A stretch of DNA of 59,637 nucleotides, counting the filler, from Circinaria calcarea (Eukaryota): NCBI GenBank assembly GCA_051942165.1. It is 11 parts of 11 records of this genome, joined end to end, with 100 filler letters (N's around TTAATTAATTAA, not from the genome) between each part and the next. Parts side by side here need not be neighbours in the genome. Positions count along the whole stretch, not along the records: positions 27,204 to 32,530 come from JAVECS010001939.1; 10 more parts are not named here. One strand, written 5' to 3'. The notes beneath the pieces were generated by a model that worked only from the letters and a program-made list of their open reading frames with translations, was not told where the DNA came from and searched no databases. Below, one piece after another: positions 1 to 59,637 of this stretch (position 1 is the first letter of the stretch; each line of letters begins with the position of its first letter). Made by a program: the position numbers and the translations under genes.

Positions 1-948
1 TCATACTGGATCTCTCTAGCAACAGCCATGCCGCGTAAGTAAACGAACAAACAAGGAAAGCAAAGGATTACTTGCGTAGGGACTTTATCACTCGATATGC
101 CTTCCAGACCACCGCTCGTACTATCTGGCCACTGTATGATCTGATTCTGCCGTTCAGGCTTCGTTCATGTTAGCATGATCGTTTCAGAAGATGGGAGACA
201 TCAATGGACATTGCGTGTGTGAGCCCAGGCCAGGCCGGAGTAAGTCGTCCCACTGTACTTCTAGATTAACTTCTTGACCTCATCGAGCACTAAATGACAT
301 ACAAATCCGCAGCCACTACGATCTTCCTCTCGGGCACCATACTCGCCATTGTGGGGCTTTGAGTGCTTCGTGACATTACTAACATAGCAGATGTAGAACC
401 GACAAAGTATGGAACTTCTGCAAATGGCGACATGATACTCTTCTTGGGTGGTTATATATGGGTTGTGAATACTTCAGCACAAAAGGGAATATGAGACTTT
501 GGACAAAGTAATTATAGTTTTGTACTGTCGCGACACAAGCAACATACCAGCATATCAGACAAAGAAAGCTGTTAACCTGGAACACTTTAAATCTGCGACA
601 TTGAGTAAATAATCCTAGGATGAAAGCAAAGTGAGACGGAAATCAGTGCATGTTCGACGTTAGGTGCGGCAACCTATATGATCGAACATTCGTGCATCAA
701 CCAGAAGTCCATGATGTTACCTTATCATGGCGGCGACCCCGGAGCTACAAGTTCCTGGCCTTCAGTAACTGCTCGTAAGAGAATCGAAAACAAACAGATA
801 GTTAGTTGTCTTTACCCCAACTCGGCTGCACAGTAAGTTTATTCATGCCCCTGGTTATGAGTTAAGCAGGGAGCGGCGATATGCAATGAAAGACATGCCG
901 TGAGCCTAAAAATCCACTGACCAACATTTCTTTCCAGCTTATCTCATC

Positions 949-2246
949 ATGTACTTGCCCGACTGGCTGTATCAGTCATTCTGTTTGTCTCGGGTGTCCG
1001 GGCAACATCAATCAAATCCAGTGGCCCACACTAATAGGAGCGTCCACATTAGCAAAGAGGACCGAAGCGAAGCTTACGATGGGAAATTTGTTTTGGAGCT
1101 GCAGGCTAAGGATAAGGAGTTGCAAGAGCTTCAAAAGGAGCTGCGAGAACTTCGAAAGGCCCACCACGCGCTAATTCAGTTAAGCGACAACCAAGCCATC
1201 GAATTGACAAGTTTCACAGAACAGAGAGTCGATGAGGAGAAGGATCTACTAGTGCTCCAGACTTCCACGGATGTACTCAGGCAAGAATTGCAGGCATGCA
1301 AGGATGACTTGTTTTGCCTTCAGCCCATGCTCCAAACACCTGATACGGAGATCATACGCCAGTACGATATCGTCTGCCAGCAGGTTTCAAACTGGATCGA
1401 CGAGGAGATCTTTCAACTCGAGCAGAAGCGAACCGAGGACGAGACACACGGTATGCCTTTGGTTTTAGACGTGGACCACCCCGGAGCAATGGAGCTTCTA
1501 CAAAGAGTACCAGAAGCTGGCGAGTATATGATTGCATCCATTATTCATGCCTATCTCCAAGAAAAGGTCCTAGGGAAGCACGTGTACTGCTTTGGATTAT
1601 CCGAGGATCTCGTACGTAATTTAGAATGTATCGAGCAGGGCATGAGCAAATTGGAACCAAGGAGAGGTATAGATGCTTGTATGTATATTGTCTTGTGAGG
1701 CCAACGAGCTGATTCTGTCCAGATCTCAAAACAATTGACAATTGGCGTTCGGAAACTCTCAAGGCAATTGCTGAGCATCCAAGCTTTAATAAAGAAAGAA
1801 CGCGGGTTTTGCAGGAGCTTACTACAGATCTTCTCGAGAATCTGGGCTCCTTCTTTCCGATCCACCCGAAAAGCAATACCAGCTCAATGAGACTCTACGA
1901 ACAAGTCTTCGTACCCGCTGCGAAACTTGCATTGGAGATCCAACTATCATCAACTCATTACGAGTTTAGTCCCCGTATGCCAAGCTTTCCAACTTTGGGA
2001 TATGAGGCTGCCGTCATGGACAATCTCAAATACAATACCTTGATTGATGTCTCGACTAGGAGAAAATTGAAACCAGATAACCCAGTAATTGCTAGGAAGG
2101 ACGGAAAGATTGGGTACCCGCTATTACTATTGGAACCAAGCTTGAGTCGTGTCGATATTAGTACCAAAAGAAATCTGCGTAAGCCAGTTTTTCTTGTCGA
2201 GCTGGAGGAACCTCTTAGAAAGGGAGACCGAGGAAACGTTGGATAG
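949..2246 (+). CDS. Uncharacterised fungal coiled-coil protein, paralog 1 (exons 949-1666, 1723-2246)
   Basis: ORFs 949-1698 and 1809-2246 join in frame through a 56-nt intron 1667-1722 (GTATAG...GCTGAT...CAG), giving PRR-DLKTIDNWRSETLKA. The product is colinear with the 3533-4573 protein. Confidence 0.8.
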
Positions 2247-2661
2247 TCAAGGTACGATTACACGACAGTCCGAAAGCCGTGTTGGCTACAACACATCGAT
2301 CTGTCGTTTTGACTCGATGGAAGTTGCTCTTAGTTGTTGCGATCAGGATCTGTTCAATGAAAGCGAGCCAAGGATGGGATTCAGTGTGAGTAGCCAAAGC
2401 AGCCATCAGAGGACTGATCGTCCCTCAATTTCATGAAAGACCAGGTAGCAAAACTTATGCCATTCAGCCATCCTCTTCAATGTAGTCGTCGGATTGATTG
2501 ACTATTGGTGAACCCCGGGAGCTTACACCCACACCGTCTAAAGTTGCAGATTGATGTACCTATTGTACATCTAGGGAGGATGATCGACATTGAATCCCTC
2601 TCTTGCTAATCGTGATGTTTAGAACACCCCCTTCGTAGTGCTACATTGCTCCGCCCCTTGG

Positions 2662-2933
2662 TTGGGGGTTTTAGCAAAACTTTGTTAGAAGTTTGTTATG
2701 CTCGGGAGCACGGCACCGATAAGCTTAGCCTAATACTGTAAAGCACGGAGGGAAGCTGTGTTCCCATACTAGGCTCACTAGTATAACATAGCTCCGTTGT
2801 GGAAGTACAACAGAGCTACGTAAAAGCTAAGCCGGGGGCTCTTTCCATGCAGATATGTATTGGTTGGGATCAACGTTATTCCGCGCCTAGGTTCACATTA
2901 CACTAACATAACAAGTTTTGCTAAAACCCCCAA
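2662..2933. mobile_element. MITE-like element with 21-bp perfect terminal inverted repeats
   Basis: TTGGGGGTTTTAGCAAAACTT at 2662-2682 and its exact reverse complement at 2913-2933. The interior is non-coding and there is no clear target-site duplication. Confidence 0.65.
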
Positions 2934-3532
2934 TTAATGGCTGGACTGCAGCTACTAAGAACTATTAGTCCTACAGCCACTTATAAAATCTCCAACGTAT
3001 ACTTGAACTTCCCAAGCACGCTGGGTGACAAAGAAGCTCGGACATTACCTATTTACTCGCCGACCGCAAATTACCCAATAACGGCTGGTGCAAGACCCCC
3101 GTAGCTCAGGGCTTCACCACAAACTTAGGGGCCTCCTTTACGCGGGTGACCACGTGAGTAAATATGTGACGTCCGAATTTTTTTGTCACCTGCGTGCCAA
3201 GTATATACTTTACATAGCTTTGCAACATATCTCGAAAGAGGACACTTTCGTTATGTTCCGCAAACGGGAATGCACTCAGTCCGAAAACGTCAAAGATTAG
3301 GACGGTTCAGGAGATTTTCCTTTGTTATCTTGAGTTATATAAGCAGGCTAATTCCGCCTTAACAAATACTCGAGTGACTTGTAAATTTTCAGAAGAAAGG
3401 GACTGCCTCATTCTAACAACCATCATCTAGATAAATTTTGCTTTCGTGCCCTTCAAACCGGAGGTAGCCTCCACGGGCAGACAAAACATCATCAGCGTAG
3501 TCTAGTAAACCAACATCCCCAAGAGCCCCAGA

Positions 3533-4573
3533 ATGAACAGATTTACTTTAGAGTTGCAAGCCAAGGACAACGAGCTGCAGGAGCTTCGGCAGGCCCACCT
3601 CGCGCTACAGACATCCACGGACGCGGTCAAGGAGGAATTGCAGAGCTGTAAGCAGGACTTGTTCGAACTCGTGCCCCTGAATCAGACGCCCGATACGGAC
3701 ATTATACGCTTGTACGAGCAAATGAGCGATCAAATCTCGAACTGGATCGACGAAGAACGCTTTCAGTTCGAAGAGCTTAAAAGTCAACAAGCCGGAAACT
3801 CTATGAATTTCATTTCGGATGGAGGAAACTATGAAGCAGCAAAAGTTCTGAGGGAATTTCCAGAGGCGGATGAGTATCTTGTGTTGTCGGCGATTTATGC
3901 TTTTCTCCAGGAAAAGGTCCTCGGGGAGAATGTGTACTATGTTGGAATGGGTGAAGCTACCAGGAATTTCCTGAGAAGAATTGAGAATCATATGGCTATC
4001 CTTAAGCCACCAAGAGGTCAGAATGTTCGCCAGGCAACTTTCAAGGAACTTCAGCTAATATTATCAGGTACAATAAAAATAGATCACTGGCGGTCCGAGA
4101 CTCTAAAGGCGTTTGCAATCATGCCAAGCACGGTAAACGAAGAAGAAACGCAGTTGCAAGATATTACCATAAATCTTTTTAAGATCTTACGTCCAATGCT
4201 TCCTATCTTTCGGACAAGCAGAGCTAGCCTGGTAAGGCTAAACAATCAAGTCATACAACCCGCGGCGAAGCTTGCTTCGGTTATCCAATTATCTTCAGTT
4301 TGCTATGAATTCCGTCCTCAAATACCCAGCGTTCCGCTACTGGAAAACAAAACTGCCTTCGTGGCAGATTTAAATCGCTTCACTCTGATCGATGTCTCAA
4401 CTGGGAGGCCTTTGAAACCGGATAGCCCTGTGGACGTGAAGAAAGATGGGGAAATTGGCAGACTGATATTAATGGTAGAGCCCAGCTTGCATCGCGTCAA
4501 TAAACATACAAAGCACGAAATAGAGCTGCGTCGGGCGGTCTATCTTGTCCAGCTAGCCAGCCCTTTGCGGTAG
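3533..4573 (+). CDS. Uncharacterised fungal coiled-coil protein, paralog 2 (probable in-frame intron 4017-4067)
   Basis: 346-aa ORF sharing LELQAKDxELQEL, LQTSTD, QTPDTxII, SNWIDEE, LQEKVLG, WRSETLKA, PAAKLA, TLIDVST and EPSLxRV with paralog 1. GTCAGA...GCTAAT...CAG (51 nt) lies at the homologous intron position. Confidence 0.8.
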   Translation: MNRFTLELQAKDNELQELRQAHLALQTSTDAVKEELQSCKQDLFELVPLNQTPDTDIIRLYEQMSDQISNWIDEERFQFEELKSQQAGNSMNFISDGGNYEAAKVLREFPEADEYLVLSAIYAFLQEKVLGENVYYVGMGEATRNFLRRIENHMAILKPPRGQNVRQATFKELQLILSGTIKIDHWRSETLKAFAIMPSTVNEEETQLQDITINLFKILRPMLPIFRTSRASLVRLNNQVIQPAAKLASVIQLSSVCYEFRPQIPSVPLLENKTAFVADLNRFTLIDVSTGRPLKPDSPVDVKKDGEIGRLILMVEPSLHRVNKHTKHEIELRRAVYLVQLASPLR

Positions 4574-4745
4574 CGCAACAAAGGAGCTGTTAGGCAGCCG
4601 AAAGTGATATGAGACTGAACTTAGGGAAAGTAGCTATACCAGGTCCTTTAGCATAAAGGGTCTCCACGGATGATTTTTGGGCTAGACGATGGCAAGCTCT
4701 GATCTGTGCTGATAGGATGCGCACCGCTCGACGCAAGTAGTTCTT

Positions 4746-5330
4746 TTATAAAATGCCGGGTATTACTGCTTTTCTGTTCCCAATTTTCTCTGTACCAAAC
4801 CTGCGCAGATACCACTGCTTTCCCTTAACTGCTCGCGGTGTCATCGTGGCGATCTCGTTCATAACAAAGTTTCTTGCTGGCATGCATCCTAAGCCTCCTA
4901 TCATCCAGAATCCGCACCACTCCAACCACTCGCACACGTAGTGAGGGTAGAGTATGAAGTTGAATAGGCCGTTCTGCGGGACCATGTAAACCTTATCCAC
5001 GCTCTTTGCACCACCCTTCTCGTCCTGCTTTGCTTGTCTTTGCTCTTGGTTTCTCGCAGCTGCACGTCTGATTTCTCGGAGCTCGTCGTCATGGAACATG
5101 TTGCCAAGTAGACCCAACGCGAATATCATCATGCCTAATTCGATTCTAGGTGCCGTCCTTTCCCAGTCTTTCGCATTAACCGGACCATATGCAGCAAGCC
5201 AGCCTCCGATGCAAAGTCCGTTGATGATCTGGAAGGCCAATGCCGATGTCCAAACAACGATGTGTATGGGAGACATGCTAGGGTTCAGATAAAGAGGCGC
5301 AATTATGGCACGGTAGAGATAGTGGATGGT
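4746..5330 (-). CDS. 3-oxo-5-alpha-steroid 4-dehydrogenase (steroid 5-alpha-reductase family), last exon; 5' part off-contig
   Basis: TIHYLYRA, GNMFHDDELREIR, YMVPQNGLF, YPHYVCEWLEWCGF, PRA..GKQWY..RF and RKAVIPGIL match the family. CTGAC...AAG acceptor just upstream of 5330. Confidence 0.9.
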   Translation of the reverse strand, partial: TIHYLYRAIIAPLYLNPSMSPIHIVVWTSALAFQIINGLCIGGWLAAYGPVNAKDWERTAPRIELGMMIFALGLLGNMFHDDELREIRRAAARNQEQRQAKQDEKGGAKSVDKVYMVPQNGLFNFILYPHYVCEWLEWCGFWMIGGLGCMPARNFVMNEIATMTPRAVKGKQWYLRRFGTEKIGNRKAVIPGIL

Positions 5331-5349
5331 CTTAAAGCATTTCCGTCAG

Positions 5350-5449
5350 NNNNNNNNNNNNNNNNNNNNNNNNNNNNNNNNNNNNNNNNNNNNTTAATTA
5401 ATTAANNNNNNNNNNNNNNNNNNNNNNNNNNNNNNNNNNNNNNNNNNNN
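5350..5449. other. Artificial contig linker
   Basis: 44 N + TTAATTAATTAA (stops in all six frames) + 44 N. Confidence 0.98.
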
Positions 5450-5589
5450 GTTTTATTGTTGTTTCGTTTTATAATAGGAGGATTTTCCAGTCGGAGATTT
5501 TTTGAGGGGGGCCAAATGTGCTCTCTTGGTGCTTTGGTAGTTGTTGTTGTCTTTGAGGGGGGTTTTTGCTTCGTGCTTATCTTCCCTGA

Positions 5590-6550
5590 GTTTCTGGGAA
5601 TTGTTCATCGGGGTGTTTTCTGGATTTCTCCATCTCTTAAGAGATACCACTTGCATCCTGCAGCGATATATATCTCGCATGATATGGGACCCCCCTTTGA
5701 TTATATATACTCTCTCGCAGCTTCAAAAGCACATGTTGGTTTTTCCCCTGTTTACTGGTTTGCCAACCATTCCAGCAAGGCAACGATGATGCGGATTTCT
5801 TCTTCTTAAGTACGTCCGAGAGTAACTAATTCGTATTGGGCGGGAGAATTGGCGTGGCTTGTGGACAGGATTTTATATATTCGTGGTTCTGCTGAGATGC
5901 TCTGCCTAAATATTCTTAGAATATTTATCGGGGTGTTTTTTGGAGTTTTTTCAAACTCGTTTAGAGAATACGCTATTTTCAGTAGTTATATATATCCTGC
6001 AAGATATATATCCCCCTTTTATTATTTACCACTTTCTCACGGCTGCAAAAACACACGTTGGTTGTTTTCCCTATATATAAGGCAACGACGATGCGAATTT
6101 CTTGTTCTTGAGTACGTGCGAGAGAAACATCGATTCGTGTACATTGCGCGAAGGAATTGCCGTGGCTTGTGGACAGGATTTTTACACGTTCGTAAGTTTT
6201 GCTGAAATACTCTTTCTATCTGAGTAGTGTTGGGATATTTATCGGGGTATTTATTGGAATTTCTTCATCTCCTAAAGAATACGCTGCTTTCAGCAATCAT
6301 ATATACCCTATAAGAAATTGGCCCCCCATATTTCCTCGTTACTCGCTATATATAAGTTAGTCTTGCTATAACATTTATCAGCTATTCCAGCAAGGCAAGA
6401 AAATGCGAATTATTTCCTCTTGAGTAGGTGCGAGAGAGAGAGAGCGCTTCGCAATATATTGCGAGAAGGTTTAGGAGCTTTGTGGGTGAGGTTCAATATG
6501 TTTATGGACTTGCTGAAATATGCTCCTGACGAGTATTTGGACGGTATTTA
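5590..6550. repeat. Degenerate tandem array, about 3 copies of a ~310-320 bp unit
   Basis: ATCGGGGT at 5607, 5927 and 6241; GTGGCTTGTGGACAGGATTT at 5854 and 6162; AAGGCAA..ATGCG..TT..CTT(G/A)AGTA(C/G)GT(C/G)CGAGAG and TGCTGA(G/A)AT three times each in the same order. Confidence 0.8.
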
Positions 6551-9500
6551 TTTTCTTTTCAACTTATGCATATCTTATCTTATACGACAAACGATCCTCG
6601 TGCCTTGTTTATTGCTCCGTAGTTTTGATATCTTGCCGTTGTGGGAAATCTTGTATTCTAGCCAGTCTTACGAGTATGTGAGACACGGGTTTCGAGATAT
6701 TCATATATATACTCCCTCGCGCACAGTCTCAATGCACTCTTCCTGCAGTACTTCCTTTTATTGAATTTTTGCATCCCATTCCCATGTTGGTATATCCTAT
6801 CTTCAGGTCGGTGTGTTCTATTACCAAGGCCATTGGCTTGGATAACTGGTGCTGTACCCGGTGCTGTACTCGGTGTTGTATTGGATAAGGACCGGCCTGT
6901 CGGGTTTATAAGGCTCAAGGTTCTGGAGTATCGAGACGGATGGAAATCGCGGTATGGTTGTATTTATCCCCCCACCGCTATACCAAACAACTGCTGCAAC
7001 CTCGTTCTCCGTCCTTTCGATTTCTATCTCTTGCTGCAGGGACTTCTCTTTCCATCACCTTCGTGCCCTTCCCGAATGACTTTATCCGAAATGGACCGTC
7101 ATCACCTTCCAGAGACTCCTGGATTCTCAGACATCGAGGTGATGAAGTTGTGGTATATTGCTTGGATGTATACCTAGCAAAGCTCAAAGCCCTTTAACCC
7201 GACTTCTTACTATGCCCATTCTCTTCTTATCCACGCTTTCCGTATAGAGGGAATCCCCTCGCTGGCTTATTATCTTCTCACGTGTTGAATGGTCATCCGT
7301 GCCTCAATAGGCAGTATCCCCTCTTTATAAAGGAAAGAATCGAGCTTTCCAAAGATTTCGTGATCTGGTAAGTATCAATCCGCTCAAATGTGGGCGTGGA
7401 AGTCTTTTCCCTTCCATGCATACCCTCGTTTCATGCACAGCAGTAAGCTGTTCACAAGTCTTACTCGGTGGTAAGTACACCAAGTGTCCTCACTTGTGTA
7501 GGTGTGGAAGTTTTCTCTCCTTCCATTCATACCCTGTGTTTTTACCTCTCGACACGACAGAGAGCAGTCCCACACTTCGACAGGTTTTGCTAATCCGCAG
7601 ATATAGCAATCCTCCTCATTTTAATAAGTGTGAGGTGCTCGCCTCGTCACACAGATACCTCGTTTCATAACGGCTATCTTATAGCCATCCTTTCAACGGC
7701 AACTCTTCTCGCGCTTCAGGTTTCGCGATCGTGCCAAAAGCGCTCATCTGTCAACTGCGAACACTTTAGTAAAGGGTTAGGATCATATATACCACCACTC
7801 CTCCGCCGTATGTCGAAGGGAAAGTCTCTATCTCGTCCCACCCTGGAGTCGATTTGTGCTGTGATTTCGCAAGGCAGATACTTGAAGTGCTGACCCGGTC
7901 TTATTCACCAAGGAGGTGAATTGTGGGAAGGCAAGGGGGCGAGGATTCGACCCTTTCCTTGGCAAGGTAGTTAGTATCACCAGCGAGTCTTTCTGTGCTC
8001 AGGCGCTCGGCCTCCTTCTTTCAGCGGCGAAAATGCCGTCTTCGTCCGTCAAGTTTTCGATCTTGTCAACTCAAATCGACACGTCTTATCTAAGCTGTTA
8101 GCCTCTTTTCTCATACATGACCCTCGGCAAGACGAGTTTCACTCACCACCTTAAGATGTAGTCCGACTTGAGCTTCAAGTCCACACCGGTCGATGGCCTT
8201 GCGTAATGACCCTTTTTCCTTGTGGGGTATCCTACTCCATTCCGTCTTGCTTCCCAACTTCACTGCGCCTCTCTTCTTCACGATAGGCTTTTTTTCTTCC
8301 TCTTTCTTTTCGCTTTTCGACTTGTTTCTGATTGGCAAGTCGACTCCCTTTGCTTCGCACACTCGTTCCACCTCGCGACTCGACTTCGCTTGCCATACTC
8401 TCACGTAAATCTCCGATTCCTTGACCACTCCACTCCGATTGCTTCCCACTCCTATGACTTCATGACTCCACTCCACTCCACTATGTCAGGTGCCCCATTC
8501 TCGACTCTCCTTTCTCCATCTATTTTTTGGCTTTTGATTTTCGTTTTCCTCTTCACTCCGCTCACCGAATATATTCTCGCTTCAACTCCGAATCCTTGGC
8601 CACTCTCTTCGGTTCATGTCATCTCTTCTCGCTCCATCCGTTGTTCCACCTTCACATCGACTCCCCTCTGTCCCACTTCATCTCTGTCTGGGCTTTCCGT
8701 CTTCCTTGCCACTTCAATCCGACTCACACTCCCCTTCGCCTGCTATTTCTTTTTTGCTTGTCTCTTCATCCTTCAATCTACTTCTCATTTTTGTTTTTTC
8801 TTTGGCTTGACTTCCGCTTTCATCTTTCAACTTTGCTTCCCAATCCACTTCGCTTGCTTTCACGCTTCTGTGCCATCACCCTCTACTTTGTCCCTCGCAG
8901 TGCTTGTTGTTCCATTTCCCTGATTACCCTGGCTCTCTCGCCACTCCACTTGTCCACTTACTTCTTAGTCCACATGTTTATCTCTATTTGTTTATTTTGA
9001 TTTACTTCCCTCGTCATGCTCTTTTTATCTTTGTTACTTTTTAAACTGTGTTTCCGTTTGCCCTTTTTTTGGCTTTTCCGTTTGCCCCTTGTTTCCTCCC
9101 TTTAAGCTCGGGAATCTTCCATTTCTCTTTTCTCTTTTCCCTTTTTGGTTTTTTATTGTTATTATTTTTTTATTTTTTTTCTTTTGGAGGGGATTCTTCT
9201 TAAAATGTTCGATCTCTTACTCACAATATCCTGCCGTATTGTACTGACCGTAAAGTCCCTCGCCATCACCTCCAGACCGCCATACACCATACCATCCACC
9301 AAACCCTCATCCCAGACCCTTCCCTCACCAGACATCCATCGTTTCTCTCGCAAAAACCTTTCCCAGACAACTCTCTCCTCTCCTATCTTGATGACAAATC
9401 AGTACACAAAGCAAGCAGTAAATCCTCCAGCTCATAAAGGGCAGCAGTGGTTACTTACCGGCGGTCAAGAGTTGCATCAAGGTTTCGTAGGCACGTTTGC

Positions 9501-10793
9501 TTTTCTCCTGTTGTTGTTGTTTTCCTTTTTTGCAACAAAAAAGTATTCAAAGTGTTGGTGTGCTTGGTCTTTGGTAGATCGGATACAAGGCTTGAGTGCC
9601 ATGTAGCATGAGGCACCGACCGTTGGCTGGTAAGTTTCGATGCGTGTTCATCATCGAACGCTCGCGAGTCCCTTCGTCCGACTTGTGACGTTTCTACCAA
9701 AGCTCCAGCACAAATGCATCAACAGTAGATGCGAGTGTCGTGTGTGCTTGATGCATAAGATGATTACCTCGCAGTGACTGTCTCATCGGACAACGGTATC
9801 TACTGAGTCGTGCCTGGTCTTGCATGTTGGATTGCTCGTAGTTGCGCAAGCAGAGAGGTGTTGGACGACTTGCGAGTTTGTGTAGTGGTGGGAGGCATCT
9901 TCTAAAGATTGCAGCCATCAAGGGTAGCTGTTGCTTGCTTGTTATGTTGTGCAGGGAGCAGAGCGTCAGGATGGCATGTCCATCGCTTCGGCGTTTTGTT
10001 CACAGTGGTTGCGGTGGTAGAAGGCAGCTCCTAAGAACATGGCAGCCGTGAAGAAGAGAGGCTGGCTATACCCTTCGTGTGCAAGTGATGATGTGATAGG
10101 AGTCAAAGGAGACTTGACGATGGTGATGGGAGAACGGGTGGGCCCTGATAATTGGAGGTGGTGAGGAGAACGTGCGCTGGTATGCAACTGTGTGACCTGG
10201 ATGATGGCAGAGCCAGGAAGGATGGATCAGGATAGTAGTTGAGCATAAGCTACGTGGTAGATAATGAGGATGTCGTTCAAGACGATGTAAAATACTTGGT
10301 GGCAGAATCGACAATCTGTTTGCCTTGCAGAAAGGATTTTGTAATTATGTGGATGGGTATGTAAGGGAATTAGCGTGATGCCGCCTTAGCATCAGGCGCA
10401 ATGAGAAGCCAAAAAGGTCCCAGGGGAACATCAACAAAACCACCATAGACCATCACGCAACCAAGTCCAAGTCATAGTCACAATAACGTAGAAGACCTTT
10501 TATGATACTTGATTGCAATAAGAATCAGCTATATTTAGAGACTCGTCGCTTCTAACTCCTAAGTCTGTTCCTGGACGGGAATCCGAACAAGCGTTTGAGG
10601 CAACGGTACATCCGAAGTCTTCGGGTGTCCTTGTCGAGTCTCTTCATCGGTCATCTTAGGTTTTGGTATTGCCACTGCGATTTATCATCAACGATCGTTC
10701 GCATAGAAAGGTAAGGCTTTAGATTTCCTTACTTGAAGCCATATTGATCGCGCGCAGGACATTGTGCCAATTCGACAATACTGCAGCGACCGC

Positions 10794-10893
10794 NNNNNNN
10801 NNNNNNNNNNNNNNNNNNNNNNNNNNNNNNNNNNNNNTTAATTAATTAANNNNNNNNNNNNNNNNNNNNNNNNNNNNNNNNNNNNNNNNNNNN
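10794..10893. other. Artificial contig linker
   Basis: 44 N + TTAATTAATTAA + 44 N. Confidence 0.98.
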
Positions 10894-11050
10894 CGCCGAA
10901 ATGCGCCTAATTCTCGCCCGTCTAATGTGGAACTTCGACATTGCAGTTCCTAACGAGGGCCAGAAAGTCATGAGCTGGGCAAGCCAGAAAACCTACGTAC
11001 TGGTTGAGAAGCAGCCTTTTGAAATTAGGCTCAAGTATGTTGGAAAATAG
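10894..11050 (+). CDS. Cytochrome P450 C-terminus (CYP65-clan-like), 5' part off-contig
   Basis: Manual translation AEMRLILARLMWNFDIAVPNEGQKVMSWASQKTYVLVEKQPFEIRLKYVGK* is the typical post-haem L-helix and tail of fungal P450s. Confidence 0.85.
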
Positions 11051-12028
11051 AGGGAAGCGGGAAAGTTCTGAAAGTTTGAACGACCGAGATACTGAGGTGA
11101 TGACGGTAAGAGAAAAAGTACTTATTTGGGAGCAAACAGGGATACTAACAAGTGTCGCTGGGATAGGAGAGATGGAAGGCTGAGCGTCACTTGCCTATAG
11201 ATTTCCTACACCGTGAGGGCGTCCTACTCGATTCAATTAGCCTAGGTAGTGGTGATGGTTACCTGTAGGAAGAGGTATCGGGAATCTTATTGGCGTTGCT
11301 AGCGCCAGCACTGTCTGGCCGTGCCTTGGCAAATCAGGCATGGACTGCCGAGCAGATAGTCTAGAGGGCGGTGAATGATCTCTTCTGTTCAATACAACCA
11401 GATAGGATCAGAGAACTAAGGAGATAACTACGCGCGCTTCTTCCCCCTGTAATTCCATTGATTGATGGACTAAAATTCATGTTACTGTCCAACACCGAGG
11501 CTGATGTTAACGATGAGCTTCCAGCAGAGCTATCGACTACTGCTTACCCGCCGCCTTCCCACTCAGAGGGTGCGACTCTGGCCAACCGAGACTCACTCTA
11601 GACTCTTTCCGTGCCGAGTCCGTCCAGAAGTCGGGGTGGGGGTCAGCAATTGACTCGGAACTGCAGCGTCCCATCGCTCAAACTTTCATAGATGGTAAAA
11701 ATCCGCAGCGGATCCTTCGGTTCTCATGCACCTGCGTGTGGACGGTGAGAAGGAGGAAAAGCATGATTGATTGGTTCATGCGGTGCAGGGCTTTTCCCAC
11801 CTTGCATGTGCGAGCCTGTTCAGGTGATCTGCTCACCATGCAGTACAAAGCCCAGCACCGACCAGCCGTACAAGGCTTACCTCCAGCTGGCCTGGAGGCG
11901 GGTGGCATCGAACCGATCCTTCTACGAAACCACGGACTCCCAAGTTCCTAGCTTTTCCGACTTTTCAGCACGAGTTTCTCGAGTTACCTATCAAGTGAAG
12001 CCCCTCGCCCTCCATTGTCCCAAACGCA

Positions 12029-13940
12029 ATGTACTTCCCCCAGTATGCCCTACTACACGTTCTCACACTTGCCCTGGCCTACTTTACAATCCAAAGATAC
12101 CTACGGAATGGTAAACGCTTTCAGATTCCTCGCATTGGCAGGAAATCCGGCCGCTTCGGGACCGTGGCAGCAAGGGCGGACTTTCTCAAAAATGGCCATC
12201 GTCTGATAGGGGAAGGCTATCGTCGAGTATGATCGGCATGTTTCCCCCTCAGCAGTCCACTGAGCGACCTAACAAATGTGTTCAACCGGCCAGTTCAAAG
12301 AGTCCGCGTTTGTCATCCAGACGGCCGATATGGAACGCGTGGTTCTATCGAACAAGTACCTCGAAGAGCTTCGTGCCCTCCCCGAGGATGAGCTTAGTCT
12401 GAGGATTGCCATGGCCGAAAGACACCTTGGCCCATATACGACGCTTGACATGATCAAAGAAAGCCATTTGCAAAACACCATTTGCCGGGTCCAATTGACG
12501 CAGAACCTAGGTGCTTGCAAGGCATTGTGACCTCTTGCTGATGGCCTGGTTTAACGGTTATTCAGGGCGCTCAATGGATAGCATGCATGATGAGGTTCAG
12601 TACGCACTGGAAAGGGAGCTGGGGACATGCGCCATCAGCTGTAAGGCATCAGGAACCCTCGGACCAGACAGGCTTGTTTCTTGCACTGACTAATCGGCTC
12701 ATCAGCGTGGAGCTCTTACAACGGATATAGCATCCTCTTGAATGTTGTTTCCAGGTCGATAGCACGGGTGTTTGTTGGACTGCCGCTGTGCCGTAATCAA
12801 GAGTGGTTAGAGACGTCCGTTGGATACACCCAAGAAGTATTCCAGGTTGCCGCCGCTCTGCGAGATCGCCATTGGATCCTTCGGCCCATCCTGTACCCCT
12901 TTTTAGCATCCCGCAAGAGACTGAAACACCGCCTCCAAGTTGCAGAGAGCCATATTTTCCCCTTGATCCAGAGTCGCCTTGAGTGTGCAGCGGACGAAGC
13001 GCCTTCGGATCTTCTGCAATGGATGATCAACGCTGCTGAGGGTGACGACCGGGCGCCGGCGAAGCACCTCCAGAAGTTGCTCTTTCTCTGTATGGCCTCC
13101 ATCCACACGAGCACTGCAACTCTTTGCCATGCACTCTTCGATATCTGCGCGATGCCTACGGTTCTCGTGCCGCTTAGGGAAGAGATTCTCGGTGCGATGC
13201 AGGAAGGCCATGGCCTCACCCTGGCCGCAATCAACACTATGCCACTTTTAGATAGCTTCCTCAAGGAATCCCAGCGCCTCAACCATCCCGGCTCTCGTGA
13301 GTAGTCCCATTGCCCCCCGCGCGCCATCTCCCCTTTTGCGGCCCCTTATGAAGGGCCCTATGAAGGGGAAAATTGTGAGAACATGGGCAAGCTAAATCGG
13401 GCCTCGGGCAGTCTCGTTCAATCGCAAGGTTCTGAAGGACCGGACCCTCTCCGACGGCACTTTTCTCCCCGCCGGTACCTTCATCGCCATGCCCACCGCC
13501 GCCATCGCCCGAGATCCCGCCTACTTTTCCGAACCCGACGAGTTCCGTCCATGGCGTTTTGCTAATCTACGGCGATCATCACCGACAGAAGCCGCCCGTC
13601 ACCAATTCACAAGGTAAGCCAAATTCCTCACCCCTCCCCCCCCCCTTGCATATAGAAGCCCAACCTTTTCAGAGACGGGCCCGGAGAGCTGACCGGTTGG
13701 ATCCGTTCTGGGGCTTGCAGCACCGGCGCCTCGAGCTTGGCCTTTGGACACGGCCGATTCTCGTGCCCCGGGAGGTTTTTCGCCGCCGCTCAGATTAAGC
13801 TCTTGCTGGCGCGCCTACTCGTCGATTTCAACGTGTCGTACCCCGAGGGGCAAGCACAGAGGCCGGCGAACCTTTATATCGACGAGCGCATTGCTCCCGA
13901 CCAACGTCAAGTTCTTCGCTTCCGCCGGCTCGAAAAGTGA
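12029..13940 (+). CDS. Cytochrome P450 monooxygenase, ent-kaurene oxidase/PaxP-like (CYP54 clan), 6 exons, 500 aa
   Basis: Exons 12029-12226, 12294-12510, 12566-12640, 12706-13296, 13412-13613 and 13721-13940 splice in frame via GT-AG introns (1503 nt). Contains an N-terminal TM anchor, ARVFVGLPLCRN.EW, I-helix ASIHTS, ESQR (ExxR), FRPWRF and haem motif FGHGRFSCPG. Confidence 0.93.
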
Positions 13941-14493
13941 ATTTTCTTTTGTAATTTCGAATAAGGGGGGAATATCAAGGCCCTGGTGGTTGGTTTTGAA
14001 AAAAAAAAAACCTCCCGAAACAAAAGTCACGAAATTTCTAATTCATTTTAGGTGCATTGTACTGTATCAAAATGGGGAATAATTATTTGTGCGCGCTACT
14101 TGTCAAGAATAAGGGGTTCTACACTACCAGTTACGTTAGAGACCAGCGGACGGAGCGGGTGAAGTAATTCCCGTAACGCACATATAACAGGCGCCCTTTT
14201 GATTCCCATAAAGTGAAGTCCATACGCATGGACTGGTAGTTACCATACATAGCCAATAATACAGCCTATTCCACCTCCGTTTGTTCACACTAATTTGAGA
14301 AAGGGCAGGTAGCATAATTACGGCCGGCCAGTCTTGTATATTTCTTTTTTCTTAGGGAAAAATTATCCTTGCTACATACAAGTACGATATAATACCCCAA
14401 GCTATTGACTCCCTACCATATATCCACTTACCCCCTTTTAAACAAAAAGAGCCCTCGGGGTATTTTGAATACATGGGCGTTGGCGTGACGTGG

Positions 14494-14721
14494 TGTAAGG
14501 GCTCTCTCTACCCGAGAATCCCTACAAACCCTACGGGGTGAACTTATACACCGAGGTCACGAGGTATTAACTTAACGAGAAGAGTTTTCCTCGCGAAAAT
14601 ATTACACCAGAATTCTTTAACAATAATTCATACGCTATGCGAATCCATTTAGCTCATTATCACACAGTTTACCGACCCCTTATTCGTAAGATTATTATAC
14701 TATTTATAGAAGATTCTTACA
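14494..14721 (+). mobile_element. Solo LTR, family A (228 bp), RIP-mutated
   Basis: Termini TGTAAG...CTTACA; aligns with 59439-59637. Flanks CGTGG / CGTAT are at best a degenerate 5-bp TSD. Strand assignment is arbitrary. Confidence 0.8.
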
Positions 14722-14797
14722 CGTATGAATTATTGCTAAAGAATAAGTTCGGGCGGGCGTCGAGTTCCGATTCCGGTATGGTATTACCAGTTCAGTA

Positions 14798-14830
14798 TAG
14801 TATGGTATGGTATGGTATGGTATGATATGC
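14798..14830. repeat. (GGTAT)n pentanucleotide microsatellite
   Basis: TAGTATGGTATGGTATGGTATGGTATGATATG. Confidence 0.85.
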
Positions 14831-14860
14831 TTTGGGCCTCTTTTGAAAGGATTTTTTTTT

Positions 14861-15340
14861 TACGGTTTCGGATAGTAAGCCGTAAGCTATACGTGTAAGG
14901 GCGCTGCAATCCTTGGGGCCTATTGAGGAATATGACAAGTCCCGACTGGTGATAGCACGGTTACATAGGGTATAGTTGAACTATTGCCCTAGACTCAATA
15001 TAAAAGGAGTATATTGAACTCGTTATGGTTCTATAAGCATACTATCCTAAAGAACGCGGAATAGCCTACTATATATAACACCCGTGCTCCCTTTGCTCAC
15101 CTATGCTCATTTCCCCAGAGCATACTGAGCATAACCCCTATGCCCAGATGGCTCTGATGCCAAGCGCTCCTGAGCATCATGAGCACACTGAGCAACCGGG
15201 TAGGGGTTCCTCCGTTCCGGAGCTAGTCCCTCACAGTAGTATGGCATGCACGCCATAACAGGTAGTAGTTAGATGGGCTCTTTTGGATTTTTCTTTAAAC
15301 AAAACTCTACGGTTTCGGATAGTAAGCCGTAAGCTATACG
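14861..15340. repeat. 33-bp perfect direct repeat (14861-14893 and 15308-15340) bracketing the family B LTR
   Basis: TACGGTTTCGGATAGTAAGCCGTAAGCTATACG occurs twice, each time preceded by GGGC(C)TCTTTTG..GATTTTT. Confidence 0.9.
14894..15260 (-). mobile_element. LTR, family B (367 bp), apparently solo
   Basis: Minus strand reads TGTTATGGCG...CGCCCTTACA; homologous to 54331-54700. Internal TATATA box and TGAGCA-rich segment. Confidence 0.8.
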
Positions 15341-15877
15341 GAGGAGGAGATTATAGATATGAATGAATGGATGGATATTAGATTTTTTTTTTCTTTTTTT
15401 TTTCTTTCAAGGTGGCGTAATGGTAATGGAGTATGGTAAGTTACAACGGCCAAAAAACTTTGTGAAATAATGGAGGTAATACAGGGTGGAGTAGGCTGTA
15501 TTGACTATGGTAAACTAACCACTCTATGTGTATGGACTTCACTATGGAACTACATAATAGAAAACCTCTGCTATGTAGTGTTGAAACCCCCTATTCTTGA
15601 TAAATTTCATTCAGGGGCGAAAAAGAAACTCGAAATCCAGTTTTTGGTTTTTCTTTCCAAAAAAAAAAAAAGAAACAAAAAAGAAGACAAAAGAGTCGGA
15701 TATTGCGCGATGGTACTTATCTACAGGTTGCCGGTATTCCGTAGATATACATGTGTAGAAAAACGCCTGGGACGTGAAAAGCTCGCGGGACGAAAAAAGC
15801 TAAAAAATACATGGATTACAAGAGTTCCGCCTTCGGGGGGAAATCCGTCGGCGCGACGTTTCGCTGTTTTCTTCTTT

Positions 15878-16237
15878 TCAAACCTCCTGATTGGAAATCC
15901 CCTGGTGCTGCTCCGGTTGCATGCTTTCCATCGAGATGCTCGACACCCGCTCATGATCCATCCGCGCCTGATTCTTCCAATGCTGCTGCTGCTGCTTGGT
16001 GCGACCGGAGTTGAAGGGTTGCCCGTCGTCCCGTTTGGTCGAGGTCCAGGAATGATAATTCCATTTGCTGGCGTTCGATCTCTCGCTGCTCGACTTGCTT
16101 CCTGGCCCGAATGGTCGATAGGAAGTTTTCGCTCGGGGACTCTTCGGACCGGTTTCGCGGAGGAAAAGGGGCCGAAGGACTGGGAGGCAGGCACATATGA
16201 TGGCGGTGGCGGGTTCGATGAGGGTCCAGATCAGTGC
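15878..16237 (-). CDS. PTH11-like (fungal rhodopsin-like) integral membrane protein, last TM helix and tail; 5' part off-contig
   Basis: Frame not shown in the ORF track: ALIWTLIEPATAIICACLPVLRPLF followed by a Ser/Gln-rich tail to TGA. WxxxE..IICACLPxLRPL is the PTH11-family TM7 signature. Confidence 0.85.
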   Translation of the reverse strand, partial: ALIWTLIEPATAIICACLPVLRPLFLRETGPKSPRAKTSYRPFGPGSKSSSERSNASKWNYHSWTSTKRDDGQPFNSGRTKQQQQHWKNQARMDHERVSSISMESMQPEQHQGISNQEV

Positions 16238-16337
16238 NNNNNNNNNNNNNNNNNNNNNNNNNNNNNNNNNNNNNNNNNNNNTTAATTAATTAANNNNNNN
16301 NNNNNNNNNNNNNNNNNNNNNNNNNNNNNNNNNNNNN
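16238..16337. other. Artificial contig linker
   Basis: 44 N + TTAATTAATTAA + 44 N. Confidence 0.98.
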
Positions 16338-16894
16338 CCCCCCCCCCCCTTCAGGGCCCCTAGGCCCTTACTGCTCCGACTGCTGGACCCTGTCCTTCGT
16401 CGAGCCGGCGAGGAGGTGTTACAGAGCCGACCGGTTGTATTGGCCATCATCGGGGTAAAAAAACGACAGCCTAGGCGGGGGATTAGTGGCCCCGATGTCT
16501 GCAGCGCTTTTTCCTTTTGTAGGACTGCCTCTCGCCCGATGCGCCACGATGGCGGACTATTGGGTGAGGGGAGTAAGGAACGGGGAGTACCGTATGAGGT
16601 CGGGTTAGTCCCTCGCCTGCTTTCACTTCTGGCATCTCATCGAGTGGTTGCCATCTGGAATTCGCCATTCTATTCGACTGGATACGAGAGTCTTGCTGGT
16701 CCTGGCCCGGACTAAGTTAATAATACCACAAGTGCAACTTTCCTGCAGTTGGTCCTGAAAAGAATAACATCATGTAACCACGACTCGAGCCGCGCCGCTC
16801 GGGTATTCCAATTAGCCTCGTACAAGATTAGTCCAGGTGGACAGCAGATGGGTTTCCAGTGTTGGAACTGAGCAGCATCAGTACCGTAGAATCT

Positions 16895-16920
16895 CCATGC
16901 CATGCCATGCCATGCCATGC
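16895..16920. repeat. (CCATG)5 microsatellite
   Basis: CCATGCCATGCCATGCCATGCCATGC. Confidence 0.9.
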
Positions 16921-18058
16921 TATTTCGAACACGAGTTGATCAGCCGCTTGCTGGGCCGGCTGGTGGACAGATGGCTGCGGCAGTGTGATGCTGAAGGCTG
17001 GCGGTCACCAGAAGACTAACCATGACTAAGGTGATGCGGTCCCCTAACGCAAATAATCCGCTACCGTTGAAGACTGTGGGGTCCGATGCAGAAGGTCGAA
17101 AGTGGCCGAAGGTGCCAAGGCCGAAAGCAGCCTCGCTGCGTATCGTGCACCAGAATAGGTGGGCATAAATATCAGCCGCTAGTGTCAAATCGACTGCTAG
17201 TTAGACGAGCCCGTAACTTACCCCGGCGCATTTATTTCAGATTGGTATTGCATTACGGCTCAGCTCCTCCTGCATGAGGGATGCCCACCAGCTTTGCCCG
17301 CCAAGAGCCCATGGCAGAAGGCAGCAGCAGCCAGCAACAGCCAGCAGCCAGCAGGAGCAGGAGCATCAGATCAGGGACTCGTCAGGGCAAAACGAGGGGA
17401 ACCCAAAAACCCCCCCCGTCAGCGACCAATTTGATAGCACCGGTCGAGTCCACGCCCGACCTCCAGCATCTTCTTTTTTGGGGGCTCCTCGACAACGGCA
17501 CTAGCATACTGTCACGATCCCTGCGCCATCCATGTGGTCGTCCAAGTCTCAGCGTGCCGTGAACCTTGTCCAACAGTGGGAAGCAGAAGGCATGGACCGT
17601 GAATGGATATGTCGAGGGGGGGTGGGAGTGGGTGTACCTGTGCCTGTGCCTGCACCTTTCGATGAGTCGATGGCCCCATGGTCGATTTCGATATGTCTCA
17701 TCCAAAGTTATTTTCCTCTGCGGCCACTCGAATCCTCTACCCGCCCTCTCTCTCGTCACCCTCGTCATCCCCAAACCAGCCCATCGGACAGCCCTATGCG
17801 CCATCGCTGATTAGGTGTGTGCCGCGGTCAAGTCGTTTTCCTCCGACAGCCTCCTTCATCTACTCGACCTCAGCTTCAGCTACCCGGGGTCCGGGGGCCC
17901 TTAATCTAGCCCTTCGTCCACTTTCTTACCTACTTCCTATATATCCCCCTCCATTCTTTTCGCTTTCACCTAATTGATCTTCAACCGGTGCACTTGACCC
18001 TCATTCTTCTATACTAGAGCCAGCCTCAGCTCGTCGTCCCCTACATATATCATATACC

Positions 18059-19860
18059 ATGGATAGCTACGAGGCCATGCCCTTGCCATATATGGGAAGC
18101 CCCATGTCGTTACATGATGTGACCGCTGCCGAATATCTGGACAGCTGCATGCCGTCGTACAGCTTCCAAGATCAGACTCGCTCTTATAGCGGTGGGGATG
18201 TTCTCGGGTGAGTAAAGCGGTCTTTACCGTCCCCCCTCCCAACGACTGCCCGGTACGCTGGGCTAATATGCCTTCTTGTTATAGCGAAGACGACATGGCC
18301 TTTATTTCGCCCTCTACCTTCAATGATGACAGCAGTATGAGCCGGGAACATTCATTTTCAAAAGCCATTGAAGATTGTTTTGCCGATACCCAAGGGCACT
18401 TGGAGAGTCCCGTACAAGACGCATCATCCCCAGAGGCGCCCTCGATAGAGCATGGGAATAAGATGCTCAGCTTCCTATTCCCATCGTACCACTGCTCGAT
18501 TCTCGACTCCTCCAGACGTCAGACTTCATTATCACTCACCGCACAGCTACATGGCATGTTCTTCTTAGCCGAGTCCTCGCGAGCTGGCTCGGGCGATGGC
18601 ATGATGCCTCCGGTCGAATTGACCTGCTATCGACGGAATCTCTTTCAAATCACCGGCTGCATCACACTGCCCCAGATGATGCGGTATGTTCTGACCGAGC
18701 AAGGCGACCAGATTCCAATCCTTGCTCAGGAACTATCCATCTCGGCCACCGAGTCCGTCGAAGGCCATCCCATTAAGATTATCTCTGTGCCTTGGAAAAC
18801 CCCGGCCGCTGGAACATCAGCATCCACACCCGAAGACAAGACCGAAAAGGAGCCGGCTTCTATCTCCTTACAGAAGATGGATCACTTTACGGACGGCGAT
18901 TATGCCAAGTTCCCTATCGAGTGGAAAAGGCTGCAGTTCAGGGTAGCAACAGCTAACAACGGACGAAGAAAGGAGTTACAACAACACTTTACTATCAAGT
19001 TGAGCGTCAACGTAACGCTTGCGACCGGTGATAAGGTGACCGTCTGTGAAGCCTTGTCGGGCCCAATCATCGTACGTGGGCGTAGTCCACGGAACTTTCA
19101 AACGCGCCGGGACTATCCTCTCAGCGGCACCGGAGGCTCAATGCGAAAAGCAATGCAATCTTCCAGCTCACGGCAACGTACTGCTTCCCCTGAACACCTA
19201 GTGCGCCGACCATCCTCAAAGTCAAAGGCTAGCCCTACAGTGTCCACCTATTCGACACAATCCTCACCTCACCTCAGTCAGTCCCCCCACGTCCGCCAGA
19301 CAGGTGGGGATTTCGACTGGAGCGGCACCCCTACCGGCCTGACCAGTACCATCCAGACGCCTATTGTGACCCGGACCTCCAAAGCCCCAGATTTCCTCCT
19401 CGACCACCACACATCCAGTCCTGAACCGTCTAATGGTCGCCGGCCTGCGTTGAAACGAAAGGCTTCCACCCCTGATCCAGCTGGCAACATCTCCTACTCG
19501 AATTACGAGACTTCATTATACAAAAGAGCGGCATCCGCCGAACGAGCCCACTCTCTCAAAACCGTAAAGCCCAGCCGTACCCTTACCGCACCCAGCGAAT
19601 CGCTATTTCTCCCGTTCAACTCATCCAACGACTATCCGGGTTTTTCTCACAGCAACAGCTATATGCCAGCAGGTGACATGTCCAATGTCGATATCGTGAA
19701 CAAATATTTCCCGGTTGGGGTGGAAGACTGGATGCCTCCAGTTGAGTCCATTTACAAGCACCAAGGTTTTCAGCATATGAATCAACCATCGATGATGGCT
19801 GTCGGCGAGATTGGCGGCCGACGCGGTCACAAACGATACATGAGCGACGGTCTCATATGA
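18059..19860 (+). CDS. xprG: NDT80/PhoG (p53-like) transcription factor, XprG/VIB-1 type; exons 18059-18207, 18285-19860, about 574 aa
   Basis: AQLHGMFFLAE, LTCYRRNLFQITG, WKRLQFRVATANNGRRKELQQHF and IIVRGRSPRNF. Upstream exon MDSYEAMPLPYMGSP joins in frame via intron 18208-18284 (GTGAGT...GCTAAT...TAG). Confidence 0.9.
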
Positions 19861-20837
19861 ATGACGCGAGGCTTTCTTTACGAGTGGTTCAACGGCACCT
19901 GCGGGGCTACCAAGCGGGGCTAATTCCTCACTCACGCGTGTTTTTCTATTTGTGTTTATCGACTTGGACGGCGTTCCTCGGCAAGCCAGAGTGACACATT
20001 TCATACTACTTCGGGGGCAGGCACAGGCGTTCTTTTTAGGGTTGGCAGGGGCGCGAAAGGCTGAAGGAATCTACTGGTGACTGGACCGTCAACTGAGGAC
20101 GGGGAGTCGGGGAGTCGGGCGTTTTCCTCGTGTGCAACGAATATACCTTAGCTAGCGACATGCGACCTCTCTAACTTTTAATGCTCTCGCAATGGGGTGG
20201 TGGTCTTCCGATTGGCTCTCCGGTTTTGGGCGACGGCAATGCGCCTCGTGTTGGGTTTTTATTTTTGGGGTTCTACCAGATGCTAGACAGCGTAAATAGC
20301 TAGAATAGGCTTCAGGGCTGACTCCCATTGTCTTTAGATTCGACTTGTCTATTTCCCTTGGAACGTTCTATTTTTCGACTGAAAATGCATCGATGCTGAG
20401 ACAAGAGACGTAAAGCCGGCAAGCGTCGCGCGTCATCTGCTAACCTTTGATCCTTGGGTCCGTCATAGCCCGGTTTTGATTTCGGGGGAAGTGGGATCGG
20501 TCAGCAGCGATTTTGGCTTCCGTCAGGTGGGATCAGTGGCGGCTGAGAAGCGGGCATCATTCATGGCAAGTGTAGACGGCTCAAGGGGGGTTCCGATTTG
20601 CAAGCGGAGCCGTGCTACGTGAGAGATTACACCGCATCCCGCCGAGGGCAAGGTGGGCTTTTTGAGGACTTGTCTCGCGAAGATGAGGACGGCGCTGGAT
20701 GGAAAGAAACAGTCTCGGGAAACAGTTGTGCAAGTCGGCAAGGTTGAACCACGGCCCGGATTGTGCTTAAGGATTCGCTTCGCTCCGGAGGATCCCTCTC
20801 TCGCTACCGGACGCTTGTCCAGGATATTTGGAAGAAT

Positions 20838-20873
20838 GAGGATGAGGAGGATGAGGAGGATGAGGATGAGGAT
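20838..20873. repeat. GAG/GAT compound microsatellite
   Basis: GAGGATGAGGAGGATGAGGAGGATGAGGATGAGGAT. Confidence 0.8.
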
Positions 20874-21483
20874 GGCCAGGGGGTGCCCCGGTGCGTATGA
20901 ATGGATGGGAGGTGGTGTATATCTCAGAATGGAAGAGTGAGCTGCAGGGCTGAGGGTGAGACGGACGGCCAAGGAGAGATGGCGCCGTAGGATTTCCCAA
21001 TGCTTCGGGTCGAGGAATGGGTTGGTCGATTTCGTTTTTACTATCCTCATCGGGCTCGAAGACGACTGAATTGTGGCTGAGTGGAATCAGTAATCAGATA
21101 AGATCCTTCCGAGTACTGGTACGGAAGTAAATGATGCTCCGACCGCGTCTTTCTCCTGCTTTAGGCAATCCTGAGCTGTGAGAGAGACGAGGACCTTTTG
21201 ACGAAAGTGGGGGGGCTGGCGTTTGGGTCGTGTCGGGGTGACGTAGTTCCGAGTTCTCAGCCACCCCCTCTCCCTTTCCCCCTCTCCTCCTAACATTCCG
21301 AAAGATTCACGCACCTGAAGATAATCTTCGCAAGCATATGCACATCCACAACCAAAGGTTAATTCATTCATCTCCATTCCAAATCCATCCTCTCGACCAT
21401 CAACCGTCCGAGTATTTCCCTCACACCCAATCAAACCCGCATAGATAGACCTCGCCCGTGATACTACGGATCATCTTCCTAAA

Positions 21484-21674
21484 ATGTCCTCGACCGTTGT
21501 CCATGTGTGTTTCCTTCCCGTTTCTAACCCACACATCCCTCACAGCCATCCGACCCAACCTCTGACCGCGCGCCACAGGTGAAGAATATTTCACATCAAA
21601 CTAGCGAGAAGGAAGTTCGAGACTTCTTCAGCTTCTGGCATGTCTCCACCCGAGAAGGTCATCCGCTGCCTCGT
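21484..21674 (+). CDS. vip1: Vip1-like RRM protein, first two exons (21484-21504, 21579-21637); rest off-contig
   Basis: MSSTVVH|VKNISHQTSEKEVRDFFSF(C) via intron 21505-21578 (GTGTGT...CTGAC...CAG) matches the fungal Vip1 N-terminal RRM. Confidence 0.82.
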
Positions 21675-21774
21675 NNNNNNNNNNNNNNNNNNNNNNNNNN
21701 NNNNNNNNNNNNNNNNNNTTAATTAATTAANNNNNNNNNNNNNNNNNNNNNNNNNNNNNNNNNNNNNNNNNNNN
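21675..21774. other. Artificial contig linker
   Basis: 44 N + TTAATTAATTAA + 44 N. Confidence 0.98.
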
Positions 21775-22220
21775 CCTTTACCTCCTCCCCCCACCCCAGA
21801 GAAGAGAAAAGAACCCCGGAAGAAGGTGTTTCCATATCTCTCTCCACACATTGACATCGACATCGGGAAGCAGAAGCAGAAGCAGAAGCGGAGTTTGAGT
21901 CAAAGGCGGGAAGTAATGATTTCGGCTAGGGGGTATGTGTCATGATACTTTTAAAGGTTGGAGGACCTGTCTCCAACCATCCAGTCAACTTCTAGAGACT
22001 GATGAAGAGCATGTAATGAACAAAGGCGCATGAGAAATGGCAGTGTGTACAAGTATCAGCCAGCGATAGAGTACAGATAGATAAAAGGGGTAATCCCGGT
22101 TGTTGGCTAGTAGTGGTGTGAAGAATAGAAGACGTAGCATTGAAGCGAACCCAAAGTTGAGTTTATCCCCTGATATACGTCGTAGCCTTGTCGACGACGT
22201 TACCCTTTCCATCCAGAATC

Positions 22221-23709
22221 TTAGTCGGTATCTTCGTAAAAGGAGCTTCCGTGTCTCGGCACACGTGGGAAGTGGAAGCCATCCAATGTGAATGCACCGT
22301 CTGTGCTGTCATAGCAGGACTGATTTTGCCTAGGCGAGTGCTGATTAGGCCCATAGCCATAGTAGGCAGAAGAACCACGGCCTAGTGAAAGAAGAGCGAT
22401 GTCTGCATTGGCTAACCTGTCTGATTCGGGGTTGAAGCCGCCTCCTGCATCGTTGGCAGAAGTGGATGCCACTGATATAAGGTCCGATGTGAGGTCTTGA
22501 CTTCTCCATGTTGTCGGTGCCACAATTACTTCGGTCTCCTTGGCGTCAACTGTCATGTTGTTATAGGCGTCCATCGCTAGCATCTCGCCGGTTTTGAGCC
22601 CTTTCAGTTCCAGCTCATTTTGCAATCTGCTAGCCGCCTCTTTAGACCAGAAACAGGTTGACCAATCAGAAACACCAATTCTATCCAGTATAAGCGACCA
22701 AGGATCGACCACATCGGGTTGTCTCAACAGCCCTAGTATCATCAAGGAGTGTTTCCACTCCGCTCTTTTTGTCCCAGCTTCATAATGCTCGGCAATGTGT
22801 TCGAATCGGTTGGGAAGAGTTGGAAAGGATTGACCGCAGAAGCCACAGCCCCATGCTCTTTTCTTGGGTAAGGTAGTCCGACAGGTCTCTGCATGCGGAC
22901 AATTCTCACAGCCGTGGTGATTCAGGTGATGTCGAATAAATCTATGCTTGAAGTAGTAGTCTTTGTCGCATTCAGTGCAAGTATATTCTTCCTGCCGTTC
23001 ATGAAACTCCATCTCATGACTCTTCCAGTCACCTTTCCGGCCGAATGCTTTATCACAGAAAGTACAAAAGTACCTTGGCAATGGTAAAGGAGGTCTCTTC
23101 CGGATGGGTCCATCCTTGTTTAGTGTCGACCGCCGATACTCTTCGATGTTGTTACTAGCATACGGAGGGTTGAGAGGTAGTTCGAGAGCGGGTACGGTCG
23201 GTCTGAGATCGTCATGAAATGAGTGATGGGAGTACAGCGATTGTCGACTATACGAGGTTCTCGTCGATGGAACCGAGAAACCAGACGACCTTGTATATAT
23301 ACTTGAAGTGAGGGAATCGCGTTGCTGTGGGTATTGTGAACCGATTGGATTGCGATCTGAGCATCGACCATCAGATTAGCTAGATAACCTGCTGGTGGTA
23401 ACGGAGCCTCTACTCACTCGGAAAGCGAGCATAGTCTAGCCACCTGAATATATCGTCGTCGAAGTACTCCTTCAAGCATTGTACAGCATGCCATGCCTTG
23501 GTAGGAGGAAAGGGGTTTGTCTCTCCGTTGTTGTCTGGAGCATCGAGGTGCTGCTGCTGCGAGGCTGTAGCGGAAGGGCTCGGTGTAAATTGTCGCGCGA
23601 ATCTTTTGTTCCTCGGGCGTCCCGAAGCTGTACGCTTAATAGGCAGTACCTGTGGTGTTACCGAAGGTGGCTGCGGATTTGACATCGAGTTAGACAGAAG
23701 GCCCTCCAT
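22221..23709 (-). CDS. Fungal C2H2 zinc-finger protein (exons 23709-23418, 23356-22221; about 475 aa)
   Basis: YFCTFCDKAFGRKGDWKSHEMEFH, CTEC...HHLNHHGC and AWGCGFC...HIAEHY. Intron 23417-23357 (GTGAGT...GCTAAT...CAG) joins the upstream ORF in frame. Confidence 0.85.
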
Positions 23710-25720
23710 GATAAATAACTACACGACTTCCATCAACTGATATGTACGTAAAGAATGAAAGTCGAGAGAAACACACTGAGTTAAGAGAATGATGAACTCA
23801 GCAGCTCTCCCACCTTTGGACGGTATCATGAAGTAGGCCAGTTCCGACATGCTGAGAGGGAGAGGCAGGAGTTTATGCTGAATCCGGAAGCGCACAGAAC
23901 GGGAGGACTTTGGACTACTTAGTCCAGGGAACCGAAGGGCAGGGCGCGTATAAGGTCTTCGAGCCTATGCTCAAAGGTGTGGTCCACGCTTGGCGTTCTG
24001 CATGTATGTGAAGTCGCCTCGTTGCCTTATCGGCCTTGCCAGCCTTGCTGACAATACTCCGTAGTCCACTGGCCGATCATAAGCCTCAACGATTCCGACA
24101 GGTCGGGGGCATCGAGACTCATTCTTCAGCCTATCCTTTGTGGGTCGTTTACAGTCACCCGATGATAGGATCGTGCTTCTCGAGATCTTGTCAGCTTTGG
24201 AGTCCGGACATTATAGAGGTAGCATCTAACCGTTCCTACTCGGTAGGGATTCAGCGACCTGTTATGTAGGATGGTTTGAGTGAAGTGATCGGATCGAGGT
24301 CCGCACAACCTTTGCTCCCCGGTGGCTGTCAATGTACGCGGGGGTTGGCGCGGATGATCGACAGACTTCCATCGGGCCTCTAGATCTCAGCAGAATCAGG
24401 TTCCGATGAGTCTGGTACAGCCAATTCGACGTCGCATATGCAGGATTCAGGAACGATATGCCCGGTTTTCCGCGCGTCAAAGCTCATTCGAGGCCCAGCA
24501 ACACTACTTATTTCCCACGACTTCTAGGGCTCCCGGGTAGTTTTGTCCTCCCGTGATCCTACAGCACCACTAACCGCACGGACCTACTCCGTACAGCTCT
24601 CGTGGTCAAAACCCCACACTACGGAGTTTTGGTGACGCGGACCAACGCGGACCAACGCGGCTTTACCGAGGAGCTTGGCGCACTAATACCTGTAGATGGC
24701 GAGACGATAGGATGTGCTTTGGCGTTGTAGCAACATGTTAGGTTTCCTGGAAAATCTCATTTGTGTAAACCGTTGGCCAACCTCGGCGCCGAAAGGTGGC
24801 AGCTTGCGTGAATGGCCTGCGGCCATGCCTCCGGCGCCAAAGACACTTCCACTATCTATGCGACAGTGCCCTGAAGTGGTGATCTACGACCTGTAAATGG
24901 TGCGGGTGGGTGGATGCGAAATAATATACACCGTGTGCGAGAGAATGCGGAGATGCGAGACATGTGAAAATAGGTGTGTGCGCCCCATATATGCATGATA
25001 TCCTCTGTCCGTAGTGCCTGTCAACGCGACGTGTGTATGCCCTCGACTCCCAATTGGCTTCCGGTGTAATCGGAGTAGTATTTGATTTCTTTCAAAACAA
25101 GACAATCATAACAATCGAATATTAAAGATCGAGTCCTTTTCGGCGGCCGCGATGCAATTCCAAGTGTCACGACTAGAATCTTGATTTGATAGGTGGACTA
25201 CACTCAGCCACAGTAGACCCTTACGAATGAGCGTGGCCTCTCAAGGTTTTGGTACGCGGAACCTTTGTGGGTAAAATCGCCAACGCTCTCGTACCTATCT
25301 TTCGGCTGTCATTCCAGCAGCCATCTAATACTTAGAACTGAGGATTGTGATTAACCAGAAGCTTCCCCGAGTGAATGTTTCAATGTAAATTCCAAGCACA
25401 ATGAAGAAAAAATGACCAATGACGTCAGCACTCCGTAAAGACTTGCTAGAACGGGACTTACTGTAGCGAGGGAACCTTTGACAGGGGACAAATCCATGGC
25501 TTGAACCTTCACAGGCGAGGTCTAGAAAATAATAGCCGCCGCCAGCACGGGCCTGCCGTTCAAACTTCATGGGGCCGGAGCATCCACAAAGACGGGGGGG
25601 GCGCGTTGGGTATTGCGGCCAGGGGGTCAAAAAGTTGTAGATACACATTGAGCACCCGGTTGCAGTTTGCAAAAGCAACGACTCTTCATCCCTATGGTAC
25701 CCCACGATCCTTTCGTGATA

Positions 25721-26088
25721 CGGAAATTTGCAATTTCATACTCAACGTCACTGTTACTAATCGCAAAAACCCACTGTCGCAAAGATATCGCAGAGACTAA
25801 CTATCGCAAAAATTACTATCTCGCCAGTAGCCATTTGAATATAACAGCATTATAATATAATAGCGATTTTCCGATTAGCAAACTTCTAATTAGCCCAGCA
25901 GCCAGGGGCCAGGGGCCAGGGACCAGAATTCTTGCAGGCCAATACCACTTTACTCCCTAGCAATAGTTATGTATGTACCTTAGGGTACCTAACCCCCCCC
26001 CCCCCCCCCGGGGGAAATTGTGGGGGGTGGGGGTAAATGAAAATTGCATACTCGAAACTTTTTGGGGGATGGAAATTTGCATATATCG
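25721..26088. mobile_element. Degenerate MITE related to 58277-58686, opposite orientation
   Basis: Left end CGGAAATTTGCAATTTCATAC; right end TGGGGGTGGGGG..AAAATTGCA..GAAACTTTTTGGGG..AAATTTGCATATATCG. Internal CCCACTGTCGCA is the reverse complement of the TGCGACAGTGGG repeat in the other copy. Confidence 0.7.
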
Positions 26089-26655
26089 GCTTCTAATAAC
26101 GAGGATGGGGAGAAAAATCCGTGTCGCTGGAAGGAGGGCGGGGCGGTGGAGAGTGTTCACAAAGCCCAAAGTAAAGGTGTCAGAGCATCGGGGGGCGAAA
26201 CAGGTTTGATTAGAAGCATGAGGCTGCCCGATCGGAAGTGTCGCTGGCTATGAACCATCAGATGTGGTTGCCATGGCAAAAAAATCCATGGAAATTATCA
26301 TGTTGTATCTAGGCGAAGCTCTCATTGTGTGCGGTTTGAGTAAGACCACGCCGGCAATATGTATTTAACAAGCCAGAACAAAGAGGGGGTATTAAGTAAA
26401 TGTATTGCCAGAGGAGCGCGTTACATGGATCATAAAGTGCTCAGTCAGCGATACAAAGGCCGTCAAGTATCTGTCGGCTAACATCATGCAACACCATCGC
26501 TGTTTGTCTCCGGTATCATCAGGAGGCCGCCAACGCCAATGCTCTCCCGCCCAATGCAATTTTTGTACCGTCGTGTTCTTGTAATCACAAGCATAGAACC
26601 CGTTGTCCCTAAGCGCCATCTCTATTCGGTATGCGTATTTGTTACTATTTCCTCC

Positions 26656-27103
26656 CTACTGGGACGGCGTCAGTTTCGTCTTCGCCGCCTTTGCCGCTTG
26701 CAGATTATCCCTCCACTCCCCAACCTCGTCCAACGCCCTCTTCGGCTCTTTCTTCCTTGTCAGTAAAAATCCCTGTACCTCTGCCGGGGTGAATTCGCCT
26801 TCCGGCAAGCGTTCAGCAAACTGCTCAGCAATCTCCATCAGTTCTTCCAAGGGAATGACTTTCTCTTTCGGAATCGATGGCGGGGTCAAGGTCCCATTCG
26901 CTTTTTTCAAGTCTCCATTTGTGAGCTTGGCAACCACGTTTGGCTGGACTGACATGGTGGAACTGTGCACGCTACCGTTGGCTTTCAAGGGGGAAGTGGC
27001 ACTGAAAGTGTCCGCAGAGTACATACGGACGAATAGCTTGCGGATCTGGGAGCGGCTAGCCATCGTGAAGCCAACCTTCATGTCCACACGGCCAGGTCGA
27101 ATT
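26656..27103 (-). CDS. BCS1-like AAA ATPase, C-terminal part; 5' part off-contig
   Basis: IRPGRVDMKVGF (second region of homology) and FAERLPEGEFTPAEVQGFLL..K..P (BCS1 lid). Confidence 0.88.
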
Positions 27104-27203
27104 NNNNNNNNNNNNNNNNNNNNNNNNNNNNNNNNNNNNNNNNNNNNTTAATTAATTAANNNNNNNNNNNNNNNNNNNNNNNNNNNNNNNNNNNNNNNNN
27201 NNN
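27104..27203. other. Artificial contig linker
   Basis: 44 N + TTAATTAATTAA + 44 N. Confidence 0.98.
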
Positions 27204-27810
27204 CTAGCTTACTACCTAGGTATAAAAGAGAAATCAAGCTCATGAGAGATAATTCCCCGTATCAACCTGAAACCAACCCCTTCCATCGCTATCTCAACCA
27301 TCAGCTTGCTTCCTGTAAGCTATTTCGGCAGTGTCTGTTTTAGAGTAGACCCTTGTAGCTTCCTGGCCCTGTCCAGTTGTACAATCTATTCGAGTCCATG
27401 TTTACAACCCCAGAGCGCCTCTCTAGACCTTTCACGCATGAACATACTCTCCAACCTTCAGTCCCAGGCCTGTCTTAGAGGCATGTAAACGACTATAGGA
27501 GTTCCCTATGCCCCTACTTTAGGAACAGCCGCCTTAGATTACTGAGTAACAAGGCGGGAAGGGGACTCGAACAATCTCCGTTCTTTAGAACTCGTACGGC
27601 TTCATTATCGTGATACCCTAAGCTGGCGATGCTGGTACTCCGCAGGCTTCCTTCATTGATCGTTTGGTTTCGAGATTGATGAATATCTGCCTCCGGAAGC
27701 GGCCATGCACGCACTTGTAATGCGCTTTATTAAAATCACGACCAGGTAATGACTCTCTAAGCTCCACAAATGGTCATCGATTGTAATTTCGAGGAAATAA
27801 TAGTAGTGGG

Positions 27811-27826
27811 AAAAAAACTAAAAAAA
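27811..27826 (-). terminator. RNA polymerase III oligo-T terminator of the tRNA-Phe gene
   Basis: Minus strand TTTTTTT-AG-TTTTTTT, starting 8 nt after the discriminator base. Confidence 0.8.
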
Positions 27827-27869
27827 TTAGATTTGCGGTCGATGTGGATCGAACACATGGCCTTCAGAT

Positions 27870-27887
27870 ATTCATGTCTGAAGTGAA
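27870..27887 (-). other. Canonical tRNA intron (18 nt) at position 37/38
   Basis: TTCACTTCAGACATGAAT lies one base 3' of the GAA anticodon; its CTTCAG can pair with CTGAAG of the anticodon loop. Confidence 0.9.
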
Positions 27888-27904
27888 CTTCAGTCTGACG
27901 CTCT

Positions 27905-27961
27905 CTAACCCAATCAGATTAGCGTTAACTCCAATGATGTGATGCTTTAATAATGTCATAC
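27905..27961 (-). other. 57-nt spliceosomal-type intron in the tRNA D-loop (position 20/21)
   Basis: GTATGACATTATTAAAGCATCACATCATTGGAGTTAACGCTAATCTGATTGGGTTAG: donor GTATGA, branch GCTAAT (27923-27918), acceptor TAG. Precise excision restores the standard D-loop AGTTGGGA. Confidence 0.8.
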
Positions 27962-28411
27962 CCCAACTGAGCTACGCCCGCAAGTTTTTGGGTACTTAAT
28001 AATACTCGATGAGAAATGTTTTACTATAGAAATATATATTGCTATTTAACAGCGAGCACCGATTAGTCTTTATAAATCCAATAGCAAATCTTGAATTCGA
28101 GATAGGAGCACACTCTTCTGTAGCAAGATTTCCTTACAGTGGAGACCGATGTATATTAAACTTCTATAACGGTAACAATATATGTTTTGTCTACGATCTA
28201 CAGTGAGCCATTTCAGACCACTTTTTTAATTACTTCAAATACAGGTTTTATATTCTTGTGGTCAATCAATAATGTTTTTAACTTGCCTCTCCAACAGGTC
28301 TCTTACTGTTTGGTTTACTCACCACATATCATATACTCTATGATGAGGCTTTGTGTACAAGATACATGACTTGCCGCTCTTATCAGATTCATCAATCGAA
28401 TAACAGCCCTT

Positions 28412-28816
28412 CTAATTAGCGCCCCAAGGACCCTTAACTTTATCCCTCCCTTTCGGATAGTACCCTTCGCCTTGCGCGACCCTCACCCTCGCTTCTGTCT
28501 CCTCCCTGATTCTCCATCGCTATTCCCACGTAGCGGATCGGGTATATTCTTAGTCTGTTCGGGCATCGTAGACTACCCATAGCATAGGCAGATACAGCAC
28601 ATCCTACACACAGTACCGGATAATCTCCTCGGCCATCGGGCGGTCATTAAAGACCTCGTAATTCCCGCCGTACTCGGGAGCGAATAGTCGTCGGCCCCTA
28701 TTCTTTGTGGCTAGCTAGGCTTCCCGCCGCAAGTCGTCCATGTCCCCAATCAAGCCGATGCATCTGGCGAGCCCATCGACGTACTCCTTGGAGCACCATC
28801 GGGAGCCGTTCTCCAT
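28412..28816 (-). pseudogene. Fungal 3'-5' exonuclease (DnaQ/RNase D-like) C-terminal half with in-frame stops
   Basis: MENGSRWCSKEYVDGLARCI...A*LATKNRGRRLFAPEYGGNYEVFNDRPMAEEIIRYCV*DVLYLPMLW...EETEARV...YYPKGRDKVKGPW: one frame with four internal stops, including the Q of the YCxQD ExoIII motif. Confidence 0.75.
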
Positions 28817-29050
28817 AGGGTAATGGTAGAAACGGAAAGGAAAAGCTTATCCGTAGCTTAGAAGTTTTTGAAAGTTTACTGTGCAAGATTGCTGAAATGA
28901 TGTGTTTGTTAGTGGTGCTTGAAGTGGCTTTCCAGATTGTTTGCTTTCCGCCCTAGGCTTTTGGCGGAGAGTTCTCCAATCTTACGAGATATCAGCCAAA
29001 CGTCGAGAGCAAGAAAATGCCCGCGGACCACAAATTCCACTAGCTGGTAA

Positions 29051-29490
29051 GCCGCATTCGTCTCCGGCTACCTCGACAATATCGATGGCATTGCCTCGCA
29101 GGAAGGTCGAGTCCTTGTTAAGACGACAAACCACCTGAAAAATCTCGACAGTGCGCTGCTCCAGTCAGACCGCATAAATGTAGGTATGCGGTTTGAATTG
29201 GCCACTAAGAAGCATGCCGAGAAAATGTTTCTGCAAGTGTTTCCAGCCACTGGGGAATGCCGCATTAGCTCAAACACAAGTAAGAAGGAGATGGGAAAGC
29301 CGACGGCAGACAACATGGGGCCAGACAAAATCAGGAGATGGCAAGGGAGTTTGCAGTGGAGGTTTCGGGAAAATGGTTGACTCTGGCAGAAACTCAAGGC
29401 TTTTGATGAAATGGAAGTAGAAGCCGGCTGAAACGGTTGCCAAAGCCAAGGATCGGGTGGAGGGTACTTTGGCAGAGAAGGAATATAGAT
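29051..29490 (+). pseudogene. BCS1-like AAA ATPase fragment
   Basis: SGYLDNIDGIASQEGRVLVKTTNHLKNLDSALLQSDRINVGMRFELA, frameshift, EMAREFAVEVSGKWLTLAETQGF, frameshift, MKWK*KPAETV. Walker A/B region absent. Confidence 0.75.
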
Positions 29491-29836
29491 GTAGAGTAGC
29501 TGCCGTCCTTTTCGAGTGCCAAAAGTTGTAATCTAGTATTTAAGGGAACAAAACTTAAGGGAGTTCCGTTTCAGAGGTAATAGGGAAACGGGGAAGAGTA
29601 GCGAGGCCGGAGCTCGGGTAGATGTTACGCCAGTATACAGTCGGACCCACGCTAGCGCGACACAAACATTCACCAGGCGTTATCACCTCTCAGTTTCTTT
29701 CCACAACACCAACTACTTACAAAAACAGAAACAACAACAACCACAATCACAACAACACCACCACTAATTCAAATAGCAGATTCTCCTACACTCTACAGCT
29801 GGGTTTCGGCCCTGCGCTGTCTTAGGTTTCCAACCG

Positions 29837-29926
29837 GAGGCTTCGTCCTCTTGGTGCTCTGCACTCTCCCACCAGAGGCTCGTCCTCTCCGTGTTCTGCA
29901 TCTCTTCACAGAAGGCTTCGTCCTTC
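29837..29926. repeat. Short tandem repeat (about 38 bp x 2.5) just upstream of the 29943 ORF
   Basis: AGGCT(T)CGTCCT three times, with GTG(C/T)TCTGCA.CTC..CAC between. Confidence 0.7.
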
Positions 29927-29942
29927 TAGTGTACTGTTCCAA

Positions 29943-31678
29943 ATGGCATTTTTACCTTTTTCCAATGATCTATCTGTGTCTTCATCTGAAGACAGGATAG
30001 TAAAGCTCTTCGCAGAGTTTCAAAATGCAATGCGGGAAGAAGAGCAAAGGATGGCCAGCAAGGCTCAGGACTGGGAGACTCGTAGCGTAAAGCTAGTAAA
30101 CCTGCAATCGAGCCTGATATCTCAGAAGCAAGCATTGGATGAGAGGGAGAAAGCTTTAATCAACCGTATTAATCAGGTGGATGAGCTGGATAAAGCTCGT
30201 GTTGAAAAGGGTTCAGAACAAATGCAGGAACGACTCTGTATCGAAGCAGATCAGAAAATGCTGATGAGGGCTTATTTGGTCCTGCAAGGAATCCTTGGGC
30301 TTACCAGTAAACCCGAGGATTTGCAAGTAACGCCTGAAAATGTTTCAAATTCACTAAGGACCCTCGCTGATACGGTTAAAAACGAGATGGACGAGCTTAA
30401 GAAGGCAAAAGCCCAAGCCGATAGCCTCGCCACGCTGCTACAGCGTGATCAGGAGCGACAATCACAAAATATCCATGCTCTCGAGGCCAATCTCCAAGAA
30501 ACCACGACACAAATGCAGGAGCTCCAGTTAGTCCATACTAAATTGCAACAAGAAAACAGGAGCATGCTTGAGCAACTGAAGATTGCCGGTACCAGAAACC
30601 TGGAGTCGGCGTCTAATCGTGAAACTATTGAGGATGCGACACGTGCCCTAACTACTGTAGACGAAAACCGTTCTACATTGACTCAAAGTTCACTGGACAA
30701 CATGGGATGTTCAAGTAACCAGGTAATCGAGTTTGGAGAAGGAAGCACGCATAGCAGACAGGCTGCCCAAATAAACACCTTCTCGACCGGATATGCCGAG
30801 TGGGCGAATCCGGGTACAGATCTAAGTCCATTTTCTCTTACTGGTCGTGCTTTGCTACACCAACGAAAGAGACGTCGCTTATCAACCTCTATAGCTAGCG
30901 ATGCCGACGATTCTGACAGAGATTGGAACACTCGACAGAGACACCTTGACGTCAAGGAAGAGTTGCCTACTCGACCACCGTCTTTTTTGCAACCTGAAAC
31001 CCTCCAGTGCCGATCTTCGATAGATCATGTCGAGGAGTTCATCGGAGCACCCTTTGAGAATGAAGCTGGAGAACTACAGGGGTTCATCACTAGCAACAAG
31101 CCTCAGTAGAACAGTTGGCAGCAACGAAAGCAGAAAACGAGACTGCACTCGAGGAACCAGGTCCTTCCGAGTGTTCTAATGCTAACGAGTCTACATCAAT
31201 AGATGTAACAGTTGCAAAACGAGGAACTGATGGTTTATTCCGTAATGCTGATTATCCAAATTACATCTCTTTACATCCGTCGGATAAGTATCAAATTGAT
31301 CAATTTGGGGACAGTTCCCTCAATCCAAATGATTTAGGGCGCGAAGTTAATGACACCATCCGAGTCTATATGGATCAATGGGACCAACAAAACATTTCTT
31401 GGAAATCTATTGGTGAGAGGAGTCGGGAGGCAATATGCCTCAACGAGGCTGTCAACAATCGGACGCCGAGATGGGAGGAGTCATGCCGCCGAAAAAACGT
31501 TGCTTGCCTCGGGTGTCGGGAAGCATATCGCATTTGTGTGGCAGTAATGCCAATGGGGCACTTCATACGACTATTGCCTTATAGTAGTGGGTTACGTTAC
31601 ACGCCCCCGGAGAGTCCCCCGTCTCAGAGTGATCTGGCATACTGGATTAGGGACCCATCACCAAGGAGCAGGCAATGA
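29943..31678 (+). CDS. Uncharacterised coiled-coil protein with Cys-containing C-terminal domain, split into ORFs 29943-31109 and 31115-31678
   Basis: 388-aa E/Q/L/K-rich ORF with basic patch QRKRRRL, followed after 5 nt by an ATG-less 187-aa ORF in another frame (ICLN...ACLGCREAYRICV...DLAYW). Confidence 0.6.
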
Positions 31679-32530
31679 AGTTGCAGCAGCACGCCATCAT
31701 ACACAAGCAGCCTAATCTTTCCCGCCGACTAAACTGCTATCGATCTTGCAGAACAGACATGGCAGTTGCTACACTCACAATCAACAGCAAAGGATCGCCC
31801 TCGCGACTGCAGAAAAGTCCCTTTACCTCCGTTGCACAACTTGGCTTATCGAGGATTTCCGGGAGGAGTGCTTTATCTTTGACTTTTGAGCCCACGAGAG
31901 ATCGAACGGGAAGTTGTTGGCATCGTCCGGAGGGTACATGGACGAGTTGGAACCAACACAAGCGGCTTTTGGCAAGAAGGCGAAAATTGGGGAAGGTGGG
32001 CAGATCCCCTGGAACGATTTGCGTTGACGGAGTTCCGATGTCTCCACGAGTTTAGTCCGTAACCGCGTCGACGCCAGATGCGATTCGACCTGTGAACCAA
32101 CCCCCCCCGGCCAGGTGTCGGCGTGCGAGGCGTGCCGAGAACAGAGAACCGGATCTGCGTACAATTGACGTATGACGAGGCGGAGGATGGGCCGAACGGG
32201 GTCGTATTCGACCGTTTGCCGTATTGGGGGGGGGGTTTGCTTTCCATAGTTCGAAGTCTTTGGTAACAGGGGCTCCGACTCGGGTTATCGGTGGGGAAAG
32301 AAGTATGGGTATTGCTCTAAAAAAAAAAAACTCTACCGGAAGGCAAGGGATAGGAGGTAAAGGGGATAGGAAAATGTATGACGCCGCCCGATTTAAAGGG
32401 GAAATTTTTTTTTTAATTAAAAATCCAATTCATTCCCAACCCATGGTTTTCTGAAATGAACCCCTCCCCATCCATATAACGCCGTACGCATGCATCCCTT
32501 TCCCTCGTCCCTCGTGTCACCGTGACAGAC

Positions 32531-32630
32531 NNNNNNNNNNNNNNNNNNNNNNNNNNNNNNNNNNNNNNNNNNNNTTAATTAATTAANNNNNNNNNNNNNN
32601 NNNNNNNNNNNNNNNNNNNNNNNNNNNNNN
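32531..32630. other. Artificial contig linker
   Basis: 44 N + TTAATTAATTAA + 44 N. Confidence 0.98.
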
Positions 32631-32659
32631 GGGAGGGGGTGGGGGGGAAATATATACTG

Positions 32660-33790
32660 GAAGAGCCTGGATGTCAGTCAGGTGCTCGTTGCCAGCTTAA
32701 TTCGGTTTGCCATACCGCCATTGGATGGCACAAGCATGTGTCCAAGGGGAGCCGCTGCCACTCTCCCTCCTCCACCCTCGCTGGTTAATCGATGGTGCAT
32801 CGGTCAGCGGAGGGTGCACCATGTCCCGAATACTGAGAGAGCCAGATCAAGCTCTGGAAGCTCGCCGTCAAAGGGAAAACTTCGACCGAGGGCGAGGAGA
32901 TATTTAGCGTGATGGTGGGCGCGATTTATTAACTGGGCAGTTAGCCAACCTGTTCGAAACACAAGAAGGACTTATCGGGGAAGAAAGAGCGGAACTTGCT
33001 ACATTAACTACTAAATTTACCGATCAAATGACTAGTTATTCGGATAAGAAAAAGCAAAATAAGACCACTTTGCCTGCTGCTTTGCCAGACGCATTGTTAA
33101 CCCGTAAAGAGTTTCTCTTCCAGCGCAACCGCAAACGGGCTCTGAATTCGCGAGAAGCTGCCGACGAAACAGAGCGCCAGGGTATTACTCAGCGTAAGAG
33201 GGTGGAGCGTAAAACTGCACATAAAGATCAGGTGGCTCGAGCGGAGGAAGAGAGTTGGATGGAAGGGAATGAGTAAGACGTGCTTTTTGACTTAAGTGGC
33301 GTCAACGATAATGAGACGCAAGACTACATTGTTGTCGGCCGGGGCTCAAGATAGGGAGCACGTTTTGCTTTCGCCTTCCACCCCCCTCGCCATCCGCTCG
33401 AGCCAGCCACGAGGAACCACTTCAGCCAGTCCAATTGCGCCGTCCCTCTCCATCTCCTTCCACCGCATCGACGAGTATGATCCAAGCTCTTCCTCTTCCA
33501 GCGCACAAGCTGGAAAAGCCTTTCAAACCCCCCACCCCCAAGTCTTCCACCAATGAGCAGCGGGCGTATTCAAAAGCCAAAATGGAACGAAGCCCCACAT
33601 CATGAACAGCAAGCTATGGCTGCTGTGGCGAAGGTAGCGCAGATGAAGAGGAAGGAAGTGGCAAGAAAGGTAGAGCTGCCGGAAAAGGCCGAGGAAGAGA
33701 AGCGGGCAAAGGCCATGCGAAGGAGTAGCAGCGGCGTGCAGGAAAGAAGACGGCAAATCGCAATTCAATGCGATCTAATTTGGACTAAAA
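32660..33790 (+). mobile_element. Degenerate MULE/Mutator-type transposase C-terminal region
   Basis: CQL..FGLPYRHW...PLPLSLLHPRWLIDG resembles the SWIM finger GLPCxH..HPRW (C>Y explicable by TGC>TAC). A charged tail follows (RKRALNSREAA, SSGRIQKPK), with stops and frameshifts. Confidence 0.55.
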
Positions 33791-34039
33791 ACGAGGCTCT
33801 CCTAGTTGTATTACCGTTGGTAGCATAGTGGCACAATGATAGGTGCGTTTTCGCGATCGACGCAGGGTTAAGCGAAGGTGCGTATCTTAAGCGATAAAGA
33901 TTTTAGCGCTTCGCCTAACGTTTGCGGAGATCTTAAAAAGATTCCTGAAAACGCACCCATAGAAAAACTCGACGCGCTGTCTCCTACATCCCGATTTCAC
34001 ATGTTCGACGCCGCCTTGTGCTTGAAAATCTTTGATAGC

Positions 34040-36960
34040 CGCATTCGATGGATTTCTCCATACTATGATCAGAGGCACCGCCGTCAACGCGAATGGCCGC
34101 ATCGGAGAGACCACACGTCCCAGCGTCGTTGGACAGGAAGCCGTCATCCGCAAGGCCTACGAAAATGCTGGCAACCTTCTGTTTTCCAGTACGACTTTTT
34201 CGAGTGCCAGGGTATGGGCACTCAGGCCGGTGACCATATCGAGGTGTCGGCGGTACGCAATCTTGTTCGTATCTTCTAGGTCGGACCCCCTCAAGACCGC
34301 ATGCTCATTGGGTCGATCAAGACCAACCTGGGACACACGGAAGGCGCGAGCGCGATTGCATCCATCATGAAGATTGTTCTCTCCTTGGAGGCGGGAGAAG
34401 TTTCTCCGAGCTACGGCGTCGAGACACTGATTCTGAAAATCGACTTTGAGGGGGCCAAGGTCGAGGTCGTGAGAGACCGCACTGTGCTCCGGCCAGAGGG
34501 GCAAAGTGCGGCGCGTAAGCATTACCATAACTCTTTTGGTTTTGGCGTTGCTAGACACTGTATAATTGACCACGTCAATATCGTACTTCCGCATCACGTG
34601 AAGCCTGGCATTGTTAAGAATCCATCTTTCGACGGACTGGGCCTCCCCAGCGGCCACAAAACCAATGGCTATACCAATGGACACCAGAATGGAATTACAC
34701 CACCACCAGCGCCGCTGCGTCTTCCCGCCGTCCATACACCCAAAAAGATTACAAGAGCCGAGGCAACCAACCGTCAACTGGTGCTGCTACCTTTCTCAGC
34801 CAATAGCGGGTCCTCGCTCAAGCTGAATATCCACGCCTTGTCCCGTGCGATTGATTTGTGGTTGATCGGTGGCAGATATTGCCTACACGCTCGGGCCCAA
34901 GCGCGCCAGTTTACAGCAACGATCTTTCCGCATCGTGGATAAGGACGATGCTGCGCAAGGGCTGGGCGTCGATAGGTCTATCTTCGTTAGCCCCATACAG
35001 AGTCCCAACATCGGCTTCATCTTCACAGGCTAGTGTACCCAGTGGCGCGCTATGGGCGCGCAGCTATTTGAGTATCGCGTGTTTCAAATTGCTATCGCGT
35101 ACTTGAACCACGTCTTTGGAGCACTGCCCACAAGCCCTTCGTGGATAAATTTTCTGGCGAATGTGATGCAGACTGTATATACGCCGTCCAAATTGACCTT
35201 ATCGATTTTCTGGCCTCGTCCGTCTGGCCTTCCGCTGTCGCTGGACATTCCTCGGGTGAGATGGCCGTAGCCAATGCATGGGGCCACATCAAAGCCGCCG
35301 AAACTATTTCGGCCGCTTATTTCCACGGCCAGGTAGTATCGCAAAATAAGTAGAAGGGTGTTATGCTGGCCGTGGGTCTGGTTCCCGAGCAGGTGTCCGA
35401 GTAACTCAATGGCCGGGAAAAGGAAATCAAGGTGGCGGCATCAATTCGCCGGAGGTGCTTCCGTAATCTTGGACAAAGAGGAAATTTTCAACCGAGTGCT
35501 TCGCACGGCCGGAAACGATTTTAATTCGCATCACATGGCTCTACTCGGCCACGACTACAGCAACATGCTCTTCAGTAGGCTTTCGCATATCAAGAAGCTT
35601 GAACTGGTCGACGGGCGACAGCGTTATGCCCGTGCCTCATGGGTGTCGTTGGTAACTCTACACGAAGCTATCCCTGAAGATATGTCAGTGGCATACTGGA
35701 GAGCCAATCTTGAGTCACCAGTTCGATTCTTCGAAGCGATAACGAATATGGTGGGCTTGGAAGGTAGCCCGGTGGATGTTCTTATTAAAGTTGCACCACA
35801 TCCTGCCTTAACGAGCCCCCTGGACCAGGTATTGAAAAGCATTGGCTAATCTATCCCTTATACTTCGTCATTAAAAAGGCCCGAAGATGGTTGGGAACTG
35901 ATGTTGCAGCTTGCCGGGTCCTTATTAGGCCTGAATGTCGAGATTAACTTGGTTACAGTCAACGTGGTCGACGATGATGTATATAAGGCCGAGTTCTGCT
36001 ACCTATATAGCTGCACCACCGTTGACCTCCCACTATATCAATATACATATGGACTTGTAAATCACTATGAGGGCCGGGCGAGCAAGGAATACCGACTTCG
36101 GAAAATTATTAAACACGATTTTCTTGGCTCTAAGGTCCCAGGCACCCTAAAGCTCTCGACTTAGTCGGAACGTCCTCTGGGTGAAAGACGTGCACCTTTT
36201 ACTAACTCCCAGATGCCGTCTTTCCTGCTGCTGGATTCATGTCCATGGTAATAGCAGTTACCTCACAGTTTTATTACCAGCTTCCAGAGTCATTGGAAAT
36301 CATAGACCACTCGCTTCGCAACGTAGATATCAAAACGGTCTTGAGGTTACAGGAAGATAATACGGCATCGCAGTTATGTACGGCATGGAACTTATGGTCA
36401 CGGTGACCGCCAGGTCACCCGCATGGGCTAGTTTCGCCATCAGTTCGGTTGCGCGAGACTCGAATGAGTGGACCGAACACTACGCCGACCTCGCAAAGTC
36501 TCTGAACCGGCGGAGCCGGATAAGATAGGCACTGATTTGGATTCTAGATTCCCAGACTTGCGCTCGTGGTAGAAAAAGTTTGAGGCGATCGGTATTGGCT
36601 ATGGCCCAATACCCCAGCAGCTCTCGAGATCCGTGCCGATCTCGACAGGAACATATTCACGGCTAAGGTGGCATCGAATACAACCGTGGGTACCATCGAA
36701 GGAGGAGAGTCGAGCTATCCCCTGCAACCGGCTGCTCTGGAGGCCACCTTCCAGCTGGGACTCATTGCTTGCCACAGAGGCCAGGTGGAGAGGGCGAGCA
36801 CTGCGTTCGTGCCTATCAACCTGTCCCAGCTGTATCTCAAAGAAGGATTCGACCAACATTAGGGCACGGCTATCGCTCGCGGAAGGCTTCAAGGTCTTCG
36901 AGGTGCCTATACTAAGCTGCAGATATTGAGTAAGAGTGGCGATGTGGTTCTTGACCTAGA
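34040..36960 (+). pseudogene. Reducing type I polyketide synthase relic (partial KS, AT, DH)
   Basis: KS: IRGTAVNANGR, GQEAVIRKAY, ECQGMGTQAGDHIE, IGSIKTNLGHTEGASAIASIMK, NSFGFG. AT: GFIFTG*..QW..MG, GHSSGE, FNSHHM, YWRANLESPVRF. DH: HDFLGS, VFPAAG, YPLQPAALEATFQL. Many frameshifts and stops; both ends missing. Confidence 0.92.
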
Positions 36961-37955
36961 CCCGCAGTACTTCTGTGGGTGCGATTTTGGTGTGAGGTCG
37001 CTGAACCTGCGAAATATACGATTCCAGCTTACTATTTCATTGATCTTCAACGCATCACGCCCGGATGTGATTTTGATACACTAAAAAATTGCGCTGCTTA
37101 TAGACTCATTGTTATTCTAGTATATAAACTACGTAAAACTCTCTGTTTACGTGGTTGAGGCTTGGAAATCAGCTATGTAGTAGTCGTGAAGCAGCTCGCG
37201 AGTTGCATGTAGTCTATAAAGGGTAATTTTTAGTCCTATGGTACGGGCGTAATCCTAAAAAGTCGGACTTTTTAGTCGAAAATCGATGTTGTTTCATACC
37301 CAAACTCATGATTCTGATATGCAAACGTAGTGGTTTTAGATCTATATTATTGCCTGAAAGTATCATGCGCCGCGGCGTGAAATTTTTGCTGATTTTGGGC
37401 CTCCGAAAACCTCTACCTATCGCTGACCGGGATCGAAACATATTATTGTAGTATTTTGTCTCAGAAATTCAGACTGCTTTTGCTTCGCTGCCGCGTATTT
37501 TTCGGAATGGCTATATATAGTTAGTAGATGCTAAAAATAGCGTGCGCGCGAAACGCAGTCTGAGGGAATTATCCAGCCTTTTTGGTGCGGAGAATAGTAT
37601 TTTTGTATGAGAAGTGTTTTTTTCGAATTAATCAATAACAACACTACGTATTGGAATTCTGAAAAGGCCATATTAAAGAACTTATTAATAATTATAATCT
37701 GGCAGAGTGTTACGTCCCTAAGCTTCTTAGGCAAAGGCAATGCTAGTCACTGGTATAAGGCAGGGGCTCTGTCCGACAGGTCACGAGGTTCTATACCAAT
37801 AGCTGGCAAGTAAGAAGTGACAATAGAAGTATATTGCTACACTTGTAAGGTCTTGACCACACAGGTCAAATACTACGGAAAGGACTGTGCCTATATACCC
37901 TTTCCTCGACAGGGGTCACAGCAGTGATCCCTATGATCCCACTGCTCCATGACCA

Positions 37956-38055
37956 NNNNNNNNNNNNNNNNNNNNNNNNNNNNNNNNNNNNNNNNNNNNT
38001 TAATTAATTAANNNNNNNNNNNNNNNNNNNNNNNNNNNNNNNNNNNNNNNNNNNN
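37956..38055. other. Artificial contig linker
   Basis: 44 N + TTAATTAATTAA + 44 N. Confidence 0.98.
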
Positions 38056-40449
38056 GCTTCAGCCGCCCTCCAGCATCTCCATATTTTCCGCCCAAGCTCT
38101 ACGCCCTCGTTCATATCCACCCTAAACTCTCTTTCGTCCTACCTCTTGAACCCCACCCTCCACCACTCTGCTTCTCGACCCCTCAGCCTGATAGTCGTTT
38201 CCAATTTCAGCGCTTTTCTCGGTCAAGACCGTATGGACTCCGAGTCCGAAACCACAGCAGCAGGGACATCAGCGCAACTCGGGGATAGTACTTTCATCCA
38301 GCGTTACATCCGCCTAGTTTCCATGCTCCGCTTTCTTCAATCGGCATTCGGCTGCACCATCATCGCAGGTAATTGGGGACTATCTCCCCTCCATCATTCG
38401 GCGAACGGACCCTCTTTACGCCCGCATCTCCCGGCCGTTTGGAACAATTTTTGTGGCTTGAAGCTTATAACAGAAAAAGCTCGTGTAAGTCAGTTCGGTC
38501 CGGGAATCAGTGCGGAGGAGGCGATGCAGGAAGAGAACCAAAGACAGAAGTCTGTAGAGAACAGCGGCTTTTCATGCTGGGTTAATCATTGGGGGAGCGA
38601 GGACTGGGGCGATGCTGTTTCGGAAAGGCTGGGGGGGTTGAAGAACCATGGAGGGTTCTCATTTCGGATCAGCCAAAGTGGTATTATTGTGGATGATGTG
38701 GAAAAGATTTAATGACTGACCTAAAGTTTTTTTTAAGGGCCGCTACAATGGGAAGCATTTGATACAGAGGCAGGGGAGGACCTTCGAATAACCGGCCTAA
38801 AGGAAAATTGCACTAAGCAACTTCGTTATTCCGCGCCGTCCTGCAATTTCCCTTTCTGTGGACCATCCTTTTTCGCACGTATTCTCATGTTTGGAGTTAG
38901 ATTAACATTGGCCGCCATCTCTCCTATGCTTTTTGTCCTGCAGATGCCCGCTTGATCTACAGAACATCTCTAAGACTTTAGCGATGTTATATTATCAGTG
39001 AAGACTATTCTTAACTTTCGGAGCTGAAATTATGTTCACAAGTTTAACCGGAAGGTAACTCATCTCTTTCTTGCTAAGATGAGGACCATCGTCGAGGTGC
39101 AGGTGCTCGGAGATGGGGGATCGTAACCCTGCGGAATGCATATGTAAGGGGCGAATGCTTTGCATTTAATTCTAGATTCCGTTATATGCACTTGATGCTA
39201 TTATCCACTACATGTTCTCACACTCATTCTACTCATGTAACGCTCAAGGCCACTGCGTGCCCAAGGCAACGCACTACGATGTATTTCTTTTTTATAAGAA
39301 CCAGGAAATATTATAAAAAGCCCAGAGACTACGCACGTATAGCTATTCCCCTCCAGAGTCCAGGCTCGAGGGCATTTCCTGGACATCACCAAGCTGAAAA
39401 GGAGATAGCGATTGAATTAAGGAAAATTCTATAACCTTTGAGTTTTGGACCGTTGGGATTGCCCGAATTAATATCCATACCGTAGGCTCCGTAGGCTCCG
39501 TAGGCCCTCAAGATCGAAATGTAACGCCAATCTCGATAATGTTGAATATACAAGAATGTATGGTGGCATTATTGCTATGTATGTTGCTTAGTGACTACCT
39601 ATGCTACGGAAAATGCTTTTATGGAGTGGGTAGAGAGTGTTGAGTATGGACCGTGTATTAGCCGAAGCTAACATATGATTCGTTAAGCCCTATGAATTTC
39701 CAACAGATAACGGAGAAGATATTAATCTTCAAACGGGGTACCATCAGTTTGCAATTCTCAGCTTAGGGAGCAACCATCCTCCCATGGCTACTGGATAGAT
39801 CTAGTGGACATATAGCATGGTTATGGTACGGGATAAATACGCTTAATGCATGGGGTCGTGCATAGTATAGAAGGTGGAAAGCGAGACTTTTAAGCCACGG
39901 GAGTTAAGCGAATCCCTTTATTCTACAACGTGCTTGTTGATATTGCCCAAATTGAAATACGCATTCTACGTTCTGCTATATATGCAGCCTTAATGCCTAT
40001 ACGGAATGAATAGATCTGATGCAATGTAATTACTATTACCTGTATGTCATATATACTCTAACACGTCGATGATTGGGCTGAGCATGTAGCCTCAGTACAG
40101 AGAAATAGAGTTTATTTATGTAGAGGCGAGCGGTTTATGCAACTGCACACAGGATAAGCGCTTCGTCTGTAAAGATAAGAATTACGTTAGTGTATCGTGT
40201 ATCGTGCATCAAGAGTTATATTTTTAAAAGTTGGTTTCTTCTACGTACTGCCCGAAGGCAAGGCTAATAGCCAACTCTCATTCCCCAGCAGCTAAGGAAA
40301 GAGCCTTTGTCCTCCATGAGAGTGACTTACTGATAAACATTCGTCAAGATAGTGTCCCCACGTCCACGTCTCTCTTTTTTCTTTAGATATTCAACGAATG
40401 CCACGTTGTGAGGTCTATCAACTCTCGCTCATGCCTAAAGGAGCGCTGG

Positions 40450-42430
40450 CCTGGTTGCCTAGTTTGAATCTCAGCGTCAGGGTCTTCACGGGAAAGTACC
40501 ATGTAATTCCTGTGTTTCCGCATCTGCATTGATGGCCTTCGCCCAAACAGATAATTGCCATCCGGAGCTCATCTCGCGCGGATAGCTCTCGAGTCGTCTT
40601 TCCGGGGGTGAGCAGGGATTTCGTTGAGGAAGCTCCAGTCGCGGCCTGACAAACATCGAGCTATCTGAAGGCGTTGTTGTGCGTCATTTTGTGCGTGTAG
40701 GAAGTACCGAAGCTTGGTCGTATTCTTGATAATGTTTAGTCTTGATGGGACAGTTGCATCATCGGTGGTGTTGACAGTGAAGTTTCGCTCAACCCAGAAT
40801 CGATAACCGCCAATCACCAGGACACGGAATACAGGTATATTCTCTGATATGATGCCCAGAGCAATCTGTCCTTCATTAAATGAATTCATATCTGCAGGAA
40901 AAGAACTTGCGGTATCCGAAGGGAACAAACGAAGAGACCACGGATTTAGCATCAATATTTTCAGATGTGCAAGTTCTGGCGTGGCCAACCCATCGAGCAC
41001 AAGTCCATCGAAATCGAGTTGGTCAATCCTTATTCGCTGAAGATGTCGCTGAAGATCCGAGCCCCATCTTGGACCGTCAATTGCCCTTCGGAGCCCGTAG
41101 AAGCTATTACGGAGCGTATTAGATCTGGGCGTACGGCGACAGAAGTCTGGGGACGGTGTACTCAAGACTAATTCATGGGTTAAAAATGAGCAACATCGAT
41201 CGTGGCTCAATTCTCTCATAGTGCCCCTACCATCCTCGCCCCCTTCCTGCCATGCGTTGAATAGTGTCACTTGCTGCAGTGTGGCCTCGTGCTTTTGGGT
41301 CAGACTGTTGATCAACCCGACAAGATCGGTATACGCAGTGTCCACGAGTATGAGATCTTCGTTATCGGGAGGACCGACCCATGGATCGAGTGCTAGTATG
41401 GTAATTACTGCCGGAACGGCAAACCTCTCAAGTGCCGGTATCTGCAATGACTTGAAGATATTTTCAAGTGCAGTAAGATTATCGATGTCCAGGAAAATTT
41501 CTATCAATGCGGAATAGGTGGTACGGTATGATCATGACGGTTCATTTACAAACACATTCCTATAGGGACATCAGCAGAGTCCTCTGCACTATAACAACGG
41601 CAAGCACTCATACCTTGAATTGGGATCGCTAAGGGCTAGCTATCTGAGCCGTGGCGGGAGTTTACATGATTGTCGATCGGGTGTGGTCAGATGGTCTGCG
41701 GGAAAGACAAGATTGAGAAATCCGTTTAGGTAAGAGGGACACCCTCCTAGAACATCCAGGTCGGCCTCGGCAGGATCCGGCTGGGCCGTGACGGGAAGAA
41801 GCCCTCTCCAAGTTTCCGAGCTCACCGATAGCTTTAGCAAGAGCAATCCCTTCGTCTAGGAACAACTGACTGATTTCGAGGCTACGCAAAAGCCTCAGTC
41901 ATACCAGATGATCCCACCGCAGATCCATGTGCTCAAAGTCTACACGATAGCCATCGTCCCGACATCCATCACGTCGCACGCCGTATGGAGGATGGGGATG
42001 ACGCCACCTCGCCGGAAATCTAGAGGGAGTCTTTCGCAATCGAAGTGTATAGAGAGGTAGTTTCACGAGATTTATGATTTAGTCCAGATTCTCTTGATGT
42101 AAAACTCCCTCATGATCAATCTCTAACAATGCAGTGCAGTTGGGGAGTAAAGTGATGGGCGAATACTCTAAATCTTCACTGTATAGGAGGTCCTCAAGAA
42201 CATACTCATGGTATCCCTCTTCTCCCATAAAGGATGAAGGTGTCCGGAATTGGAAGTACAGGTTGAGCTGTTTGATGTAGTTTGCGGGCAATTGGGAAGT
42301 CATTGTATTGTCGAACCCATCAGTTATGCGATCGATTAGTAGCAGGGGGTCGAGTGTCTAAGATGGGCCACGATCTTTGGGGGGAAGGATGAAATCTGCC
42401 TGATCTATGGTGACTCTGGCCTCCATAGCG
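40450..42430 (-). pseudogene. Disrupted uncharacterised Leu-rich protein gene
   Basis: Successive minus-strand ORFs (42079-42303, 41662-41889, 41640-41846, 40569-41507) with LRR-like phrases (LRSLEISQL, LPPRLR*LAL, LAHLKILML), broken by stops and a frameshift. Family not recognised. Confidence 0.55.
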
Positions 42431-43379
42431 ACTTGATGTAGACTTGGATGAGATTTGGTGGCGATACACCAGCTATCGAGAGTTTGCAAATCCCGCGTGC
42501 TCGTGATAATGGAACAAGAAGTTCAAATGGTAGAGCCATTGAGCTGGAGGACATGCGGTCTGGAGCCATGATGGTGAAGGGGCGTTGTAGAAGGGAGTAA
42601 AGACGGTGAGACCAAGACTGAATGGAGTGGTATGAACGGGCTTACCGAGTCACGTGGGATCTATCTATTACACATGGTCCACTACACCTCTCACACCATA
42701 ATAAAAGAGGCTTTTTCGCTGTATGCTAGTTTAGATACACACGTCGAGCAATTCATGCATGCCGCCACACATGCAGCTTAACAGGAGAGAATGCTGAACA
42801 GCCGTGAATCATTGATGATACCCCTTATTTTTCCCAATATATGTCCCTCTGGTGGAACCAACCCAGGATACAAAGTCAGGATTGCTTAGGCTGAGGTGGT
42901 CTGCTCGTTCAGCGGCCTTAGCAACACTAGGCCTGCGCGGAAACAAGAAGAGAGAAAGTTGAAAGAAGAAGTTCAACCGATCTAGTGCAGAGGACATCGC
43001 TTACCTAGTGAAGAAGGGACCCAAGGGGTGTAACAATTGACCGCAGATCCCGGTTTACTTAGTAATTTTCAGTGATTTGGCGTTCATGCGGAACTTGGAC
43101 AGCAAACGTCTTTACAGATTTCATACCCGTGATGCCACATATAGCTTAGCACACAGAGCAATAGCATATAGGTAGAATATCAGGTTATATATCACCATGG
43201 TGAAAACCGGCTTTGGAGCACGTCGGGAAAGTGGCGGCAAAGTAGCGCTCATTAGGCGCGCGTCTCGTTCCATATCTCAGCGACACGCATTACATATTGT
43301 ATATACAGTACATATACAGAATTTGTACAGCATTTCATAGCAGTATTTCATATTTTCTATACCCATATATATATTCCGG

Positions 43380-43479
43380 NNNNNNNNNNNNNNNNNNNNN
43401 NNNNNNNNNNNNNNNNNNNNNNNTTAATTAATTAANNNNNNNNNNNNNNNNNNNNNNNNNNNNNNNNNNNNNNNNNNNN
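43380..43479. other. Artificial contig linker
   Basis: 44 N + TTAATTAATTAA + 44 N. Confidence 0.98.
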
Positions 43480-46421
43480 ACTTATGAAAGCGGTTAGCGG
43501 TGAGATTAATCATTCACGGAAAATATAGCTCTTACCCAACTCCACCACAGGATATAGAGACAAGCACTACCTGGATATCAGGGTCCTCCTGAAATCCGCG
43601 GACGGCTTCTGCTCGCTTGCCTGCGGAGATCTGGCCGTCGAGCCTGGTGTAGGTAATGTTCTCGCTCTTTAGGATTGACTGGACTAGATCGAGGGTAAAG
43701 GTCCAATATGAAAAGACAACGCTATTCAGCCGTTACTTAGCCTTTGCGGGTCTGAAGATAAAAATTGAAAACTTACCATTTCTCTCGTTGAGATTTTTGT
43801 ATATCTGCAACCAGTGCTTTGAGCTTTGTTGGTATCTCTGCAGGATCCAGGGGAGGAATCGTTTTTCTTGATTGCGAAGATGCAGTGGCTCCAGGTAGGG
43901 AAACCTCGAAAGTCCGACATTTGGGACTGTGAGCGCAAGCCGAAGAATTGGAAGAGTCCACTGAACATCTCAAAACACAGGAACCACAGAGTAGAAAGAG
44001 GCACTCTGATAGGCGGAATTGAGGAACCTGTGTAGTATTCATGTTTAGGTCTTCAGAAGTAGCTTCCACCACATCAATAGAACAACCAACACAAATCGCG
44101 GCTCCAGCGCAAAGTAAGCTCTCGAAGGCCTTTTGAGCCGCCAGAGCATTCCAAGTGCCAGATCCTCCTGCAACGCCTGTAGCTAGTTTGTTGCTCCATC
44201 GTTTTGAGTGCAGGATGCCATGATTACAGATCAATCTCAGCGTGTTGAGCCACTGTAGCGCATTTATATAGGTCCCCCTTCGTGCATAATCCGTATCAGT
44301 TGCGATATCTAGGAGCCGAGATGTCCGTATTTTAGCTTTCTCATATATGCTGTTTTCAGCAGCACTAAAGCTTAGATAGTGTATCTTATCAGACCGTTCA
44401 GGAAGATCAACGATAGCTTTCGTTCGGCATAGGACCACACAGTTTACCAAAGCCTTTAATCTCAGGAAACCTTGTCTTTCTGATCGCAGCCAGGGTTTCA
44501 ATATTTCAGAGTCGAATATCCTTGGGTCCGAGAAAGGGTGTACCCGAAGAAATTGCAAGACACTTGCGAGATCTGTCAGCTTGTTTTGGATGGGGGTACC
44601 ACTCATCGCCCATCTATTGGTTGCATGTAGGGCACACGCGGCTTTTGCGATTAGCGTTGTCCGGTTTTGTATTATATGAGCTAAAATATCAGCTTCGTCA
44701 TTAACATACGCTCAAGTTGGGGTTTTACCTTCGTCTAACACAATACGATGCCAGTGTGTTGAGAACAAAGACTCAGCTGACATAGGCGACTGCATGTGCT
44801 TCTTCCACTCCAGGGAGACAGTATTATAAGTTGTTAGAATTATGTCATACTGGCCGAGCAGCTTTGCGATCCGCTTCCGACTACCACCATGATATACCTG
44901 CCATGACAGAGTGCTAGGATGGAGATGCCTTTAGTCGATTAGTGTGCTTTCGACCACGTAGACATGCCTCCTGACCTGCTTAATTGGGTATCCCAAATTT
45001 TTAAAACTGCAGACTCCTTAGCTAGGGCAAGAAGCTTTGAGAGACTAGAGGATACCCACGAGGAAGAGGCAATACCAGCAGGGTAGTTTTGACAGGACGT
45101 AAAGTGGAAGGTGTGATTGACCCTCTGAAACTGAATGGGGATGGGATGACTGCAGCCTCAACCAATGCTGGATTTGCAGCTATAAGTGAGATCATGGTGA
45201 GTGTTTTTCCGAGTCCCATCTCGTCCGCCAGAAGTCCTCCTCTAAATTCGGGCGGTGCAGAGTCTTGATGCTTCCCAGTGATAGTATTTACATACCTAAT
45301 TGATTAGCTTCCCACGATGTAAAAGAGAAAGGTAACTAGGATGCTTACGAAGGACTTCCGTTTTCATGTGACTCTCTCGCCCAGAGATCCTTTTCTGTAC
45401 CTTCGAAAGCCCAGCCATGTTCCCTTCGTAGCATGAACGTTAGGGCCTGCTTCTGATGGCTGTGAATGACTTAGTCGGATTCTAATATATGCTTGGCTGA
45501 TATAATTATAATCACACCTATAGAGAGCAGTAGTCACATTGGCTGGTCCCATGGTTTCCGCCAGGGTATGATCACTATGCAATAAAGCAGACAGATCCGG
45601 CCGCCGAGCATAATTCTCCACATGAAGAGAGATGCCAGAATGTGTAAGTGAAAAGGTCATTATCGGCTGCTCTTCTAATCGAGACAAGAGATGAGGGTTG
45701 CAATAAGGAACGTTCCGATCGCAGTACAGCGGATCCTGTAGGTACAACTTACATCCTGATACAAAATCCCCGACATCTTCGAACAATTCAAAAGTTCCGT
45801 AAATAATCGCACACAGTACTGCCGAAGAAGCTCGTCCTCTGTCGACGACCCTCCGGTTGTTTCCTCCTGGATTGGGTTGCTCGGACGCGGTCTGGCAGCA
45901 TAATTGGATGCTAATACCCTCCCTCGCCTCAAGAGTATGCAGGATTTTCCCCGATCTTTCGTCTATCGTTCCATACTCAGAAGCATCAGTAGCATCAAGT
46001 AGTGTGTTGGATTCGTTCAAGTGGACATGAATGGTAGATGAATTGACGGTTTTTGGGTGTGGGTTCTTGATATCGATAAGTATCTCTGTTATCTGAGTCG
46101 CTTTAGCTCGTAGCTCTAACATCGAGACAGCCCAATGCTAACCATTCCAAAGCAAACGTCACCTTCAAGCTCCGACGCCGTTCCAACGACGAGGCATTGC
46201 TCGCCCTTCTTGAAGCTTTCAGCCTCACAGAGAGACCAGCTAGCCGCCGACAGCCCATCGTAGTCGTGCTGTGATATACCGGCCCCGGAAGGTCCGTCGT
46301 CGAAGGTGGTTCTCGGTGACAGAAGCTGGAGTGAAGGGACAGGCGATGGGGGAGGTGTTTCGTTTTGCTGGGCCGGTGCTACCCGTCGGCGCTTGCAAGG
46401 TCTAACGAGATCTTGGCTCAT
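43480..46421 (-). CDS. SNF2-family ATPase/helicase (Rad5/Rad16-like), multi-exon; 3' end off-contig
   Basis: HQKQALTFMLRRE, GGLLADEMGLGKT (motif I), ILTTYNT, WHRIVLDEAH (II, across an intron), RWAMSGTPIQN (III), Cys-rich insert, PTKLKAL, VVFSYWTFTLDL and TRLDG. First intron 46142-46093 after VCFGM. Confidence 0.92.
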
Positions 46422-46641
46422 TGGATCAGGATGTAGACCATCAGTGACAGCCAACTGCCGTACATATGTGAGGAAGATCTGTTAAGTCGAATTTATACCC
46501 TCGATTCCCGGGACAAACATACAGAATCATATATAATCCGTTAAGATCATGGGCTCGTTGGGGCAAATTGTACCACAATGGAGCGGTCCATCTTTCTACT
46601 ATTTAATTGGACAGCACTGCCTGGCTCAAGCCCACATGTAA

Positions 46642-46680
46642 GATGCCTCGCGGAGCCTCGCGGATGCCTCGCGGATGCCT
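46642..46680. repeat. GA(T)GCCTCGCG tandem repeat (x3.6) in the divergent intergenic region
   Basis: GATGCCTCGCG-GAGCCTCGCG-GATGCCTCGCG-GATGCCT. Confidence 0.85.
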
Positions 46681-46774
46681 TAGAATACCAGCCTCAATAA
46701 ATTGTATCGTCAATGTAGGCCACATGATTCCATGACTTCTTCAATATCCGCCCAGACGATTATCCGTATATCTA

Positions 46775-48799
46775 ATGGCAGCATCTGCTCCGACGCCATC
46801 AGCAACCCTCGATGAAGCCTTTGAGAAATTGAGGCAGTCTGTCAGCTCTGTTGACGCTACCAATTTTCAATCTACGACGCTCCAAGATGTCTGGAACGCG
46901 GCTCGGGACATCGAGCGTGTTCAAAGAGAAAGACTATCAGCTCGAAACTTACGGCGTATTGAACCATTCCTACGTACGCTCGAACAATACTCGAAGTCCG
47001 TTGAGGTTCTAGCCAATGGAACGCCATTTTTGCCATGGATATGGGTTGGTGTCCTGTTGATGTCTTGTTCACTTCCTGATTCGCGCCTGCTGATCAACTT
47101 GTGTAGGCACCAATCAAGCTGATGCTCCAGGTAATCACGTTGTTGTAGAGGGAGCATTGAGGCTTCAGATAGCAATACTGAACTGTCGACTAGCTCGCGA
47201 GCAATTATGCAGATGTCTTTGATAGACTAGTCACTGCGTATGTGCAAATATCGGAAAACTTACCGCGCCTCGATCGATTTGAAAAAGTGTTTCCAAAGAA
47301 CATTGAATTCCAAAACGTTCTGGCTCTTGTGTATGCTGATATCCTCGAGTTCCACCGGCGTGCATACAAGTTCTTCCGTCGACGTGGTACGTTGTCCGTC
47401 ACTTGTCCTTATTCTTTATCGGCTGCATTGATCGCGTTATAGCGTGGCATATTGTCTTCGACTCGTTGTGGAAGGATTTCGGCACTCGCTTTAACGGTAT
47501 CCTCGATAGTCTAGCCAGGCATAGGGACTTGGTCGATAAGGAGGCACTGTCGATTGAAATTGCGGAAGCAAGGAGTTGGCGCATACAGGCGCAGCAGAAT
47601 CTTGAGCACCGCGAGAAAGAGAGACAACTTTCCCAGCTGCAAAATTCAATCGCATGGCTAGCTGTAGAAGATCGTATCCTGGAAGATGATCTTCATAGGT
47701 TATCACAGCGGCGGCAGCCGGGTACCTGTGATTGGGTCCTAGGTAGCTCTAAGTTGATAGCATGGGTAGCTGATGACTACGAAGAGCCAATCTTGTGGCT
47801 TAGAGGCATCCCAGGAGCTGGTATGGCTTCCGTCAGACACCTCCCTTCTATGAAGAGAAGCTCTGATCAGCAACAGGAAAAAGCGTATTGTGCTCTCATA
47901 TCATACACTTCCTTACAAGTCGGCAAGATATGACAGTAGCTTATTTTTTCTGCAATAGTTACAGTGACGGTGGAGATCGTTGCAGCCAAATTCTAAGAGC
48001 GCTTGCACTTCAACTGTTGAGAGCTCACCTGGACTTAGCACCCTACGTTTGTGATAACTATGCGAACCGGGGCCGTAACCCTTCAATGCCACAGCTAAGG
48101 AGACTGATCCCAGCTCTCTTAGCAACTATCCCGTTAACGCGGATAGTAATTGATGGACTCGATGAATGCCAAGAGAAAGATCAGAGGCAGATCTTACAGG
48201 AGCTAATGTCTCTATGCACTCCATCTGGAGTACGGTGTAAGATTTTACTATCAAGCAGAGAAGGTGTGCATCTCAGCAGAGCATTACGCCGGAAGCCCAA
48301 TATATCATTGACAGAAAGGAGAGTCGACGTCGACACAGACATACGGTTATTCGTGGCACACAACCTTACGGAACTGCGAGAAAGATTCGACGGTAAAGTT
48401 GTAGATGGCATCGAGAAGAGAGTGGTCAAGAAAGCGGATGGGATGTTTTTATGGGTTCGCCTTGTTATTGCAACATTACATGACCGTCACAGTATCCAGG
48501 AACTTCAGAATGCTATGGATGAGCTTCCCGAAGGATTGAATGAAGCGTAAGCCGAGCAACACCAGCCGATTTTTCTGCCAAGGCTGACTTTTGACAGATA
48601 TGGCCGAATACTTGATTCCATTAGCAAAGAGCTTAGTGCTCATAGCCGGGATAAGGCCATCCGTATTTTGGAATGGATGGCTTGCTCGTGTCGTACATTG
48701 AAGATCTGGGAGATTCAAGACGGAATTGTGTTTCACCCAGGGTGTACCATACTAAACGGCGCGACGAAGCTAGACAAAGGAATCTTGGATCGATGCAGG
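46775..48799 (+). CDS. NACHT-domain (fungal NLR-like STAND) protein with helical N-terminal domain; 3' end off-contig
   Basis: RNLRRIEPFL, PFLPWIW|APIKLMLQ|LAS, YADILEFHRRAYKFF, GTCDW, Walker A LWLRGIPGAG|KSVLCS, AYFFC, Walker B IVIDGLDEC, KADGMFLWVRLV, LPEGLNEA|YGRIL. Exons join via canonical introns. Confidence 0.92.
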
Positions 48800-48899
48800 N
48801 NNNNNNNNNNNNNNNNNNNNNNNNNNNNNNNNNNNNNNNNNNNTTAATTAATTAANNNNNNNNNNNNNNNNNNNNNNNNNNNNNNNNNNNNNNNNNNNN
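48800..48899. other. Artificial contig linker
   Basis: 44 N + TTAATTAATTAA + 44 N. Confidence 0.98.
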
Positions 48900-49453
48900 A
48901 CTTAGAAGGACCGATATAAAATTAATAGAATAAATTCCTATCGGAGGCCAATTTATATAAAATATTTATATATTTACGTAATATATTAGAACTCCAACGG
49001 AAAAAAACGTGATTATTATATCGATTATATTAATTTACTTGGGTATAAATGAAGATGAATTATCGGATTAATAAAATAAGACGTTAAAGTTACCAAGTCG
49101 TTATTCTATCTCCTAAAATAATAACGCGTGGAATTTGGACTCATGAGTTCTCGCGTCCACATAGACGATAGCCTAAGGGTTTATATATCAGCCTTCAACA
49201 TTCACCAGAGGCAATCAGGATATGGAAGGGGGGAGTAACTACAGTCGGGGACATTGGCCATGTCGACTGACCCTTTGTGAGTGGTCGAGGGAATATCTTG
49301 TTCTGAGAACTTAGTGTAGAAACACACAAGCACTCTTGAAAACTACCACTACTGTGAGTTTCGTGAGTGAATAATAGCTTAGCGAAATGTGTACATGAGA
49401 CCAAAGGGAAAAAGTATCTGAAACAATGTGACATCCACTAAATATTCAATTCA

Positions 49454-52400
49454 TCACTCACAGCCATCATCCGCTAACACTTCAGTCTGCCTCTGCTTCG
49501 CCTCATGTACCAACCGCATTGCCGTATGAAAGCCCACTTCGTATATGCGTTTATGCGCCGGCGTGGTTGTCTCCGCGACAGTATTGGGATCTGCTCCGAG
49601 TTCCAGCAATGTTTCCACCATATTCACCTTTCCAAACTTTACTGCTGCCAGTAAAGGCGTCTCACCTTTCCGGTCTTTAATCTCCATTCTGGCTCCTTTC
49701 GAGATCAGAAGACGCGTTATAATCGATTGGTATCTTGAGTCTACATGAGAGGCTACGATGTGTAAAGCAGTTCCGCCACCACCCTTAAGAGCTGTATTAG
49801 GGTTCGCTCCGTTGGCTAGCAGTAGTCGTACAGTAGCTTCATGGCTCCTTTGAACGGCCTCTATCAGCGGTGTGCCAAAAGAGCTTTCATCGTGCTCGAT
49901 ATTCGCTCCCATATCGATAAGTAACTGAACAGTTGCCGACTGTCCGCTTTCCCCAGCAACGCAAAGTGCTGTCTCGTGATACTCGTTTTGCGCCTCAATA
50001 TCAGCCCCATAGTCCAGCAGAATTCTCACAATCCCCGTGTGTCCGTTACCCGCTGCTCGATGCAGAGCCATATCACCTTCATAAGATTTCGCTTCAAGGT
50101 CGGCACCCATGTCGATGAATAATCTCGTAACAGCCTCATCACCTTCAGTCACCGGATGATGTAGCAGCAGGAATCTCCTGAGATCCTCAGACTGCAATGC
50201 TTTGAGTTTCAAGACTAGCTGACTGATGTCCTTCATATTTTCGTCCTTAGTTTCTTCATCGTCCTTAGTTTCTTCATGGTCCTTAGACTCTTCATTGTCG
50301 TTAGTCTCCTCATCGTCCTTGTGTGAGTATGGCGTCATCGCATGATAAAGTTGGGCCATGACGAGTAACCCTTCCCGCATGGTTGCGGAATAATCAGATG
50401 TCAACAATATACGCACCACGCTCAAGTGTCCATTGAGTACAGCCCATTCTAGTGAGGTTCTGCTGCAGTTATAATCTTTAGCCGTAGTGTCAGCTCCATA
50501 ACGTAGTAGATGAGGTATCAGTCTTGCGTTCCCTCGCATTGCTGCTGTTATCAGAGCCGGTTCACGATTCCCTCCATACACGTTGACATCAGCACCTCGT
50601 TCAAGTAAGAGTAGCACCGTTTGTTCTCCGTTGTCGGCGTTGGACCAAGAGTTGTCTATAGCCGTGTGTAGGGGCCGGTTCCCAATTTCGTTTACAGCCT
50701 CGATATTAGCACCGTTATCCAACAGCAGTCTTGTTGCTTCTGCGTGACCACCACATGAAGCCTCATGCAATGGTGTGTCTCCCCGCTCTATTGTCTCGTT
50801 GACATCGGCTCCATACTCCAAGAGCAGCTCCACTATGACAAGGTGGCTACTGCCACTCGCCACAGCAAGTGCCTCCCCAGCAGAGTGACGCATTACGTTT
50901 GGTTCAAGACTTCTCCCCTCTTCTAAAAATAAACGAACACACCCTTCTTGGCCAGAACTTGAGGCTCCGATAAGTGCAGAACCCAAACACATTGTTCTGG
51001 CCTCGAGATCCGTAATGTTTTCTAAGATTTTCCGAACTACCCCAGAATGTCCCCTCCAAGCCGCGCTCCTCGTGGCGATTTCCATGGACTCTAACGTGGT
51101 CTTTCCCTTAAGCATTAATTCTACGATCAGCTCATACCCGGCTGCTGCCGCCGAGCACAACGCATCCTATCCATCACCATCCTTCAAATTAAGGTTAGCT
51201 CCTTTATCAAAAAAAAGTCGGACGATACTCGCATGGCCATTAGCAGATGCTATATATAATATTATCCAATTTGCAAAATCTCTGGCGTGGACATCAACTC
51301 CCTGTTCCAAAAGCGTTTGAGCCAAATTTTGGAATCCAAAAGTTGCTGCTACATGTAATTCTGTAAAATTGATCGGAGAAGGCTCGAAGACTCGAAATCC
51401 ACCTCCTTCGATGTTTCCTCCAAGGTAGAATGCAGCTTCTATTGAACAAGAAACGTTGGCCTTCCGGCTGAGGAATTGAGTGACGACCCCATTAGTCGTA
51501 GGATCGTGCTTGAGAGCTTCACGGGCATGGCTTCCCCAGTGCTCAGCGGCATAACTTAGGAGTGTGTTTTTCTTTAATCGCTGTCTAAAAAAAGGCCCTC
51601 CATTGATATTATCATAGTAGGGTTCGATTAGGTCATAGCAAGGTCCACTCGAAAAAGTCTGGAAGGATAGATAAATGATGCAAACATCTGTTATGTATCT
51701 TTGGGCGGACGGGAAATCCGTATGACTAGTTCGTTCAAAATACTCTTGCGTAATATAATAGATTAAGCGAACAATATTCCTGTTCGTATCAACGACGATT
51801 AGGCCATAATATGCGGAAAATAACAAGTCTGAATCCGGCAGCGCTTCTTCGACCAGATCGCTGTCCTTAGATTCTATAGCTATAGCGCATCTAAACTCCT
51901 TAATGGTCATCGGCCTTTAGGCGAATATCACCTAGGAGAGAACTTAAATTACGTATTCAATATTAGCACGTCCTTGGCTACGAATTCTGAGCATAGTATT
52001 ATCATATGTTTCGTCGATTCCTTCTGGTAGAGCTTCAAGCGTCCTATGAAGGCCGCGTCGGCTGTTCTCTTGCGATAATGAGGTTATGTATAGTTCCGCT
52101 AGCAGGAACCTGATAATATAATAATTATTAAATAATAATAAGAAAATTATTACAGCAATGACATACATTCCTCGAGTTTTATTAACAATAATATTTATAA
52201 TAATATCTCGTAATAACGGGTCCGCCGCTATATGTCTTGATAATAAAGCCTGCTTTTTAATCTTCCCGTAAAGATAATATTGTATATCTTTTTTATGTGC
52301 GTAAATTTCCAGACGGGCAGTACCTTTAAAGGTCCGTTCAATAAAAATATAAGGTCGAGAAATGATTAATAGATATATATTTATTAGGAGATTCTAAAGC

Positions 52401-53742
52401 TTACGGAGAAATAGCTCCCTTGTCCTATCAACTTCAGAATACTCGTCCAAAGCGTCAACCACGATGAAGATCCTTATAAACGTGTGAAAATATGAATATA
52501 ATAATCTAGAAAGCTCGGGAACTAAAGGGTGCGTGTTCAATCGCGTGTAATATATATATAGATCCATAATTTCATGAGGTACACAAAGTTACTGTTGATA
52601 AAATTATTCGAGTAAACTTACTACGAAATTACTAGCGGTCTGATTAATTTTATTATAAACATAATAAACGTAGCTAATACCCACCCCGGTTCTCCCGTTA
52701 AAAGTCTTCTGAAGATATCTAATAATGGTCGATCTAAAGAGCAGCTTCTTAATATAAGTAAATCATAATGAATATTGATCTTACGCCAGTATAATCTTGC
52801 CGGCCCCCGCTATCTCACAGTCAGCCCATAAACAACCTTAAAATCCTTGATTTTATAGATTATACTAACGCATCCCAGGACACCAGACAGTTCGAATGGT
52901 CCCGTTAAGCCAATCCTTGAATACTTGGGCATCCAGCACCCAAGTGCCTATACCTTCCTGTCGGCGATTAAGCATATCAGTCAATCTGGCACCAAAACTC
53001 AAAGGAGATAGCCATGTCAAGATCTGGAGTCTTTTCTCCATCTCAATAGCGGTATTTTGCTCTAGAGCACTCGGTTAGGTTCAACTTCACTTAAGGCTAG
53101 GATAAGCGTCTGACCGTCTTGCCCATAGCGTAGCTCTTCAATTCCCTGGGAGATTTTCATCGATGTAGACCCAAAGTCCCTTGTAAGTGCCACCACTTTG
53201 TGGTCGAGGTCCTCTAATGTCTGCTTAGATATGGCAACAGCATCACTGAGATATGGAGCGTCAACAGGACTTTTAAAATCTGAAGAACGAGTTGGGGCAG
53301 GTACTCACATGTGAAGCGTATCGAGTGCAAGACCCAAGTTTTCGCGCAGATCTGCAACTATTTCACGAAGTTTAATCAATGTGCTTTCCCGAAAAGGGTA
53401 CAAGACTCTTCGAGCTTGAGTACGGATTTTGCCTTCAATGCCTGTAGACTTGGAGTCATGAAGTTTGGCAAGTCGCTTTTCGAGGCTTTGAATCCCGGCT
53501 TCGCAAGATACTATACTCTCTGTGATTTGCTCAACGACCTCGCCTGTAAATGACCGGCCCTCAACAGTACGTCTTAGAACCTTGAAGGTCTTGGTGAGTC
53601 CTTCCAATGACATATACATAGTTGCGATATCCTTCTCGGAATCCTTCCACGAACTATAGTAACTGAGTAAACCGGAACAAACAGTGATTCCAAGAGACAC
53701 AGTTCCGAAGGCGCCTGTAGCGATAGAGAAAGGGTCCGCCAT
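49454..53742 (-). pseudogene. Fungal NLR (HeLo-like/SesA N-terminus, NACHT, ankyrin repeats) inactivated by RIP
   Basis: MADPFSIATGAFGTVSLGITVC N-terminal domain; RQEGIGTW; VWCPGMP-GAGKIILA (Walker A T>I); IVVDALDEY; LPEGIDETY; VI*VLS*VIFA*RPMT; more than 10 ankyrin repeats. TA-rich core with many stops at about 51900-52880 and one stop at 51167-51169. Confidence 0.9.
50241..50320 (-). repeat. Coding 18-bp tandem repeat (KDDEET-like x4.5) within the ankyrin region
   Basis: KDDEET-NDNEES-KDHEET-KDDEET-KDE; plus strand TCGTCCTTAGTTTCTTCA units. Confidence 0.85.
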
Positions 53743-54218
53743 CTTTCCTGCCCCTATGAGAGTATTTCTGTGGGGGTGCAAGGTCCTTGCGAAGAAATAT
53801 GAACTGAGTATCCAATATACACTAAGCTGAAGAGAACTCTGGGAGAGGCCTCAGAATCGAGAGCAACTCGAAAATAGCAGCCGCACACTTTCCGCCTTGC
53901 CATGCGGGGCTGAGCCTGAGGCTGAGACTAATGCAGGTATCCCTTGAACCGTTGCTCAGGCGGACAGAACCGTGCGTTTTTTACACAGACCAGCTTCTGG
54001 TCCATGCCAACCTAGCTGACCAATCCAAACCTTATATCCAAGAAACACACAGTTCTGTCCGCTTAAGCAACAATTTAAAGAATAAATACAAATGTATTTA
54101 ATAATCAAAAGTGCTACAGCTTAGCCAAATATCCTATTTAGATAATCGATACCTATCCAGAATAAGTCTGATAAATTATTATCGCAAGAATTTAATAAAT
54201 AAAATATATATATTAAAT

Positions 54219-54318
54219 NNNNNNNNNNNNNNNNNNNNNNNNNNNNNNNNNNNNNNNNNNNNTTAATTAATTAANNNNNNNNNNNNNNNNNNNNNNNNNN
54301 NNNNNNNNNNNNNNNNNN
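54219..54318. other. Artificial contig linker
   Basis: 44 N + TTAATTAATTAA + 44 N. Confidence 0.98.
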
Positions 54319-54330
54319 GTGGTGGGGGGG

Positions 54331-54700
54331 TGTTATGGCGCCACGCCATACTTAGGGTCCAGAGGCTAAGAATGGACTAGCGGGTTCACCACACGTGACG
54401 GAGCAGAATGAGCAGAGTGAGCGGAGCAGTGCTCGTGGTGCTCAGGGTGTTCAGGGGAGCAAGGTGAGCAGAGTGAGCAGGAAAATGCTCCGGGTGCTCA
54501 GGTTATTCAGTACGATATATAAACAAGCTATTCCTCCTTTATTAAGAATAACATGTTTATAGAACCATAACAAGTTCAATATATTCCTTTATGTATTGAG
54601 CCTAGGGCAACAGTTCAACTACACCCTATGTAACCGTGCTATTACCAATCGGGACTTATCATATTCCTCAATCGGCCCCAAGGATTGCAGCGCCCTTACA
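54331..54700 (+). mobile_element. LTR, family B (370 bp), probably the 3' LTR of a longer element
   Basis: TGTTATGGCG...CGCCCTTACA, homologous to 14894-15260 (minus). Immediately preceded by G-rich GGTGGGGGGG (polypurine-tract-like) at the contig edge. Confidence 0.8.
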
Positions 54701-55830
54701 GATACCCAGAACCATGTGCCTATAATGATCCCCTACTTTGTAACCTTTATACGCTTGTTATTGAGGCTTCTTGGGGTTATTGAAAAAACCACGCTAGGAT
54801 TCGTTCTGCCTGGCACCTAGTAATAAATGCCTTCCCAATCTCTGTGACTAGGATCTTAGAGGCTCATACGGATATAAATGCATACTTTACCTCACGAAGT
54901 TCGGGCAGGGAGTTGTAGTATTCCATAGTATAAGCCACAGCGTAAGCACCGTGCTATGTACAGCCGATCCGTAACTATCTAACCACCCCGCCCCCATTTC
55001 TAGAGTAAACAGAGTATATTCAGTAATTGCTCGCAACCATCAGACAAAACTTTTTTGCCACCGCGCTTGGAGAGGCTGAGTGGCAAGTGGCAAGTGGCAA
55101 GTGGATTCGAGGTGGCTTGCACGAAGTAATAGATTCCTTTTCAACCGAGCTGAAAGGCACAGATACCGGGCCGTCCCTTCGCTACCATACACACTAGTTC
55201 TAAATTTACTGCCCCCCCCCCCCAATGCTTGTTTAATTTCTCGGCCCGAGGACGAAAGTGTGCCAAGAGAGGAATTCGTGATTGGCCAGTGGTTATGAGT
55301 GTCCCTTGTGTAGCGGTTTCAGGATGCCCCCATGGCTGAGTCGATTCTGCATCAGACTGATGAGAAGGTCACAGGTCGGAGATGATTCTTATCTTGTATG
55401 TGTTTGTTTAAGATGGCCCCCAAATGCGTGCTTATTACAGTTCAGCCTGATGATACTCTAAGAGTATCTGATAACCTGATAGGACTCACTATCTCGTGTG
55501 TGGCTTTCTTGCTCTATTCTCTGCTGCGGCTGAAGACGGTGTGCGGTCGTAACCTTGCAGGCACTGCCAGAATCAGCATGCTACACCGGTTCTACCCCTT
55601 CTCAGTAAATAGTCATCCGCATTCCCTTCCTCGAATGAAATCCATATCTCCCTCTATTTGTTTTACAAGTCTTCTTGAATGCAATCCAACGTTGTTGTCG
55701 TTGCCGGTACGCTATCAGTGTCCATTTTTGATATAAAATCTCTCTATTGCCTCCTTAGACGCCGAACCTGTGACCTGTAACTCGTGGATCTTTGGAATCT
55801 ACTCCCTCGGAACCTTGTCTTTCCGCCATA

Positions 55831-58052
55831 ATGGCTCCGCAACATCAGAGTTTATTGCAGTTCAGCGAACGACAGACCACATCTTCATCGGCCCTGGAAA
55901 CGAGCGTAGCATCACGGGAAAGATCGCATAGGCCGTGGTTGTCGATAATCATTTCCCAAGTGCTAGGACTTCTATGGCTGGCTCCGATCACTTACTTGTT
56001 GTACATCAACTTCACAGAGCACACTACAGGTGCCAGCATTGGGTGTCGAGGATGCGCCCTGAACCAGCTCAGCGACGATGCTTTTGAGAGGGCGCAGAAA
56101 CTCGATAGGGACGATCACAATGCACTTGGGGCACTTCTATTTGTAGCTAAGACTTTGGAGGTATGGTTCGTGTTCGTTGCTACGAGCTTGGTCTACAACG
56201 TGGCAATGATGCTTGCATCGAGAGCTGATGGTCTCCCCATTGGTTACCTAATGGCACATCTGGAGTTTACGGACCTTCGGAGCTTGATCGACCCGCGTCT
56301 TTGGGCTACACCTCGTCCATCTGCAAGGACAATCGTCAAAAAGCATAAGCTGATAGTCAAACTGTACCTATTTGCCGTCTTCGTGGCCTTCATGTGTATC
56401 CTGGCCAACCTCATGGGGCCCGCCGCCGCCGTACTCGTGCTACCGACTTTGCAATACAAGGACACAACCCATCAGTCTATAGAGCAATTCCACCAAATCG
56501 GCTTGTCCACCCCTCCTATGGGTGCCTGGGCGAGTCCACAGTGTAGTAGGGCCGCGCTTGAGGCTCGCAACTATTGCTGCACCTTAAATGTATCCGCAAC
56601 CAACATTGACAGTTGGGTACGTCTGCAGCCACCGTAGCTGAACAAGAAACTAAACAAGAACAGCTATCCGCATATAACGATTACAGTCTGTATGAACATC
56701 TCTCGGAGGAGATGGGTGTTACATTTCTGTTCAACTACTCGACAAGCGGCAACCACTCGAACGGAATGCTATGGGCTCCCAACCGCCAAGTCTTGCGAGA
56801 CCTCTCAAAGGACCTCACAGAGTACTTCAACACTACTCAGGGCGATCCATCTTACGATAATGAAGTGTACGCAAAAACCTACAACAGTTCCCTACAAACT
56901 TTCCTGAAGCGAACAGGCCCCATTATCGGCGCTGAGGTAAATTTTTATTGGTCATCTAATAGTGCAAGGGTCACAAATATTTCCCAAGACCGAACTATCA
57001 GATGCTATGATAGTTGGGAGCAGAACGATACAGGGGTTTACACTAAGTGTATACGTGTTGGCAAGGGCTGGAACGCAAACAATACTGAATCCAATTTCTC
57101 CGTTCGCAATGCCACTTCCTCTGGCACAGACGCTTCCGTCAATGTATACTTCTCAGATAAGGTAACATACTTGAACGAATCGGTCAACAATGATTCGACA
57201 ACGCTCGCCTGCTTAGTAGATGGCCCAGCACCCTCTGATGTTAGTTGCGACTGGGACAAAATATTCAGTCCCTCGAACTTACCTTCCGAAATACGCAATT
57301 GGACGACCAGCGTTACGACCCAGGAATTATTATCATCAACAGCGCCAGGCGCATTACTCTTTGAGTACTATACGTACACCGCGTTTCCAGTCTATTCCCT
57401 CGACACCTCTCCGACCTCTAATGCTCTTGGACTGGTCCAAGTAGATAATCTTAACAATCTTATTTCAGACCAACCTGTCGTGGTTAACACTGATTGGATT
57501 CTTGCTGCCTGGTCCGTCGATCAGAACGGCCAACTGCACCAAGATCGGGTATCAACAATCACGTTAGTACGGGAACTTAATGCCTTTCTCGGCCCTGACT
57601 CTTCCGATCTGGAAACCCCAAACTTGTTTCCTTTGGTTGTTTATTCGTTCTTTCAAACTCTATCTATGGTTAATTACTCGAATTTTACTACTTTCGATCC
57701 CGCTGCACCAATCAACACTGACCCAAATCACCCAACACTGATCCGCTACGCCACCATCCGCGTCTGGACTTACGGACTCAATAGCCGAACTTCACGGTTG
57801 GGTGTCGCAGTGGCGATTGCTGGTGGGCTCTGTGTGCTGATTCGAACCTTGCTTGCCCTTGCTACGGGTATACAGCAGCGCTCAACCGTGGAACTCGTTG
57901 TCGCCGCCATTGAACACGAACCTACTCGTGAATTCGATGGACTAGGCGATAAGGAGAGCGAGATGGCTAGAGTCAGGTTTCAGATGAAGGAGGTGGATGG
58001 GAAGTTTCAGTACTTTCCGGCGTCGGGACTAACCGGTGGAGTCAAGAGATGA
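55831..58052 (+). CDS. Uncharacterised fungal multi-pass membrane glycoprotein (probable intron 56617-56663; about 724 aa)
   Basis: N-terminal hydrophobic segments (including LMGPAAAVLVLP), long domain rich in N-x-S/T sequons, C-terminal TM after YG. A 47-nt GTACGT...ACTAAAC...CAG intron joins the two ORFs in frame. Confidence 0.75.
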
Positions 58053-58276
58053 TCAGTTACTCGCAGGACACATGGAATAGGCTAATGAGAATGGATCAGT
58101 CTTTTAAAAATAATCGTTACGCCCCGTGTATCTATCTTTCTGCAATCTCTGTTTTATTCCTTTTTATCTTTTTTATTATTTTAGATGAAAGGCTGACGCG
58201 CTCCTTTTCAGGCAAACTTTATTGGCAGGCGATAATATTATAACGAGAGTAGAAAATTTGATTGCGTTTTTTTCAT

Positions 58277-58686
58277 CGGAAAATTGCAATTTTATACCCC
58301 AAAAGTTTGAAATTTGCAATTTTATACCCCACCCCCAAAATTCAGTGGGTGCCCTAAAGAATATACCACTATCAGGAGGGTATTAGTCTAAGTGCCCGGC
58401 CCGAATTTAATAGGCTAAAGCGGTTTTCAGTAGGTCGCTGTCATACTATCGTAATATCGATATATCGCAATGCCAGTATGTCGTAATGCTATTATCGCAA
58501 TATTACTGGCGACAGTGACCTCTGCGACAGTGGGTCTCTACGACAGTGACCTCTGCGACAGTGAGTCTTACGACAGTGACAGCGACCTTCCGTATTGGTA
58601 GTGATTGGGGGTGGGGTATAAAATTGCAACTAGGGGTATAAAATTATATATTTCAAACTTTTGGGGTATAAAATTGCATATTTCCG
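58277..58686. mobile_element. Mutator-like MITE (410 bp) with long modular TIRs and a probable 10-bp TSD
   Basis: 58277-58338 is inverted at 58605-58686 and built from TGCAATTTTATACCCC units. Flanks TTTTTTTCAT / TTTTTTTTAT. Internal CGACAGTG array at about 58510-58580. Confidence 0.8.
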
Positions 58687-58692
58687 TTTTTT

Positions 58693-59270
58693 TTATTTAT
58701 AATTATAAAAACTCTTCGCCGATTTCTCGCAATCTCCTATCGATTTTCCAGCATGACTACACTGCCCCATCTCGACAGAGGTGTCATCCTGAGGAGTTCG
58801 ATTGGTTTTCGCTATCCTCTGACCTCTCCACCTTATGCTATGAATATGAATGCCCCAGACCGCCACCGAGCCAGCAACACCGGTCACAAGACCTAAAATC
58901 GTAAGATACCATCCTCTTCCCAAAGCATCGAGAAGAGGCTATAAGACCGCAACACCTGCAGCAGCTAGAGCACAACAGGCAATCGAAGCTGCCGCGGCTG
59001 CGCTGCTCGCCGGAAATATATCTACTAGCAAGGTATTGAAGATGTTATAGAGGCATGTGCCGATGAAGCCCTGGACGAATTGGAAGATGAGTGGAATGCT
59101 TACATGAGCGTGCTTCTTGAGCGCCCATCCGTAACCAATCAGACCGCATGCGGACACCCTCAACAGATCCCCAGAATCCTGTTTCCTGGTTCAAGTCGTC
59201 GTCAGAAACCCGATCAACAGTGTGCCCGATATCTTTAGCAGTGTCTGAAGATAATTGTCACTTCCCTACT
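58693..59270 (-). pseudogene. MFS multidrug transporter (DHA1-like) C-terminal fragment
   Basis: TAKDIGHTVDRVSDDDL, then GYGWAL..HVSIPLIFQF..NTLLVDIFP..AAAGVAVL*PLLDALGRGWYLTILG..RWRGQR. One in-frame TAG; 5' half absent. Confidence 0.8.
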
Positions 59271-59438
59271 TTGGGAACATGTTTGCTTTTAAGGGTCCGA
59301 GCGGAATGGAGTACAATCTTATATGGTTGATATTCTATATGAAATGTCCGTGCGCTCTAACAGTTCTTCAGACTGTGGAATGTAGGTACCTGTTCGATTA
59401 ACCAATGGTGTTACCTTTTCCAAGTTGGTCGGACAATC

Positions 59439-59637
59439 TGTAAGGGCTCTACCCGAGAACCCCTACGAACCCTACGGGGGAACTATACACCGAGGTCACG
59501 AGGTGCTGGCTTAGCGAGAAAGGTTTTCCTCGCGAAGTGTTACACGAGAACTCTTTAGCAATAATTCATACGCTGATGCGAACCAATTGAGCTCATTATC
59601 ACACAGTTCATCGACCCTTATCGTAAGATCATTATAC
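59439..59637 (+). mobile_element. LTR, family A, truncated by the window end
   Basis: Starts TGTAAGGGCTC and aligns throughout with 14494-14700. Confidence 0.8.

Follow-up and report, generated by a model that had tools for sequence, protein, structure and literature searches.

Organization of the tRNA-Phe Locus

The window, i.e., the whole 59.6-kb stretch of DNA analyzed here, carries on its minus strand (27981..27834) a tRNA-Phe(GAA) gene in which three exons and two interruptions make up a unit of 148 nt (Table 1). This arrangement, with successive segments of 20, 57, 17, 18, and 36 nt, bears out a preliminary description of the DNA that had placed a tRNA-Phe in three pieces at 27834..27981. 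The signals reported there for the longer insert, namely a GTATGA start, a GCTAAT motif 14 nt from the end and a terminal TAG, were likewise recovered by direct reading, and the A of this motif that would serve as branch point is located at position 27919. The insert is 65% A+T, and its longest T run is 2. Open frames of at least 100 codons were absent around the gene, between 27152 and 29050.

The A box TAGCTCAGTTGG is contained entirely within exon 1, the B box GTTCGATCC is intact in the T arm of exon 3, and two T7 runs, which look like candidate Pol III terminators, follow the gene, the nearer one 8 nt downstream. These Pol III signals are the ones expected of a functional tRNA-Phe(GAA) gene, and their arrangement, together with the short T runs of the insert, verified what had been stated earlier about an A box upstream of the insert, an intact B box and T7 run, and an insert with no T run longer than 2.

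The textbook view assigns tRNA introns to cleavage by a protein endonuclease and mRNA introns to removal by the spliceosome, and a tRNA intron requires no GT, branch motif or AG. The 18-nt interruption has the features of a canonical tRNA intron, as it is positioned at 37/38 and contains the sequence CTTCAG, complementary to the anticodon-loop CTGAAG, whereas the 57-nt insert at 20/21 lacks these features. The 18-nt intron had been placed slightly differently in the preliminary description, with a cut that gives U37; ARAGORN puts it one base further 3′, giving G37 as expected, and this placement was adopted.

Table 1. Features of the tRNA-Phe gene and mRNA introns used for comparison, with positions in the window.
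Feature	Position	Strand	Description
tRNA-Phe exon 1 (positions 1-20)	27981-27962	-	20 nt; acceptor 5′ strand, U8 A9, D-stem 5′ strand, D-loop AGTTGGG
D-loop insert, G20/A21	27961-27905	-	57 nt; GTATGA, GCTAAT, TAG
tRNA-Phe exon 2 (positions 21-37)	27904-27888	-	17 nt; A21, D-stem 3′ strand, G26, anticodon stem 5′ strand, loop CTGAAG (anticodon GAA, G37)
Canonical tRNA intron at 37/38, TTCACTTCAGACATGAAT	27887-27870	-	18 nt; ARAGORN
tRNA-Phe exon 3 (positions 38-73)	27869-27834	-	36 nt; anticodon stem 3′ strand, variable loop AGGCC, T arm with B box, acceptor 3′ strand (A68 opposite G5), discriminator A73
Two T7 runs	27826-27820 and 27817-27811	-	First starts 8 nt past tRNA 3′ end; read directly
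mRNA intron	1679-1722	+	Open-frame junction
mRNA intron	12227-12293	+	Open-frame junction; donor GTATGA, same hexamer as insert
mRNA intron	18208-18284	+	Open-frame junction; branch GCTAAT
mRNA intron	48547-48597	+	Open-frame junction
mRNA intron	56617-56663	+	Open-frame junction
mRNA intron	43776-43722	-	Open-frame junction; also fits tblastn alignments of SNF2-family homologues
mRNA intron	23417-23357	-	Open-frame junction; branch GCTAAT, shares GCTAATCTGAT with insert

In Silico Excision of the Insert Restores a tRNA-Phe(GAA)

In the native DNA of the window, the tRNA-Phe gene was invisible to ARAGORN whether the intron option was on or off, and Rfam returned no tRNA at gathering score in the whole window and none at E ≤ 1 in the segment 27600-28200, as had been anticipated for standard scanners. 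When the 57 nt were cut out by script, ARAGORN called a tRNA-Phe(GAA) with an 18-nt intron at 37/38, and when both inserts were cut out, it called a tRNA-Phe of 73 nt. Excision exactly at the GT/AG ends brings together G20 and A21, the bases flanking the 57-nt insert, and restores the D-loop AGTTGGGA. This junction is ambiguous by one base, since a GG..TA register yields an identical product; the GT..AG register is preferred because it alone has a canonical pair of ends.

The results showed that the spliced product forms 20 of its 21 stem pairs, the sole exception being a G5·A68 mismatch in the acceptor stem, and that it carries U8, A14, G18, G19, G20, A21, U33, the anticodon G34 A35 A36, and G37, followed in the T arm and 3′ end by GTTC (T54 T55 C56), A58, C61, and A73, so that every conserved loop base checked is present. 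The Phe identity set in yeast consists of G20, G34, A35, A36, and A73, and the cloverleaf with its Phe identity bases after intron removal is as expected of a functional tRNA-Phe(GAA). The 73-nt tRNA foreseen in the preliminary description was thus obtained, by ARAGORN call as well as by pairing, with an acceptor-stem mismatch that had gone unmentioned there. If the 57-nt insert were retained, it would part G18 and G19 from what remains of the D arm, and the RNA would therefore be incompatible with a working tRNA.

The G5·A68 mismatch could be a mark of relaxed selection, and on its account the window's gene may be a pseudogene: an intron-like or arbitrary segment of 57 nt would have inactivated one of several tRNA-Phe copies, would not be removed, and would sit in a copy that is decaying. 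This is the main rival to the proposal that the gene is processed by both the spliceosome and the tRNA endonuclease, and we give it a real but minor chance. The failure of ARAGORN and Rfam to see a tRNA in the native DNA suits a dead copy as well. Against it, no damage was seen in the conserved loop bases, the other stem pairs, the A and B boxes, the anticodon-paired 37/38 intron or the terminator.

The Insert Compared With Local mRNA Introns

A comparison set of seven mRNA introns was collected at junctions of long open frames by screening 15 junction zones and keeping the unambiguous choices. These introns are 44-77 nt long, a range that includes the 57 nt of the insert. Their donors are GTATGT, GTAAGC, GTGAGT (in two introns), GTATGA, GTACGT, and GTAAGT, with G at +5 in 7/7, and all end in CAG or TAG, the insert ending in TAG. 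CTRAY is the consensus of the branch site; the branch motifs found were GCTAAT (twice), CTGAC, CTGAT, and CTAAC, and a CTRAY within the 8-30-nt window was missing from two of the seven introns. The insert itself combines the U2-type features of a GT start with G at +5, a CTRAY branch (GCTAAT), a YAG end and a local intron size. It has the donor hexamer of one local intron and shares with another the 11-nt branch region GCTAATCTGAT, which was its only notable match elsewhere in the window. The claim that the size and signals of the insert match those of the window's mRNA introns was therefore upheld, with the proviso that the likeness to the seven introns is partly circular because the set was picked partly by generic splice-signal ranking.

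Eight other junction candidates had odd donors or were ambiguous and were dropped (51223-51167, 44975-44914, 21143/21116-21066, 47821-47939, 31029-31114, 31629-31756, 8900-8968, and 7498-7654). A broad finder of introns at open-frame junctions gave thousands of candidates and was set aside.

The frequency with which such a signal set arises by chance was determined by requiring together a GT start, G at +5, a YAG end, and a CTRAY placed 8-30 nt before that end. The full set occurred in 6 of the 116,040 57-mers of the window, both strands included, and in 11 of 300,000 shuffles of the insert, i.e., at a rate of ~5 in 100,000, with the tRNA exons dictating where the segment begins and stops. A random insert in a dead gene would have the full signal set only at this rate, which argues against that explanation. 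The host of the insert differs from that of U2-type introns, which are features of Pol II transcripts, as it is a tRNA gene with an A box, a B box and a T7 terminator. A Pol II host is not obligatory for spliceosomal introns, however, as the U6 and rRNA introns described in PMC5855946 illustrate.

On the minus strand, the sequence TTGGG occurs twice about the insert, once closing exon 1 (27962-27966) and again at 27909-27913, four bases before the insert's 3′ end. This pair may be the trace of an insertion event, or chance. As an insertion scar, it could be accommodated by a dead gene, and as a direct repeat near both ends, it could also point to a mobile intron-like element, i.e., a copy of a proliferating introner-like element or miniature transposon that brought splice signals with it and is either spliced from a Pol III transcript or not. 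Introner-like elements exist in some ascomycetes. This origin nevertheless appears very unlikely here, as the second TTGGG stops 4 nt short of the insert's 3′ end and is hence off the junction, and 57 nt is an ordinary intron size. In addition, whether the insert occurs elsewhere as a repeat had been raised in the preliminary description, and no second copy was found within the 59.6-kb window, in which the best other match was the 11 nt of the branch region.

Fold Around the D-Loop Insert

Introns at sites outside 37/38, including the D-loop, are found in tRNA genes of archaea, Cyanidioschyzon merolae and nucleomorphs, where a bulge-helix-bulge fold is cut by the tRNA endonuclease. By analogy with these lineages, the 57-nt insert could be a non-canonical tRNA intron whose bulge-helix-bulge-like fold lets the tRNA splicing endonuclease cut it, its GT..AG ends being incidental. 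A bulge-helix-bulge geometry, in which two 3-nt bulges with the cut sites are set apart by a 4-bp helix and have helices on their outer sides, was searched for in both orientations and in all nearby registers, and no convincing example was found around the D-loop insert. The best candidate was a formal four-pair central helix, AGTT:GGTT, that can be drawn beside the D stem with 3-nt bulges; it is made of 3 G·U pairs plus 1 Watson-Crick pair, 1/3 pairs form in the inner helix, and the cuts would be asymmetric in the bulges. The minimum-free-energy fold of the precursor was no better than that of shuffles (z = -1.0), and no equivalent bulge-helix-bulge was found in the two D-loop introns of the other fungus described below. 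An endonuclease-cut D-loop intron would also leave the branch motif and the match to local mRNA introns unexplained, and we consider it scarcely credible for this gene.

Interrupted tRNA-Phe Genes in Another Fungus

Metagenome contigs were scanned with a pattern of tRNA-Phe exon motifs that allowed a 42-72-nt gap in the D-loop. The scan gave 6 loci, four of which (L001-L004) represent one 3,370-bp locus that shows 0 differences among four assemblies and is carried on contigs of 32-774 kb. The remaining two, L005 and L006, were rejected as matches, being partial or tandem bacterial-type tRNAs. L006 (1-1927) is a bacterial-type cluster of eight tRNA genes in which a partial tRNA-like copy just upstream of the tRNA-Phe caused the spurious match. 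In parallel, control scans with a shorter pattern were run on viral contigs and prokaryote genome contigs; these gave 2 viral and 4 prokaryote loci, and 6/6 proved to be ordinary tRNAs of bacteria or phages, uninterrupted or in tandem. The window's organism was absent from the metagenome, viral and prokaryote contigs scanned.

At positions 1501-1870 of L001 (and equally of L002-L004), two tRNA-Phe genes stand in tandem, and both have one intron in the D-loop and another at 37/38. The D-loop introns are 57 and 58 nt long, have the form GTTAGT..CTAAC..YAG and are inserted between G18 and G19, and GT/AG excision yields the D-loop AGTTGGGA in these genes also. The A box is intact in the L001 DNA because the first G of the intron completes it; thus the window's gene and the L001 genes both keep the A box in the DNA, and their D-loop introns contain no T run of at least 4. 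The recurrence of this architecture on long contigs from four separate metagenome assemblies speaks against the possibility of an assembly artefact or a chimeric join inside the window's tRNA gene. Such an error would not be expected to place donor, branch and acceptor in register with the tRNA exons either, and we rate it the least probable of the explanations considered.

The tandem copies of L001 are identical at 73/73 exon positions, while their D-loop introns are identical at 43/58 (about 74%), their 37/38 introns at 14/19 and the 120 nt upstream at 62/120. Within the D-loop introns, the first 14 bases agree at 13/14, and both copies preserve GTTAGT, CTAAC, and YAG. By our own arithmetic, zero changes in 73 exon bases at ~26% intron divergence has a probability near 3e-10. 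Given this exon identity against the divergence of the introns, the interrupted genes are under purifying selection in that fungus. The pattern is the one expected of functional interrupted genes that lose the intron by way of its splice signals. Clear purifying selection on comparable interrupted tRNA-Phe genes also weighs against reading the window's gene as a dead copy.

The neighbor of the L001 genes encodes Vps26, ~80% identical to Eurotiomycete proteins, and contains an mRNA intron that starts with GTATGG and carries GCTAAC. The nearest counterparts of the window's proteins are those of Lecanoromycetes and other lichen fungi: its NDT80-like protein shares 55% identity with an Agyrium rufum protein and 86-87% with proteins in public assemblies, and the polyketide-synthase matches come from lichen assemblies. 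The window's gene is nuclear and belongs to a fungus of the Pezizomycotina, probably a Lecanoromycete that forms lichens, and given the Eurotiomycete-like Vps26 of the one locus and the Lecanoromycete-like proteins of the other, the two fungi belong to different classes of Pezizomycotina. Their mature tRNA-Phe sequences differ at 16 positions, 15 of them in stems, with pairing maintained except at 5:68, and their 37/38 introns are similar. The window's insert and the L001 D-loop introns, on the other hand, are similar at background level only (32/57 and 35/58 in gapped alignment), and their insertion sites are 2 nt apart (20/21 in the window, 18/19 in L001). The two D-loop introns look like separate gains, or like an old intron that moved. 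Given the shifted site and the undetectable similarity, L001 supports the phenomenon rather than the particular insertion in the window.

A tRNA Gene That May Require Two Splicing Pathways

On balance, we favor with modest confidence a working tRNA-Phe(GAA) gene that would require both the spliceosome and the tRNA endonuclease. The anatomy of the gene, the match of its signals to those of local mRNA introns, the cloverleaf restored by excision and the selected interrupted tRNA-Phe genes of the other fungus are direct observations, and from sequence we infer in addition transcription, spliceosomal removal of the insert and function for the window's copy. Pol III would transcribe the entire 148-nt unit from the intact A and B boxes and stop at the T7 run. 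The spliceosome would then excise the 57-nt D-loop intron by means of GTATGA, the GCTAAT branch (A27919) and TAG, so that G20 is joined to A21, and the tRNA splicing endonuclease and ligase would take out the 18-nt intron at 37/38; we infer this order of steps. The preliminary description had proposed that one pre-tRNA may need both the spliceosome and SEN, and the proposal gained from the mRNA-intron signals, the D-loop restored by a cut exactly at GT/AG, the intact Pol III signals, the negative bulge-helix-bulge search and the L001 parallel, while the G5·A68 mismatch still leaves room for a pseudogene. Taking the two fungi together, we also lean, a little less firmly, toward the broader view that a class of tRNA genes in Pezizomycotina, including tRNA-Phe, has acquired true spliceosomal introns more than once, at D-loop positions that differ between lineages (18/19 and 20/21), with the A box intact in the DNA and precursors that would have to pass through both pathways.

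A spliceosomal intron in an RNA gene that is not transcribed by Pol II would be of a known kind; what appears to be new is its putative occurrence in a tRNA gene that also bears a canonical tRNA intron. Spliceosomal introns are described in PMC5855946 for the fungal genes for U6 (a Pol III transcript), U1, U2, U5, and rRNA, with up to four introns per U6 gene and several gains (for U6 introns, see also Tani and Ohshima, 1989, 1991; Canzler et al., 2016, cited therein). Lichen rDNA has spliceosomal introns as well, which are spliced out of Pol I transcripts in yeast, as reported in PMC8527467 (for ascomycete rDNA introns, see also Bhattacharya et al., 2000, cited there and in PMC5855946). In the passages on such introns in PMC5855946, tRNA does not appear, and the word tRNA has 0 occurrences in PMC8527467. 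A full-text literature search, with a coverage that leaves out most subscription journals, found no account of spliceosomal introns in tRNA genes, in agreement with the earlier statement that no such report was known.

The closest likeness is to fungal U6, a Pol III-transcribed non-coding RNA gene with short introns that have a canonical 5′ splice site, branch site and 3′ splice site, are otherwise unconserved, vary in position among fungi and have apparently been gained repeatedly. In contrast to the tRNA, U6 is in the spliceosome's catalytic core, which is the usual argument for intron gain by reverse splicing; the tRNA-Phe transcript would, moreover, also depend on the tRNA endonuclease and ligase. 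Experiments have demonstrated that U6 introns are spliced, whereas the window's tRNA-Phe intron is known from its sequence. The rDNA introns of ascomycetes and lichens are comparable in being mRNA-type introns of a structural RNA gene that is not transcribed by Pol II, in the same broad fungal group, but rRNA is a Pol I transcript of several kilobases, while tRNA-Phe is a Pol III product of 73 nt with a fold that the intron would disrupt. With the canonical 37/38 introns handled by SEN endonuclease and tRNA ligase, the gene has in common an anticodon-paired 18-nt intron of exactly this kind; the 57-nt insert differs from them in its 20/21 site, in having no anticodon-intron helix, and in having GT, a branch motif and AG. 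The bulge-helix-bulge tRNA introns resemble it in lying outside 37/38, also in the D-loop, and in that several may occur in one tRNA gene, but the archaeal, Cyanidioschyzon and nucleomorph introns are defined by the very fold for which the search around the window's insert came out negative.

If the reading is correct, tRNA would be added to U6, other snRNAs, and rRNA as one of the few transcripts not made by Pol II that have spliceosomal introns, and because tRNA has no obvious contact with the spliceosome, such introns would bear on the origin of new introns. Translation capacity would then depend on spliceosome activity, and in slow-growing lichen fungi the supply of tRNA would be tied to splicing capacity. 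Counts of fungal tRNA genes would also be too low, given that such genes would be hidden from ARAGORN and Rfam, as the window's gene is in its native DNA.

Other Features of the Window

At 33959-36155 on the plus strand, there is a polyketide-synthase-like gene with KS and AT domains, in which tblastn alignments with four homologues show frame changes at ~34848-34912, 35138-35144, and 35437-35460. The gene is either split by very short introns or decaying, and since the frame changes came without clear introns, it was dropped as an intron source. The region 47340-51916 contains NACHT-type (NPHP3_N) and ankyrin-repeat open frames on opposite strands, as is typical of fungal NLR-like genes. A single in-frame stop lies between its ankyrin frames 51916-51167 and 51166-49454 and could be removed with a 57-nt GT..AG segment at 51223-51167 that contains GCTAAC and has an unusual donor, GTCCGA. 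Pairs of 44-base N runs recur through the window every ~5.4 kb (20 runs; e.g., 27104-27147 and 27160-27203) and look like masking rather than gaps; one such pair is ~630 bases from the tRNA-Phe gene.
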